Part shown: in pieces, positions 1 to 64,000 of the stretch
How the letters are laid out: each line of letters opens with the position of its first letter
How positions within the stretch are numbered: the stretch's first letter is position 1
Assembly (NCBI GenBank): GCA_039028615.1
Contig: JBCCHT010000038.1
Location: forward strand, 32,001 to 96,000
Length of the DNA stretch: 64,000 nucleotides
Reading direction: 5' to 3'
From: Myxococcota bacterium
GTDB taxonomy: Bacteria; Myxococcota_A; Polyangia; Nannocystales; Nannocystaceae
Notes under the pieces: generated by a model
Database searches by the model: none
What the model saw: the letters and a program-made list of their open reading frames with translations, nothing else
Told to the model about the DNA's origin: nothing
Position numbers and translations under genes: made by a program

Positions 1-2
1 TC

Positions 3-584
3 CGGGAGTTCGCGGAGTCGATTGCGCTGCACTACGTGGTGGCGGGAGACGTCGTCGTCCTGGGTCTCGATCCGACGGTGCTCGAGGTGATGATCGACCG
101 TACCTCCGCCGGCCAGCGTCCAAAGCCCGGGGCCGCCGATGGTCCGCAGTTCGTCATGGAGGCGCGGCTGGCTCGCGAGCGGGCTAGCTACACCGCGCTG
201 TCCTGGGCCATGCAGGGGCAGGCCAACCGCAGCCAGGCGGCGGCGCGCTCGGTCGCCGAGATCCTGCTGCGCGGGGAGCCGGGCATCACCACCGAAGCCG
301 AGCTGAAGGCCCGCGGCCTCGCTCTGTTCGGGGCCTATCCGGTCAGCGCCTCGGGCCGGGCCGACTTCAGCCTCGGCCCGCAAGGCGCGGGCGATGGCGT
401 GCACGGCACCTCGATCGCGCCCGTGTTCCCCGAGCTCCCCGTCGAGGGCAGCCCCATCGCCGCGCTCATGTCTCGCTTGGTCGGCGTGAACGCGTCCGTC
501 GCCTTCGATCGCGAGCCCGCGCCGATGGAGCCCCCCGCCCGGAGCCTGCACACCCGCCTGCGCGTGCGGCTCGGAAGCGAATAG
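3..584 (+). CDS. C-terminal part of a hypothetical protein (5' end outside window)
   Basis: Frame is open from position 3 to TAG at 582-584. Codon usage is coding-like and the next gene starts 3 nt later. Confidence 0.7.
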   Translation, partial: REFAESIALHYVVAGDVVVLGLDPTVLEVMIDRTSAGQRPKPGAADGPQFVMEARLARERASYTALSWAMQGQANRSQAAARSVAEILLRGEPGITTEAELKARGLALFGAYPVSASGRADFSLGPQGAGDGVHGTSIAPVFPELPVEGSPIAALMSRLVGVNASVAFDREPAPMEPPARSLHTRLRVRLGSE

Positions 585-587
585 CCC

Positions 588-1202
588 ATGCCCGCGGCCG
601 ACCATCGCGAGCGGCACAAGCTGCGCATGGCCTGGATGCCGTGGCTGTATCAGCGTGCGAAGCCGGAGATCTTGGCGTGGGCGCAGCCGTGGCAGCAGCA
701 GCTCCAGGCCGAGCTGTGTGCCCACGAGCGGATCCGGCTCGGCGAGGGGTGCTTCATCGCGCCCGATGCCCAGCTCTTCGCCGAGCCGCACCGCGAGATC
801 GTGTTGGGTGACGGCGTTTCGATCGCGGCGGGCTGCTTCGTGCACGGTCCGGTGCGGTTGCACGACGGGGTGAGCCTCAACCCGCGTGTGGTGATGGATG
901 GGGGCGCCGCGGGCATCGTGGTGGGGGCCGGCACCCGCATCGCGGCCGATGTGCACGTGTATGCGTTCGACCACGGGATGGCGGCTGACCGACCGATACG
1001 GGAGCAGCCGGTTCGCTCGCGCGGTATCGAAATCGGCGAAGACGTCTGGATCGGGGCCGGAGCGGGCATTACCGACGGAGTGACCATCGGTGACCATGCG
1101 GTGGTGGGCATGCACGCGGTGGTGACCAAGCCCGTCGAGCCCTGGGCGGTGGTGGCTGGCGTTCCCGCGCGGGTGGTCGGTGATCGTCGCACGTCGGGCT
1201 GA
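588..1202 (+). CDS. Hexapeptide-repeat (left-handed beta-helix) acyltransferase
   Basis: IGEDVWIGAGAGITDGVTIGDHAVVGMHAVV..VVAGVPAR, typical of the LbH O-acetyltransferase family. Confidence 0.9.
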   Translation: MPAADHRERHKLRMAWMPWLYQRAKPEILAWAQPWQQQLQAELCAHERIRLGEGCFIAPDAQLFAEPHREIVLGDGVSIAAGCFVHGPVRLHDGVSLNPRVVMDGGAAGIVVGAGTRIAADVHVYAFDHGMAADRPIREQPVRSRGIEIGEDVWIGAGAGITDGVTIGDHAVVGMHAVVTKPVEPWAVVAGVPARVVGDRRTSG

Positions 1203-1292
1203 AATTCGACGGTCGCGAGCCGCGCAGGCGCTCACGGGGCTTGGCGGACGACCCCGCTTGATTCATCATGAAATCGTTGCGGAAGGCTGACG

Positions 1293-1874
1293 TTGGGCAA
1301 CATCGTACGAGATGAAAACGGTGGCACCTTCACCCTCGAAGCGAGGGGCGGAGGGTCGTGGCACGCCCCCTTCGGTGGGCAGTCGCTGCGCTCGGCCTTG
1401 GGCCGCGCCGCGAGTGTGCGCAGTGTCTTCGACTATCCCGAAAATCGCCACGCGATGGCCGAGGCGCTGGTCGAAGCCAGCGTGCTGACCCGCACCGAGG
1501 GTCAGTCCATGAGCTTCGAAGAGATTCGCCAGCACGCGCACGGAGCCTTCGGCGCGGGGCGGCTGAGCTTGGTGCCCTACCGCCCGAGCCTGCGGCCGAT
1601 CTGCATCATCGAAGACGTCGAGCCGCCCGAGTCGCTCACCGAAGGCCTCGTCGAAGAAGAGGTCAAGCCCACGCATACCCTCGAGATCGAGCTGGTCGAC
1701 GAGGACGAGGAGCCCGTGCCCGGCGAGCCCTACCGCGTCGAGCTGCCCAGCGGCGACATCATGGAGGGCCGTCTCAACAACCTCGGTCGCGCGATGCTCA
1801 CGGGCATCGTCGACTCGGGCAACTGCAAGGTCACCTTTCCGCGGCTCGACGAGGCCGTGTGGGGTCCGGGGTAG
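1293..1874 (+). CDS. Hypothetical protein with C-terminal transthyretin-like domain of the type seen in T6SS/VgrG-associated proteins
   Basis: C-terminal LEIELVDEDEEPVPGEPYRVELPSG..EGRLNNLGRA..CKVTFP. The start codon (TTG) is uncertain. Confidence 0.55.
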   Translation: MGNIVRDENGGTFTLEARGGGSWHAPFGGQSLRSALGRAASVRSVFDYPENRHAMAEALVEASVLTRTEGQSMSFEEIRQHAHGAFGAGRLSLVPYRPSLRPICIIEDVEPPESLTEGLVEEEVKPTHTLEIELVDEDEEPVPGEPYRVELPSGDIMEGRLNNLGRAMLTGIVDSGNCKVTFPRLDEAVWGPG

Positions 1875-1880
1875 GTCGCG

Positions 1881-2522
1881 ATGCCGGTCAACCACAAGGT
1901 CGTTCAGGGCGATTGCATCTCGAGCATCGCGGCCAAGCACCGCATGCTCCCCGAGACCATCTGGGATGCCCCGGAAAACGAGGCGCTCCGCAACGAGCGT
2001 CCGCACTGGAACGCGCTCGCGCCCGGGGATGTCGTGGTCGTGCCCGACGTCACCGAGCGAGTCGAGGACGCCGCCGTCGACAAGGCGCATCGCTTCGTCC
2101 GCAAGGCGGTGTTCGAGAAGGTCAAGCTCGTGCTGCACGACGAGGACGGCGAGCCCCGGGCCCAGCTGGCCTACCAGATCGAGTTCTCGGATGGCTCCGA
2201 CATGATCGAAGGCGAGACCGGTGACGACGGCGTCATCGAGTTCAAGCACCCGCCCAAGATCGACAAGGCCACGCTGCGCGTCGAAGCGCCGGACTTCAAA
2301 GAGGTCCACGAGCTCGAGTTCGGCGGCGTCGACCCGATCACCACCGTCAAGGGCATGCAGGATCGTCTTCGCAACCTCGGCTATGCGGTCGAGGCCAACG
2401 GCGAGCTCGACGGCGCCACCAAGATCGCGATTCAGTCGTTCCAGAGCGACGCCGAGATCGACGTGACCGGCGAGTTCTGCGACGCGACCCAGGCCAAGCT
2501 CGAAGAGCGCTACGGCAGCTGA
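1881..2522 (+). CDS. LysM-like plus peptidoglycan-binding domain protein
   Basis: N-terminal HKVVQGDCISSIA..IWDAPEN..LAPGDVVVVP (LysM/tail-X like). C-terminal QDRLRNLGY..GELDGATKIAIQSFQ..TG (PG_binding_1). Confidence 0.8.
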   Translation: MPVNHKVVQGDCISSIAAKHRMLPETIWDAPENEALRNERPHWNALAPGDVVVVPDVTERVEDAAVDKAHRFVRKAVFEKVKLVLHDEDGEPRAQLAYQIEFSDGSDMIEGETGDDGVIEFKHPPKIDKATLRVEAPDFKEVHELEFGGVDPITTVKGMQDRLRNLGYAVEANGELDGATKIAIQSFQSDAEIDVTGEFCDATQAKLEERYGS

Positions 2523-2646
2523 GCGCCGGTTCGCAGCCGGGAGCTCATTTCGGGTCGGGTCCTTCGGGCCGGCCGGCACGGTCTGATTCGCCGACAAACG
2601 TCGGCGTCGAGTACCGGTTCACGACACGCGAGCTATCATCGCGCCC

Positions 2647-2997
2647 GTGGCCGAGGTCGATCCTCCACGGGATGGCGATCCTGCATCGCTGTCCCACATC
2701 GCACGGTGGTTCGCGTTTGCGGTCGCCCTGCTGACGGCGGGGAGCTGGATGTCCTGCGGGCTGATCCCGCGCAGCGAGAACGGGCCGAGCGTCTTTACCG
2801 GCATCACCGTGTTCGCCGTGGTGGCCTGGTTGACCACCTCGGTCTTGATCATCGTCGCGTCCCGGCGGCTCGACGGAGGGCCCGAGTCGTCGGGTGTCCA
2901 CCGACTCTCGGACGCGTCGCGAATGCTCCGCGTCAGCGGCGTGACCCTCCTGATTCTCGTCGTGCCCTGGCTCGCATGCCTGGCGTCGACCCGGTAG
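2647..2997 (+). CDS. Small 3-TM membrane protein, first gene of the radical SAM-Lgt operon
   Basis: Three hydrophobic stretches. TATCAT lies 7 nt upstream of the GTG, and the stop is 3 nt before the radical SAM ATG. Confidence 0.65.
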   Translation: MAEVDPPRDGDPASLSHIARWFAFAVALLTAGSWMSCGLIPRSENGPSVFTGITVFAVVAWLTTSVLIIVASRRLDGGPESSGVHRLSDASRMLRVSGVTLLILVVPWLACLASTR

Positions 2998-3000
2998 CCC

Positions 3001-4455
3001 ATGGAACGACGACAACGGCCCTATCTGTTCTACGGCGCCACGCGAGCGCTGTGCTCCAAGTGCCTGATGGTCTGCGACGCCAAGGAGCTGATCGAAGGCA
3101 ACCGGGTGTACCTGTGGAAGCGGTGCATGGAGCACGGGGTCGAGCGCGTGCTCATCTCCGACGACGCCGACTACTTCCGGCTGTGCCGAGAGACCTTCCT
3201 CAAGGAGCCCGAGCAGGTCGAGAAACACAACACGGGCGTGCTCTACGGCTGCCCCTACGACTGTGGCATCTGCCCCGATCACGAGCAGCACGGGTGCGTC
3301 TGCGTCCTCGAGGTCACCGACCACTGCAACCTGTCGTGCCCGACCTGCTTCGCCGACAGCGGGCCTCATCGACAGACCCACCGCTCGATGGAGCAGATCC
3401 GGCGCATGCTCGATCTGATCGTGGCCAACGAGCGCGAGCCGGACGTCGTGCAGGTCTCGGGCGGCGAGCCCACCGTGCACCCGCAGTTCTTCGAGATCCT
3501 CGACGAGTGTCGCCGACGTCCGATCCGGCACCTCATGGTCAACACCAACGGCCTCCGCATCGCCAACGAGGACGGCTTCGCCGAGCGCCTGGCCGAGTAT
3601 GCGCCGTCCTTCGAGCTGTACCTGCAGTTCGATGGCCTCAACGACTCCGCCACCCGCACGCTCCGCGGTGCCGACCTGTCGCGGATCAAGAAGCGGGCCT
3701 TGGCGCGGCTCAACGAGCTCAACCTGGCGACGACGCTGGTGGTCACCGTGCGCCGTGGCGTCAACGAAAACGACCTGGGGGAGATCCTTCGCTTCGCGGC
3801 GGAGCAGCGCTGCGTTCGCGGGGTCACCCTGCAGCCGGTCCACGATACCGGCCGCAACGAGGGCTTCGACGTCGACGACAACCGCATGACGCTGTCCGAG
3901 GTGCGGCGACGGGTGATCGAGGACTTCGACACCTTCACCGCCGAAGACGTCATCCCCGTGCCCTGCCATCCCGATTGCGTCGCCATGGCCTACGCGGTGC
4001 GAGGCAAGGGCGACGACTACCGTCAACTCTCGCCGCTCACGCGTTATGTGCCGCCCGACGTGCTCATCGACGCGGGGCGCAACACCATCATCTACGAGGG
4101 CGACGACGAGCTCATGACCGCGGTGGGCAAGCGGATCTTCTCCGCGTTCTCCACCGGCCACGGCCCCAAGGGGGCGAGCAAGGCGCTGGGCGAGCTGATG
4201 TGCTGCCTGCCCCAGGTCGACGCCCCCGATCTCGGCTACGATCGCGTCTTTCGCCTGATCATCATGCAGTTCCTCGATCGGCACACGATGGACCTGCGCT
4301 CGGTTCGAAAGAGCTGTGTCCACATCGCGGCGCCCGACGGCAAGCGGATGATCCCCTTCGATACCTACAACGTATTCTATCGCGATGCCCTCGAGCAGAC
4401 CGTGCTCGAGCCTTTGCGCGAGCGCGTGCGCCTCCCCGTGCAGGTCGGGTCTTGA
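3001..4455 (+). CDS. Radical SAM protein, Tes/MJ0619 (tetraether lipid synthase)-like family
   Basis: N-terminal CxxC..CxxH (LCSKC..RCMEHG), GCPYDCGICPDH, CNLSCPTC SAM motif, SGGEPTVHP, PCHPDC and C-terminal SCVHIAAPDGKRMIPFDTYN. Confidence 0.85.
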   Translation: MERRQRPYLFYGATRALCSKCLMVCDAKELIEGNRVYLWKRCMEHGVERVLISDDADYFRLCRETFLKEPEQVEKHNTGVLYGCPYDCGICPDHEQHGCVCVLEVTDHCNLSCPTCFADSGPHRQTHRSMEQIRRMLDLIVANEREPDVVQVSGGEPTVHPQFFEILDECRRRPIRHLMVNTNGLRIANEDGFAERLAEYAPSFELYLQFDGLNDSATRTLRGADLSRIKKRALARLNELNLATTLVVTVRRGVNENDLGEILRFAAEQRCVRGVTLQPVHDTGRNEGFDVDDNRMTLSEVRRRVIEDFDTFTAEDVIPVPCHPDCVAMAYAVRGKGDDYRQLSPLTRYVPPDVLIDAGRNTIIYEGDDELMTAVGKRIFSAFSTGHGPKGASKALGELMCCLPQVDAPDLGYDRVFRLIIMQFLDRHTMDLRSVRKSCVHIAAPDGKRMIPFDTYNVFYRDALEQTVLEPLRERVRLPVQVGS

Positions 4456-5261
4456 GCCCCGAGCTGGTCTACGGGGTGATGGTGGGGCTGGCGACCTGCG
4501 TCGCCTTTGCCATCCGTCGCTCCGAGGGCCGGCGCCTGGGCTACGAGAGCCAGCCTGGCTATCGCTGGGTGGGGCTTTGGTGTGTCGCGGGAGCCGTGCT
4601 CGGTGCCCGGCTCGGGATGTTCTTCTACACCGCGCCCCACGAAGGCGGAGAACTCCAGCGTGCCGTGTACACCCTGGGCTTCGACGGCAAGACGGTGCTC
4701 GGGGCTCTGACCGGCGGCTACGTCTTCGGCGAGATCGGCAAGAAGGTCGTGGGCGTGCGCTTTTCGACCGGCGACGCGCTCGCCTTGGCCTTACCCGTGG
4801 GGCAGGCCTTGGGGCGCCTTGGCTGTTTCTTCGCCGGGTGTTGCTACGGCGCCCCGACGGACGTGCCGTGGGCGATTGCTCAGCACGACGCCCTGCGTCA
4901 TCCCGTGCAGCTGTACGAAGCCGGGGCGTGCCTGCTGTTGGCGGGCCTGCTGTTCGTCATTCGCGATCGCCCTCGCCCGCCCGGCCACCTGTTTCGTTAC
5001 TACCTCATTGGCTACGCGACCATTCGCTTCTCGAGCGAGATGGTGCGCGGCGAGCCGCAGCTCATGCTCGGGCCTTTGACGTACGCGCAGCTGTACTGCC
5101 TGGTGATGGGGGTTGGTTTCGCCTGGACGCTCCGCGGATCAAGCTCCACAGCGGTCCGAACTGAATCGACAGCAGGTTCCCCAGGCGGCGATCCGGCAGG
5201 CCACACTCCACCTGCGCCCGACCCGGCAGATAAGTCCCGAACAGCTGATCCCACAGCATGA
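4452..5261 (+). CDS. Prolipoprotein diacylglyceryl transferase (Lgt)-family paralog
   Basis: GQALGRLGCFFAGCCYG, RHPVQLYE and YATIRFSSEMVRG, with multiple TMs. The TTG start overlaps the radical SAM TGA (TTGA). Confidence 0.85.
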   Translation: MSPELVYGVMVGLATCVAFAIRRSEGRRLGYESQPGYRWVGLWCVAGAVLGARLGMFFYTAPHEGGELQRAVYTLGFDGKTVLGALTGGYVFGEIGKKVVGVRFSTGDALALALPVGQALGRLGCFFAGCCYGAPTDVPWAIAQHDALRHPVQLYEAGACLLLAGLLFVIRDRPRPPGHLFRYYLIGYATIRFSSEMVRGEPQLMLGPLTYAQLYCLVMGVGFAWTLRGSSSTAVRTESTAGSPGGDPAGHTPPAPDPADKSRTADPTA

Positions 5262-5901
5262 GCGTGGAGCCGTAGTTGCGGTCGTGGAGGGCAGTGTCGC
5301 GGGCGTGGTGGACTCGGTGGTTGTTCGGCGTGTTGAACCATCGATCGAGCCAGCGGCTGGGGCTCGGCAGCTCGGTGTGGCACACCATCTGCCAGCCGTC
5401 GTTGATCTCGATCAGCATCAGCAGCAGCCAGGGGTCGAAGCCCAATAGCGCCAGTGGAGCGAAGAACAGGTAGCTCAGGGCCGCCTCGATCCAGTTGAGG
5501 CGAAACGTGGCCAGGAAGTTGAGCGACTCGCTGCTGTGGTGGGTGGAGTGCAGCGCCCAGCCCAGCCGGGTCTGGTGGAAGAGTCGGTGCTTCCAGTAGT
5601 AGATGAAGTCGATCAGCACATAGGCCGCCGCCGCACTTCCGATGCCGACCTCCCATCGCACGGGCGCGAAGCGGGCGAGCCACGCGAACAGCCCGAAGCG
5701 CAGGGCCACCGTCGCTCCGCGCTCGGCGAGGTTGACGGCAAAGATGACGCTGTCGTTGGCCGTCTGCGCGATCGATGGCGATCGGCCTCTGGCCCACGCC
5801 ATATAGGCCATCTCGGCCATGATCAGCCCGCCGACGATCGCCGCCAGCAGCTCGCGGTGGACCCACAGCGGGTCCAGCTGCAGCGCCGCGCCTACGAGCA
5901 C
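5062..5901 (-). CDS. Fatty acid hydroxylase / sterol desaturase family protein (alkylglycerol monooxygenase-like)
   Basis: His boxes YYWKHRLFH, WALHSTHHSS, CHT and NTPNNHRVHH, plus RNYG..WDQLFGTY. Confidence 0.9.
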   Translation of the reverse strand: MLVGAALQLDPLWVHRELLAAIVGGLIMAEMAYMAWARGRSPSIAQTANDSVIFAVNLAERGATVALRFGLFAWLARFAPVRWEVGIGSAAAAYVLIDFIYYWKHRLFHQTRLGWALHSTHHSSESLNFLATFRLNWIEAALSYLFFAPLALLGFDPWLLLMLIEINDGWQMVCHTELPSPSRWLDRWFNTPNNHRVHHARDTALHDRNYGSTLMLWDQLFGTYLPGRAQVECGLPDRRLGNLLSIQFGPLWSLIRGASRRNQPPSPGSTAARTSKARA

Positions 5902-6074
5902 AGCCCCGTCACGAAGTACAGCATCCCCACCACGATGCCCACGTTGATGATCACCGCGGCCGTCGTCGGCAGGCTCGTCCCTTGCTTGGCGAGCATGCGA
6001 TCCCCGGGCATCGGCGCGGGCACATTGCTCCTCGCCTTCGGCCGCTCGCCGTCATCCTGGTCGGTGTCGCCCAC
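5892..6074 (-). CDS. 60-aa peptide with a single C-terminal TM helix ending GLCS
   Basis: Polar N-terminus and hydrophobic AAVIINVGIVVGMLYFVTGLCS. The stop overlaps the desaturase start by 10 nt. Confidence 0.5.
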   Translation of the reverse strand: MGDTDQDDGERPKARSNVPAPMPGDRMLAKQGTSLPTTAAVIINVGIVVGMLYFVTGLCS

Positions 6075-6164
6075 GCACCGACCACACTAACAGCTCCACC
6101 CCCGACCCCGCGACCGGGCCCCGGGCCGTACCAGGACCGGAGCTGCGGTGAGTGTGGCGGACGA

Positions 6165-8558
6165 TTACTTGCCCTTGCCCTTGCTCGTGCGCGGAGCGGG
6201 ACGGCGGGTCGACGTCGAGGTCTTCTTCTTGCCGGAGGGCTTGGCGGTGGGCTTCTTGCTAGAAGACGTCTTCTTCTTGGCCGAGGGCTTTTTGGCCGAA
6301 GGCCGGGCGGAGGACTTCTTCTTGCCACCGAGCTTCTTGCCGGCGCCGATCTTGCGACCCTTGCCTTTGCGGAAGCCGGGGCGACTGACTTTGGTCAGGG
6401 TGGTCCAGTCGCCGTTGTAGCGGCTGTGCTCGATGAACGAAGCGGGGCTGGGCGCGGGGCAGGTGCCGGGCTTGCACTGGGTGCGCAGGGGCGGCGGCTC
6501 GCAGCCGAGCTGATCGTCTTCGACGCGCTTGCGGCCGACGGCGGCGGACTTGCCCGCGCCCTGGTCGGCCTTGATGCGGTCCTCCATCTCGCGGGTCCGC
6601 TTGGCGCCGCGCACGGCCCAACGGGGCTTGGGCGGGACCTTGCACGCCTTGGTCTTCTTGCTCAGCACGCGGACGGTGTTGGCGATGGAGGCGACCTTGC
6701 CGGGCGCGACGTCGAGCTTGAACAAGGCGTGGCTCTTGGGGTCGACCTCTTGGACGCCGTGGATGAAGTGCTCCCAGCCGAGCGCGGGCATGCCCTCGTG
6801 CTCGACGTAGTAGCCGTAGGCGGAGAAGGGATCGAGGACGAGGGTCTGCGAGGCGCCGGGCAGGTTGACGCGGTGGCCGCTGTCGACCATGCCGTGCACT
6901 GCGTAAAAGGGCAGGTCCTCGGCCCTACGACCCTTGCGGCCCTTGCGGTTGACCATGGCGTCGAACTCGGCCTTGGTCATCTTGTAGTCGCCGCGGTTGA
7001 AGGCCTTGCGCATGGCCTTCTTCTGGCGCTTGTTGAACGACTTGCGGCCGGCGACCAGTGCTCCGCCCTTGGCACAGCCGTAGCGCTTGTTCTTGCTGCG
7101 GCGGCAGGCGGCCTTGCTGGGCATGTTCTCGGAGCGCACGAGCAGGTAGACCTCGTGCTTCTTCTTGCCCTTGGGGAGCTTGCGGCCCTGGAGGTTGATC
7201 TCGCTGGGACGCTGCACCACCGAGGCGCCCACCATGTCCATGTTGCGGTAGACGCTGTCGATGCCGAAGTCGATGGAGGAGTTGGAGCGCAGGCGAACGT
7301 GCAGGCACTGGTGCATGTTCTCGAGCGACAGCGACGAGTCGGCGGGGACCCACAGGTCGCTGACGAGGCTGCCCTGGCCGATCTGCCCCGCCCACTGCCC
7401 GGGCGCGACGGGGCCGCTGAGGGTGGCCGTCTCCACGAGGTTCCAGGTGGCGGTCTGCCAGGTGCTCCACTGCAGGCCCCAGTTGGCGACGCGGAACTCG
7501 GCCTGCACCTGACCGGCCTCGACGGTCTCGTCGGTGCGGTTGATGAACCCGGCCCGGAAGTGAGCGCCGTCCTCGTAGGGGATCTGGTTGGAGGGATACG
7601 AGTAGGGGATGTTGGTGTCCGGGATGGTCCCGTTGGTCATGTTGTAGTCGGTCCCGACGAGGGGCCGATACAAGTTCACGCCGCCGCAGCCGGCCGGGTC
7701 GGCGGTGTCGAGCAGGGGCCAAAGGTCGAGGTCGTTGCCGAGCGGCAGGTCCTCGGGCAGCGTGCTCGATGCGTTCGCGCTGGTGATGATGCAGTCGTCG
7801 GAGGTCTGCGAGCTGTTGTTGCACAGCAGCGGAAACTGCACCGCGGTGCCCGAGGTCGGGCCCTGCATGAACATCAGCGAGTTGCCGTAGATGTGGAGGT
7901 TGGGCCGGATGTCGCCGGAGCCCGACGTGACGGGGACCTCGAGCGCAAAGCGAAGGGTCCAGTCGTAGGTGGTGCTGGTCGCCGACTCGTTGACTCGCAC
8001 CTGCACCCACGGCTCGTGCACGGTGAACGTGGAGCTGGGGTTGGTGGTGGACAGAGGTGTCCAGTTGACCGAGGTGCCCCCACCGATCGCCGCCGCGTAG
8101 TTGATCGAGGAGGGGCCCAATGCGGAACCGTTGTCGTCGCAGTTGCTGACGGGGCTGCACCCGCGCAGGGGCTGGAACTGAATGAACAGCTCGGGGGCGT
8201 CGCCGGCGGTGTTCGACAGCGCGAAGACCACCACGTCCTGCGTGGAGTCGATGGAGGTATCGGCGTTCACCTCCATTTCAACGAAGACCCGCTGCGAGGC
8301 CTCGTCCCAGATCATGCGCGAGCGGGCGAGCTCGGGGACGGCGGAGTCTCCTTCCGTTCGAGAGGTGGCCTTGGTCCACCGCACCTCTCGCTGAGACTCG
8401 CTCAGCGAAGGGTTCCACCACTCGGGGTGGTGGGCGGTCGCTCCGGGCACCGCCTCGGCCTGCCGGAGGCAGAGATCCCCGGGATCGGAGGCTTGGGCGG
8501 TTTGGGAGAGGAGGGCGACGACGGCGGAGGCGAGCAGGGGTGACAGCAGACGCGACAT
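6165..8558 (-). CDS. Large secreted hypothetical protein with Lys/Ser-rich basic tail
   Basis: Signal peptide MSRLLSPLLASAVVALLSQTAQA, strong GC3 bias and a K-rich C-terminus. Confidence 0.75.
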   Translation of the reverse strand: MSRLLSPLLASAVVALLSQTAQASDPGDLCLRQAEAVPGATAHHPEWWNPSLSESQREVRWTKATSRTEGDSAVPELARSRMIWDEASQRVFVEMEVNADTSIDSTQDVVVFALSNTAGDAPELFIQFQPLRGCSPVSNCDDNGSALGPSSINYAAAIGGGTSVNWTPLSTTNPSSTFTVHEPWVQVRVNESATSTTYDWTLRFALEVPVTSGSGDIRPNLHIYGNSLMFMQGPTSGTAVQFPLLCNNSSQTSDDCIITSANASSTLPEDLPLGNDLDLWPLLDTADPAGCGGVNLYRPLVGTDYNMTNGTIPDTNIPYSYPSNQIPYEDGAHFRAGFINRTDETVEAGQVQAEFRVANWGLQWSTWQTATWNLVETATLSGPVAPGQWAGQIGQGSLVSDLWVPADSSLSLENMHQCLHVRLRSNSSIDFGIDSVYRNMDMVGASVVQRPSEINLQGRKLPKGKKKHEVYLLVRSENMPSKAACRRSKNKRYGCAKGGALVAGRKSFNKRQKKAMRKAFNRGDYKMTKAEFDAMVNRKGRKGRRAEDLPFYAVHGMVDSGHRVNLPGASQTLVLDPFSAYGYYVEHEGMPALGWEHFIHGVQEVDPKSHALFKLDVAPGKVASIANTVRVLSKKTKACKVPPKPRWAVRGAKRTREMEDRIKADQGAGKSAAVGRKRVEDDQLGCEPPPLRTQCKPGTCPAPSPASFIEHSRYNGDWTTLTKVSRPGFRKGKGRKIGAGKKLGGKKKSSARPSAKKPSAKKKTSSSKKPTAKPSGKKKTSTSTRRPAPRTSKGKGK

Positions 8559-8618
8559 CAGCACGATGAGGACGCTCCGAGTAGGGCGAATGTTCTGAAG
8601 TCTAGACAAAGCTCACGC

Positions 8619-9584
<966 letters not shown>

Positions 9585-9642
9585 GGCGGGGAGGGTAACG
9601 CCAAACGTCGGGGTGGGGTTGGGGCGTGGTACTACCGTGGCC

Positions 9643-10743
9643 ATGCCTCATACGCATGAGCCCAACAAGGCGGTCTGCCTCGTGGTCGGCGGGATGGCAT
9701 GGCTCGGTGTCGCCGTCCCGGCCCAGGCCGACTGCGCCGACGGGCGCCCGGTGACGATGGGGCATCGGGGCACGGGAACCTCCGGGGGCAATGCGTATCC
9801 CGAGAACACGATTCCTTCGGTGCTGCAGGCGGCCAAAGAAGGCGCGACCGCGGTGGAGATCGACGTGCAGCTGTCGGCCGACGGCGTTCCCGTGCTGATG
9901 CACGACGCCCACGTCGACGGCACGACGGACGGCATGGGCTGCGTGACGGAGCTGACGGTCGCCGAGCTGCAGATGCTCGATGCGGGAGCGGGGACGCCGA
10001 TGGCCGGAGCTGGTGTCACCGTGCCCACGCTGGCCGAGGTGTTGGCCGCGTCGCCGCTGGACGTGAACGTGGAGATCAAGGCGGGGGGCGAGGGCTGTCC
10101 CGTGTTCTCCGACGAAGAGGTCGCCAGTGCGATCGTCGAGGTGCTCGCCGACGACCCGATGACGCGGCATCAGGCGGTGAGCTCGTTCGAGCTGGGCATT
10201 CTCGAGGCGGTGCGCGACCTCGATCCCGATCTTTATGTCGGCATGCTAACGGTGGGCTCGCTGACGGCCCGCGTTGCGGTGAAGGCCGGCTTCAATGCGC
10301 TGAACATCATCGACGGCGGGGTGGACGAGACCTCGGTGGCGGAGACGCGGCGGGCGGGGCTCGAGGTCAACGCGTGGACCATCGACGACCCCGGGCGCAT
10401 GCACGAGCTGTTCGAGCTGGATGTCGACGCCATCATGACGGACGAGCCGGACGTGATGGAGATGGTTCGGGCCGAACGCTGCGACGTGGGTGGCGACAGC
10501 GGGAGCACGGGAGGCTCGACCGGTGGCGCCGACGAGACGGGGGCGCCCGGTGGCACGGCCTCCGACGGAGAGTCCTCGACGAGCGAGGCGGGCAGCAGCG
10601 GTGAAGCCTCGACGACCGGGGCCGCGATGAACGACGAGGGCACCGACACCGGCTGCGGCTGCCGAGCGCAGGGCTTTGGGGGATGGGGCTCGTTCGGGTG
10701 GGCGGCGTGGAGCGTGCTGCTCATCGGTCGCCGCCGACGTTGA
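9643..10743 (+). CDS. Glycerophosphodiester phosphodiesterase with MYXO-CTERM-like sorting tail
   Basis: GHRG, PENT, EIDVQLSADGVPVLMHD, NVEIK and AWTID. An S/T/G linker leads to GCGC, a TM segment and RRRR. Confidence 0.9.
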   Translation: MPHTHEPNKAVCLVVGGMAWLGVAVPAQADCADGRPVTMGHRGTGTSGGNAYPENTIPSVLQAAKEGATAVEIDVQLSADGVPVLMHDAHVDGTTDGMGCVTELTVAELQMLDAGAGTPMAGAGVTVPTLAEVLAASPLDVNVEIKAGGEGCPVFSDEEVASAIVEVLADDPMTRHQAVSSFELGILEAVRDLDPDLYVGMLTVGSLTARVAVKAGFNALNIIDGGVDETSVAETRRAGLEVNAWTIDDPGRMHELFELDVDAIMTDEPDVMEMVRAERCDVGGDSGSTGGSTGGADETGAPGGTASDGESSTSEAGSSGEASTTGAAMNDEGTDTGCGCRAQGFGGWGSFGWAAWSVLLIGRRRR

Positions 10744-10761
10744 AGTACGGAGGGCCTGGTC

Positions 10762-11538
10762 ATGGCGCGTCTGCACCTGTTCCACTGGAAGCCGGAAGAA
10801 GCGACCCCGCGCATCGAGCAGTTGCAGCGGCTGGGGCACGAGGTCGAGTACGTGGCGACGGTGCCGACCTCGTTCAAGGCGCTGGCGAGTGCGATGCCCG
10901 ATGCGGTGGTGATCGATCTGTCGCGCTTGCCTTCGCATGGCCGCGAGGTGGCGCTGGCGATTCGCGAGCGCAAGGGGACGCGGGGGATTCCGCTGGTGTT
11001 CGTCGGCGGTGACCCGGCCAAGGTCGAGCGCCTGCGGGCGCAGCTGCCCGATGCCACCTACGCGAGCTGGCGGGGGATCAAGGGCGCGGTGAGCCGAGCG
11101 ATGAAACGCAAAGTGGCCTCGCCCGTCGTGCCCAGCGCGCGAGCCGGGGGCTACTCGGGCACTCCGTTGCCGCGCAAGCTGGGCATCAAGGCCAACATGA
11201 AGGTCGCGATCCTCGGGGCGCCCGACGGCATCGAGCAGACCCTGGGCGAGCTGCCGCCGGGGGTGGTGCTGCGAAGAGACGCTCGGGGCACGCGGGCGCT
11301 GACGCTGTGGTTCACGACCTCGGTGGGCGAGCTGCGACGGCGCATCGACAAGCTCGCCGCGCAGGTCGGCGATGGCGGGCTGTGGATCGCGTGGCCCAAG
11401 AAGACCTCGGCGCTGGCGACCGAGCTGACGCAGGCCGACGTGCGAGGGGCGGGGCTCGATGCGGGACTGGTCGACTACAAGATCTGCGCGATCGATGCCG
11501 ACTGGTCTGCACTCAAGTTCGGCAATCGAAGGGCCTAG
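10762..11538 (+). CDS. Receiver-like domain fused to DUF3052-like domain
   Basis: N-terminal PDAVVIDL..G.EV...IR...T..IPLVFVGG. C-terminal GYSGTPLPRKLGIK..LWIAWPKK..GLVDYKICAID.DWS.LKF. Confidence 0.7.
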   Translation: MARLHLFHWKPEEATPRIEQLQRLGHEVEYVATVPTSFKALASAMPDAVVIDLSRLPSHGREVALAIRERKGTRGIPLVFVGGDPAKVERLRAQLPDATYASWRGIKGAVSRAMKRKVASPVVPSARAGGYSGTPLPRKLGIKANMKVAILGAPDGIEQTLGELPPGVVLRRDARGTRALTLWFTTSVGELRRRIDKLAAQVGDGGLWIAWPKKTSALATELTQADVRGAGLDAGLVDYKICAIDADWSALKFGNRRA

Positions 11539-12155
11539 CGCTGCCCGGGTCGCGGTCCGACGCCGAGGTGTCCGTCGGGCAGCGGCTTGCCCAGCAGCTT
11601 GCCCCACGAGATGAGCACCTTGTAGGTCAGGCCCCAGATCAAGTGCTCGCGAAAACGGATGCCCGGGAAGGCGTGCATTTGCCCCTTCCACTCCCACTCG
11701 ATGGTGCCCATGCGCGACTCGTCCCAGAGGTCGGCGATGGGGATCCAGTAGGCGGCATCGACCTCGCCATCGTTGGGGCGTAGGGGTGGTCGCTCGGTGC
11801 CTACGTAGAATGCGAAGGGCATCAGGATGCCCAGCGCTCCGCTCGGTCTCAGCGGCACCGGGGGCAGGGCGCCGAGGGGCCGGGCCTGGTCGAGGTGGAG
11901 GTCGACTTCCTCGCGGGCCTCGCGAATGGCGACCGCTTGCGGGGTCGCGTCTTCAGGGTCCGCCTTGCCGCCGGGGAACGCCATCTGACCCGACCAGCGA
12001 TCGCCGGCTCGGCTCGCTCGCAAGATGAAGCACAGGTCCAGGGCGTCGGGCGGTCCGGCGAAGGCCAGCGCGACCGCGGCAATGGAGGCGCCCGGAGGCT
12101 CGGTGTCGACGGGTACGTCGGCGAGTGCGGATTGGATCTGGGCGAGGGACGGCAT
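11535..12155 (-). CDS. Nudix hydrolase, CoA pyrophosphatase-like
   Basis: RWSGQMAFPGG..AIREAREEV Nudix box and IWGLT. Confidence 0.9.
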   Translation of the reverse strand: MPSLAQIQSALADVPVDTEPPGASIAAVALAFAGPPDALDLCFILRASRAGDRWSGQMAFPGGKADPEDATPQAVAIREAREEVDLHLDQARPLGALPPVPLRPSGALGILMPFAFYVGTERPPLRPNDGEVDAAYWIPIADLWDESRMGTIEWEWKGQMHAFPGIRFREHLIWGLTYKVLISWGKLLGKPLPDGHLGVGPRPGQR

Positions 12156-12207
12156 ACGTCAGCGACGACGACGGGCGGGCCCGAGCATATCCGGTTATCG
12201 TGCGCGC

Positions 12208-12537
12208 ATGTCGGTACGCACCGAGCACGTGGTCGTCCAGGTCACCGCCGGCTCGCGATCGGAGGCGGAGCGCATTGCTGCGGCCGCGGTCGAGCAGCGC
12301 CTGGCTGCTTCCGCGCAGGTTTCTGCGCTCCGCACGTGGTATCGCTGGAAGGGCGCGGTGCACGAAGCCGACGAGCACCGGGTGGACCTGTTCACCCGAG
12401 CGGCGCGCTTCGACGCGCTGGCCGAGCTGGTGAAGGGCATGCACTCGTACGAGCTGCCGCAGGTGGTGGCGGTGCCGCTGCGCGACGGGACCCCCGAGTT
12501 CCTCGCGTGGATCGAGGACGGCAGCACGGAGGGCTGA
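12208..12537 (+). CDS. cutA: Divalent-cation tolerance protein CutA
   Basis: AERIA...VEQRLAA, WYRWKG, HSYELPQ and FLAWI. Confidence 0.9.
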   Translation: MSVRTEHVVVQVTAGSRSEAERIAAAAVEQRLAASAQVSALRTWYRWKGAVHEADEHRVDLFTRAARFDALAELVKGMHSYELPQVVAVPLRDGTPEFLAWIEDGSTEG

Positions 12538-12549
12538 GATCGGCGGCGC

Positions 12550-13194
12550 CTACGAGGCCGGGGGGGAGACCACGGTGGCTTCGGCTCGCTCGAGCAGCTC
12601 GACGTACCACTGCCGCGCCCGCTCGGTCGCGCCCGCCAGCGCGTTCGTGCCCCAGAGGATCGACAGCGTGTTCGTGGTGCCGTCGTGGGTCTTGGTGCGG
12701 TGGCTGTCTTTGACCGCGTTGGCGCAGGGGCCTTCGGCGTCGTGCAGGCACAGCAACCCGGTCAGGCGAATCTCCTGCCCGGAGGCGTTGAATACGTAGC
12801 TCGAGTCCGGCGCGGGGATGCCGATGCGCAATGGATCGCGCAGTCGGTCGACGTCCACCACGCTGATGGGGAGTCCGCTGTGCAACGAGACGACGTTACA
12901 AAGGTCTACGGCGAGATTGATGGGACCGAGCTTGCCGTCGTTGGCGGCGCGGCGAAGAAATTCCGAAGCTGGTTTGCCGCGACCCGATGGCTTGTAGCCC
13001 CCATGTCGCAGCAGGTCTCGAACCGCGGTGCGAACCTCGTCCGTGGCGGACAGCGGGGTCTCGGCCGTCGGCGATAACAACTCGACCAGCCACGAAGGAG
13101 AAGGCCTCGCTGACAATGAGTCAGTGAAGCTCGCCGACAGCCGCCCGGCATCGAGCAGCGGATGAGCGTCGATGGTCAGCGAAGGTGTGTCCAT
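12550..13194 (-). CDS. Stand-alone B3/B4 (PheRS beta editing-like) domain protein
   Basis: YKPSGRGKPASEFL.R, INLAVDLCNVVSLHSGLPISVVD.D. Confidence 0.8.
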   Translation of the reverse strand: MDTPSLTIDAHPLLDAGRLSASFTDSLSARPSPSWLVELLSPTAETPLSATDEVRTAVRDLLRHGGYKPSGRGKPASEFLRRAANDGKLGPINLAVDLCNVVSLHSGLPISVVDVDRLRDPLRIGIPAPDSSYVFNASGQEIRLTGLLCLHDAEGPCANAVKDSHRTKTHDGTTNTLSILWGTNALAGATERARQWYVELLERAEATVVSPPAS

Positions 13195-13318
13195 CAGCCC
13201 CCACCCTAACGTAATTCGGACCCCTGCTTTGAACACCCGCGCGCTGAGTAGGTACTTTCGCGGTTTACCTCGCCGGTTGATTCGCGCGACCATTGACGTC
13301 GGAAGTAGGGGATTCGAT

Positions 13319-14716
13319 ATGAAGATGCGATGGCTGTTGGCGTGCGCTCCATTGGCGATGTCTTGTGGTGGATCCGATCCGGTGACGGCGGATGGAGACG
13401 GAGACTCGGCGGGCTCGTTGACCACCCCGACGCCGTCGACCGCCGACGACTCGGCGACCAGCCAGGGCGAAGGCTCGGGGCAGGCCGAGGGCACGGGCGC
13501 GAGCAGCGGAGCGCAGACCACCAACGACGGTGAGGACGAGACCAGCCGGGGCAGTGCCGATGGCCCGATCTTCGACGTGGGCACGATCCCCGACGGTGGC
13601 AATACCGGGTGCGGCGGTCAGGCCTGCGGCGAGTCGGAGTGGAGCTACATCTGGATCGCCAACAGCAGCGAGTCCACCATCTCCAAGATCAACACCCGCA
13701 CCCTCGATGAAGAGGGGCGCTACTACACGCGGCCGGACCAGAGCGGCAACCCATCGCGGACGAGCGTGAGCGTCGACGGTCGGGCCGTCGCGGTCGCCAA
13801 CCGCATGGGCGGCGTGACCAAGGTGTGGTCGCTTCCAGAGGACTGCACCGACCTCAACGGCAACGGGATGATCGACACCTCGGCCGGCGGCGCAGCCAGC
13901 ATGCTGCCCTTCAACCAAGAGGAGTGCGTCGCCTGGTACACCGAGTTCCCGGGCGCGACCACGCAGCGCCCCGTCGCTTGGACCACGGGCACCTACAACC
14001 CGGCCACCTGCCGCTACGACGATCAGATGGTCTGGAGCTCGGCGGCGTTCGGTGGCGGTGGTACCTGGCCTTGCGACGGTGCGGACGGCATCTTCGTCTA
14101 CCGTCTCGAGGGCGAGACTGGCGTCGTGCTCGACGAGGTGCACATGCCCGACGTCACCTGCGGCAGCACGCTCGGTCCCTACGGGGCGGCCGTCGACTTC
14201 AACAACGACCTGTGGATGTACATCTGGTCGGCGGCGACGATCTTGCACGTCGAGTACGACACGCTGGACTACGAGACCTTCTCCGGCGGGTCGTACGGCA
14301 TCACCGTCGACACCAACGGTCGGGTCTGGACTGACTCGGGCAACCGCTACGACCCGGCCACGGGCACCTGGGACTCCAAGATCGGCAACCTGCCCGGCTC
14401 GGGAGGCAGCGGCGTGGCCCAAGACCAGCTGGGGCGGATCTGGACCGCGACCACCAACGGCGTCGGCTGGATCGACATGGAGACGATGGTCGTCGGCGAC
14501 ACGGTGCTGCTGCCGGAGGGCGGCCTGTACCGTGGCATCGGCGTCGACTTCGACGGCTACATCTGGGCCGTGTTGTTGGGCGGCACGACCGCCCACAAGA
14601 TCGATCCGATGACCTATGGGGTCGAGACCTTCACTGGTCTCAACAACCCATATACCTACTCCGATATGGCGGGTGGGCAGCTTAGCAGTGTCAACTGCAA
14701 CCCCCCGGCGGGCTGA
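13319..14716 (+). CDS. Lipoprotein with beta-propeller (Vgb/NHL-like) domain
   Basis: Lipobox LAMSC and S/T/G linker. YIWIANS..TISKI, PSRTSV, PYGAAVD, YGITVD..G.VW and PYTYSDM.G. Confidence 0.8.
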   Translation: MKMRWLLACAPLAMSCGGSDPVTADGDGDSAGSLTTPTPSTADDSATSQGEGSGQAEGTGASSGAQTTNDGEDETSRGSADGPIFDVGTIPDGGNTGCGGQACGESEWSYIWIANSSESTISKINTRTLDEEGRYYTRPDQSGNPSRTSVSVDGRAVAVANRMGGVTKVWSLPEDCTDLNGNGMIDTSAGGAASMLPFNQEECVAWYTEFPGATTQRPVAWTTGTYNPATCRYDDQMVWSSAAFGGGGTWPCDGADGIFVYRLEGETGVVLDEVHMPDVTCGSTLGPYGAAVDFNNDLWMYIWSAATILHVEYDTLDYETFSGGSYGITVDTNGRVWTDSGNRYDPATGTWDSKIGNLPGSGGSGVAQDQLGRIWTATTNGVGWIDMETMVVGDTVLLPEGGLYRGIGVDFDGYIWAVLLGGTTAHKIDPMTYGVETFTGLNNPYTYSDMAGGQLSSVNCNPPAG

Positions 14717-14918
14717 GCTGCGCGTTCTCGAACCGATCGTTCATCGGGGCGCCCGACGCCGAGGCGACGGCAGCGCTAGGACCGACGGTTTTGCTGTGGG
14801 TTCACGTCGCAATTGTCGTGCGAGGAATTCTGCCCCGGGAGCACCCGCAGGATTCGCGGGCAAATTAATTCTGTGAAGTCGCTGTAGTGGATACCATCGC
14901 TTTGGTGACGCCGCGGTC

Positions 14919-16724
14919 ATGATCAATCTCGTCCGGCGATACCTCGAAGGGCGATTGGGCTCGGACCTGCCGCTCGAGCTCGGGTGGAAGGTCCGGGTCT
15001 TCGGGCTCGCCTGCCTCGTGCTGGGCATCGCCGTGCTGGTGATCGCGATCAACCAGGGCAACCAGGGGCAGGTCACCGTGGCGGCGGGGATGAGCGCATT
15101 GACGCTCGTCATCTGGTCGTTGCCGCGCTTTGCCCACGACGCTCAGTCGTTGATGCGGGTCAGCCACGCGCTGATCGGCATGTGTGTCTGTGTCGTCGTC
15201 GGCCTGTCGATCATTCGCGGTGGCCTGAGCTCGCCGCTGCCGATGGCGCTGGCGCTGGTGCCCGTGCTGTCCGGCATCTTGCTCGGCGCGCGCATGATGA
15301 TGCCGTGGTCGATGGTGGCCTTGGTCTCGTTGCTGGCGCTGGGCCTGGTGCCGCAGTGGATGGGCATCTCGCTATCCGACCACTTCTCGGTCGAGGGCCA
15401 GGCGTTCTCCGGCTACTTCTCCCCGATCGTGATGCTCCTGATCATGGTGGGGCTGATTCGCATGATGCTCCAGCTCCAGGGCGTCGCGCTCGATGCCGCC
15501 CGCGTGGCCGAGCGCGAGCGCGTGGTGGCCGAGCGCTCGGCCGAGCAGCGCCGAACCGAGCACATGGCGATGGTGGGGCAGCTGGCGGTGGGCGTGGCCC
15601 ACGAGGTCAACAATCCGCTGGCCTACGTCGTCGGCAATGTCTCCTTCGTCATCGACGCCCTGCGCTCGAACGAGTCCGAGGAGTGGGGCGAGGCCATCGA
15701 CGCCCTGCAGGACGCGGCCGACGGGGCGGAGCGAATCGCTCGCATCGTCACCCGGCTCAATGCCCACGGTCGCGACGACGAAGACCAGGCAGTGCCGATC
15801 TCGCTGCGGGACAGCGTCGAGGCAGCGCTGCACATCGCGTCCAATCAGCTCCGCCACCGGGCGCGAATCGTGCGGAACTTCGACGCCGACCCCATCGTCG
15901 AGGCCGACGCGCATCGGCTGACGCAGGTCTTCCTCAACATGCTCATCAACTCGGCCCACGCCATTCCCACCGGGGAGCGCGAGGCCAACGAGATCTCCGT
16001 CAGCGTGCAGCAGCGCGACGACGAAGCCACCGTGGAAATCGTGGACACGGGCGAGGGCATCGACCCCAAGGTCCTGCCCCGCATCACCGAGCCCTTCTTC
16101 ACCACCAAGGAGGTCGGTCGGGGCACGGGCTTGGGGCTGAGCATCAGTCGGTCGATCATCGAGCGCTACGAGGGCAACCTCGAGATCAGCAGCGAGCTCG
16201 GCGTGGGCACCTGTATTCGTGTTCGCTTCCCGCTGTGTCGCAAGCTGCAGCTCGAAGCGGTCGAGGACTCCGAGCGGGTCAGCGACCCCGACGAGGGCAT
16301 GGTGCTGGTCATCGACGACGACCCGCTGGTCCGCAAGACGCTCGGGCGCATGCTGCCCGGGCGCGTGGTCGAGGCCGGCGACGTGCGGCAGGCGATCGGC
16401 AAGCTCGAGCGCGGCGAGGTCTTCCACGCCATCTTGTGCGACGTGATGATGCCCGACCAGACGGGCGTGGACTTCTACCACCAGCTCGAGCGCTCGTACC
16501 CGGCGTCGCTGTCTCGGCTGCTGTTCTTCAGCGGCGGAGTGTTCGAGGCCGAAGCCCAGAAGTTCTTCGCGACCTGCTCGATCCCGGTGCTGCAAAAGCC
16601 GCTCGATCGCAAGCGACTGCTCCAGGCCCTCGACGAGCTGCCTCCGCTGTCGCGACCCCAGGAGCTGCTCGTCGCCAATCGCGGCGAGATGCTGCACGCG
16701 GCCGGGGCCGAGTCGAGCCGCTGA
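14919..16724 (+). CDS. Membrane-bound hybrid sensor histidine kinase (HisKA-HATPase-REC)
   Basis: About 6 TMs, HEVNNPL, QVFLN, DTG.GI, PFFTTK..G.GTGLGL, and a receiver with VIDDD..CDVMMP..KP. Confidence 0.95.
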   Translation: MINLVRRYLEGRLGSDLPLELGWKVRVFGLACLVLGIAVLVIAINQGNQGQVTVAAGMSALTLVIWSLPRFAHDAQSLMRVSHALIGMCVCVVVGLSIIRGGLSSPLPMALALVPVLSGILLGARMMMPWSMVALVSLLALGLVPQWMGISLSDHFSVEGQAFSGYFSPIVMLLIMVGLIRMMLQLQGVALDAARVAERERVVAERSAEQRRTEHMAMVGQLAVGVAHEVNNPLAYVVGNVSFVIDALRSNESEEWGEAIDALQDAADGAERIARIVTRLNAHGRDDEDQAVPISLRDSVEAALHIASNQLRHRARIVRNFDADPIVEADAHRLTQVFLNMLINSAHAIPTGEREANEISVSVQQRDDEATVEIVDTGEGIDPKVLPRITEPFFTTKEVGRGTGLGLSISRSIIERYEGNLEISSELGVGTCIRVRFPLCRKLQLEAVEDSERVSDPDEGMVLVIDDDPLVRKTLGRMLPGRVVEAGDVRQAIGKLERGEVFHAILCDVMMPDQTGVDFYHQLERSYPASLSRLLFFSGGVFEAEAQKFFATCSIPVLQKPLDRKRLLQALDELPPLSRPQELLVANRGEMLHAAGAESSR

Positions 16725-16875
16725 GTCGCGCGTGACGATGCGGGGCTCGGGTGGTGCACCGCAGCGCCTCGTGCGCTGAGCGGGGCCCGGGTCGCAGGAA
16801 ACCGCGTCGAGGCCGGTGACTGGGTGTTCGCGAGCGGCCGTCGTGCGGCGGGGCGAGATCGGTATGCTGGCGCCG

Positions 16876-18165
16876 ATGAGCCACCTCGCTCCCGTTCCGC
16901 CCCCGGCCGACGACGACGAACGGCACGATGCCTCGACGCCGAAGTCGACCCGGAGCTGGACGCAGGATCTGCGAGCGGGCGTGCGTCGTCCCGAGGATCT
17001 GCGCCGCCTACCCGTGGTGCCGCCCGCGGACGTGGCCGAGGCCTTCAAGGTCCGCGTGCCCGCGTCGTACCTCGAGCGCATCGACTGGAGCGACCCCGAA
17101 GACCCGCTGAGGCGACAGGCGATTCCGGCGGCCGAGGAGCTCGAGTTCTTGCCGGGGGAGCGCACCGACCCGATCGGCGACGCTGCCCACAGCCCGGTCC
17201 CGCACCTGACCCATCGCTATCCCGACCGGGTACTGCTGTACCCCACGTACATCTGCTCGATGTACTGCCGGCATTGCTTCCGCAAGGAGTCGCTCAACGA
17301 GGACGACAAGGGGGTCTCGCTGCGGGCGTTGGAGCCGGCCTTGGCCTATGTCGCGGCGCGGCCGGAGATCTGCGAGGTCATCCTGACCGGGGGCGATCCG
17401 CTGACGCTGAGCGACGCCCAGCTGGCCAAGCTGCGCGGGCGGATCGAAGCGATCGAGCATATCCGCCTGCTGCGGATCCATACCCGCGTCCCGGTGACCC
17501 TGCCGACGCGGGTGACGCCCGGGCTCGTCGATGCGCTGCGGGGTCGGTTGATGACCGCGGTGGTGACCCACTTCAACCACCCGCGGGAGATCGGAGACGA
17601 TGCGGTCGTGGCCTGTCGTCGCCTTCGCGAGGCGGGCTTCATGCTGCTCAACCAGGCGGTCTTGCTGAAGGGGGTCAACGACGACCCCGAGACCATGGCG
17701 ACCTTGCTGCGGGAGCTGGTCTATACCCTGGGGGCCAAGCCGTACTACTTGCATCACTGCGATCTGACCCGGGGGGTCTCGCACTTTCGTACGAGCATCG
17801 ATCAGGGGCTGGAGATCATGCGCTCGCTTCGAGGCGAAGTCTCCGGGCTCTGCGTGCCGCACTACATGCTCGACCTGCCCGGCGGGCACGGCAAGGTGCC
17901 GCTGAGTCCCGAGGTCGTGCGGCACCGCGAGGGCGAGCGGTGGCGCTTCGAGGCGTGGGACGGGCGCGTGCACGACTACGAGGAACAGCTGCGCTCCGAG
18001 CCCGAGTCGGCGCAGCCGCCCAGCGAGTTCGACCAGGCCGTCGCGGCCGCGCGACAGATGGTCGAGCACGGCGCGCGGGCGCTGAGCGAAGCGACGGCGC
18101 GCCGCGGGGCCGGCCTATGGGCACAGGCCCGTCGCCGCCTGGCGGGGCTGCGCGGCAAGGCTTGA
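16876..18165 (+). CDS. KamA/EpmB-family lysine 2,3-aminomutase-like radical SAM enzyme
   Basis: THRYPDRVL, CSMYCRHCFRK, LTGGDPL, HFNHP.E, NQAVLLKGVND, PYYLH and DLPGGHGK. Confidence 0.9.
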   Translation: MSHLAPVPPPADDDERHDASTPKSTRSWTQDLRAGVRRPEDLRRLPVVPPADVAEAFKVRVPASYLERIDWSDPEDPLRRQAIPAAEELEFLPGERTDPIGDAAHSPVPHLTHRYPDRVLLYPTYICSMYCRHCFRKESLNEDDKGVSLRALEPALAYVAARPEICEVILTGGDPLTLSDAQLAKLRGRIEAIEHIRLLRIHTRVPVTLPTRVTPGLVDALRGRLMTAVVTHFNHPREIGDDAVVACRRLREAGFMLLNQAVLLKGVNDDPETMATLLRELVYTLGAKPYYLHHCDLTRGVSHFRTSIDQGLEIMRSLRGEVSGLCVPHYMLDLPGGHGKVPLSPEVVRHREGERWRFEAWDGRVHDYEEQLRSEPESAQPPSEFDQAVAAARQMVEHGARALSEATARRGAGLWAQARRRLAGLRGKA

Positions 18166-18210
18166 GGCTTGCAGTTCAGTCGCCGCACGTAAATTCGATA
18201 GGGGGCGCCC

Positions 18211-18708
18211 GTGCGCTCCGCCTTGCTCGTATTCGCGTCGTTGCTCGCGTGCCGCCCTCCTGCGGGGACGGACGCAAATCCCGAGCCGGCCCCGGTCGTG
18301 GAGTCGGCCACCGTCGCGTTCGAGCACGTGCCCACCGAAGGGCGCACCCTGCTGCCCGGGCTCATCGACGCGCATACCCATGTCCAGATGCCGAAGCAGC
18401 TCGAGCGAGCGCTGGCCTTCGGGGTCACCACCGAGATCGACATGTTCACCACCGACGAGGTGGCGGCGGGCCTCCGGGGACCGGCCACGAACCGGGCAGA
18501 GCTGGTGTCGGCGAGCGTGCTCGCCACCGCGCCGGGTGGGCACGGCACGGAGTACGGCATCACCATCCCCACCGTTTCGAAGGGGTCGATGCAGGGGCTG
18601 ATCCATGCCCGGCAGCTGGGCTTCATGCCGGCCATGACCTCGGTCCGGCTCGAGGGCGCGTGGACCGAGCACGCACTCGACATCCGGGACCTGGTGGCCG
18701 AGCCTTAG
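18211..18708 (+). pseudogene. Truncated amidohydrolase-family lipoprotein remnant
   Basis: GRTLLPGLIDAHTH, FGVTT..DM and TAPGGHG are present, but the ORF is only 165 aa and lacks the rest of the TIM barrel. Confidence 0.6.
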
Positions 18709-18800
18709 GACGTGGTGGCCATCTTCTTTGGCGGTCCGCCGCAGGCGGGGCCCTTCGCGTTTCAGCTCGACGACGTGCGCCTTCGGTGACCGGGACTTCG

Positions 18801-18837
18801 AAAACACGAAGGCCGGGCCCTTGCGGGACCGGCCTTC
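18801..18837 (-). terminator. Probable intrinsic terminator
   Basis: Hairpin GAAGGCCGG..CCGGCCTTC (18808-18837) followed by GTGTTTT on the minus strand. Confidence 0.5.
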
Positions 18838-18937
18838 AACGGGAGCGGTGACAAAGTGTGATCGGACGAAGGTCCCCGGGGCTCGACCACGTGAGTCGAT
18901 CCCTCGTGCCGCGGGAAAGCGGCGACGACTGAGCGGG

Positions 18938-19153
18938 CTACGCGGCGGCGTCGACCCGGCGACCGAGCTTGTCCAAACCGGCTTGGATCAAGCTGGACCA
19001 CAGCTGGGCCTGCTCGAAGGTCGCGCTGGCGTCGACTCCGGGCTGGCGAGCGAGCGCAGCAAGCGCCTGCTCGAGGCGAACGGTGGCATCGAAGAGGCTG
19101 CGCTCGGCGGCGTGCAACAGCGCATCGGCTTGTTCGTCGTACATGGGGTCCAT
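18938..19153 (-). CDS. Small helical hypothetical protein (71 aa)
   Basis: ATG with upstream GGGAAG, an amphipathic helical sequence and a downstream terminator-like hairpin. Confidence 0.5.
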   Translation of the reverse strand: MDPMYDEQADALLHAAERSLFDATVRLEQALAALARQPGVDASATFEQAQLWSSLIQAGLDKLGRRVDAAA

Positions 19154-19418
19154 GACAGTGTCTTCCCGTTTGCAAGGCGATCGTGAGTGATCGCCATGTA
19201 TTCAGCATGACCTCCCAATAAAGCCGTGCGAGGTCGAAGACGTTACAAATCGACGAAAATTTGACTTTTACGGCCAAATTTCTCATGTCGAAGGGTTGCA
19301 ATTAAGAGATCCCGGGATCTCTCCGCCTCGCGCGCCGGTTCAGGAGCCGAAATTGCCCGGCGTAGTGCGTGGTGTGCCGATCAGCGAGCGAATGCCACAG
19401 GTGTGTGTCGAACCACCA

Positions 19419-19949
19419 TCACAATTGGGCATTGTCGGGGTCGATGCGTCGGGCGGTGATCAACAACGCGGCAATGAGAGTGCCGAGCCATATGCTGATC
19501 ACCACCGAGTATGCCGAATGCGGAATGGTGACTTCACCCGCACGCATCGCTCCATAAAGTGACGCGACACCGACGAGTGTGCCCACGATGAGACCGACCA
19601 GGGGTCGCGCGCGCAACGGGTGCAACGCATATGCGGTGGTGGTGCCAATCAGCGCCCACGACGACGGCAGCCACGCCGGAAAGGGCAGGGGCGACAGGGG
19701 GTGCACGAAGGGCATGAGCCCCGCGAGGGCCAAGACCGTTTCGCCGACCGTGCCGATGGCGGCGCCCGCGAGCAGCAGTCGGAGGTCGCGACTGCGTCGG
19801 CGCGACACGGCGATGGCCAACAGCACCGCGATCCACGAAAGCCCAATGCCGAGCGCGTGTCGATCGAAGGCCGCGGCGAGCAGCGGACCCGCTGCGCCGA
19901 GCTGGAGCAGACCGAGGTTGATGCGATTGGCGCGACGATCGACGGGCAT
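19419..19949 (-). CDS. DUF2878-like membrane protein
   Basis: N.GLLQ.G, G..GETVL...GL..F, P.WL...WAL..T.....L..L, and SLYGA.R.G. Confidence 0.6.
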   Translation of the reverse strand: MPVDRRANRINLGLLQLGAAGPLLAAAFDRHALGIGLSWIAVLLAIAVSRRRSRDLRLLLAGAAIGTVGETVLALAGLMPFVHPLSPLPFPAWLPSSWALIGTTTAYALHPLRARPLVGLIVGTLVGVASLYGAMRAGEVTIPHSAYSVVISIWLGTLIAALLITARRIDPDNAQL

Positions 19950-20197
19950 CGGACGAGACGAGCATCACGGTAGCGCCCGGCAGCGGGCCTCGCGAGCGCC
20001 CGCGCCCTCGCGGTGCGCATGGAGCCGAATGGCCGCCCCTGGCCTTCGTAGCCGGTGCAAAACCACCGTCGGTCCTGCCCGGGCGGTGGTCGCTCGGTCG
20101 TGAACGCGGAGGCGCGGCGTCGTAGCGGCCCGAGCGCTCGCACCGCGGCCTTCGTCTTGACGCTCGGCGAGGGTCGATGCTGCGATGATGTCGACAG

Positions 20198-21931
20198 GTG
20201 ATGTCGTCGATGAATCGTCTCGGGCTGCGGACCCGCTTCATGACCGCGGTGGCCCTCGGGTTGGGGCTCGGACTCGCGGCCTCGTGCGGCCCGCCCGAGC
20301 TCCCCGAGCCGGTCGAACCGGTGGAGCCGGCCATCAATAGCGACGAGCTGTACTCCCTCGATCGCCTGCCCCGCTTCGACATCACGCTGGACGCCGCCGC
20401 CTGGGCTGCGCTCGAGGCCGAGCCCAAGGAGTGGGTGCGGGGGCGCTTCCAGTACGAGGATTCCGTCTACGAGAACGTGGGGGTGCGGCTCAAGGGCAAC
20501 CACTCGTTTCGCTCGCTCGACGAGAAGGCCTCGTTCAAGATCAAGTTCAACGAGTACATCAGCGGCACGCGGTTTCTGGGGCTCGAGGGGCTGACCCTCA
20601 ACAGCATGGTGGTCGATGGCTCGATGTTGCGAGAGTGGATCTCGTATCGAGTCTTCCGCCAGCTCGGTGTGCCCGCACCGCGAGTCGGCTATGCCGAGGT
20701 CTTCGTCAACGACGAACCCTACGGTCTGTACCTCAACCTCGAGCCCTACGATGACTCGTTCTTGCAGCGGGTCTATGCCGATCCCACGGGCAATTTGTAC
20801 GAGTCCGAGTCGAGTGCCGACATCCACGGTGACATCGAGAAGTGGGATCAAGACGAAGGCTCGGACCATAGTCGGCAGGACATCGCGGCGTTCTCCGAGC
20901 TGGCGCAGCGCGAGGGCAACGAGGTGTTCTACGGCCCCGAGTCGGTCGTCGACATGCCGCGCTTCCTCGCGTTCTTGGCCGGGGAAGCGATCGTGGGCCA
21001 CTTCGACGGCCACATGGCGGGCCACAACTTCTTCATCTACCACGAGCCCGCGGCGGGAACGTGGACGTACCTGCCTTGGGGGCTCGACCAGGCGCTGGCC
21101 CGACGCCCCGACCCCTACGCCCAAAACGGCTTCTTGGGCGACAAGTGCCTGCACGACGAGCGCTGCCTGGTCGACTACGTGAACGCCTCGAATGTGGCGC
21201 TCACCCAGCTGGCCAAGATCGACTTCGAGGCCGAGGTGGCGCAGGCCATCGAGCTGACCGACGACGCGATGCGCGAGGATCCGCGTCGCCCCTACTCGGT
21301 GGACACGGTGCTCTCCGGACGCGAGCGCTCGTTGGGCTACATCACCACGCGCGCCGACGACTTGGCTCCCCCGCTCGATTGCCTGGTGGACGGCGAGCAG
21401 CCCGACGCCGACGGCGATGGCTTCGGTCCTTGCTTTCAGGATTGCGACGAGAGCAATCCCGACATCCACCCCGAGGCCGAAGAACTCTGCGACGGGATCG
21501 ACAACGATTGCTCCGGGTTCATCGACGACGTCCCGAGCTGCGAGTGCCCTTCGGTCACGGTGGAGGGGCGCACGTTCTATCTGTGCCTCAATCGGCTGAC
21601 CTGGCTGCAGTCGCGTGAATACTGTGCGGAGCAGGGGCGGGTCCTGGCCCAGTTCGACAGCCCGGAGCAGATGGCCGAGGTCTGGGCGGCGGCGGACGAG
21701 ATCGCGTCGGGGCGCTGGGCCATCGGCCTGAACGATCGCGAGGTCGAAGAGGACTACCGCTGGCCCGACGGCAGCGCGCCCACCTTCTCGGGCTGGGCCG
21801 AGGGCGAGCCGGCGCACGTGCTCGACTGGTTCGACTGCGTGTTCCTGCACGGCGACGGGCTGTGGCACGAGTGCAACTGCATCGAGAAGGGCTCGTTCAT
21901 CTGCACCGACGACGAGTCGGCCGGCGAGTGA
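20198..21931 (+). CDS. CotH kinase-family lipoprotein with metal-binding repeat and C-type lectin domain
   Basis: VGVRLKGN.S, SFKIKF, RE..SY..F, YGLY.N.E, HNF.IY and LPWGLD (CotH). DADGDGFG..DCD.....HP.A.ELCDGIDNDC. W..SREYC..WAIGLND...E..YRW.DGS...FSGW..GEP (CTLD). Start may be at 20210. Confidence 0.85.
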   Translation: MMSSMNRLGLRTRFMTAVALGLGLGLAASCGPPELPEPVEPVEPAINSDELYSLDRLPRFDITLDAAAWAALEAEPKEWVRGRFQYEDSVYENVGVRLKGNHSFRSLDEKASFKIKFNEYISGTRFLGLEGLTLNSMVVDGSMLREWISYRVFRQLGVPAPRVGYAEVFVNDEPYGLYLNLEPYDDSFLQRVYADPTGNLYESESSADIHGDIEKWDQDEGSDHSRQDIAAFSELAQREGNEVFYGPESVVDMPRFLAFLAGEAIVGHFDGHMAGHNFFIYHEPAAGTWTYLPWGLDQALARRPDPYAQNGFLGDKCLHDERCLVDYVNASNVALTQLAKIDFEAEVAQAIELTDDAMREDPRRPYSVDTVLSGRERSLGYITTRADDLAPPLDCLVDGEQPDADGDGFGPCFQDCDESNPDIHPEAEELCDGIDNDCSGFIDDVPSCECPSVTVEGRTFYLCLNRLTWLQSREYCAEQGRVLAQFDSPEQMAEVWAAADEIASGRWAIGLNDREVEEDYRWPDGSAPTFSGWAEGEPAHVLDWFDCVFLHGDGLWHECNCIEKGSFICTDDESAGE

Positions 21932-22179
21932 AGCCCGACCCGGGTGAACCGTCGTTTCGGGTCAGCACGGCACGAACACGACGAAACGGGCGGGCCTATG
22001 GCAGGCGATCCCGGGCCGCTGCGTTCGCGGCTACGTACTCGATCTGGGCCACGCGAACGCTGTGAGGGCCATCGTGACGAGCCCCGTGCCCATGCTCGTG
22101 AGCCGAGGCGGCCACCCTGGGTCAGGCTCGTCCCGAGAGGGGACCGACACGAATTGTCGCATTCGTCTACGATGAGGCA

Positions 22180-22671
22180 GTGGGAGCCGTCGAGCACCAC
22201 GACTCGGGCGACGGCTCATTGATCCTCGATGACCGGTTGTTTCCCGTGGTCCTCGGCACGTGGATCGGTGAGATCGACGTGTCCATGGTGGAGCTGTACT
22301 ACGGCTGGCTCGACGGCATGATCGAGCGGGCGGAATCCGAGCACACGCGAATCGTGACGGTGACCGATGGCCTCGATGCTCGGCGACCCCGAGGCGAGGT
22401 GCGACGCGCGTTTGCGGAGCACACCGATGCACGGCAGGCGAGCATGGACCGAGCGGTGATCGGCACGGTGGTGGCGACGCGCGGCCCCGTGCTGCTGGGC
22501 GCGGTGGCGGCCGTCTTCTGGATGATGCGAGGCGGTCCGCGCTTGCTGACCACGAGCGACATGCCCAAGGCGCTCGAGCGTACGCGCAAGATCTTGGTGG
22601 CCAACGGCGTGCGGCCGCCCCGTGACTTCGACCCGTCGCGCTACGAGCGACCGCCGCGGCCGAGCGGTTAG
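22180..22671 (+). CDS. Myxobacterial hypothetical protein (STAS/SEC14-like)
   Basis: FPVVL.TW.G, ..D....RP..EVRR.FA. TACGAT lies 6 nt upstream of the GTG. Confidence 0.6.
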   Translation: MGAVEHHDSGDGSLILDDRLFPVVLGTWIGEIDVSMVELYYGWLDGMIERAESEHTRIVTVTDGLDARRPRGEVRRAFAEHTDARQASMDRAVIGTVVATRGPVLLGAVAAVFWMMRGGPRLLTTSDMPKALERTRKILVANGVRPPRDFDPSRYERPPRPSG

Positions 22672-23033
22672 CGATACGGGCGGTAGGGCGGCGCTTGGCC
22701 GCGCCGCCGGGCACGAGCCCGGCTGTTTTGTTCGCGCACCGAGACCGCCCCGGCCACGATCATCGCGAGCTGAGCCGCGACCGCCACCGCGGTGTACATG
22801 CCTCGGGCCCGCGGCGAACTCTGCACGCGCGCGAGGTCGGTGGGCGGCGGCGGGAGCCGAGGGATGAGCGCCAGGTTGGGCGGAGGCTCGGGTTCGGCCT
22901 CGGGCTCGGTCGCATGCCGCAGATCGAGCGACGCCGTGTAGCCGATGCCGTCGTAAAACGGAGCCTCACCCCCAGCGGGCGGAGCCACGAGCACCACGGC
23001 CAATGCCACGCTCGTTCCAATTGCACCGACCAT
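22668..23033 (-). CDS. Small hypothetical membrane/secreted protein
   Basis: N-terminal signal-like stretch and C-terminal TM with basic tail. TATGGT lies 6 nt upstream. Confidence 0.5.
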   Translation of the reverse strand: MVGAIGTSVALAVVLVAPPAGGEAPFYDGIGYTASLDLRHATEPEAEPEPPPNLALIPRLPPPPTDLARVQSSPRARGMYTAVAVAAQLAMIVAGAVSVREQNSRARARRRGQAPPYRPYR

Positions 23034-23069
23034 GGTCTCACCATAGCAGTCGGGCTCCAGCGGCGCGGG

Positions 23070-24436
<1,367 letters not shown>

Positions 24437-24437
<1 letters not shown>

Positions 24438-25948
24438 CACCAGCTCTTGATCGTATGGAGGGCGCCCGAGCGCAGCTCGACCCATTGGGTGGTGCGCCCC
24501 AGCTGTGGGTTTTCCAGCTCCACCTCGTAGCGACCGGGCGGGAGCTCGACTTCGATGGGGACGCGGCCCTGCGGTTCGCCGTCGATGCGGACCTCGGCCC
24601 AGGGCAGGACGTTGATCTTGAGTCGGCCCGGCTCGACGTCGGCCGGGGGCGGCGTGGGCTTGCGTGGTTGAGTGGACGGCGGGCGAGCCTTGGGCTGAGG
24701 CTCGGGCTCGGCCGTCGGGGTGACGGGGGCAGCGGCGGGGGGCGCCAGTGATGGTTCCTCGGCCGTGGGCGCGGGCTCTGGTTCGGGAGGCGTTTGCGGC
24801 GTTGGCTCAGGCTGCCGGGCGCGGTCGCTCGTCGGCGTTGCTGCGGCGGTCGGTGGTTCGTCCGGGCGCGCCGCGAGGGACGGAGAGTCGTCCTCTTTCA
24901 TGCCCCACTGCATCCACGCGACGAGTCCGAGCCCAAGGCCGAGCACGACGACCATCGGTATCCATCGCCCGCGCTCGGGGGCAGCGGGGGCCGGTGCTGC
25001 AACGGGAGCGGTCGCTTGGCGGTCTCCGTCGTCCTCGCCCAGCAGCGCCGAGTCCAGCGCGATGGCCTCGGCGACCGGAGCCTGCTTGCGCGCCCGTCGA
25101 ACCCAAGACGAAAGCCGGCCCGGTCCAGCATCGACGTCTCGTGCGGCCCGCCAGCGCTGCAGCGCTCGCAGCAGCCTGTCGATGTCCGCGTACCGATCGG
25201 CGGGAGCCTCGGCCGTCGCCCGCTCGACGATCGCTCGCAGGTCTCCATCGATGCGGGGATCGAGGCTGAGTTCCTCGCGCTCGCCCTGCTCCAGCACGAG
25301 CTGCCCGAGCACCAAGCCCAGCGCATATTGATCGGCACGTCCGTCGACCCCTCGGCCCTGCGCTTGCTCGGGCGCGAGATAGGCGGGCGTACCCTTGACC
25401 ACGCCGGGCAGGGTGTCGTCGCGCTCGTCGGCCACCTTGGCGATGCCGAAGTCGGCCAGCTTCACCACGCCATCGCGCGACAGCAGCACGTTCTTGGGTT
25501 TGATGTCGCGGTGCACGATCGCCAGCGGGGTGCCGTCCTCGTCGCTGAGCCCATGGGCGTAGCGCAGGGCGGCGGCGAGCTCCTCGACCACGAACAGCGC
25601 CTCGGACAGCCCCATGCGCTCGCGGTGCCGGGCCAGATCGCGGTGGAGGTCGAAGAGCGAGCAGCCGTCGACGTGCTCCATCACCACGTAGGGCTGCCCC
25701 GACTGCACGCCGAAGTCGAAGACCTGCACGATGTTGCCGTGCTGGAGCCGTTGGGCCAGTCGAGCTTCGCGGGCGAGGCCTTCGACCAGCTCGGGCTCGT
25801 CGGCGACATGAGGCCGCAGGCACTTGACGACGAGGCTCTTGGCAAAGCCCGCGGCGCCCTCGGCCGAGGCCCGGTAGACGTCGGCGACCCCTCCCGTTCC
25901 GATGCGCTCCCCGATGCGGTAGCGCCCCAACCGTCTGGCGACGCTCAT
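24437..25948 (-). CDS. Membrane Ser/Thr protein kinase with C-terminal PEGA-like domain
   Basis: IGTGG...[13 protein letters not shown] and GTPAYLAPE, then a TM, a Pro-rich linker and PWAEVRIDG. The stop overlaps the next ATG. Confidence 0.93.
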
Positions 25949-25977
25949 CGGCCACATGGTACCGTCCGAATTCGCCG

Positions 25978-27186
25978 ATGCCGGGCACGCGATCGACTGC
26001 GCTCGTAACCGCGTTGAGCCTGGGGTTGGCGGCGACGCCCGCGTGGGCGGGACCCACCGTGATGGTGTGGCCGGGCGAGGCGCAGGCGCCGGTTGCTCGC
26101 GCGGAGGCGTCGTTGCGCGGGTCCGGGCACGAGGTTCGAGCGCGGGCCGATGTCGACGCGGAGATCGGTGACCGTCGCGGAGCGCTGGCGCTGCAGACCC
26201 GCGAGCGTAGCGACGGCATCGAGCGTGCGCTGACCACCGCCGAGGGCCGCTACCTGAGCCAAGAGTTCGACGCGATGCTCGAGGGGCTTTCGGGGGCCGA
26301 GGCCGACGCGCTCGCCCTGGCTCGACCCGGGCACTGCGAGGGGCTGTGGGCGCTGCAGTTTCAGCGGGGTCTCGGTCGAGGCGCACGCGGGCTGCCAGGC
26401 GACGCCGAGGCGTCGGAGGATCGCTATGGCCTCGCGCTCGAGCTCGATGGACAGCGTCGCCCGCTGCACGAGGTGTACGGCCCGGACGTGAGCGCGGCGT
26501 TCTTGCGTGCCGTCCAGCGGCAGAGCCTGCGGGTGCCGACGTCGGTCCCCGTGCAGGTGGAGCCGGCCGACGCCACGGTGGAGATCGATTGCCAGCCGGT
26601 GGATTCGCGGAGCCCCTCGTTGCGACCGGGGCTGCATGCGGTCCGGGTGAGCGCGCCCGGCTTCGCGCCGCATGTCGCCGTCGTGGACCTGCGGTCGAGC
26701 TCCACCGTCGATGTTCAGCTCGTGGCTCTGCCCGCCAGTGAGCGCGCGTCTCATCGCTGGGCCGACAGCACGGACTCCGAAGGGGTCGACGATGGATCCG
26801 AGTCGGCGCATGCCGCCGTGCTGTCCGTGGCCGAGTCGGAGGGGGCGGTCGCGGTCTTGGTGCTCAGCCCGGTCGAGGGGGGCTGGCGCGTGCGCCCCTG
26901 GGGCCGCGATGGCATCGGGTCCGCGGTGGAGCGTGCCGATCTGGACGTCGCCCTCGATGCGGCGATGAAGCTGCTCGACGACGAAGGGCACCTGCACACC
27001 CCGGCGCCCGTGGTGGCCGAGCTTCCGCTGCAGGACCCACCGACGGGGCGCCGCTCGGTGTTTCGCACGTGGTGGTTTTGGACCGCGGCCGCGACGGTCG
27101 TCGCCACCGGGGTCGCCGTCGGCCTGGGCGTGGGACTCGGTCGTCGTAGCTCCTCGCCCGAACAGCTGGTCATCGTGGCCCGCTGA
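25978..27186 (+). CDS. Secreted PEGA-like domain protein with C-terminal TM
   Basis: Signal peptide, V.VEPADATVEID..LRPG.H.VRVSAPGF and WWFWTAAA TM. Confidence 0.75.
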   Translation: MPGTRSTALVTALSLGLAATPAWAGPTVMVWPGEAQAPVARAEASLRGSGHEVRARADVDAEIGDRRGALALQTRERSDGIERALTTAEGRYLSQEFDAMLEGLSGAEADALALARPGHCEGLWALQFQRGLGRGARGLPGDAEASEDRYGLALELDGQRRPLHEVYGPDVSAAFLRAVQRQSLRVPTSVPVQVEPADATVEIDCQPVDSRSPSLRPGLHAVRVSAPGFAPHVAVVDLRSSSTVDVQLVALPASERASHRWADSTDSEGVDDGSESAHAAVLSVAESEGAVAVLVLSPVEGGWRVRPWGRDGIGSAVERADLDVALDAAMKLLDDEGHLHTPAPVVAELPLQDPPTGRRSVFRTWWFWTAAATVVATGVAVGLGVGLGRRSSSPEQLVIVAR

Positions 27187-27203
27187 CGAGGCGCATCGCG
27201 AGC

Positions 27204-28121
27204 TCACTCGTCTGCGGGCTCCTCGTCCATGGCCGCGCAGGACAGCGTGACCTCGAGCGTCTTGCCCAGGGGACCGGTGACCTGCACCGTGTCCTCGCCC
27301 GTGTAGATCCACCGCAGCAGGCTGCCGGATCGGAAGCTCACCTCCACCTCCCCCGCCTGCGGGCACGACAGCGGGCAGCGTCGGACGCCGCGGCTGCTGA
27401 TCACGATGTCGCCCAGCGTCCCGTCGAGGGGCTCGTCGGTCTGCTCGATCTGGAGGCGGCTGCCGACCTCCATGTCCACGCAGCCGCTGTCATCGGTGCG
27501 CCAGCGGGCGGTGGAGAGCATGTCGAAGCGCGGGCCGATGCGGGTCTCGAGCGTGTAGCCGGGGCTGGTCTGCCACTGCATGGGCTCGGCCGGATCGACG
27601 GGGGCGCGCAGCCGAGCCGGCCCGGAGAAGCGGTTGCGCCGACCCTGGCGGGGCCCGAGGGCGAGCTCGGCGATGTCGAGCTCCCACGCGACGGCGGTCG
27701 GGCAGAAATCATCGGCACACGCGCTGGCGTCGGCTTGCTCGAGCTGCGCCACCGCCTCGACCTCGGCATCGAAGGTCCACGCCAGGACCGGACACTCGCG
27801 GAGGACTGCGGACAAGGCGGTGCCGTCGGCCTCGATTTGCAGCGTCTCGCACCCGAAGCGAGAGAATTCGTCGACCAGGGACTGGCGGGTGTCATCGACG
27901 GCCAGGTCGAGGAACGTCTCCGCGTCGTCCGCTTGCAGCGCGGGGTCGACCGCGAAGTGCAGGCCGAAGAACACCAGCCGAGGAATGCCCTCGAGGCTGC
28001 TCGCGGCCAGGCCCACCGCGCGGGTGTCCGAGACGTCGGGCGCGGACGACGACGCGGGCGCGGGGTCGCAGCCCAGCCCGAGCAGCAGCCCGATTGCCAT
28101 GCGTGTCGCCCCGGTCCTCAT
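27204..28121 (-). CDS. Hypothetical lipoprotein
   Basis: Lipobox LGLGC, paired Cys residues and upstream GAGGA RBS. Confidence 0.7.
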   Translation of the reverse strand: MRTGATRMAIGLLLGLGCDPAPASSSAPDVSDTRAVGLAASSLEGIPRLVFFGLHFAVDPALQADDAETFLDLAVDDTRQSLVDEFSRFGCETLQIEADGTALSAVLRECPVLAWTFDAEVEAVAQLEQADASACADDFCPTAVAWELDIAELALGPRQGRRNRFSGPARLRAPVDPAEPMQWQTSPGYTLETRIGPRFDMLSTARWRTDDSGCVDMEVGSRLQIEQTDEPLDGTLGDIVISSRGVRRCPLSCPQAGEVEVSFRSGSLLRWIYTGEDTVQVTGPLGKTLEVTLSCAAMDEEPADE

Positions 28122-28148
28122 CGATCGATCCTCACCGTGTTCATGGTG

Positions 28149-28164
28149 TGCACGCGCCGTACCG
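28149..28164 (-). promoter_or_regulatory. Putative sigma-54 -24/-12 promoter
   Basis: CGGTACGGCGCGTGCA (GG-N10-GC) lies 28 nt upstream of the ATG at 28121. Confidence 0.35.
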
Positions 28165-28238
28165 GATCGCGAGGCAATGATCTCGCAGGGTCGCACGGGG
28201 GACGGGCGCTGACCTCGACAGTTGTCCATGGTCGCTCG

Positions 28239-28706
28239 TCAGGGTTCGGGGCAGAACTCGGGCAGGGTGGTGGGGCACTCGTTGTCGGTGAGCGCCACGG
28301 TGAGGTCGGCCGTGCTCGTGGTGCCGATATCGGCGAAGCCACAGACGAGGAACGGACCGTGGGCGTCGCACAGCCCGCCCGATCGTCCGATGACGGCCAC
28401 CTGGTGCGCGGCGTCATGGTCGACCTCGACCAAGGGCTCGACCTGTCTCAGCGCGTCTTGCAGATCGTCGCTGGTCTGTGGGGAGCCCAGATCGAGGGGG
28501 TAGAGGCAGCGCCGGGCCAGGGTGCACAGCTCGGTGGTCTGCTGGACGCCGTAGACCTCCACCGACAGCACGCCCAGCTCGCCCAGCCTCGGCTCGACCG
28601 CGCTGGCGTCGACGGTCAGGTGCAACTCGCGCACGCTCGCCGGGGGCGTGCACGCGGTCGCCGCACAAGCCGCCAAACCGAGCTGGATCGCCCACCGTCC
28701 GGCCAC
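28239..28706 (-). CDS. Small Cys-containing hypothetical lipoprotein
   Basis: Lipobox-like AATAC. TATCCT lies 7 nt upstream of the GTG. Confidence 0.65.
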   Translation of the reverse strand: MAGRWAIQLGLAACAATACTPPASVRELHLTVDASAVEPRLGELGVLSVEVYGVQQTTELCTLARRCLYPLDLGSPQTSDDLQDALRQVEPLVEVDHDAAHQVAVIGRSGGLCDAHGPFLVCGFADIGTTSTADLTVALTDNECPTTLPEFCPEP

Positions 28707-28803
28707 GAGCCGCAGGATAGCGTTCGATGGCTCTCCCGCACCGAAACCCTCAACCAACGGAAAAATCTTGAATGTGGTGTTTGTTAGCTTTAGCTTGAGA
28801 GCA

Positions 28804-29754
28804 GTGCAATGGAGGGGCGGTGGACTCTGGGCCCTGGCGGCAGCGGCCGTCAGCTGCGCTCCTGGCGGCGAAGAGCCCTCGGGGTCGGCGAGTTCCAGTG
28901 GGTCCCTCGGCAGCACGAGCAGCGAAACATCGTCGTCGTCCTCGGGTCTAGGGAGCACCACCGGATTCGGGATGGAAGGCCCGGCCGACGACGAGTCGGG
29001 CGTGGGTTTCGTGGCGCCGCTGGATGTGGCGTGTGGCGATGCCTCGGCTGCGACGTCTCCCCACTGCGCTCTGTGCAGCGTCCGAGAGCAGAATTGCATC
29101 GACGATTTCAAGTGCGTGCCCTGGGCCGAAGACGGCGGCGACGCGTGGAACGGCACCCGCTGCATCGAGCCCCCACGCAGCCCGGTACAGCTCGGCGATC
29201 CGTGCACCATCGACGGCGGCCTCGCCTCCGGTCAGGACGACTGCCCCAAGGGCTCGATGTGTTGGGACGCCGACCCGCGTACGGGGGCCGGTCGATGCGT
29301 CGCCTTTTGTGCGCCCGCAGACGACGACCCGGTGTGCCCCGCGGACACCGGTTGCATGATCGATGGCTTCGGTGTCTTGGCCCTGTGCCTGCCGCCCTGC
29401 GATCCGCTCGAGCCCACCTGCGAGGCGGGGCACAGCTGTCGCTACTTCCCCGCGAGCCAGGCCGCGTACTGCATCCCCGACGAGGGCGGCGAGGTGTTGG
29501 TGCCCACCGTGCAGTGTGGCGACGACACGGTGTGCGACGAGGCGCAGGTCTGCATCTCGGCCGGGACCTTCGGCGGCTGCGGAACGCCGAGTTGCTGCAC
29601 CCTGTGGTGCGACGTCGACGATCCCGAGGCGGACGCCCAGTGTGCGGCGACCCGCGAAAACCACGTCTGCGTGCCGCTGTTCGATCGCGAGCCCATTGCC
29701 CCCGAAACTGCGCATCTCGGCTTCTGTGCGCTGCCTCCCGACGAGCCGGAGTGA
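28804..29754 (+). CDS. Cys-rich lipoprotein (paralog 1)
   Basis: Lipobox AAVSC, S/T linker, KCVPWAEDGGDAWNGTRC and DDCPKGSMCW. Confidence 0.8.
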   Translation: MQWRGGGLWALAAAAVSCAPGGEEPSGSASSSGSLGSTSSETSSSSSGLGSTTGFGMEGPADDESGVGFVAPLDVACGDASAATSPHCALCSVREQNCIDDFKCVPWAEDGGDAWNGTRCIEPPRSPVQLGDPCTIDGGLASGQDDCPKGSMCWDADPRTGAGRCVAFCAPADDDPVCPADTGCMIDGFGVLALCLPPCDPLEPTCEAGHSCRYFPASQAAYCIPDEGGEVLVPTVQCGDDTVCDEAQVCISAGTFGGCGTPSCCTLWCDVDDPEADAQCAATRENHVCVPLFDREPIAPETAHLGFCALPPDEPE

Positions 29755-29758
29755 GACC

Positions 29759-30700
29759 TTGACCCTGCGCATTCGTCATTCGTCGTTGGTGGTGCTCGCC
29801 TCGTTCTTGCTCGCATGCAGAACGGAACAGAGCGCCGCGGGTGACTCGACGGCGGCCGAAAGCTCGGGTCAGCCCTTGCCCGGGCCGGGCACGAGCGGTG
29901 GCCCGAGCTCGACGCCGGCCGGCACTTCGGGCGAAGACACCGGGCTCGGCCCCGAGGACAGCGGCGACTCGTCGGGCGGCGCTGCGTTTCTCAGCGAGCC
30001 CGACGGCGGCGGCACCTGTGTCGTCTCCGACGACGGCACCTGGCACTGCAGCGCCTGCGACGTGGTGTTGCAGGACTGCCCGGCCGGTGAAAAATGCATG
30101 CCGTGGGCCAACGACGGCGGCGGGGTCTGGAACGCCACCCGCTGCTCGCCGATCGCTCCCGATCCGGTCGGCCCCGGAGAGTCGTGCACGGTCGAAGGCA
30201 GCGCGACCTCGGGCTTCGACGACTGCGACCTCGACTCGATGTGCTGGGGGGTCGACCCCGACACGCTCATCGGCACGTGCGCTCCGTTCTGTGACCCGAT
30301 GCAGCCGCAAGAGCACTGCTCCGAGGCGGAGACCTGCGTCGAGGCCAACGACGGCGTGATCTCGCTGTGTCTGTCGCGCTGCGATCCGCTCCAGCCCGAC
30401 ACCTGCACCGAGGGGGAGACCTGCACCATTGTCGGGGGAGACCCGGTCTGCGTACCGTCGTTCAACGGCGGGGGTCAGACCTGCGGGGAGACCCGATGTG
30501 ACCCGGGGCAGCTGTGTGCTCCGGCCGACGTGGTGGCCGAGTGCGACGACACCTACTGCTGCACGCCCTGGTGCGATCTGGATGCTGCCGAACCGGACCT
30601 CGCATGCCCGGTCAGAGGAGAATTGTGTCAGCCCTATTACCCCGATGGGGACGCCCCAGCGGGCTTTGAGCACGTCGGATACTGCGGTGTCCCGATGTGA
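29759..30700 (+). CDS. Cys-rich lipoprotein (paralog 2)
   Basis: Lipobox FLLAC, QDCPAGEKCMPWANDGGGVWNATRCSP and DDCDLDSMCW. Confidence 0.8.
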   Translation: MTLRIRHSSLVVLASFLLACRTEQSAAGDSTAAESSGQPLPGPGTSGGPSSTPAGTSGEDTGLGPEDSGDSSGGAAFLSEPDGGGTCVVSDDGTWHCSACDVVLQDCPAGEKCMPWANDGGGVWNATRCSPIAPDPVGPGESCTVEGSATSGFDDCDLDSMCWGVDPDTLIGTCAPFCDPMQPQEHCSEAETCVEANDGVISLCLSRCDPLQPDTCTEGETCTIVGGDPVCVPSFNGGGQTCGETRCDPGQLCAPADVVAECDDTYCCTPWCDLDAAEPDLACPVRGELCQPYYPDGDAPAGFEHVGYCGVPM

Positions 30701-30877
30701 TCTCACATGATGCCGCATCCGACGCGGTGAGCGGGTGAGCCGTTCTCGTCGGTCGCGCAACGGCGCATTCGAGCCAACCCGCCCGCATGGGGAGGGGAGT
30801 GTGTCGACGGTACGGCCCGTTCCGGCCGGCGATTGCTATGATGGTGATTCGTGGCCTTCGGGCCACCGGTTCCGAGC

Positions 30878-32392
<1,515 letters not shown>

Positions 32393-32397
32393 CCGCC

Positions 32398-33759
32398 TCA
32401 GCCCGGCAGGTGGGCACGCAGGTGCTCGGCCACCGCGTCCACTGCGGGCCCAACCGTGTTCGGGTCGTCGTAAAAGTCGAACTGAGTGCCCTCGAGCCAG
32501 CGGATGGGCTCGGCCTTCGGGACCGCGCCGTGGAAGCGACGGGCTCCCTCGGGGATGGCGGCTTGCTCGGAGTGCACCATGAGCAGCGGAGCCCGTTGCT
32601 GCGCCGCGAAGGGGTGGGGGTCGAAGGTCAGCCACTCGGTCCACGCCATGGTGGCGAACGCGTTCGGCCAGGCCTCGACGGCTCCCCGTGCGGCGTCGAG
32701 GTAGTAGTCGAAGGGGCCGTACATCGCCGCGGACTCGTCGGTGGTGCTCACGGCGGGGACGTACTCCACCTCGCCCGTGGCGTCGTAGTGCGACTGGGCG
32801 GCGGCGGCTCGATCGAGGCGCTCCTTCACGCCCGCCTCGCCGCCGTAGATCGCTTCGACCAGGCCCGCGTCGTGCAGCCACGGCGCCACGAGAGCCACGG
32901 CACCGAGGCCGGGGGCGTTCACAGCCGCGCCCGCCACGAACCCGGCTCCGGCGCAGATCCCCAGCGCGCCCACCGAGTCGGTCGCCACCCGAGAGTCTCG
33001 GCGGAGGAAGGCCACCGCCGCGGCGACGTCGGCCATCTTCATCGACGCGGACTCGAGGTTGCGCGGTTGCCCTCCGCTCTCGCCGTAGCCCCGCGGATCG
33101 AAGGCGAGGGCGGCGAAGCCTCGCTTGGCCAGCTCGGCGGCGTAGCGCCCGGCCATTTGTTCCTTCACCGTGGTCCAAGAGCCGAGCACCACGACGCCGG
33201 GGTGCGGGCCCTCGCCCGTCGCCGGGCGATATAGATACCCGGCCACGCGCTCGCCCATGCTCGAGAAGCGGACCCGCTCGATGCGGACGCCGTCGGGCTC
33301 GGGCAGCGCCCGATCGCTCTCGCCCGCCTCCTGGAGGAGATTGCGGTTGCCCGTTTGGTGGTGCACGTCGAGTCGTAGCGAACGAAGACGCCACTGGTCG
33401 TCGGCTCGCTCGAAGCCTGCCTCGTAGTGCCCCGCGACCATCCACTCGTCTCCGCCGGGCAGACCCTGCGCGACGTGGTAGCCCCGCACGGGCACGTGGA
33501 CGGTGGCTCGCCCGCCGTCGATGTCGGTGCTCCCCGCTCCGAGCATGTGCTGGGTCGCGTGCAGCGGGGTCAGCAGGGTCGTCCACTGGGCGACGAGTTC
33601 GTCCGCGGTGACTTCACTGGGTGGCGCGCCAAAGAGCGAGGCGTAGTCGGTCGTGACTCGGGCCGCCAGCTGCTCCCGCACCAACGACCAGTCTTGCTGG
33701 TCAATGCCGCGGAGCAGGAGGGCCATCGTGTCCATGGGGGTTGTGCTGATCGTGGTCAT
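32398..33759 (-). CDS. SnoaL-like domain fused to alpha/beta hydrolase
   Basis: N-terminal D.QDW......V.TDY..L..TQH (SnoaL/NTF2). C-terminal GSWTTVKEQ, FDPRGYGESGG and GICAGAG. Confidence 0.85.
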   Translation of the reverse strand: MTTISTTPMDTMALLLRGIDQQDWSLVREQLAARVTTDYASLFGAPPSEVTADELVAQWTTLLTPLHATQHMLGAGSTDIDGGRATVHVPVRGYHVAQGLPGGDEWMVAGHYEAGFERADDQWRLRSLRLDVHHQTGNRNLLQEAGESDRALPEPDGVRIERVRFSSMGERVAGYLYRPATGEGPHPGVVVLGSWTTVKEQMAGRYAAELAKRGFAALAFDPRGYGESGGQPRNLESASMKMADVAAAVAFLRRDSRVATDSVGALGICAGAGFVAGAAVNAPGLGAVALVAPWLHDAGLVEAIYGGEAGVKERLDRAAAAQSHYDATGEVEYVPAVSTTDESAAMYGPFDYYLDAARGAVEAWPNAFATMAWTEWLTFDPHPFAAQQRAPLLMVHSEQAAIPEGARRFHGAVPKAEPIRWLEGTQFDFYDDPNTVGPAVDAVAEHLRAHLPG

Positions 33760-33848
33760 CGGTCTCGTTTTCCCGAGATCAAGCTAGTGCCCGTCATGGG
33801 TGAATGAAATGAAAATGAAAGAACACTATCTGTTCGTAAAACGACCAG

Positions 33849-34829
33849 GTGAGCTACTCTCGATCCGTGGACCATGTCGCCAAACTCGTGCTCTTCAGCG
33901 ATGTGGTCGAGCGCGGGAGCTTCTCTGCCGCCGCCGCGCACTGGGGGTTGAGCCACTCCACCGTCAGCAAGCACATCAAGACCCTCGAGGTGCACCTGGG
34001 CGTGCAGCTTTTGCGTCGCACCTCGCGAACGATGACCCTGACCGAGGCGGGCGAGCTGGTGCTGGGCTACGGGCGTCGGGTCGGCAGCTCGATGCACGAG
34101 CTCGGCGAGCAGCTCGCGACTCTGCGTGGTGAAGTGAGCGGTACGCTTCGCGTCCACGGCCTGGTGCACGTCGGGCGCCATCTCGTGCAGCCCGCGGTGG
34201 CGGCCTTGCTCGCCGAGCATCCCCATCTTCAGGTGCGCGCCGTGTTCGACGACGGCCCGCTCGCGTTTCATCGGGACGGGATCGACGTCGCCGTGCGGGT
34301 CGGGCTCTATGCCTCGGCCGACCTCGCGGCGAGCAAGCTGATGGACAACGAGGTCTGCCTGGTCGCGGCGCCGTCGTTGCTCGAGCGTCACGGTACGCCG
34401 TCGCATCCCCGCGACCTCGCTCGCTTCCCCACCGTCGCCTACGAGTCCGGCTCGGTGCGCATCGACGCGTGGAGCTATCGCGAAGGCGATGAGGTGCATA
34501 CCGTCGCGATCACGCCCGCGTGCACCTTCAGCGATGGCAACGCGCTGGCCGATGGTGTCGCGGCGGGCCTCGGGGTCGGCTATCTGTCGGCCTTCGCGGC
34601 GCACCGAGGGCTCGAGCGAGGTGAGCTCCTGCGGGTGCTGCCGCAGTTCGAGCTGCCCGCCTACGATCCCGTCTATCTGCTCTACGCGCGCACGGAGTAC
34701 GTGTCGCCGAGCATTCGGGCGTTCCTACGACACATCCGTGCGGTCGCTCGTTCGTTCGGGGGCGCGTCGGGTCGGACGACGCGAAGAAAGCCTCGCGCTC
34801 GCAAGACGAAGTCACGCCGTTCGAAATGA
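33849..34829 (+). CDS. LysR-family transcriptional regulator
   Basis: F..VVERGSFSAAA...S.VSKHI..LE..LGVQLL.RTSR...LTEAG. Divergent from the hydrolase gene. Confidence 0.95.
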   Translation: MSYSRSVDHVAKLVLFSDVVERGSFSAAAAHWGLSHSTVSKHIKTLEVHLGVQLLRRTSRTMTLTEAGELVLGYGRRVGSSMHELGEQLATLRGEVSGTLRVHGLVHVGRHLVQPAVAALLAEHPHLQVRAVFDDGPLAFHRDGIDVAVRVGLYASADLAASKLMDNEVCLVAAPSLLERHGTPSHPRDLARFPTVAYESGSVRIDAWSYREGDEVHTVAITPACTFSDGNALADGVAAGLGVGYLSAFAAHRGLERGELLRVLPQFELPAYDPVYLLYARTEYVSPSIRAFLRHIRAVARSFGGASGRTTRRKPRARKTKSRRSK

Positions 34830-34999
34830 GACGAAAGACCTCGGGCTTCGGGTGGCGATCGGAAAGAGCCGTCGTTCGTACGTCGTTCGTCGAGTGGCTG
34901 AACGGTGAACGATGACGGGGTCGAGCCCGTGCGCTTCAAGCCAAGGTCGGGCGGTACACTGCCACTCCGCTTGCTTTGCCATCGCGGAAGGAATCCAGG

Positions 35000-35818
35000 A
35001 TGACAGACCCCTATCTCGGTGAGATTCGAGTCTCGGCCACCAATGTCGTGCCTCGCAACTTCATGCCCTGCCACGGCCAGACTCTTCAGATTCAGCAGAA
35101 CCAGGCGCTATTCGCCCTGCTGGGGACGGAGTGGGGTGGCGACGCTCGTACCACGATGCTGCTGCCCGATCTGCGGGGGAAGAAGGTCGTAGGGGTGGGC
35201 AAGCACGAGTTCGGACCGGTCGACGGCACCACGGCGGCGATCGAGCTGGCCATCGACGTGCAGCCGCCACCCATGCCCAACCCAGGCACCGACTTCGCGA
35301 AAATTCGTGCCTTCGCCTTCGGGTTCGCCCCGCGCGGGACCATTTCGTGCCAAGGGCAATCGTTGAAGGTCGCCGACCACAACCAGCTCTTCGGCTTGAT
35401 CGGCCACACCTACGGCGGTGAAGGGGAAGAGTTTGCCCTGCCGAACCTCGACAACCGGTCCCCCATTGGATTCGAAGGAAGCAAGCCGGGGACAGCGACC
35501 GCGTCGACCCTGCAGCTCAACATGAGCACGAACCTGAAGGCCCAGGATGCTCTGATCGCGATGGCCAGCTACGACTTCGCCCCTCGAGACAGTGAGCTGT
35601 GCCGCGGTCAGTCGCTTTCGCAGAGCGAGTACGCCGACTTGTTCGAACTCATCGGTACCAAGTACGGAGGCGAGGCGCCGAACTTCGACTTGCCCGACCT
35701 CACCCTGCGGACGCCGCTCGGTGACGACCAGGAAGACGGCGTGGGCACCAAGGGCGACGGCACCTTGGCGATGAACTTCATCATCTGTACCGAAGGCATC
35801 TTCCCGCCCCGCAGCTGA
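35000..35818 (+). CDS. Phage tail-collar domain protein with three tandem collar repeats
   Basis: Three P..C.GQ.L....LF.L.G..(Y/W)GG....LP(D/N)L repeats and C-terminal LAMNFIICTEGIFPPRS. Confidence 0.85.
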   Translation: MTDPYLGEIRVSATNVVPRNFMPCHGQTLQIQQNQALFALLGTEWGGDARTTMLLPDLRGKKVVGVGKHEFGPVDGTTAAIELAIDVQPPPMPNPGTDFAKIRAFAFGFAPRGTISCQGQSLKVADHNQLFGLIGHTYGGEGEEFALPNLDNRSPIGFEGSKPGTATASTLQLNMSTNLKAQDALIAMASYDFAPRDSELCRGQSLSQSEYADLFELIGTKYGGEAPNFDLPDLTLRTPLGDDQEDGVGTKGDGTLAMNFIICTEGIFPPRS

Positions 35819-36017
35819 GCGGGACATGGCTCGCACGCCGAGTCGGGGCGTGCAGCCCCCGAGCGGTCTCGCGTCCCGGAGCGACGCAGGTCGCTCGGCA
35901 AAACCTCGCGAACCGGTGTCTCACCTCCCGTGGGGGGCGGGGCCGAACGGGCCCAGGCGGCCGAACGATGGTCCGGCGCACGCACGCCCCCGAGCGCGGA
36001 CGGGACGAGAGACGAGC

Positions 36018-38465
36018 ATGCGGCAATCGTTGGGGTGGGGGCTGTTGGCGAGCGTGGTGGTGGCCTGTGGCGGCGGTGAGGGCGGCGGGCAGCCTCCCGA
36101 CGACTCGGGTGTGCCGCCGATCACCGTCTCGGGTACGGGGACGGATACCGGGGGCTCGGGCACGGCGGCGGAGACCGAGGCGCCGACCGACGGTGCCGAT
36201 TCCACGGGCGACACGGGCGGGGCCAGCTGCATGGCCAGCATGGATTGTCCCGAGGCCCAGGCCTGCGCGGCGGGGGAGTGCGTGCCCACCGACGGGCCCT
36301 GCGAGACCGACTCCGATTGCGACGGCGACACCTACTGCTGCGCCGGCGGCTGCCTGCCCGACGACGAAGAGGGCGGCTGGTGCATCCCCTACGGCCTCGG
36401 CCCGCTGGGCGACGTGAACGACGAGTGCCTGGGCGACGTGGTCATCGGCTTGTTCGAGCCCGACCTCCAGTGCGAGTGGACGGCCCCGCCCGCGGGCGAC
36501 CCGTACCCCGATCACGTCAACGTGCTCACCACCCCGATGGTGGCGCAGCTGCCCTACGACTCGGGCGTGGCGGGCGAGATTGCGCTGGTGACCTACAACT
36601 GCACGGACGGCGGCTCGGCCTCCAGCTACGGCTCCGATCCGAACTGCTACGGCGTCATCCGCATCCTCAACGGGCAGACCTGCGAGCAGATCGACACCAT
36701 CGACGACCCGTCCGCTCGCTTGATCGCGGCCACGCCTCCGGCCATCGGTGACCTCGACGGCGACGGGAGCCCGGAGATCGTCAGCCTGCGCGCGGTCAGT
36801 GGCGTGGTGGCGTTCACCTGGGACGACGCCGTGGGCCGCTACGACACGCTGTGGGTGGCCGAGGACTCGAGCATCAGCGCCCAGAACCGATGGGACGGGC
36901 CCGCGATCCACGACCTCGACGGCGACGGCGCGCCCGAGGTGGTGAGCAGCAGCGAGGTCTACGACGGCGTGACCGGAGCGCGGCTCAATCCAGGGCAGCT
37001 CGTCGCGGGCGGCTTCGGGGTCTCGCCCGGGGTGTTCTCGGTAGTCGGCGACCTGCAGAGCGACGGTCAGGCCGACCTGATCGCGAACGGGATCTGGAGC
37101 TGGGACGTGGGCTCGAGCTCGTGGCTGATGACCGCCCCGGGGACGCCCGGCGGTCGCCACTATGGATTCGCCGACTTCGGTACTCCCGGCGCCACCCCGG
37201 CCGACTTCGATCGCTTCACCCTCGATGGGGTCGCGGAGATCGTCACCGTGGGCAACGGCACGGTCCTGCTGCACACCCTCGACGGCCAGGAGCTGATGAG
37301 CGTGGGCGGCATCGCGGGGGGTGGTCCGCCGACCATCGGGGACTTCGACAACGACGGCTTTCCCGAGGTGGCCTCTGCGGGCGGCAACTTCTATCGGGTC
37401 TTCGACCTCGATTGTGCCGATCCCATGACCCCGGGCTGTGCCGCGGGCTTCATTCGGTGGATCCAGACCTCGCAGGACCTCAGCTCGAGCAACACCGGCT
37501 CGTCGATCTTCGACTTCGAGGGCGATGGCCAGGCCGAGGCGGTCTACGGCGACGAGTGCTACCTGCGCGTCTACGAGGGCGGTACGGGCGAGGTGCTCTA
37601 CTCGGCGCCGCGGACCTCGTGTACCTGGTACGAAAACCCGATCGTGGTCGACCTCGATCAGGACGACAACACCGAGATCCTCGTCGGGTCGAACACCAAC
37701 TGCGGCGTGGGCTGTCCCGCCATCGATCCCATCCATCGCGGGCTGCGCTGCGAGGACGGCACGGGGTGCCCGTCGGGGATCTGCGATGCGGGCTTTTGTC
37801 GCTGCGCGGGCGATGCCGAGTGCCCCGCCGAGCACAGCTGTGCGGCGCCGCCGGCCGAGACACCTGGGGCGGGTGACACCTGTCGGGCCGCGAACCCGCC
37901 GGGCCTGGTCATCTCGGGCGTTCGGGTGCTGCGGGATCGCCTCGATCGCTGGGCGAGCTCGCGGCCGCTGTGGAACCAGCACGCGTACTCGATCACCAAC
38001 GTCGAGGACGACCTCAGCGTGCCTGCGACCGGCGTGTGGGAGCAGAACTTCAGCCTGGCGGAGCGCAACAACTACCGCCAGAACGAGCAGGGCGCGGCCA
38101 CGGCCGAGGAGCTGCCGGACATCACGGGGCGGCTCGAAGACACCGCCTGCACGCTCGAGGGCTCCGACGTGACGCTCATGGGCACGGTGTGCAATCGCGG
38201 GCTGCGAGCGGTCGCGGCCGCGTTGCCGGCCACCTTCTATCTCGGCGAGCCGGGCACGGGGGAGATCCTGTGCGTGGCGTATACGGCCGAGCCCGTTCCC
38301 GTCGGTCAGTGTCGCGAGGTCAGCTGTCCGATCGGCTCCGAGGTCTCGGGGCTCATCACCATGGTCGTCAACGACGACGGGCAGGGCGGGGCGCTGACGG
38401 TCGAGTGCAACGAGGACAACAACACCGACACGGTGGACGTGGCCGACTGCAACCCGCCCGCGTGA
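36018..38465 (+). CDS. FG-GAP/VCBS-repeat lipoprotein with Cys-rich inserts and CARDB-like C-terminus
   Basis: Lipobox VVAC, repeated DLDGDG.PEIV, GPPTIGDFDNDG.PE, SSIFDFEGDG, WNQHAY.ITN and ECNEDNN. Confidence 0.88.
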   Translation: MRQSLGWGLLASVVVACGGGEGGGQPPDDSGVPPITVSGTGTDTGGSGTAAETEAPTDGADSTGDTGGASCMASMDCPEAQACAAGECVPTDGPCETDSDCDGDTYCCAGGCLPDDEEGGWCIPYGLGPLGDVNDECLGDVVIGLFEPDLQCEWTAPPAGDPYPDHVNVLTTPMVAQLPYDSGVAGEIALVTYNCTDGGSASSYGSDPNCYGVIRILNGQTCEQIDTIDDPSARLIAATPPAIGDLDGDGSPEIVSLRAVSGVVAFTWDDAVGRYDTLWVAEDSSISAQNRWDGPAIHDLDGDGAPEVVSSSEVYDGVTGARLNPGQLVAGGFGVSPGVFSVVGDLQSDGQADLIANGIWSWDVGSSSWLMTAPGTPGGRHYGFADFGTPGATPADFDRFTLDGVAEIVTVGNGTVLLHTLDGQELMSVGGIAGGGPPTIGDFDNDGFPEVASAGGNFYRVFDLDCADPMTPGCAAGFIRWIQTSQDLSSSNTGSSIFDFEGDGQAEAVYGDECYLRVYEGGTGEVLYSAPRTSCTWYENPIVVDLDQDDNTEILVGSNTNCGVGCPAIDPIHRGLRCEDGTGCPSGICDAGFCRCAGDAECPAEHSCAAPPAETPGAGDTCRAANPPGLVISGVRVLRDRLDRWASSRPLWNQHAYSITNVEDDLSVPATGVWEQNFSLAERNNYRQNEQGAATAEELPDITGRLEDTACTLEGSDVTLMGTVCNRGLRAVAAALPATFYLGEPGTGEILCVAYTAEPVPVGQCREVSCPIGSEVSGLITMVVNDDGQGGALTVECNEDNNTDTVDVADCNPPA

Positions 38466-38520
38466 GCTGCAAAACGGCGAGCCCGCGTACGGGCTCGCCA
38501 ACGGTCTCGGTGACTCGAGT

Positions 38521-39651
38521 TTAGGCCGAGCAGACGCCCACGGTGCCGAGGCACTCGTCGGGGGCCGCCCCGTCTTCGTACCAGGGCAAGCAGGACTGGC
38601 CGGGCAGGCACGCGCTGTCGTCACCCGGTGTGCAGACCGGCGAGCAGCAGCCCACGTCGGTGCAGCCGGGCACGATGTCGCCGACGAGGCAGAACGTGCC
38701 CGCGTCGCAGGTGTTGATGAACTGGCACGAGTCCCCGGGGGCGCCCTGGTCTCCCGATGCATCGGGGGCACACAAGAACGTGTCCTCGAAGGGATAGCAG
38801 GCCTGCCCGGACGGGCATGCCAAGGGGTCGAGCGGGTTGCAGACCGGCAAGCACAGCGCCAGCGCGCCCTCGTTGGAGATGGCGCAGGTGGTGTTGGCCG
38901 TGTTGCACACGGGCGACGCCTCCGTACAGCCGCACATCTCGATGCACTCGCCCTGGCTGGTCTCGGCGTCGACGTCCCAGCACATCAGGCCGAGGTCGCA
39001 GTCGTCGATGCCCGAGGTGCCGCTGCCTTCGACCGTGCAGGTCTCGCCCACCTGAGCGGGCATGGCCGCCACCGGACTGCATCGCGTCGCATTCCAGTTC
39101 CCGCCGTCGTTGCCCCACGGCATGCACTTTTCGCCCGCGGGACAGTCCTGGGCGAAGATGTCGCATTCGAAGGGGTCGGAGCCACCGTCGGGGCGCTCGA
39201 TGAAACCGCCGAAGTCGGGCTCGTCGGGGGCCACCAGCGAGTCCACCGGTTCGCCGCCCGCGACGGGCCACGAGCCTTCGATGATGACGGCGGGAGGGGC
39301 ATCGCTCGCGCCGCACTTGGCCGGGGGAGGCAGCGAGACCTCGCAGACTTCCATGTCGCCGGTCTCTCCATTCATATCGCCGGTTTCGGTGGAGTCCGAG
39401 CTGTCGCTGCCGTCGGTGGAATCGATGCTGGTGGTGGATTCGGCGGCACCGGTGCTGTCGGCAGCTCCGGTGGACGCCGGGGGTGGAGTGTCATCGGGCT
39501 GGGTGGGGCCGCCGGAGGACGCCATCGCGTCCCCCGTGCTGGATGCTCCTTCGGGGCCGCCGCTGGGCTCGTCATCGGGACAGCCGAGCAGCGGGAGTAG
39601 GGTGCATAGAAATAGTGATGAACGGATGGTTGGTGAAATACGTGGAACCAT
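38521..39651 (-). CDS. Cys-rich lipoprotein (paralog 3)
   Basis: Lipobox LLGC, QDCPAGEKCMPWGNDGGNWNATRCSP and DDCDLGLMCW. Confidence 0.8.
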   Translation of the reverse strand: MVPRISPTIRSSLFLCTLLPLLGCPDDEPSGGPEGASSTGDAMASSGGPTQPDDTPPPASTGAADSTGAAESTTSIDSTDGSDSSDSTETGDMNGETGDMEVCEVSLPPPAKCGASDAPPAVIIEGSWPVAGGEPVDSLVAPDEPDFGGFIERPDGGSDPFECDIFAQDCPAGEKCMPWGNDGGNWNATRCSPVAAMPAQVGETCTVEGSGTSGIDDCDLGLMCWDVDAETSQGECIEMCGCTEASPVCNTANTTCAISNEGALALCLPVCNPLDPLACPSGQACYPFEDTFLCAPDASGDQGAPGDSCQFINTCDAGTFCLVGDIVPGCTDVGCCSPVCTPGDDSACLPGQSCLPWYEDGAAPDECLGTVGVCSA

Positions 39652-39829
39652 GGATCCGACTACTTGGTGCACTCGGACCGCCCATCGATCATCACGATTC
39701 ACGAACGTGGGATGACACGGAGGCGTGGATCACAGCGCGGGTGTACCGACCCGTCGGCGGGACGACTTGCCGCACGGCGTGGTCGGGAACTTCAATAGCG
39801 TCGACGGCGACCGGCGGCTGCGTGGCCGC

Positions 39830-41242
39830 TTACGACGCGGGACTACGACCGGACGCGGCCAAGAAATCGGCGAGCGCCCGGTGGTAGGCGGCGAGCGCAT
39901 CGATCTCTTGGTTGGCCGCGTCGGCAGCCGCGAGCTCGCGAAGGTTCACCGTGACCAGGTCGCTCGCGCCTTCGTTGAACCGCGTGCGCTCGGCATCGGC
40001 GAGTCGATCGGCGGCGTCGATCTGCTGACGAGCGAGGGTGATGCTCTGCTCGGAAGCCCGCAGCGAGACCAGGGCGGAGCGCACCTCGGCCCCGATGCGA
40101 TCGCGGAGCCCTCGACGCTGGGCATCGACGGAGGCCAGCCCGGCCTTGGCCGCCCGAAAGTCACCCCGCGCCTGGCGAAGCGGCAGCGGCATCGCGAACA
40201 CGAGGCCTGCGCCCCACTCGACCGGCTGCAGCTCCTCGATGCCTTCCCCGATGTCCTTGGCGACGTAGCTCTGGATGTTCACCGATGGAGCGCGCTGGTT
40301 CTTCGCCAGCCGCACGTCGACCCGGGCCGCGTCCCGGGATGCATCGAGGGCGGCGAGATCGGGGCGCCGTTGCAGGGCCGCGTCGACTTCGGCCTGGTCG
40401 CCAGCCAGATCGAGGCGCAGGGGCTCGGGGAACGCCGAGGGGACCCGGTCTTCACCCACGCGCACCGTGTTGGCATCGGCGTCGCGCAAAAACAGCGACA
40501 ACGCGAGCGAGGCCTGCTCGAAGTCGCGTTCGGCCGAGACCACCTTGCCCATGCGATCGAGCACGAGCCGACGGTTGTCCACCAGCTTGATCCGTTCGAT
40601 GGCTCCAGCGGCGGCTTGCTCGTTGAGGCCCGCGTCGCGGCGCTCGGCGATCGCCAGCAGGTCCCGCGCCACGCGGAGCCGCTGGCCCGCGGCGACCCAG
40701 GCCCAGTAGGTGCTGGCGGCCTTGCGCTCGTTGGCCAGCTGCGTGGCATCGCGGGCTCGCTCGGCCCCGCCCCGCAGGATCTTGGTCTTCTGGATCTTCG
40801 CTCGCCGAGCGTCGATGGGGCCGTCCCGCCAGATGGGAATGTCGATGCCGGCCCGCATCTCGCCCCCGGAGAGCGTCTGCTGGCCGCTGCGGTAGGTGGG
40901 GTAGGTACCGAGCCCGAGGCGATAGCCCGCGAACACGCCGAGGCCCCACGCGGGCGTCGCCTGGCGTGCGAGCACGTCGATCTGTCCGTTGCGGTAGTAG
41001 CCGACGGGGGCGTACTTGCCCGTGATCTTCAGCTCGGGATCGAAGCCCCCCTTGGCGGCCAGCTCTTTACCCCGAGCTCGGTCGACGCCCCGGTCGGCCG
41101 CTTCCACGGCGGGGTGGGTCTGGCCGACGGACTGCAGCACGTCGTCGAGGGACAGCGGCTCGGTCGCGGACGCAGCCGTCGGCGCACCGACGGTGAGGGC
41201 CGCGACCAGGACGAAGAGGCGGCAACGCGAGGGCATGCTCAT
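39830..41242 (-). CDS. TolC-family outer membrane efflux protein
   Basis: Signal peptide, LSLDDVL......HP, G.FDP and AE..RF..G.SDL..VNLRE. ATGA overlap with hlyD. Confidence 0.9.
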   Translation of the reverse strand: MSMPSRCRLFVLVAALTVGAPTAASATEPLSLDDVLQSVGQTHPAVEAADRGVDRARGKELAAKGGFDPELKITGKYAPVGYYRNGQIDVLARQATPAWGLGVFAGYRLGLGTYPTYRSGQQTLSGGEMRAGIDIPIWRDGPIDARRAKIQKTKILRGGAERARDATQLANERKAASTYWAWVAAGQRLRVARDLLAIAERRDAGLNEQAAAGAIERIKLVDNRRLVLDRMGKVVSAERDFEQASLALSLFLRDADANTVRVGEDRVPSAFPEPLRLDLAGDQAEVDAALQRRPDLAALDASRDAARVDVRLAKNQRAPSVNIQSYVAKDIGEGIEELQPVEWGAGLVFAMPLPLRQARGDFRAAKAGLASVDAQRRGLRDRIGAEVRSALVSLRASEQSITLARQQIDAADRLADAERTRFNEGASDLVTVNLRELAAADAANQEIDALAAYHRALADFLAASGRSPAS

Positions 41243-42540
41243 GGTTTGGCGCCGGGTTCGGCGGGGGGAGTCACGGCGGGGGGAAAGCCGTTGAACTGAC
41301 GCCACAGCTCGTACCCGAGGCTGACCTGATTGAGCAGCACCCAGCCGTTGGCGCGCACGCCCTGGCGGAGGTAGCGAGCTTCCGGCCAGTCGTCGTGCTC
41401 GTCGGGGATCACGACCACGCGAAACTGTCCGCGGCCGTTGTCGGTGGCGTCGACGAAGGCGACGGTGCCGCCGAAGGTGCCGACCGCGACCGAGGGCCAG
41501 CCGACGAACTGCACGGCCGGCCATCCCTCGAACTGGACTCGCACGTGGCGACCCGCGGTGATGAGCGGGGCGTCGTTGCCGTCGACCCACAGCTCGACCG
41601 CGCGCGACTCGGTGTCGGGCACCAGCACCGCGAGCTCGTCGCCTTGCTTGGCCTGCTCACCGCCTTGCTTGGCCACGAGGCGGAACACGGTGCCGGCCCG
41701 GGGCGCCTCGATGCGCATGGTCTGCTGCCGCGCGAGGCGGACGTCGAGCTTGGCCAGCTCGGCCTCGGCCTTGGCCTTGTCGGCCTTGGCCTTCTGCAGC
41801 GACGAGCGTGCGCCTTCGATCTTGGCCTGGCTGTCGGCCCCGGTTCGGGTCCGATCGGCCCCCATCGCCTTGACCTCCCGCTTGGCGGCGGCCAGGTCGG
41901 CTTTGGCGCGGTCGAGCGAGGCGCTGGTGGTCTCGACCTGGAGCTCGGCCAGCTCGAGGGTCCGGGTCGACGCGAGGCCACTTTCGTGGAGCGAGCGCTG
42001 CCGGGTGACGTTGAGGGTGGCGGTCTTGTGGGCGGCCTCGGCGGCATCGAGGGCCCGGTGGGCGCCGTCGCGGCGGTCCTCGGCGATCTGCTGCTTGAGG
42101 CCCGCGCCCATCACCGCCGCGCTACGCACCTCGCCGAGCGAGGAAATCTTGGCTTCTTGAACCGCGATGGTGAGCGTGGCCGCGTCGATCTGGCGCTCGA
42201 CCGAGCTTCGCTCACGGCGCAGGCGCTCGAGAATCTGGGGATCGTTGTCGCTGAGCTCGACGATCGGATCGCCCGCGTCGACATGGTCGCCCTCTTGGAC
42301 GTACCACTCGACGACCCGGCCGCTGATGGGCGCCTCGATGGCCTGCTGGCGCTCGAGCGGCGCGTAGGCGATGAGCCGGCCGGTACCGGCCACGTTCTGC
42401 TGCCAGGGGGTGACCACGAGCGCGACGATCATCGCGACCGCGCCCGCGAGCAGCAGTCGCGCGAGCACGCGGGCCCCGTCGATGGAGCCGGCCGCGTCGA
42501 GCGCGGACGGGCGAGAGACGCCGATGGTGGAAGGCTTCAC
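41239..42540 (-). CDS. HlyD-family membrane fusion protein
   Basis: TM, PWQQ.V.G.G, IEAPISGRV..W.V.EG..V..GD, a coiled coil and VR.QFEGWPA.QF.GWP. Confidence 0.92.
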   Translation of the reverse strand: MKPSTIGVSRPSALDAAGSIDGARVLARLLLAGAVAMIVALVVTPWQQNVAGTGRLIAYAPLERQQAIEAPISGRVVEWYVQEGDHVDAGDPIVELSDNDPQILERLRRERSSVERQIDAATLTIAVQEAKISSLGEVRSAAVMGAGLKQQIAEDRRDGAHRALDAAEAAHKTATLNVTRQRSLHESGLASTRTLELAELQVETTSASLDRAKADLAAAKREVKAMGADRTRTGADSQAKIEGARSSLQKAKADKAKAEAELAKLDVRLARQQTMRIEAPRAGTVFRLVAKQGGEQAKQGDELAVLVPDTESRAVELWVDGNDAPLITAGRHVRVQFEGWPAVQFVGWPSVAVGTFGGTVAFVDATDNGRGQFRVVVIPDEHDDWPEARYLRQGVRANGWVLLNQVSLGYELWRQFNGFPPAVTPPAEPGAKP

Positions 42541-44663
42541 TGCACGACCTCCAGTGCTCCGTCGCTGATGCGGGCGCTTCGATCACAGCGCTCGGCCACG
42601 CGCGGGTCTTCGGTGACCACGATGGTGGTCCACCCCGCGTCGTCGGCCAGCACGGTGTCGAGCAGGGAATCCATGGCTTCGGTGCTCAGGCCCAGGCCAT
42701 CGAGGGCGCGGTCGAGCAGCAGTACCCGAGGCCGCGCGGCCAGGGCCCGCACCAGGGCGAGGCGGCGAGCCTGGGTGTCGGAGAGCGGGCCGCCGAGCGG
42801 CAGCAGGGGGGTATCGAGCCCCGAAGGCAGGCGGTCGACGGCATCTTCGATGTCGACCAGGCGCAGCAGGGCTCGGGCGGCCGGTTCGTCGAGCGGGGTG
42901 TCGGCGGCGAGGCGCAGGTTGTCGATCACCGTGCCCACGATGAAGTCCGCGCCGCGCACCATCAGCACGCGGTCGCGAACCGAGGCCAAGTCGGCGCGGC
43001 GAAGGTCGAGCCCGTCGATGTGCACGCTGCCGCCGCTGGGTCTCCGAAAGCCGCCCAGGACCTCGAGCAGGGTGCTCTTGCCCGACCCGGCGTCGCCCAT
43101 CAGCCGCAGGCTCTGCCCGGCCGGGAGCTCGAGCGCGGCGCCGTGGAGCAGGCCACGCTCGCCTCGGCGGACGTCGACTTCACGGACCGCGACCGAGGCC
43201 GCGCTGCCGCTGGGCAGCGGCTCGCCGCCGCGACGCTCGGTGGGCAGGTCGACGACCTCGGAGATCTTGAGCACGGCGACATCGAGGTCGTAGAGCTTTT
43301 CGAGGTTGTTGCCGAGCTTCATGAACCCGACGCCCATCGCCGCGATGACCAGCTCGGCGGCCACGAGCTGACCCAGGGTGAGCTGGCGGTTGATGACCAA
43401 CCAGCCGCCGACGCCCAGCAATGAGACGACGGCGAGCACCTGCAGCCCGATGCCCCCGGCGAGCTGCCGAAGAAGGATGCGGAAGTGACCCTTGCGCGCG
43501 GCGATGTAGTCGCGAGACAGCATGTCGCTGTGCTCGGCCGCCCGCTTTTGCGCCGCCATGCCGCGGAACAGGTGCGGGGCTCGCCCGAGCCCCTCGAGCC
43601 ACGCCGCGGTGCGGTACTTGGCCGAAGACTCGCGCAGGCCGGCCGAGACCGCGCCGCGCCCCATGATGAGCACGCCCAGCAGCAGGACGATCAACACCAC
43701 GTCGAAGGTCAGCAACAGCGGGTGATAGAAGCCGAGCAGCAGCATCCCCATGAAGGTCTGCAGCGTCAGGGCCATGCCATCGAGCAGCAGGACCGACAGC
43801 GACTTCTGAATGGTGAGGACGTCGAAGAAGCGGTTGACGACCTCGGAGCCGTCTTTTTCGTCGAACACCTCGGCCCGCACGCTGGGCAGGCGCCGCCCGA
43901 AGTCGTCGGCGACGCGGATGAAGACCCGGCGCTGCAGCACCTCGACGACGTAGGTCTCGAGCACGCTGAGCAGGCCGGAGAAGGCCAGGCCGCCCAATAG
44001 CAGCAGGCTGAGCACGACCAGCGGCTGCAGCACCGAGCCGAACGCGACGGTGTTGACCAGAGCCTGGACCGCGATGGGGGTGGCGAGCGTGAGACCACCG
44101 ATGACGATCGCGTACACGAGCACGACCCACAGGTCGCGACGCTCGAGGCGAAGGAAGGCCCGGAGGCGACGCCACGGGGCCGCGGCGAGCTCGGGGCGGC
44201 GCTGGGCGGATATGGGATCGAGCGCGAGCAGTGGTTGCAGGTACACCCACGGCTGGTCGCCGGCCGCCGCGTGGAGCTGGGCGGCGGTCATCGTCATGCG
44301 GGCCTCGCCGCGCTCGTCGAGCCGGACGACCTGGGAGCGCTTGGGATGCCCGCCCAGCGCGATCAGCCACTGCCCGGGACCGGTGCGCACCAGGGCGGGA
44401 CGCTGCCGGGGGCCTGGGGTCGGCGCCTGCTCGCAGATCTCCGGGTGCAGGCCCAGCGCGTTGGAGGCGGAGCCGGCCGCTCGCAGCCATCCATCGCTCC
44501 CGACGGTGGAATTCGAGGACGCGCGCCACGCGTCCTCGGCGCGAATGGGCGCTCCGGCCTCTTGCGCGGCCAATTCGAGCGCTCGCGCGAGGATCGACGC
44601 CTCGCGGCCCGGCTCGAAGTCGACCGCTCGGTATCCGCGGGGTGGCTCAGCCGTGCGTTCCAT
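42537..44663 (-). CDS. Type I secretion-type ABC transporter (TMD+NBD) with degenerate motifs
   Basis: L.LATPIAVQALVN, NRFFD, QLTLGQLVAAEL and Walker A GDAGSGKST. RBS AAAGGA precedes the ATG. Confidence 0.88.
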   Translation of the reverse strand: MERTAEPPRGYRAVDFEPGREASILARALELAAQEAGAPIRAEDAWRASSNSTVGSDGWLRAAGSASNALGLHPEICEQAPTPGPRQRPALVRTGPGQWLIALGGHPKRSQVVRLDERGEARMTMTAAQLHAAAGDQPWVYLQPLLALDPISAQRRPELAAAPWRRLRAFLRLERRDLWVVLVYAIVIGGLTLATPIAVQALVNTVAFGSVLQPLVVLSLLLLGGLAFSGLLSVLETYVVEVLQRRVFIRVADDFGRRLPSVRAEVFDEKDGSEVVNRFFDVLTIQKSLSVLLLDGMALTLQTFMGMLLLGFYHPLLLTFDVVLIVLLLGVLIMGRGAVSAGLRESSAKYRTAAWLEGLGRAPHLFRGMAAQKRAAEHSDMLSRDYIAARKGHFRILLRQLAGGIGLQVLAVVSLLGVGGWLVINRQLTLGQLVAAELVIAAMGVGFMKLGNNLEKLYDLDVAVLKISEVVDLPTERRGGEPLPSGSAASVAVREVDVRRGERGLLHGAALELPAGQSLRLMGDAGSGKSTLLEVLGGFRRPSGGSVHIDGLDLRRADLASVRDRVLMVRGADFIVGTVIDNLRLAADTPLDEPAARALLRLVDIEDAVDRLPSGLDTPLLPLGGPLSDTQARRLALVRALAARPRVLLLDRALDGLGLSTEAMDSLLDTVLADDAGWTTIVVTEDPRVAERCDRSARISDGALEVVQ

Positions 44664-44677
44664 CGTCCTTTGAACCC

Positions 44678-44705
44678 ATATACATGAAAATCTTTTCATG
44701 TATAT
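44678..44705. promoter_or_regulatory. Perfect 13-bp inverted repeat, probable operator
   Basis: ATATACATGAAAA-TC-TTTTCATGTATAT in the 51-bp gap between the divergent ABC operon and the HTH gene. Confidence 0.8.
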
Positions 44706-44714
44706 TTTATCAAG

Positions 44715-45101
44715 ATGTCATCGTCAAGGGATCGATCGGATAGCGCCCGAGGTCGCGAGCCTCCCGACGCTCACGAGCACATGTGGACCTTCTTGAGCAA
44801 CTACGCCCATGTGTTGGTTTGCGTTGCGCAAGACCCCGACCTGACCCTGCGAGAAATCGCCGAGCGCGTCGGCATCACCGAGCGCGCCACCCATCGCTTG
44901 GTGGCGGAGCTCGAGGCCGGCGGCGTGATCACGCGCGAGCGAACGGGGCGACGCAACCACTACGAGATCGACCTCTCCGCCCCGATGCGTCACCCGCTGG
45001 AGGCAGAGAAGACGGTCGGCGACCTGCTGGCGGCGCTGCTGGGGAAGAAGGAAGCGGCCAGCCTCGGGCTGAAGCCGGTCCGCCGTCGGGCGCGAGGCTG
45101 A
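44715..45101 (+). CDS. Winged-helix (MarR/ArsR-like) transcriptional regulator
   Basis: WTFLSN.AHVL....DP...LREIA..VGITER.....EL...G.I.R.R.GRRN.Y. Confidence 0.88.
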   Translation: MSSSRDRSDSARGREPPDAHEHMWTFLSNYAHVLVCVAQDPDLTLREIAERVGITERATHRLVAELEAGGVITRERTGRRNHYEIDLSAPMRHPLEAEKTVGDLLAALLGKKEAASLGLKPVRRRARG

Positions 45102-45147
45102 CTTCGCTCGGGGCGACCCTGACGACGGGCCATGGGGGACGCGCGGC

Positions 45148-46242
45148 TCAGCCCGCGGGCGGGATCTGATCGCAGGTCTCTCCGATGACCTCGGCGAGGG
45201 CCGAGCCCACCACGTTGGCGTAGTCGGCGGGCTCGTCGATGCTGCCCGTGGCGTTGAAGTTGGAGAACTGGTTGAAGAACTGCCACAGGCCGTTGTTCAC
45301 GCCCTCGATGCACTGATCCACCAGCCCGGTGATCAGCACGCACTGATCACCGCCGCAGCCGGCTTTGGCGTCGACGACCATGTCGTAGTAGGTGGCGGCC
45401 CCCTCGGGCGATTTGTCGGGCTCGTCGGTGAGTACGATGATGGCTAGCACCGCTCCCTCATCGCGCAAGAAACCCGCGTTGAATGTCTCGTTGGCGGGGT
45501 GCAGGGCGTAGCCGGCGGCAGCGGACATCATCTCGAAGCTGCACCCGGTCTCGCCCGCTGCGACGGCGGCCTGGGAAAACCACAGCTTCAGGTCGGCGGA
45601 ATCCTCGCCCACGATCGCCTCGAAGTAGCGCTGGCCGTTCCACTCGAAGAGCCGACCCTGCTCGCCGTTGACCCCGTTGCTGCCCTCGGTGGGCGGATCG
45701 TAGTGATTGTTCACCGTCGTGCCGGAGGCCGTGGTCACGCAGTTGAAGACGCCCTCGGAGCAGTTGCCGTCGAAGAACGAGGTGGTGGTCATGCCCACGT
45801 GCAGGTCGGTGCCCGGCGGGAGGTTGGCCCACATCTCGTCGACGAAGGTCGGCCACGCCAGGGCGAGCTGGGTCTGGTGCTGGTTCATCGACAGCGAGTT
45901 GTCGATGACGAAGAGGATGTCGACCGCGTTGCAGAAGTCTTGCTTGCCCTCGCCGATGTCCGCGGGCCCGACGTCGAGCAGCACGCCGTCGTCTTCTTCG
46001 GCGGCCGCGGTGGTCCCCGTCTCGTCGGCGACGTCGGTGGCCCCCGCGGTGGTCGTGCCGTCGGCGGAGGACGGCGTGGGCGTGCCCGTGGTCGGCGTGA
46101 CGGTGCCGCCCGCCGAGTCGAAGGGGTTGTCCGTGTCGTCCTGCGGGCACCCGCTCAGGGTCGACGCGCACAGCAGCAGCAGCGTCGACGAGGCAGCGGA
46201 GGTCAGTACGGGGCGGAGGCGGCGATCACGGGCGCGACGCAT
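45148..46242 (-). CDS. vWA-like lipoprotein
   Basis: Lipobox LSGC, T-rich linker, DILFVIDNS.SM (MIDAS-like) and FLRD.A.L....LTDE.D. Confidence 0.8.
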   Translation of the reverse strand: MRRARDRRLRPVLTSAASSTLLLLCASTLSGCPQDDTDNPFDSAGGTVTPTTGTPTPSSADGTTTAGATDVADETGTTAAAEEDDGVLLDVGPADIGEGKQDFCNAVDILFVIDNSLSMNQHQTQLALAWPTFVDEMWANLPPGTDLHVGMTTTSFFDGNCSEGVFNCVTTASGTTVNNHYDPPTEGSNGVNGEQGRLFEWNGQRYFEAIVGEDSADLKLWFSQAAVAAGETGCSFEMMSAAAGYALHPANETFNAGFLRDEGAVLAIIVLTDEPDKSPEGAATYYDMVVDAKAGCGGDQCVLITGLVDQCIEGVNNGLWQFFNQFSNFNATGSIDEPADYANVVGSALAEVIGETCDQIPPAG

Positions 46243-46322
46243 GCCGATACATTGAAGCATCGCGCGTGAAGATGCATCCCCGACTCGCAATCGGGCCCAC
46301 TTTGCTGCAGGTGGGGCAATCT

Positions 46323-48347
46323 TCAGCAGCGCGAGCCGGGCAGACGCTGGTCGCCCGAGCGGCGGGTGACCTGCATTTGATCGAGGTGCTCGAGGAAGGG
46401 CACCGCGTACTTCCGGGTCAGCCCGGTCATCTGCTTGAGCGCCTGAACGTCGATGGTCCCGTGTTCGCGCAGGTGCTCGCGCACGCGCTCGACGAGGCCG
46501 TCGTGGCTCTCGCGCGACCACGAGATGTCGGGGGTGAGCTTGACGATCCGACCGGTGCGCTGCAGCACGCCGACGATCTCGAGCACCTGGCGGCTGGTCA
46601 GGCCCGCGGCCGCCTGCACGTCCTTGAGGTTGGGCGCGGCCAGGCCGGCTTCCTCGTAGCGATCGAGCACGCGCTGCATGTGCTCGGGAAGCTCACCTTC
46701 GGCGGGCACGCCCTTGCCGGGCCGAGCCAGGGTGCCCTGGTCGTCCACTGCCTGCAGGGCCCCGCGGGCGACGGCCTGATCGACGGCCCAGGCCGCGACC
46801 GTCGCGGCGACCCGATCCCCGAGCAGACCCTCGGCCGAGGCCCGCCCGAGCCCCGGCTGCATGGGGTTTTGCGCGTGGAAGCGGTCGGCTCCCGCGATGA
46901 CCTTGTCGATCAGCGGTCGGGCCGACTCCGTGTGCACGTAGCGGTCGTGGCCCAAGGGCACCAGCACGGCCCCCTTGCCTTCGCTCATCTTCTTGAGCAG
47001 CTGCGGGGTCTCGCGCAGCCCGGTGCGGCGCTCGATGGTGAGGGCATCGATGCCCAGCACGCCCGCGTCGTGGACCAGGGCTCGGATGCGCGCGGAAGGG
47101 TCGGTGTCGGCCAGGGCACGGCCGACCGCGATCCACCGCGGCCGCTGCCCCCGCCCGCCCGAGGGCTCGGGATCGATGATCGTGCCGCCGCCGATGGTGA
47201 GCCCGTGGTCGTCGTGGGCCCCCGCGGTGGTCGAGGCCGAGAAGGCCCGCACCACCAGCCGCTGGTCTCGCCACACGGGCAGCGGGTTGGCGAGGCGAAT
47301 GCGGACCAGGCCCCCGTGCCCCGGTGGGATGGTCAGCTGTCCCGGCTCGTCTTCGAAGGGTTGGTCGGGATTCGGTGCCCGCCACAGCGGATCGAGCCGC
47401 GCCGGAGTGTGGGCCGTGCCCGCGCAGATCTGGACGCTGGTGTCTCGGGTCCACGCCGGATCGCGCCCGGGGAGGTGCCGCAGCATGGCGTGCACGACCG
47501 CGCCCGCGCCGACGGTGGGCCCCCGGGTGAGCACGTCGCCGCGATGGATCTCGGAGACCTCGATCCCGGCCAGGTTGATCGCGGTGCGGTTGCCCGCCAC
47601 CACCCGCGATTGATCCGAGCTGCGCACCTGGGCGGCGCGGCTGCGGACCTGTCGGGTCTCGCGGCTCGGCCCCGCGGGCACGAGCGTCAGGTGGTTGTCG
47701 GCACCCAGGTCGACGAGCCCCGACAGCAAGGTCCCGGTGACGACCGTGCCGTGCCCCTTGATGGTGAACACGCGATCGATGGGCAGGATGACCGGCCCCT
47801 TGTTGTCGCGACGCGGCAGCTTGCCGATGAGCTTGACGACCTCCGCCCGCAGCTCGTCGATGCCTTCTTTGGTGTGGCCGCTGCACGGGACGATCTTCGA
47901 CTCGGCGAACACGCTGCCCTGCAACGCGGCGTGGACGTCCTCGACCGCCAGCTCGATCGCCTCTTCGTCACCCTCGAGCTGGTCGACCTTGGTCAGCGCG
48001 ACGACGCCGTGCTCGATGCCGAGCAGTCGACACACGTTGAGGTGCTCGCGGGTCTGGGGCATGACCCCATCCTCGGCGGAGACCACGAGGATCACGAGGT
48101 CGATGCCGCCGGCGCCGGCGACCATGGTGCGCACGAAGCCCTCGTGCCCCGGCATGTCGACGATGCTGGTGCGGATGTCGGGGGTCGGCTCCCAGGCCGC
48201 AAAGCCGAGCTCGATCGTGATCCCGCGGCGCTTTTCCTCGGGCAGACGGTCGGTATCGACCCCCGTCAGCGCGCGGACGAGCGTGGTCTTGCCGTGGTCG
48301 ATGTGGCCAGCGGTGCCGAGCACCAACGAACGGGGGGCCTTGGCCAT
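46323..48347 (-). CDS. selB: Selenocysteine-specific translation elongation factor
   Basis: [55 protein letters not shown] and C-terminal winged helix TRKYAVP.LE.LD....T.R.GD.R. Confidence 0.95.
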
Positions 48348-48435
48348 CGCCGGGAGTCTACCCTCGGCGGCCCGAGCCGGCCGCGGAAGCCGGCTGTTTT
48401 GTCCGAACCCCGATTCGGCTAGCATTCGGGGGCTC

Positions 48436-49545
48436 ATGGGCAATCCCGGTTCCGATGCCGATCCCACCCAGATCGGCCGCTATCACGTCGAGGGCCAGCT
48501 CGGCGCAGGCGGCGTGGGAGTGGTGTTCGCGGCCCACGATCCGCGGCTGGGCCGGCGGGTGGCGGTGAAGCTGCTGCGGTCCGACCGGTTGGGTGCCGAT
48601 CCCGCACGGGCGGGGCAGCGGCTCCGCGAGGAAGCTCAGGCCATGGCCCGGCTCGCCCACCCCAACGTGGTCACCGTCTACGACGTCGGGGAGCACGAGG
48701 GCGGGGTCTACATCGCGATGGAATTGGTCGAGGGGCAATCGCTCCGGGACTGGCTCAAGGTGATGGCTCGGCCCTGGCGTGAGGTCCTCAACGCGTACTT
48801 CCAGGCGGGTCGCGGGTTGGCGGCCGCCCACGAGGCGGGGCTGGTGCACCGCGACTTCAAGCCGGCCAACGTCTTGGTGGGCGTCGACGGTCGCGTGCGG
48901 GTGGTCGACTTCGGCTTGGCGTCCACCGGCCCCATCGATCTCGCGAGCACCGATCTCGACGAGCTCGAAGGGCATGCCTCGACCAGCGGGATCTATCACC
49001 GGTCTTCGCAGCTCACCGACATCGAGACCACCGTCGACGAGTCGGGGTTGGCCCCCGACGACGGGCCGTTGACCACGGGGGTGATCACGCCGCGACAGGC
49101 CACGGCGGACATCAGTGGAACCTTCACCGCGGTCGACATGACCATCGAAGGCACGCTGCACCCGGCGTCGCTGGGCGCCGACCCGCACACCACCATTCCC
49201 ACCGGGCTGACGCACTCGGGCCTGGTGGCGGGCACGCCGGCCTATATGGCGCCCGAGCTTTTTTTGGGCCGCACCGCCGACGCGCGCAGCGACCAGTTCG
49301 CGTTCGCCGTTTCGCTCTACGAAGGCCTTTATGGTGAGCGGCCTTTCGCCGGCAGCAACACGGCGGAGATCGCCGATGCGGTGATGAACGGTCGTATGCG
49401 CACGCTCTCGTCCACGCATCGCGTGCCGCGGTGGGTGCACCGCATCGTCGAGCAGGGTCTGCAGACGCGCCGCCAAGACCGGCACGTCTCCATTCGCTCG
49501 ATGCTGGCGTCCTTCGCGTTCCTCGCCCGCGTGGTCTGGAACTGA
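48436..49545 (+). CDS. Cytoplasmic Ser/Thr protein kinase
   Basis: [32 protein letters not shown] and DQFAF. Confidence 0.92.
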
Positions 49546-49948
49546 AGCCCCACAAAAGAAATCGCGATCGAGGTCCCGGAAAAGCGTGGGGGCCTCGGTG
49601 TCGTATGAGGTGAGAGACCAATTCTCTTCGGGGCGCCGCTTCACACAACGCCAATCACCCTCGTGGGTGGTGCCCTCACTCACCGATCCCGGGCGAATGC
49701 TCTCGCCCTGACACCCGTATGCCCGAAACCCGTCGGGGGTGTTTGTTCGGGGTCGGTGGGGACATTTCCAACGCAGGGTGATGATGACCGGGAAGTTTCG
49801 CGCCCCGTCAGGCGTCACGGGCCCCGTGGCTCTCCTAGGTCTAAAGCCGGTCGACCTTCGCCGATCCCGCCGTGTTGCCGCGTACTTGCGTCGGCATGGC
49901 GATCACTCATGGATGTCGCGCGCGGAGTGTGGGAAGTCTGGCCGCAGT

Positions 49949-51394
49949 ATGGCGCGCAAGAGGCTCGCATTGACGGCAGTGTTGTTGTTCGGGGGTATGG
50001 CCTGGCCCACCCTGGCTCAGGCCTCCGACGATGACTGCATCCACACCGTCAAGGCAGGGCAGACGCTCGGCCACATCGCCAACAAGCACGGCGTATCGCA
50101 GCGCGACCTGATCAACAGCAACCGGGCTCTGAAGAAGAACCCCGACATGCTGCGCGTGGGTCAGGAGCTCGACGTCTGCGCGGCGCGGGCCAAGGCGGTG
50201 GCGCGGGACGAAGCCAAAAAGGCCAGCAAAGAAAAAGAGCCCGCCCCCGCCAAGAAGAAAAAGCGCGCCCAAAAGTGCGGCAGCAACGGGGAGATCATCG
50301 AGCACGAGGTCGGCAAGGGGGACACCCTCAGCAAGATCATCCATCGCTACGATGTGACCGAGCGGGAGATCTTCCGCCGCAACCCCACGCTGGCCGAGCC
50401 GCCGCACATGCTGCGCGTGGGTCAGAAGGTCAAGCTGTGCCTCGACCAGCGCAAGGCCCGGGCCTCGAAGCTGTGTGGCTTCCGTACGCCGACCTTCGAG
50501 CACGAGGTCGTGCCCGGCGAAAACCTCGGCCAGGTGGCGGGTCGCTACGGCGTGCGTCGCCGCGACCTCGAGCGCTGGAACGCCAAGGTTCGCAAGAACC
50601 CCAACCTGCTCCGCGTGGGGCAGAAGGTCCGGGTCTGCCCCGAGATCGCCCCCCGCGTCCGCAAGCAGATCAACTACGAAGTGCAGTCGGGCGACAACCT
50701 GGGCACCATCGCCCGGAAGTATCAGCTCACCTCCAGCGAGCTCGAGCGCTACCAGCGAGGCAAGCTCACCGATCCCAGCTCGCTGCGGGTAGGACAGAAC
50801 CTGGTGGTGTGGGTCGATGGCGGTATCGTCGAGGGCTTCGGCGGCATCGACGACGACGACGGCGTGCTCAAGGCTGGCGTCCAGATGCCGCCCGGGCGCA
50901 ACTACACCCTCAAGTGGGCCACCGGCTCATGGGGCACCGCGGACTCCATCCGCACCATCCAAACGGCGATCGCCAACTATAAAAAGCGCGTTCCCAAGAG
51001 CCCCAAGGTCCACATCGGCGACATCTCGAAGCGCGGCGGCGGGCCCTTCAAGCCGCACCGCTCGCACCAGCACGGCCGCGACATCGACATCGCCTACGTG
51101 CTCCGGGGCGAGCATGCCGACGACTCCCGCTTTCATCGCGCCACCGAGGACAACTTCGACGTGGCCAAGAACTGGCGGCTGCTCAAGTCGTTCATCGACA
51201 CCGACCAGGTCATCTACATCTTCGTCGACCACAAACTGCAAAAACTACTGTACGAGCACGCCAAGAAGCGGGGCGCGAGCGAAGAAATGCTCGACGAGTT
51301 GTTCCAATATCCTCGCGGCAAGCGACGATCCCATGGGATCATTCGCCATTGGAAAGGGCACACCAACCACTTTCACGTGCGGTTCCGAAAGTGA
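49949..51394 (+). CDS. 4xLysM plus penicillin-insensitive murein endopeptidase (MepA-like)
   Basis: Signal peptide and four LysM repeats ending LRVGQ. GDIS..GGG, H.SHQ.G.D.D and H..HFHVRF. Confidence 0.9.
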   Translation: MARKRLALTAVLLFGGMAWPTLAQASDDDCIHTVKAGQTLGHIANKHGVSQRDLINSNRALKKNPDMLRVGQELDVCAARAKAVARDEAKKASKEKEPAPAKKKKRAQKCGSNGEIIEHEVGKGDTLSKIIHRYDVTEREIFRRNPTLAEPPHMLRVGQKVKLCLDQRKARASKLCGFRTPTFEHEVVPGENLGQVAGRYGVRRRDLERWNAKVRKNPNLLRVGQKVRVCPEIAPRVRKQINYEVQSGDNLGTIARKYQLTSSELERYQRGKLTDPSSLRVGQNLVVWVDGGIVEGFGGIDDDDGVLKAGVQMPPGRNYTLKWATGSWGTADSIRTIQTAIANYKKRVPKSPKVHIGDISKRGGGPFKPHRSHQHGRDIDIAYVLRGEHADDSRFHRATEDNFDVAKNWRLLKSFIDTDQVIYIFVDHKLQKLLYEHAKKRGASEEMLDELFQYPRGKRRSHGIIRHWKGHTNHFHVRFRK

Positions 51395-53682
51395 CCCGTA
51401 GCCGGGCGGCGCTCGTCGGAGCGCTGCTCGGGCTGTCGCTGGCATCGTGCAACCGAGGCCAAGCCCCGAGCGTCGAGCCCGAGGAGCCGGCCGCAGCCCC
51501 GCAAGCTGCGGCCGATTTCGATCCGGGACCGAGCCTCGACGAGATCGCGGCGGCCATCGACCCGGGACCGCAGGCGCTGCTGTCGGCCGAGCTGCCGCCG
51601 TGGTTTGCCGAAGCGCTGCGGGTCCCCGCCAGCGGGGATCCGGCGGCGATGCTGGCCGAGGCCGACGCCAAGCTCGACGAGGCCAAGAACCGGGCCAAGG
51701 CGGGCGGCGACACGGCCGTGCTCGAGGCGCTGGTCGAGCTGGCCCGCGGCGTGGTGCTGGCGGAGCGAGCCGCCGCCGCGAGCGGGGAGCTGTCCCCCGA
51801 GGTCGCGCTGGTGCTCGAGCGCGTCTACGACACGGTCGACGCGCCCGCCCTGGCCAACGATCGCAACCTCTTCGCGCGCATGCTGCAGGGCTTCGTGACC
51901 CTGATCGCCGAGCACGGTGAGGCCGGGGACTCGGCCGCGCTCAATCAGATCGGACAGCTGGTGTTCCAGGGGCTGCAAAAGGCCGGCCCCGCTCGGCTGC
52001 ACGTGGTGGCGGAGCTGCTGCGCCAGGCGCCCGATCACGCCGAGATTCCCGATGTGCTCGTGCGGGCGTCCAAGTCGGTGCATCGCCAGGACGAAGCGCT
52101 GGCCATCGGCATGGTGCGGCGCTCCATCGCGCTGCGGAAGGCCGATGCGGTCACCGCCGAGCACTGGCTCGACCTGAGCGAGGCCTGTCATGGCGCGCTG
52201 AAGCTGCGCTGCGGCGACGATGCCCTCGCTCGTGCCCAGGCGCTCGGAGCCGGAGACGACGAAGCGCTGCAGGGGCGCATGAAGACGGCCGAGTCCACGG
52301 CCGAGCATGCGCGCCGGGCCGTCGACCTCGCAGATGCGGCCAGCCTCGACGATCGCCTCGAGCGAGCCGAGCATCTCGTCGAGCTGACCCGCCACGAAGA
52401 AGCGCGAGCGATCTACGAGCAGCTGCTGCGGTTGCACCCCGAGGACGCCCGCCCGGTGGTGGGCTTCGCCGGCTCGCTGCTCAACCAGTACTTCGACGTC
52501 GTGGGGGCGCTGGAGGTCATCGAGCGCTCCAGCCCTCGCGAGCACCTGGACGAGACCTGGTACGAGATGGTCATCGGGGTGCGGGCGACCACGATGATGT
52601 ACTTCATGCTGCCGCAGCTGGACATGGAGGACCCGGACGCGGCCTTCGAGGCGCTGCGCCCGATGCTCGTCCAGCTCGGTCGCGACATCGAGGGCCTCAA
52701 CGGCCTGGGCGCGGAGAAGGGGCGGGTCCTCAGCTTCGTCTACACCCTGGGCATGGAGGCGTGGCTGAAGACGCACGCGACCGAGCAGACGGCGTGGGTG
52801 TCCTTCGTGCGCAGCTTGCTGCCGCGGGTGCAGAAGCTGCGCGCCGAGGTGCCCAAGAGCCGACACGCGTATGCGTTCGCGCTGGCGACCGCGGAGTTCT
52901 CGGCCGATCGCGAGGCGGCGCTGAGCGTGATCGACATCGAGCCGCCCGCCGACGATCTGGCAAAGCGGCGCGCGCAGGCGGCCTTCGACCTGGTGGCGAC
53001 CTGGGACGCGAGCGAGCGGGTGACGCAGCTGCTGCGCATCGTCGACGCGGCCGATGGTCCCGACCAGCCCCTGGCAACGCGACAGCTGGCCGTCGACGCA
53101 CGGGTCCTGGCGCATCGGCTGGGCACGGCGCAAGACCTGGCCGCGCTCGAGCGGCGCTATCGCGAGCTGTACGAGACCACCGCCGGCTCTCACGACTCAC
53201 AGCTGATCAACAACCTGGCGGTGATCGTGGCCGAGCAGGGGCGGCAGGACGAGGCGCAGGCGCTGTGGGCCATGGCGATCGAGTACGGCGGCGAGGATGG
53301 CAATCACGTCCCACGGCTCAATGCGCTGGCGGCCAAGCTCGCCGCGGGCAAGCCCCTGAACTCGGGTGAGCGCAAGCAGCTCGACGACTTCGTCGAAAAC
53401 GGGGACTACGTCGACGTTCGGCTCCAAGCCCAGGCCTGGCGGGTGCACACCAAGGCCAAGAAGGCCGAGCGCCAGCTCGCCGCCGACTCGGCCAAAGAGG
53501 CGGAAGACAACTACCGGCCGCGACACATGCGGCACCGCGGCAGCGTATCGTTGCCGGGCAGCATGGAGATCAACCTGGGCTACTCCACCCGCGACGGCTT
53601 GGTGCTCAACCTCGACGCGGTGGGCATCCCCTGGTTCCTCGTCCCGTGCCCGGTCGCCATTCCCGACGCGCGGGACAAATAG
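51391..53682 (+). CDS. Large helical (TPR-like) lipoprotein
   Basis: GTGA overlap with the previous stop, lipobox LASC and TPR-like segments. Confidence 0.7.
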   Translation: MTRSRAALVGALLGLSLASCNRGQAPSVEPEEPAAAPQAAADFDPGPSLDEIAAAIDPGPQALLSAELPPWFAEALRVPASGDPAAMLAEADAKLDEAKNRAKAGGDTAVLEALVELARGVVLAERAAAASGELSPEVALVLERVYDTVDAPALANDRNLFARMLQGFVTLIAEHGEAGDSAALNQIGQLVFQGLQKAGPARLHVVAELLRQAPDHAEIPDVLVRASKSVHRQDEALAIGMVRRSIALRKADAVTAEHWLDLSEACHGALKLRCGDDALARAQALGAGDDEALQGRMKTAESTAEHARRAVDLADAASLDDRLERAEHLVELTRHEEARAIYEQLLRLHPEDARPVVGFAGSLLNQYFDVVGALEVIERSSPREHLDETWYEMVIGVRATTMMYFMLPQLDMEDPDAAFEALRPMLVQLGRDIEGLNGLGAEKGRVLSFVYTLGMEAWLKTHATEQTAWVSFVRSLLPRVQKLRAEVPKSRHAYAFALATAEFSADREAALSVIDIEPPADDLAKRRAQAAFDLVATWDASERVTQLLRIVDAADGPDQPLATRQLAVDARVLAHRLGTAQDLAALERRYRELYETTAGSHDSQLINNLAVIVAEQGRQDEAQALWAMAIEYGGEDGNHVPRLNALAAKLAAGKPLNSGERKQLDDFVENGDYVDVRLQAQAWRVHTKAKKAERQLAADSAKEAEDNYRPRHMRHRGSVSLPGSMEINLGYSTRDGLVLNLDAVGIPWFLVPCPVAIPDARDK

Positions 53683-53703
53683 CGCTCGCGTCGGTGCGAC
53701 GAT

Positions 53704-53744
53704 CGAAAAAACCTTCCGTGCCCGGGGGCGCGGAAGGTTTTTCG
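53704..53744. terminator. Bidirectional intrinsic terminator
   Basis: GAAAAAACCTTCCG..CGGAAGGTTTTTC hairpin between convergent genes. Confidence 0.75.
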
Positions 53745-53754
53745 TGTCGGGCGC

Positions 53755-54420
53755 TCAGCTCTTGCCGTGGAAGAAGGCGTCGAGGACCGGCCCCATGTTC
53801 TCGGGGGTGTCCTCGCCCCAGGCGCCGCCCGTGATCTTGTGGCTGGTGGGGCTGCCCGATGCGCTCAGCTTGTAGAACACGGGGATCGAGGTGTTGTCGA
53901 AGCCGCCCTTGGACAGGTTCGCCCCCCACTTGTCGGAGTCGAGCCGGATCAAATAGACGCCCTTGAAGGCCTGGGTGATGAGCGGGTGCTCCATCGAGGC
54001 CTCGAGCTTCTTGCAGGGCGGGCACCACTCGGCCCAGACCTCGACGAAGGGGGTGAGGTTCTCGGACCGCGCGACGGCGGCGTGCTTGGTCAGGATTCGA
54101 GCCAGCGCCACGCCCTCCATGGGCTCGACGTTGACGACCTTCGACTCGACCGGCGGGCGGTTCTTCTTGTCGAAGGGGTTGATGGCGGCGCGTTTCTTGT
54201 GCGCCTCGGCGCGGGCCTTGGCATCGGCCAAGCCCTTGGCGCCCGCGTTGGCCGGGTCGGTCCGCACGCTCGCGATGGCCTTGTCCTTTTTCTCGTCGGC
54301 GTCCGCGTCTTTGGCCTTGGTCGCGTCTTTGGCCTTGGCCTCGGTCTTCGGTGCTTCGGCCTTGGTGCACGCGGTCAGCGTCAGGGCACAGGAGAGGGCG
54401 ACGAAGGTAAGGGAGCGCAT
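53755..54420 (-). CDS. Thioredoxin-family lipoprotein
   Basis: Lipobox LTAC, K/A-rich linker, WAEWCPPCK and SIP. Confidence 0.85.
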   Translation of the reverse strand: MRSLTFVALSCALTLTACTKAEAPKTEAKAKDATKAKDADADEKKDKAIASVRTDPANAGAKGLADAKARAEAHKKRAAINPFDKKNRPPVESKVVNVEPMEGVALARILTKHAAVARSENLTPFVEVWAEWCPPCKKLEASMEHPLITQAFKGVYLIRLDSDKWGANLSKGGFDNTSIPVFYKLSASGSPTSHKITGGAWGEDTPENMGPVLDAFFHGKS

Positions 54421-54466
54421 CGCGGGGATTGTATCGGCCCCGGGGCGTCGTGGGGCGGTGGCCAGC

Positions 54467-55285
54467 TCACGAGATCCGACGGGAAGCCAGCGACGCGAGC
54501 CGGTTGGTGACCCGCGGTACGGCGCGCTCCAGATGCCAGGCCAGCCGCGCGTGAACGCTGTCGATGGCGTATAGCTTGCCTCTGGCGGCCGCTGCGAGGC
54601 CCACTCGGATGACGTCGTGGGCATCGGCGCCCGCCCGCTCGAGCACTCGCTGCCCCAGGTTGTGCATCGTGCCCTGCAGCGCATCGCCCTCGGTGGAGGC
54701 ATGGTCGACGATTCCCGTCCGCGTGAACGACGGGCAGAGCACGGTGACGCCGACCCCGCCCGGACGCAGCTCGGCGTGCAGCGACTTGGACAGCCCGACC
54801 ACCGCCGCCTTGGTGGCGGCATAGGCCGACAGCTGGGGGATGGGGGCGAGGCCCGCCACCGAGCCCACGTTCAGCAGCGACCCGCGGCCGCGCGCGAGCA
54901 TGGGGCCGGCGAAGATCCGGCACCCCTGCACGACCCCGGTGACGTTGACCGCGATGAGGCGATCGATGGCGTCCGCGTCGGCGCTGGCGAGGGGCCCGGC
55001 GACCAGGATGCCGGCGTTGAGCACCGCGAGGTCGGGCGTGCCGGCCCAGGCCTCGGTCGCGTCGGCGAGTCGCTGGAGCTCGGCACTATGGCGAACGTCG
55101 CAGCGCACCACATGGGCCTCACCTTGGGCGCGTCGCACGAGCTCGGCCGTCTCGGCCAAGCCTTCCTCGTCGATGTCGGCCACTACGACGCGTCCCCGCC
55201 GTCGTCCCAGCTCCACCGCAAACTCGCGCCCGATGCCGCTGGCGGCACCGGTCACCACCGAGACCGCACGCTTGAAGCCCGTCAT
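54467..55285 (-). CDS. SDR-family oxidoreductase
   Basis: VTGAASGIG, LNAG, NVGS and YAATK. Confidence 0.93.
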   Translation of the reverse strand: MTGFKRAVSVVTGAASGIGREFAVELGRRRGRVVVADIDEEGLAETAELVRRAQGEAHVVRCDVRHSAELQRLADATEAWAGTPDLAVLNAGILVAGPLASADADAIDRLIAVNVTGVVQGCRIFAGPMLARGRGSLLNVGSVAGLAPIPQLSAYAATKAAVVGLSKSLHAELRPGGVGVTVLCPSFTRTGIVDHASTEGDALQGTMHNLGQRVLERAGADAHDVIRVGLAAAARGKLYAIDSVHARLAWHLERAVPRVTNRLASLASRRIS

Positions 55286-55815
55286 CGCGTCAGCCCGAAG
55301 TAGAGCACCAGGGTCTCGGCCCCGCGGAGGCTGAGGTAGGCCTGCCCGAGATAGAGCCCGTCGCGAAGCTGGCGAAGCTCGTCCTTGATGGGGCGGATGA
55401 AGAACGGGTTTTCCGGCAGGTCGTAGTCGAGCTGGAGCGCATCGAAGTCGCCCGCGCGCGACGGGCCGATGAAGGTCTCGAAGCGAAAGAGCCGGAGCCG
55501 GTCGACCATGACGCGATTGATGCCCTCGCCCTCCGCGGTGGTGCCGGGCATGAAGCTCTTGCCCCGCCACACGAAGAGGTTCGAGCTGGCCCAGCTGCGG
55601 GCGAAGCGAGCCGCCGCCCCGCCGAGCACGGTGGTGGCGAGCATGCGTCCCCGCAGATCTCCGCGGACCTCGTCGAGCGCGGGCACGCTGGCCCGCTGAT
55701 ACAGCGCGCTGAGCGCGGCAGGGGCGAGCGCGAGCAGCTCATCGAGGTCTCGCACGCCGGGGGCAGGGGGCACGCTGTCGGGCCTGGCGGAGGTTTGTTC
55801 TTGGATTTCAGGCAT
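55282..55815 (-). CDS. Conserved hypothetical protein co-transcribed with the SDR
   Basis: WRGKSF..GINR..LDYD...NP....I.DE.R....GLYLG. ATGA overlap with the SDR. Confidence 0.7.
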   Translation of the reverse strand: MPEIQEQTSARPDSVPPAPGVRDLDELLALAPAALSALYQRASVPALDEVRGDLRGRMLATTVLGGAAARFARSWASSNLFVWRGKSFMPGTTAEGEGINRVMVDRLRLFRFETFIGPSRAGDFDALQLDYDLPENPFFIRPIKDELRQLRDGLYLGQAYLSLRGAETLVLYFGLTR

Positions 55816-55841
55816 TTGGGGACCTCGCTCGAGGGTTGTCG

Positions 55842-55900
55842 AAGTTCACATACGAGTTAGTATGTGAACTTGATCTTTCACATACCAATCCGTATGTCAA
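55842..55900. promoter_or_regulatory. Tandem TetR operators (ACATAC-N6-GTATGT)
   Basis: AAGTTCACATAC-GAGTTA-GTATGTGAACTT (55842-55871) and TTCACATAC-CAATCC-GTATGTCAA (55877-55900). Confidence 0.85.
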
Positions 55901-55906
55901 GGAGCA

Positions 55907-56512
55907 GTGGCGGGGGAACGCAAGGCAGCCAAGCAAAGAACCCGGCGGGCGTTGATCGACGCCGCCTTCGAGTTGTTCTCGGAGTCGGGACTCGACGGGC
56001 CCAGCCTCGATGCGATCTGCGAGCGCGCCGGATACACGCGCGGCGCGTTCTATGTGCACTTCGCCGATCGCGACGAGCTCATCGTCGCGGTGATGGAAGA
56101 GGCGGGCCCGCCCATCCTCGACGAGCTGATCGCGGCCGACTCCAACGAGGACCTGGCCACGCTCTTCACTCGCTTCCTCGCCGCGTTCGCCGACGGCAGC
56201 TATCCCTTGGCGCCGCGCGGCGGGATCCGTGCGCACCAGTTCATCGACGCCTGCATCCGTTCCCCCAAAGTGGGGCAGCGCTACGTGGAGCTCGTGGTCG
56301 AAGCGATGGCCCGCGTCGCGCACGGGGTCGAGCGAGGGCAGCAGGGAGGCCAGCTCCGCGACGACGTGGACGCCCAGGCGATCGCGGCCCTGCTCGTGGG
56401 CGCCATCATCGGCAGCCAGACGATGAGCGAGCTGGGCGTGCCCTACGATTTTTCCGCCACGGCCGCGGCGGCGCTTCGAATGCTGCTGCCCGGAGCCGAG
56501 GGCGACGCCTAG
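55907..56512 (+). CDS. TetR/AcrR-family regulator
   Basis: TRRALIDAAFELF.E.G....SLDAICERAG.TRGAFY.HF. RBS AAGGAG. Confidence 0.95.
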   Translation: MAGERKAAKQRTRRALIDAAFELFSESGLDGPSLDAICERAGYTRGAFYVHFADRDELIVAVMEEAGPPILDELIAADSNEDLATLFTRFLAAFADGSYPLAPRGGIRAHQFIDACIRSPKVGQRYVELVVEAMARVAHGVERGQQGGQLRDDVDAQAIAALLVGAIIGSQTMSELGVPYDFSATAAAALRMLLPGAEGDA

Positions 56513-56513
56513 C

Positions 56514-56711
56514 TCAGGTCACCAGCGTCAGCAGGTCGAGGATCATCGGGCCGAGGATGGCGCAGAGCACCGCGGCGCCGAGGCTGATGCCGACCATGAC
56601 CGGCATGCTGAGCTGCACGCTCGCGACCGAGAGCACGGTGAAGGTCAGGCCCGCTCCGACCACGGCCCACAGCAGTCGCCAGCCGAGCTTGGTGTTCGAG
56701 TCGTCTGCCAC
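56514..56711 (-). CDS. Small 2-TM membrane protein
   Basis: Two hydrophobic helices. TACCAT lies 7 nt upstream of the GTG. Confidence 0.55.
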   Translation of the reverse strand: MADDSNTKLGWRLLWAVVGAGLTFTVLSVASVQLSMPVMVGISLGAAVLCAILGPMILDLLTLVT

Positions 56712-56919
56712 GCATCCGATGGTACTGCGACCGGTCGTGGGCGCTCGGGAGCGATGGCGTTTCCGGGTGTTCCCGGCGAATCTGCGTGACCAGCGCTGGC
56801 GCTACGCCGCCGTCTTCGTGCCTTCCGCGGCCAAATACGAGAGCGCGCGGGCTCGCGAAGGATCGTCGGGGCGGCTCGAGCTTTCGCTCGGCCGCGCGGG
56901 CACGGGCCGAACGCGGCGC

Positions 56920-57693
56920 CTAGAAATTACATTCCACGACCATGGCCGTGATGTTGTCGGTGCCGCCCGCCTCGTTCGCTCGATCGATCAGGGTCGAGAC
57001 CGAGTCTTCGAGGTCGGTGGCCTTTTGGATGATCTCGTGGATCTCCTCGTCGGTGAGCATGCCCGACAGGCCGTCCGAACACAGCACGTAGCGATCGCCG
57101 TTTTGCAGATCGACCTTGGTGATGTCGACCATCACGTGATCCCGCATGCCGAGCGCTCGGGTGATCACGTTCTTGTGCGGGAAGTTGCGCGCCTCTTCCT
57201 CGGTCATGTCCGGGCGCGCTTCCTTGTAGTCCTCGAGCAGCGAGTGGTCGCGGGTGATCGGCTTGATGCTGCCGTTGCGAACCCGATAGCAACGCGAGTC
57301 ACCCACGTGCGCCACGAACCCCTGGTCGCCCTTCACGATGAAGCTGACGATCGTCGTGCCCATGCCCCGCAGCTGCGGGTTCTTGGACGCCGACTCGTGG
57401 ATCCGTTTGTTGGCCAGTCGCACCGACGCGACCATCCGATTTTCCACATAGGACAAAGAATGGTCGTAGCGGTACGGCCACGTCGCATCTTGATCCTTGC
57501 TGTGACGGTAGAACTCGCCGATGACGTCGGCCGCCAACTTACTGGCGACTTCACCCGACGCGTGGCCGCCCATGCCATCCGCTACGATGAAGAGCTGCTC
57601 GTCCTCGATCAGCGCGAAGTAGTCCTCGTTATGAGTCCTCTTCATGCCGACATCGGTCTTGGCCGCGTACCGGATTCGCACGTCGGGAATCAT
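56920..57693 (-). CDS. PP2C-type (Stp1/IreP) Ser/Thr phosphatase
   Basis: [42 protein letters not shown] and GG.DNIT. Confidence 0.95.
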
Positions 57694-57814
57694 CGTATCC
57701 GACGCCGCTTACCCGTCCAAGATGCCGGGGCCCACCATCTGTAGGTCAGCGGCACCTCGATGGGCGGTCCTTGACATTTGCGCAGTAATGCACCAAGGTT
57801 GGCGCGCTCACGTC

Positions 57815-59149
57815 GTGAACGCTTTCGCCCCTAATTGTTCGGCCCCCGTGGCCTATCTCGTCACCGTCGGCGACGAACTGCTCGCCGGCGACATCGTCGA
57901 CAGCAACAAGGCTAAACTGGCCTCTAGCGCTCGTACAGGCGGTTTCGAGGTGGTACGCGCGGTTTCGGTTCGCGACCGCCTCGAAGAAATTGGGCAGGTC
58001 CTGCGGGAAGCGGCCGCCATGGCCGACGTGTGCCTGGTCTCGGGGGGTCTCGGCCCCACCACCGACGATCTCACCACCGCCTCGGTGGCCCATGCGGCCG
58101 GGGTTTCCTTGCGCCGGGATGCCGACGCCGAGGCTCGGCTCGAGGAGAAGTTCCGCCTTTTCGGCCGGCCGATGCCCGAGTCCAACCGCAAGCAGGCCGA
58201 TTTTCCCGAAGGCGCCGAGATCATCCCCAACCCCATCGGCAGCGCCGAGGGGTTGCGCATGACGATGCCCGGGGAGCGGCAGTGCCAGGTCTTCGTGATG
58301 CCGGGCGTGCCGCGCGAGCTGAAGAAGATGCTCGCCGAGCAGGTCATGCCGCGGCTGCACGAGCGCTTCTCCACCGTGGCGGTGCCGCGGCGGATCTACC
58401 GGGTGCTCGGGCACGGCGAGTCCTCGGTCGCCAAGCGCATCACGCCGCTGCTGGACGAAGCCCGCGAGCGCTCGCCCGGGCTGGCCGCGATGTTCGTGCA
58501 CTACCGGGCGTCGATGCCCCAGGTCTCCGTCATCCTCGAGGCCACGCCCGACGCCAAGGGCTCGCAGGCCACCGCGGCCGAGCTCGCGTCGCTCGACGCC
58601 GCGATGATCGAGGTGCTCAGTCCCGGCATCTACGGGATCGGTGAGGCTCAGCTCCCGCCGCGGGTCGTCACCGCGTTGACCGAGGCGGGCCTGCGCCTGA
58701 GCGCGGCCGAGTCGTGCACGGGCGGCGGCCTCGGGGCGGCGATCACCAGCGTCGCCGGGTCGTCCGCGTGCTACCGCGGTGGCGTCATCGCCTACGACAA
58801 CGACGTGAAGCAGCAGCTGCTGGGAGTCCCGGCCGAGCTGCTCGAGGCGCATGGCGCCGTGTCCGAGCCGGTGGCGGTGGCCATGGCTCGCGGGGTGTGC
58901 GATCGCATCGGAAGCGATCTCGGCGTGGGGATCACCGGAATTGCCGGCCCCGGCGGCGGAAGCCCCGAAAAACCCGTCGGAACGGTGCATATCGCCGTTG
59001 CCGACGGCTCCGAAATTCTCCACCGAGCCCTCTCGTTGCGGGGCAATCGTGGCACCGTACAGCGGGCCGCGACCCAGTGGGCGCTCAAGCTCGTCTGGGA
59101 CCGCCTCGTCTCCCGCAACCTCGCGGCGATCGCCGAGCGCGATCGCTGA
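57815..59149 (+). CDS. cinA: Competence/damage-inducible protein CinA (NMN deamidase domain)
   Basis: VGDELL.G..VDSN, SGGLGPT.DDLT, PGVP.E, AESCTGG, GAVSE.VA..MA.G and TGIAGPGG...KPVGTV. Lies directly upstream of recA. Start uncertain (57788, 57815 or 57848). Confidence 0.92.
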   Translation: MNAFAPNCSAPVAYLVTVGDELLAGDIVDSNKAKLASSARTGGFEVVRAVSVRDRLEEIGQVLREAAAMADVCLVSGGLGPTTDDLTTASVAHAAGVSLRRDADAEARLEEKFRLFGRPMPESNRKQADFPEGAEIIPNPIGSAEGLRMTMPGERQCQVFVMPGVPRELKKMLAEQVMPRLHERFSTVAVPRRIYRVLGHGESSVAKRITPLLDEARERSPGLAAMFVHYRASMPQVSVILEATPDAKGSQATAAELASLDAAMIEVLSPGIYGIGEAQLPPRVVTALTEAGLRLSAAESCTGGGLGAAITSVAGSSACYRGGVIAYDNDVKQQLLGVPAELLEAHGAVSEPVAVAMARGVCDRIGSDLGVGITGIAGPGGGSPEKPVGTVHIAVADGSEILHRALSLRGNRGTVQRAATQWALKLVWDRLVSRNLAAIAERDR

Positions 59150-59221
59150 TCTCCTCCTCACCCCCACGCCGGCCGTGTCCAAGGGCCGCGCGAAGACCTT
59201 CGATCAGAAAGCGAGTTCGTC

Positions 59222-60361
<1,140 letters not shown>

Positions 60362-60393
60362 GCGCCCGCGCAAGGCGGCAGGCCGTCACGGCC

Positions 60394-60428
60394 AAGAGGG
60401 CTCGGCGTTCGTTCGCCGGGCCCTTTTT
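60394..60428. terminator. Intrinsic terminator after recA
   Basis: GGGCTCGGCG-loop-CGCCGGGCCC followed by TTTTT, between convergent recA and radA. Confidence 0.75.
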
Positions 60429-60435
60429 CGTGCCG

Positions 60436-61827
60436 TCAGCGGCCCAGCGACGCTTCGAGGGCCTGCCGGACGTTGGCGACTTCGACCAGCTCCAGCCCCT
60501 TGGGCACGGGGACGCGTCGGCGGCTGCGCTGGCGCGCCACCAGGGCGCGACGGAAGCCGAGCCGCGAGGCTTCGTTGAGTCGCAGCTCGAGCCGCGTCGC
60601 TTGCCGCAGCTCTCCGGTCAGGCCGATCTCCCCCACCGCGATCCACTCGGGTCCGATCGGGCGGCGCATGAAGCTGCTGGCCACGGCGAGCAGCACGGCT
60701 AGATCGGACGCGGGCTCGACCAGGCGGAGGCCGCCCGCCACGTTGACGAACACGTCTTGATCGAGCGCGAACACGTCGCCGTGGCGATCGAGCACCGCCA
60801 TCAGCATCGCGAGGCGCGAGGTATCGACGCCCACGCAGGTCCGCCGCGGGCTGCCGCCGCCGCTTTGGGCCAGCAGCGCCTGGACCTCGAGCAGCAGCGG
60901 CCGCGAGCCCTCCAGCGTGGCGGTGACGCACGAGCCGGGGGTGGCCGCGGGGCGCTCGGCGAGCAGCGCTTCGGAGGGGTTGTCGATCGGCTGCAGGCCG
61001 GTCTGGGTCATCTCGAAGACGCCCAGCTCCTGGGTGCTGCCGAAGCGGTTCTTGGTCGCCCGTAAGAGTCGGGTGGCACGGTCTTCATCGCCCTCGAAGG
61101 CCAATACCGCGTCGACCATGTGCTCGAGCAGCTTGGGGCCCGCGAGCTGACCGTCCTTGGTGACGTGGCCGACGACGATGACGGGCACGCCCTCGCTCTT
61201 TGCGTACGAGGTGAGCTGGGCGCAGACGGCCCGGATCTGGGTGACGTTGCCGGGCAGGCCGTCGTGGCTCTCGGAGAAGATCGTCTGAATGGAGTCGACG
61301 ATGACCGCGGCGGGGGCCGGCTTTTGGGCGCGCGCAGCGGTGAGCACGGCTTCCACCGCGGTCTCGGCCAGCAGCAACAGGCGCTCGTTCATCGCCTTCA
61401 GGCGCCCGGCTCGGCCCGCGACCTGGGCCACCGACTCCTCACCGCTCGCGTAGAGCACGGGCCCCACGTTGCGAGCGAGCGCGGCGCTGACCTGAAGCAG
61501 CAGGGTCGACTTGCCGATCCCCGGAGGGCCGCCGACCAGCACCACGCTCCCGGGGACGAGCCCACCCCCGAGCACGCGGTCGACCTCGCGGATGCCACAG
61601 CTGCGGCGCGGACCCTCGTCGATGTCGTCGGCGCGGGTGACGGGAATCGGCTCACCGCGACGAGGCGAGAGCACCACCCGGCCGTCCGACGGCGGCGCTT
61701 CGACCTGCTCCTCCAGCGTGTTCCAGGACTGGCAGTCCGGGCACTGCCCGAACCACTTGGCGAAGCTGGCCGAGCACGCCGAGCAGACCCAGCGTGTCTT
61801 GGCCTTCTTGCTCTTGGCCCTGGGCAC
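60436..61827 (-). CDS. radA: DNA repair protein RadA/Sms
   Basis: CSAC..W.GQCPDC zinc finger, GPPGIGKST, VDSIQT, GHVTK.G..AGP..LEHMVD, KNRFG and GEIGLTGE. Confidence 0.97.
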   Translation of the reverse strand: MPRAKSKKAKTRWVCSACSASFAKWFGQCPDCQSWNTLEEQVEAPPSDGRVVLSPRRGEPIPVTRADDIDEGPRRSCGIREVDRVLGGGLVPGSVVLVGGPPGIGKSTLLLQVSAALARNVGPVLYASGEESVAQVAGRAGRLKAMNERLLLLAETAVEAVLTAARAQKPAPAAVIVDSIQTIFSESHDGLPGNVTQIRAVCAQLTSYAKSEGVPVIVVGHVTKDGQLAGPKLLEHMVDAVLAFEGDEDRATRLLRATKNRFGSTQELGVFEMTQTGLQPIDNPSEALLAERPAATPGSCVTATLEGSRPLLLEVQALLAQSGGGSPRRTCVGVDTSRLAMLMAVLDRHGDVFALDQDVFVNVAGGLRLVEPASDLAVLLAVASSFMRRPIGPEWIAVGEIGLTGELRQATRLELRLNEASRLGFRRALVARQRSRRRVPVPKGLELVEVANVRQALEASLGR

Positions 61828-63872
61828 TAGAAGCGGATGCCGAACTGACCTTGGATGGTCTGGACGGCCCGGGCATCCTCGGGGGCGCCGTCCGATCGGA
61901 TGCGGTTGAAGGCACCGAGCGGGAAGAGCACGCCGTACTGGATCTGGAAGAAGATCGGCTCGCGTCGGTCGTGGTAGCGCATGGCGCCGTCGAGCTCGAT
62001 GCCGTAGCTGAAGCGCCGCCCGATGGTGCTCAGGCGGTTGGCGGCCATGGCGTACTCGACGTCCACGCGGGCGCTGAAGCTGTCGAAGAAGTAGAACGCG
62101 GCCCACGGCTTGAAGTAGGCGGCGTTGGAGACCGTGCCCAGGATCTCCCGGAACAGGATCATGTCGACGTTGAACGCCGGGTTGAACCGGAAGTTGCTGA
62201 TCAGGTTGTCCGGGTCGTTGTTGTCGGGGTTGTCGTCCCGCTGGGGCAGGGCCGCGCCCGCGTCGGGCGAGTTGGCCCCCGCCGTGACGTCGCCCATGGC
62301 GAAGCCCTGGTCGAAGCCGATGTGGAAGCGATCCTTGAAGAACCCGTACTTGAACTCGAGGGCGTAGCCGAAGTTGGCCACGGTCTTGCGCTCGAGCTGC
62401 TCGGCGGTGACCGACTCGAGGAAGGTCGGGTCGCTGGCGATGTCGTCCGAGCCGAAGGAGTCGTCGAGGGCGCGGAAGGTGCCGAAGGTACCGGCCGCCT
62501 CGAGCTCGACCCGAAGGGTGCGCCAGTTGAAGCGCATCCACAGGTCGGGGGTGACCACGAAGGCTCGGCGCGCGATGAGCAGCTCGTTGTAGGGGGAATC
62601 GGCGAGCGTGCCGTCGGCCCCGTCGAAGGTGCCGGCTCCGCCTCCCACCAGGTCGATGTCCTGGAAGCGCAGCCAGGTCATCACGCCGTAGTTGAACACG
62701 GGCGAGCCCAGCGAGAGCTTGCGACGCAGCATGTCCTGGTCGTCGCGGCGCTCGAGCGAGGCGCTCCACTGATAGACGTTGTCGAACTTCTCGGCGGAGA
62801 TGGTCTGCCCCACCAGCCGGCCGTTGCCGTACTCGGGCCCCTGCAGCCACGCGTAGGTGGGGCCGCTGGAGGCCCAGTCCCACGAGACGGCCAGGGTGTG
62901 CGTGCGACGGCGGTCCTTGCCGAAGTCGAAGGCCAGGCGCACCGAGTCGACCGAGTCACCGAAGTCGCGGTCGAGGTGGCGAATGATGTCCGAGTCGTCG
63001 CCGCGGGCGTAGCCGTTGCCGTGGTTGGCCACCATGCCCATACCCCAGCTCCACGGCATCCGGCCGAACTGGAGGTCGAGGCCGAAGCCGAAGCGAACGT
63101 GGCCCCAGGCGCGCTTGACCAGGATGCTGTCGTCGAAGCTGTTGACCCCGGCCGAGGGCGGAACCTGGCTGCGGGTATACAGATCGATGGGCGCGTTGGG
63201 GTTGTCGAAGCGGAAGGTGTCCGGCGTGCTGCCGAGCACCACGTTGTCGAGCAGGTCGACCTGGCTATGCACCTTCACCGTGTCGGTGATGTGCAGCGTG
63301 GGCTCGAGGCGCAGGCGCAGGTTGGCGCTGGCCGCCCCGTTGCGACGCTGGCAGCGGGTGGTGGCCCGGGTGGCCGAGACCCCGGCCTCGGTCAGGCGCG
63401 CGAAGCAGTCGGCGTCGTTGGCCAGGAAGGTGCTGCTGCCCGTCTCTTCGCGGTTCTCACCCATCTCGGCGGGCGGACGGAAGAACTTGTTGGGCAGCAG
63501 GTCGTTGTTGGAATCGCGATCGTCGAGGCCGAGGTGCAGGCGATGGAAGTAGTCGCCTCGCATCCGCATGTAGCCGTGCAAGTCGAAGAGCTGGACCCGA
63601 CGACGGCGTGCGGGCTGAGCTCGCACCTCCTCGATGGGCCGAAGCGCCTGCTTGTCCTTGGGGGCCTCTTCGGCCGGACCGTCCTTCTTGTCCTTGCCGC
63701 CTTGACCCGGGCCGCCGGGGGCACCCGGAGACGGGCCACCAGCGCCGCCGAGACCCGGCTGGGCTGCCGTTGCCGACCCGGCGCCGAGCAGGCCCACCGA
63801 GAGCAACGCGAGCAAGGGCAAGGGGCGGAGCAACGCGGCTCCGAGGCCACGTGGGTGCATTTCGCCGCTCAT
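61827..63872 (-). CDS. TIGR04551-like myxobacterial outer-membrane beta-barrel protein
   Basis: Signal peptide, HGY.R.R...F, AN.RLRLEP, D.LDN.VLGSTP, GRMP..WG.G...N.G, FRF.P...VD.ILFR and terminal aromatic residue (..IRF). Start at 63872 or 63860. Confidence 0.75.
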   Translation of the reverse strand: MSGEMHPRGLGAALLRPLPLLALLSVGLLGAGSATAAQPGLGGAGGPSPGAPGGPGQGGKDKKDGPAEEAPKDKQALRPIEEVRAQPARRRRVQLFDLHGYMRMRGDYFHRLHLGLDDRDSNNDLLPNKFFRPPAEMGENREETGSSTFLANDADCFARLTEAGVSATRATTRCQRRNGAASANLRLRLEPTLHITDTVKVHSQVDLLDNVVLGSTPDTFRFDNPNAPIDLYTRSQVPPSAGVNSFDDSILVKRAWGHVRFGFGLDLQFGRMPWSWGMGMVANHGNGYARGDDSDIIRHLDRDFGDSVDSVRLAFDFGKDRRRTHTLAVSWDWASSGPTYAWLQGPEYGNGRLVGQTISAEKFDNVYQWSASLERRDDQDMLRRKLSLGSPVFNYGVMTWLRFQDIDLVGGGAGTFDGADGTLADSPYNELLIARRAFVVTPDLWMRFNWRTLRVELEAAGTFGTFRALDDSFGSDDIASDPTFLESVTAEQLERKTVANFGYALEFKYGFFKDRFHIGFDQGFAMGDVTAGANSPDAGAALPQRDDNPDNNDPDNLISNFRFNPAFNVDMILFREILGTVSNAAYFKPWAAFYFFDSFSARVDVEYAMAANRLSTIGRRFSYGIELDGAMRYHDRREPIFFQIQYGVLFPLGAFNRIRSDGAPEDARAVQTIQGQFGIRF

Positions 63873-64000
63873 CGAGGCCGCGCACGCTAACAGCGCCAAA
63901 GTCGGGGCGTCAAATCACGGGGGACCGGCTGCCCGCACGTCGGCCAGGCCCGACAAGAGCCGTCTCGACCCGACCCTTCGCCAACCCGAGGTGGGGCCCG

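Follow-up and report, generated by a model that had tools for sequence, protein, structure and literature searches.

What could a radical SAM enzyme make together with an Lgt paralog, small membrane proteins ending in Cys and a fatty-acid hydroxylase, and do the genes that place them side by side in a Myxococcota genome belong together? The window, a stretch of 64,000 nucleotides of contig JBCCHT010000038.1, was analyzed for this question. Five genes were confirmed between positions 2647 and 6074 (Table 1), and the ORF check bore out the arrangement described in an earlier note on this DNA. A 3-nt spacer separates tm116 from the radical SAM (rSAM) gene, the TGA of which lies within a TTGA shared with the TTG start of the Lgt-like gene, so that the two genes overlap. 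On the other strand the stop of pep60 lies 10 nt inside the FA_hydroxylase gene and overlaps its start. The group of three and the pair face each other, with an overlap of 200 nt between the convergent Lgt-like and FA_hydroxylase genes. Both small ORFs look coding by composition and homology: GC3 is 0.86 in tm116 and 0.93 in pep60 compared with 0.68 overall, GC1 exceeds GC2 in both, and a second locus, L023, holds syntenic homologs of tm116 (E 7e-8) and pep60 (55 aa, E 4e-12). Chance does not explain the arrangement, since L023 has all five genes in identical order and 52 of 80 related loci contain the rSAM/Lgt pair.

Table 1. Genes of the cassette, in positions of the window
Gene	Position	Strand	Start and stop codons	Product
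tm116	2647..2997	+	GTG 2647; TAG 2995-2997	116 aa, 3-TM
Radical SAM (rSAM) gene	3001..4455	+	ATG 3001; TGA 4453-4455	484 aa
Lgt-like gene	4452..5261	+	TTG 4452	269 aa, 7-TM
FA_hydroxylase gene	5901-5062	-		279 aa, membrane di-iron oxygenase, fatty-acid hydroxylase/desaturase superfamily
pep60	6074-5892	-		60-aa single-TM peptide

Judged from its sequence, rSAM is a 484-aa enzyme of the HMPTM/Tes/TrsS superfamily, with matches to the families Zn_ribbon_HMPTM and Radical_SAM. It carries a rubredoxin-like CxxC..CxxH motif, an N-terminal cluster (C84/C88/C91/H94), the SAM cluster (C109/C113/C116), a remodeled C-terminal site (C99, C322, C439, and D453) and a family-specific CC401-402 loop, which was present in 52/52 rSAMs in Lgt context and in 0/15 in methyltransferase context. 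Searches of Pfam and NCBIfam detected no RiPP recognition element, SPASM or twitch domain. The match of the Cys layout to the MJ0619/Tes family, claimed in the earlier note, was confirmed by a residue-by-residue alignment of Methanocaldococcus jannaschii GDGT-MAS (7TOL) with residues 14-478 (E 7.8e-63); CxxC..CxxH, CPxDCGxCPxH and CX3CX2C are common to both. The AF2 model (pLDDT 91.2; loop 385-407 below 50) has the fold of GDGT-MAS (7TOM) over its whole length, with a TM score of 0.79. The next structural neighbors were the peptide maturases SkfB and SuiB, at 0.35-0.37. The proposed Tes assignment therefore stands at the level of the fold and not at that of the equivalog: the score of 253.8 bits against the Tes model NF045702 is below the cut-off of 450, and the TrsS model NF045646, although its cut-off of 490 is not reached either, is the best-scoring named model with 304.7 bits.

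Compared with GDGT-MAS/Tes, the window enzyme adds C99 and the CC loop and lacks Tyr459, a residue fully conserved in 1000 archaeal Tes homologs according to the accessible part of PMC9433317. In rSAM this residue is Ile; Ser/Thr occupies the Cys column Mj455 and Asp/Glu the column Mj470, and Met439 is retained at its position. Since Tyr459 and both Cys columns are replaced, C-C welding of the Tes type should not be assumed, and such coupling may be absent. By cut-off, Tyr459 and Cys columns, rSAM in the strict sense falls outside the Tes clade, an outcome that the earlier note had named as refuting its proposal; strictly taken, this part of the proposal fails. Unlike archaeal Tes, the enzyme is bacterial, patchily distributed and partnered by an Lgt paralog. 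The radical SAM (seleno)protein TrsS has C99 in common with rSAM, and a DVU_1556-like methyltransferase, a partner of the TrsS type, recurs in a clade nested in the rSAM family; TrsS, however, keeps Cys columns Mj455 and Mj470. In the tree, 13 representatives above the TrsS cut-off and one at 489.9 bits make up a distant group. Mss of Thermotoga, likened to rSAM by its published description as a radical SAM enzyme, is a membrane-spanning lipid synthase credited with the tail-to-tail coupling of bacterial fatty acids. In contrast to the window cassette, no Lgt or miniprotein partner is mentioned for it in the accessible part of that description (PMC13459092).

The Lgt-like protein matches PF01790 (LGT) with 128.6 bits and stays below the TIGR00544 cut-off (71 versus 118.9). 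It belongs to a type designated K1, has a low-complexity C-terminal tail and is accompanied by four further PF01790 genes in the host genome, five in total; a K1-type Lgt was always a spare copy. With E. coli Lgt (5AZB/5AZC; PF01790; TIGR00544) it shares the 7-TM Lgt fold and the residues R143, Y235, and R239, kept as R122, Y188, and R192, together with HP..LYE. All these are invariant among 33 K1 sequences, and according to passages of Mao et al. (PMC4728403) the three residues of E. coli Lgt do not tolerate mutation or have a central part in binding PG. The paralog has lost H103 in the HGGL motif as well as N146/E151 in the signature motif; K1-type sequences have Leu, Val or Ile in place of H103 and do not retain E151. 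The same source proposes the HGGL motif with H103 as the lipobox-binding element, and the change would agree with an altered peptide specificity. A stretch between TM4 and TM5, longer in the best-scoring Lgt of the genome, is absent. For the AF2 model (pLDDT 87.3), E. coli Lgt 5AZB was the sole PDB match at E <= 0.001 (TM 0.53). The positive-inside rule predicts an N-out/C-in topology. In contrast to E. coli Lgt, the lipobox-like sites of its partners are C-terminal, not N-terminal.

The co-occurrence of rSAM homologs with Lgt held up in the neighborhood survey. Their adjacency spans Myxococcota, Bacillota, Bacteroidota, Burkholderiales, Acidobacteriota, and DPANN archaea, and a 733-aa protein (P0123) is an Lgt-like::rSAM fusion, in a cluster with three members on three contigs. 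In a phylum sample of 301 genomes, both genes were found in 18 and neither in 277; one genome had rSAM without K1-type Lgt, and five had K1-type Lgt without rSAM (Fisher p 1.6e-23, the kin in the sample not being independent); the module is patchy, with rSAM in 19/301 genomes, 18 of which also have the K1-type Lgt. Where the rSAM locus had no Lgt gene, a K1-type Lgt stood elsewhere in 5/5 such genomes, scoring 195-220 bits compared with at most 103 bits for the ordinary paralogs there; two further matches, of 180-183 bits, seem to be second copies of the K1-like kind. In 4/5 genomes the unlinked gene was preceded by a Cys-tailed ORF. A nested clade of 17 rSAMs has the DVU_1556-like methyltransferase and DUF547 as partners and no Lgt, and the rSAM enzyme can thus do without Lgt. 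The survey found no conserved protease or exporter in the related loci. For the trio of rSAM, Lgt and miniprotein, which is found across many phyla, a literature search turned up no published description of a function. The view of the earlier note that bacterial Tes homologs are functionally unresolved agrees with passages of PMC8941075 and PMC13459092.

The small proteins were examined as possible partners. In tm116 one lipobox-like Cys follows TM1 (WMSC37G) and another lies near the C terminus (PWLAC110LASTR); judging from the positive loop before the last helix, this C terminus is predicted to face outward. pep60 terminates in ...FVTGLCS. Neither matches a family in Pfam or NCBIfam. The only homolog detected for tm116 is the 96-aa ORF of L023, with both Cys residues conserved, and a search of 5.8 billion proteins returned no other. 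tm116 is a candidate substrate of the Lgt paralog and pep60 a second, Cys-tailed candidate. Hypervariable otherwise, the small membrane proteins of the module share a single feature, a lipobox-like Cys that ends the last helix on the outer side. Cys-tailed TM ORFs numbered 47 over 225.6 kb around the module, compared with 22 over 780.5 kb of the same loci away from it, a 7.4-fold excess (binomial p 8e-16) in a test that is partly circular, as the motif was defined after viewing ORFs near the module. With this limit, the expectation that the module travels with small Cys-ended membrane proteins was supported. Among 53 Lgt-type loci, a strict filter found Cys-tailed ORFs in 28, and a relaxed, control-free scan with inspection in 12 more; such an ORF was doubtful in 3 (L037, L046, and L054) and not seen in 10 (L009, L011, L029, L030, L033, L035, L036, L068, L075, and L078). 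Tandem ORFs occur in L044 (five), L076 (three), and L061, L088, L023, and the window (two each). Among 55 ORFs from 44 loci, with 54 distinct tails, 1-17 aa (median 9) follow the Cys, and Gly occupies position -2 in 34/54 tails.

The same architecture, at the C terminus of a protein, is described by the NCBIfam model "lipo-invert" (NF058595, invert_tail; a putative anchoring domain), a name not found in the literature search: a helix, a positive loop and a second helix that ends in a lipobox Cys with a short tail after it, as in the bona fide members L122-L124. Five miniproteins from Myxococcota/Planctomycetota match the model weakly (10.7-19.9 bits, all below the cut-off of 37), and tm116 and pep60 do not match it. 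Unlike the miniproteins, bona fide members form the tails of proteins of >500 aa and have a canonical lipobox (..SLSC, ..IASC); within 1.5 kb of them there is neither an Lgt nor an rSAM gene.

The FA_hydroxylase protein matches PF04116 with 105.6 bits; its best named model is OlsE (72.8, cut-off 475). Oxygenase homologs adjoin the module in 14/80 loci, 13 of them in Myxococcota, and in L009, L011, L012, L023, L024, and L025, too, the aligned coding parts converge and overlap. In L012, L024, L025, L032, and L034, the oxygenase gene is directly preceded by Cys-tailed peptides resembling pep60. From these neighborhoods, the oxygenase with its own Cys-tailed peptide is to be regarded as a real accessory confined to Myxococcota.

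Gene order, family and fold assignments, conservation of the trio, the fusion and the co-variation were observed directly, and different functions can be read from them. In one reading, which we consider unlikely, the joint product of rSAM and the Lgt-like protein is a modified membrane lipid, for instance a macrocyclic or membrane-spanning diester; the part of the Lgt-like protein would be confined to binding or handing over phosphatidylglycerol, and the small proteins would act as accessory subunits or regulators instead of serving as substrates. The lipid-tail-enzyme fold speaks for it, as do the conservation of rSAM (49-79% across phyla, far above that of the small proteins), the nested clade without Lgt and small proteins, the 10 loci with no Cys-tailed ORF seen and the hypotheses that link bacterial Tes homologs to membrane-spanning lipids in the accessible part of PMC8941075. 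However, the small proteins have nothing conserved except a Cys in lipobox-like position, their hypervariability and tandem arrangement are substrate-like rather than subunit-like, the pair of K1-type Lgt and Cys tail persists when unlinked from rSAM, and the module is patchy and present in aerobic Bacillus-like isolates. To our knowledge, such isolates are not known for membrane-spanning or macrocyclic lipids, which we count against this reading.

It is improbable, in our judgment, that the small protein is the substrate of rSAM and acquires, say, a thioether or C-C link on or close to its Cys, with the Lgt paralog adding the lipid and signal peptidase II freeing a diacylglyceryl peptide of 2-18 residues as signal or antibiotic. 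ORFs that are tandem, hypervariable and precursor-like and have a single motif conserved, the small number of residues behind the Cys (pep60 ends in Cys-Ser), the rank of SkfB and SuiB directly after GDGT-MAS and the co-variation of the CC loop with peptide presence would fit such a RiPP-like lipopeptide. Its Cys, however, is predicted to be periplasmic, beyond a cytoplasmic rSAM, the whole-length fold is that of a lipid enzyme, and neither the domains named above nor a conserved protease or exporter were found. That a housekeeping lgt paralog stands beside an unrelated radical SAM gene by chance, with non-coding small ORFs, is hardly credible: five PF01790 genes in the genome and the plentiful spurious ORFs of high-GC DNA would allow it, but it is already contradicted by cross-phylum adjacency, fusion and genome co-occurrence, as well as by the coding-like GC3 and syntenic homologs of the small ORFs and the separation of K1-type genes from ordinary paralogs in score.

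We give an even chance to the reading of the cassette as a dedicated system for protein lipidation and lipid tailoring. Against this model, the Lgt active site and the Cys are periplasmic while rSAM must be cytoplasmic, so that its access to the anchor is unexplained; the loci with absent or doubtful Cys-tailed ORFs, the rSAM clade without Lgt, the replaced Tes Tyr459 and Cys columns and the single tm116 homolog also count against it. The interpretation in the earlier note, that the paralog lipidates a small membrane protein and the radical SAM enzyme joins lipid chains, is partly supported by these comparisons.

In the lipidation model, the Lgt paralog most likely lipidates the miniproteins and rSAM remodels the lipid tails. 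The paralog would sit in the inner membrane with a periplasmic active site as in E. coli Lgt, as family and context suggest, and would take diacylglyceryl from phosphatidylglycerol and attach it to tm116 and pep60, at the thiol of the lipobox-like Cys with which their last, in-to-out helix ends. Their tails would imitate the signal peptide of a lipoprotein, with its positive loop, hydrophobic helix, small residue and Cys; the -1 residue is non-canonical, and just 1-17 residues come after the Cys. The Tes-fold rSAM may then dock at the cytoplasmic C terminus of the paralog, to which it is fused in some bacteria. In a Tes-like hydrophobic tunnel, the 5'-deoxyadenosyl radical would attack an unactivated carbon of a lipid tail. 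The resulting C-C or C-S bond would be made on the donor phospholipid ahead of its transfer or else connect an inner-leaflet tail with the anchor; the remodeled C-terminal site and the CC loop would take the place of the Tes cluster that stores the first radical. In Myxococcota only, the O2-dependent FA_hydroxylase may finally hydroxylate or desaturate the resulting lipid. The product of the cassette is probably an unusual lipid-modified small protein.

All five open reading frames that the earlier note had placed at 2647-6074 were found. The window has a G+C content of 67% and belongs to a genome of 12.3 Mb in 94 contigs (96.7% complete), and its best protein matches were to Sandaracinaceae and other Myxococcota. 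Among sequencing runs, no RNA run was listed as containing this DNA; the one run listed with all of it is a marine metagenome, from which the DNA may derive. Pfam matches were obtained for the radical SAM protein (Zn_ribbon_HMPTM and Radical_SAM), the Lgt paralog (LGT, PF01790, 128.6 bits against a gathering threshold of 24.9) and the hydroxylase (FA_hydroxylase, PF04116, 105.6 bits against 31). No Pfam match was detected for the two small membrane proteins, tm116 and pep60. Their GC3 values were 0.86 and 0.93, respectively, with GC1 above GC2 in both, and their codon-position G+C is that of real genes in the source genome. The closest related locus, L023, carries five genes in an order identical to that of the window, with syntenic homologues of tm116 (E 7e-8) and pep60 (E 4e-12). 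Among the best 80 of 256 related loci, tblastn recovered tm116 in none and pep60 in one. In the protein atlas, tm116 matched unnamed small membrane-protein clusters alone, at 0.90-0.91, which is the range reached by shuffled sequences.

Layout of the five-gene cassette in the window
Feature	Coordinates	Strand	Remarks
tm116	2647-2997	+	GTG start at 2647, TAG end at 2997
Radical SAM gene	3001-4455	+	ATG at 3001, 3 bases after tm116; TGA ends at 4455
Lgt-family gene	4452-5261	+	possible TTG start at 4452 within TTGA
FA_hydroxylase gene	5901-5062	-	3' end shares 200 nt with the 3' end of the Lgt-like gene
pep60	6074-5892	-	end lies 10 nt within the start of the FA_hydroxylase gene

The minus strand at 6165-8609 encodes an 814-aa predicted secreted protein with a long Lys/Ser/Pro-rich C-terminal tail, for which no Pfam or NCBIfam match was obtained. 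An aldo/keto reductase gene (8619-9644, minus strand) is located at most a few kb from the module formed by the radical SAM gene, the Lgt-like gene and the small membrane proteins. Such a gene also occurs near the module in L010, L038, L047 and L049 (Myxococcota and Bacteroidota), a proximity that could be due to chance because the family is common.

The radical SAM protein (rSAM, 484 aa) had been called Tes-like, after the archaeal tetraether lipid synthase (Tes or GDGT-MAS, MJ0619). By the curated models it is not a Tes. The Tes equivalog NF045702 gave 253.8 bits with a cut-off of 450 (216.8 bits, likewise under the cut-off, in a search of the protein's own genome), and the best-scoring model was TrsS (NF045646) with 304.7 bits and a cut-off of 490. 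The fold is nevertheless predicted to be that of the whole-length, four-domain GDGT-MAS. Residues 14-478 align with the M. jannaschii enzyme (7TOL, E 7.8e-63), and the AF2 model from a 90-row alignment (pLDDT 91.2) matched 7TOM in Foldseek with E 1.4e-39 and TM values of 0.79/0.77, compared with 0.37 for the runner-up structure. The cysteine layout that had been likened to MJ0619/Tes was also confirmed. The rubredoxin-like CX2C..CX2H motif (C18, C21, C42, H45), the N-terminal cluster C-X3-C-X2-C with its His (C84, C88, C91, H94) and the SAM cluster CX3CX2C (C109, C113, C116), all described for GDGT-MAS (PMC9433317), are present and show little or no variation among 77 family sequences.

Other Tes columns are altered. 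A legend in PMC9433317 gives Met439 and Tyr459 (M. jannaschii numbering) as fully conserved in 1000 archaeal homologues. The Met439 column is Met in the window enzyme (family: M 45, V 24, I 3); the Tyr459 column is Ile (family: I 53, V 8, F 8, M 7, these four most frequent residues not including Tyr). The columns of Mj C455 and C470, putative ligands of the C-terminal cluster, hold Ser/Thr/Ala and Asp/Glu in 76 of the 77 family rows, the 77th having a gap. In contrast, Cys occupies both columns in the single representative that scores as Tes, in 14 of 14 rows of the TrsS group and in 44-45 of 53 other homologues. Because these columns are lost, the coupling chemistry may differ from that of Tes. 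GDGT-MAS couples the terminal carbons of lipid tails, a reaction that the window enzyme might share. Three further cysteines, C99, C322 and C439, are invariant in the family, and a Leu-[Leu/Met]-Cys-Cys-[Leu/Ile]-Pro loop with its cysteines at 401-402 (CC loop) sits in the sole low-confidence stretch of the model, residues 385-407. The three cysteines together with the CC loop may form a cluster site. Elsewhere in the source genome, at least 12 separate radical SAM matches are clustered at about 43-110 kb of contig C17, which points to a large gene cluster rich in radical SAM genes.

When 1.84 billion representatives were scanned in full with HMMER, 601 proteins were returned at E ≤ 1e-30. The NCBIfam scan covered the 93 proteins of at least 400 aa among the 150 best of these. 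Thirteen scored over the TrsS cut-off, with two more at 489.9 and 488.2, one (P0217) scored over the Tes cut-off, and the rest passed neither. The phylogeny proposed in the earlier note was calculated with FastTree from 152 rows and 487 columns. It comprised 77 of the 81 family genes, the rSAM genes of L018, L054, L071 and L083 having been missed by the gene caller, and 75 of the 93 representatives, the match in the other 18 spanning part of the protein only. The family, together with six near relatives (P0122, P0123, P0127, P0131, P0133 and P0141), stands behind a branch of length 0.447 with a support of 100, remote from both the TrsS group and P0217. P0121 falls within the family clade. The tree includes a single bona fide Tes and leaves the Tes clade undelimited; the verdict on membership is based on the HMM score and the residue columns.

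A scan with one genome per species yielded 256 relatives, of which the best 80 loci (49-79% identical) were kept. These derive from Myxococcota, Planctomycetota, Bacillus/Gottfriedia, Bacteroidota, Burkholderiales, Acidobacteriota, gammaproteobacteria and two DPANN archaeal genomes. In a phylum sample of 301 genomes, rSAM was detected in 19 at E ≤ 1e-100 and was absent from all three other genomes of the window's own family, which indicates that the module is accessory and patchy. The two archaeal loci, on a complete Woesearchaeota chromosome (L048, 7394-9392) and in a Pacearchaeota MAG (L061, 7251-10131), carry the whole module including the Lgt-family gene, and L061 has two Cys-tailed miniproteins, small membrane proteins whose last helix ends in a lipobox-like Cys. 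The module thereby puts Lgt-family genes in DPANN genomes, likely via transfer from bacteria, whereas, according to an abstract of 2025, archaea have no known Lgt homologue.

The Lgt paralog (269 aa, here termed K1 type) stayed under the cut-offs of all seven NCBIfam Lgt models and gave 71 bits with TIGR00544 (equivalog cut-off 118.9). Its AF2 model (pLDDT 87.3) had E. coli Lgt, 5AZB, as the sole PDB match at E ≤ 0.001 (E 3.3e-6, TM 0.53/0.51), and a seven-TM Lgt fold is predicted. When aligned to 5AZB, R122, Y188 and R192 correspond to E. coli R143, Y235 and R239 and are invariant in 33 aligned K1 sequences. According to Mao et al. (PMC4728403), R143, Y235 and R239 are in the phosphatidylglycerol-binding pocket, the active site faces the periplasm, Y235, R239, E243 and R246 are intolerant to mutation, and H103 of the HGGL motif is the proposed lipobox-binding site. 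The H103 position is Leu in the window paralog and Leu, Val, Ile, Thr or Ala across 38 K1 rows. The Lgt signature GRLGNFINGELWG with N146 and E151 is absent, the window paralog reading GRLGCFFAGCCYG; in K1 sequences the N146 position is invariantly Cys and E151 is lost. The best-scoring Lgt of the genome, on contig C59, shares the Cys at N146, which means that the paralog is not alone in this change. A 'GCxxxGCC' signature was rejected as a mark of the paralog because the same best-scoring Lgt shares it. Loops 1, 3 and 5 of the paralog carry charges of +5, +3 and +3, which by the positive-inside rule place its N-terminus outside and its C-terminus inside, as in E. coli Lgt. Four other Lgt-family genes are present in the genome (C59:20678-21436, C3:476477-477232, C37:77675-78427 and C2:504914-505663), three of which score weaker than the best.

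The survey of rSAM neighbourhoods suggested in the earlier note was performed and revealed the association that it had envisaged. In tblastn searches, an Lgt-like gene adjoined the rSAM gene in 52 of the best 80 of 256 loci, and Cys-tailed ORFs passed a fixed filter in 28 of 53 Lgt-type loci. The representative P0123 (733 aa) is a fusion of an Lgt-like protein with rSAM, and its cluster has three members on three contigs. The fusion was recovered solely by the scan of 1.84 billion representatives; a search for longer homologues of the Lgt paralog yielded seven longer Lgt-family proteins and no rSAM fusion. The cytoplasmic C-terminus predicted for the paralog would fit a cytoplasmic rSAM domain at the C-terminus of the fusion. 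ORFs of 540-732 aa for rSAM in 10 loci were rejected as further fusions, as they reflect upstream read-through and contain no Lgt match.

With the K1 profile at E ≤ 1e-35, a K1-type Lgt was found in 23 of the 301 phylum genomes. Both rSAM and K1 Lgt were present in 18 genomes, rSAM alone in 1, K1 Lgt alone in 5 and neither in 277 (Fisher p = 1.6e-23, a figure inflated by relatedness). All five tested genomes with an rSAM locus devoid of Lgt had a K1-type gene, at 195-220 bits, on another contig. Ordinary Lgt paralogs in these genomes reached at most 103 bits, and two additional matches at 180-183 bits resemble second K1-like copies. A Cys-tailed ORF directly preceded four of the five unlinked K1 genes, which makes the pair of Lgt and Cys tail the tightest link. 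In a Sandaracinaceae genome, locus L109 (G301:C47:51665-55336) contains an additional K1-like Lgt gene (183 bits), with a Cys-tailed ORF and a distantly related rSAM that is 29% identical over 124 residues as its neighbours, and may represent a second, diverged form of the cassette.

The small membrane ORFs next to the module are 54-125 aa long and vary in helix number and sequence. Common to them is a positively charged loop followed by a last helix that ends in Cys, with few residues behind it. The Cys is usually preceded by Gly-x or a small residue, as in ..LGIGACYG.., ..IIGFGCCA.., ..FYSICGT.. and ..LLxGLCG... The fixed filter returned 47 Cys-tailed ORFs in the 225.6 kb that lie up to 1.5 kb from the module versus 22 in the other 780.5 kb of these loci, an excess of 7.4-fold (binomial p 8e-16) in a comparison that was not blind, since the filter was written after the ORFs near the module had been seen. 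Among the loci outside the Lgt type, 6 of 28 had such ORFs; the contigs of two of these, L014 and L044, end where the Lgt gene is expected, and the remaining four are unlike the rest. When the other 25 Lgt-type loci were scanned with a relaxed filter and judged by eye without a control, 12 were added, 3 stayed doubtful and 10 showed no such ORF. Tandem copies occur, five in L044 and three in L076. Some carriers of about 180 aa have an N-terminal zinc ribbon, which implies a cytoplasmic N-terminus and a Cys on the outside. Among 54 distinct tails from 44 loci, 34 had Gly at position -2, and position -1 was Ala in 17, Leu in 9, Ile in 9, Cys in 5 and Gly in 4; 1-17 residues (median 9) follow the Cys. 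Large residues at -1 would not be admitted by the canonical lipobox as it is given in PMC12462473.

The window holds two candidate substrates, with the tails ..PWLACLASTR (tm116) and ..FVTGLCS (pep60). A second lipobox-like Cys follows the first helix of tm116 and is kept in L023 as a classical ..AAASC signal. Complex prediction with residues 1-235 of the Lgt paralog and tm116 scored 0.00 twice in runs without controls, a result that speaks neither for nor against binding.

A similar design, helix-loop-helix-lipobox, is described by the 2026 NCBIfam model NF058595 (lipo-invert), so the idea of a C-terminal lipobox was already known to its curators. In that family, however, the element is the C-terminal domain of large proteins with canonical lipoboxes and has neither an Lgt nor an rSAM gene beside it, unlike the module of tm116 and pep60. 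Neither of these two proteins matched NF058595 at E ≤ 1, and five related miniproteins scored 10.7-19.9 bits, under the cut-off of 37. The models numbered beside it, NF058594 (PacR) and NF058596 (CJJ1420_fam), are unrelated. The name 'lipo-invert' was not found in a literature search that had subscription journals and bioRxiv supplements outside its scope.

The FA_hydroxylase protein has the His boxes HRLFH, HSTHH and HRVHH, as read from the translation, and scored 72.8 bits against the ornithine lipid hydroxylase OlsE (NF052566, cut-off 475). Its gene, to which pep60 is coupled, is found near the module in 14 of the best 80 of 256 loci, 13 of them from Myxococcota and the other being L080. 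Cys-tailed peptides lie directly upstream of the oxygenase in L012, L023, L024, L025, L032 and L034, which with the window makes 7 of 15 oxygenase-bearing loci. Paralogs were detected in 114 of the 301 phylum genomes at E ≤ 1e-25, none above 44% identity, so this census was uninformative; the oxygenase subfamily in the window is rare. The Lgt-like and FA_hydroxylase genes converge and overlap by 200 nt in the window (5062-5261); in L009, L011, L012, L023, L024 and L025, the overlap between the aligned coding parts of the two amounts to about 80-190 nt. It is unusual for a 3'-3' coding overlap of this length to be conserved.

The rSAM gene also occurs in a methyltransferase context, observed in 18 loci, 10 of which additionally encode a DUF547 protein. 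This methyltransferase most resembles the DVU_1556 family (129.5 bits against 155), a family that is fused to TrsS in P0269. At L017, L063-L067, L070-L074 and L079-L087, a DVU_1556-like (ArsM-like) methyltransferase and DUF547 replace the Lgt paralog and the miniproteins, and the CC loop is lost. The CC loop was present in 52 of 52 rSAMs in the Lgt context, in 0 of 15 in the methyltransferase context and in 11 of 17 with neither. The methyltransferase-context loci group in one clade, which has 17 tips and a support of 100 and lies within the Lgt-type lineages; this shows that the core chemistry of rSAM does not depend on Lgt. There are hints that this clade acts on a different substrate, possibly in organometallic or metalloid chemistry.

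For the Lgt-type loci, the simplest reading is that the Lgt paralog would lipidate the Cys tails and rSAM would remodel the lipid, with FA_hydroxylase as a Myxococcota add-on. In this reading, the paralog would probably move diacylglyceryl to the lipobox-like Cys of the miniproteins. The main difficulty is geometry, because the Cys and the Lgt site are periplasmic and rSAM is cytoplasmic; rSAM could then act only on the donor lipid ahead of its transfer or on tails that extend to the mid-plane of the membrane. A more far-reaching proposal, which we consider possible but rather improbable, is an undescribed protein lipid anchor. Here, diacylglyceryl would be placed on the C-terminal Cys of the miniprotein, and the Tes-derived rSAM would then weld the acyl tails together (macrocyclic) or to a lipid of the inner leaflet (membrane-spanning), with the CC loop or the remodelled cluster providing the sulfur that stores the first radical.

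Zeng et al. (2022, PMC8941075) reported 456 Tes homologues in bacteria and put forward, as an untested idea, that these have a role in branched tetraethers, and a 2026 review (PMC13459092) still lists their bioinformatic detection only. Neither source assigns a demonstrated function to the bacterial Tes relatives, which agrees with the earlier note. No description of a link between Lgt and radical SAM enzymes was found in the literature, again with subscription journals and bioRxiv supplements outside the scope of the search. The partners of rSAM name a likely donor (phosphatidylglycerol, via Lgt) and a likely acceptor (the miniprotein Cys) and thus provide a concrete, testable hypothesis for this branch. 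If this hypothesis is right, the module would be a second, substrate-dedicated branch of bacterial protein lipidation and an example of Tes chemistry re-used outside archaeal membranes, and it may give natural diacylglyceryl-Cys peptides of small size or anchors of unusual rigidity. Should the more far-reaching lipid anchor proposal hold, the large group of bacterial Tes relatives would gain its first function, and a lipoprotein anchor would for the first time be known to undergo radical tailoring.
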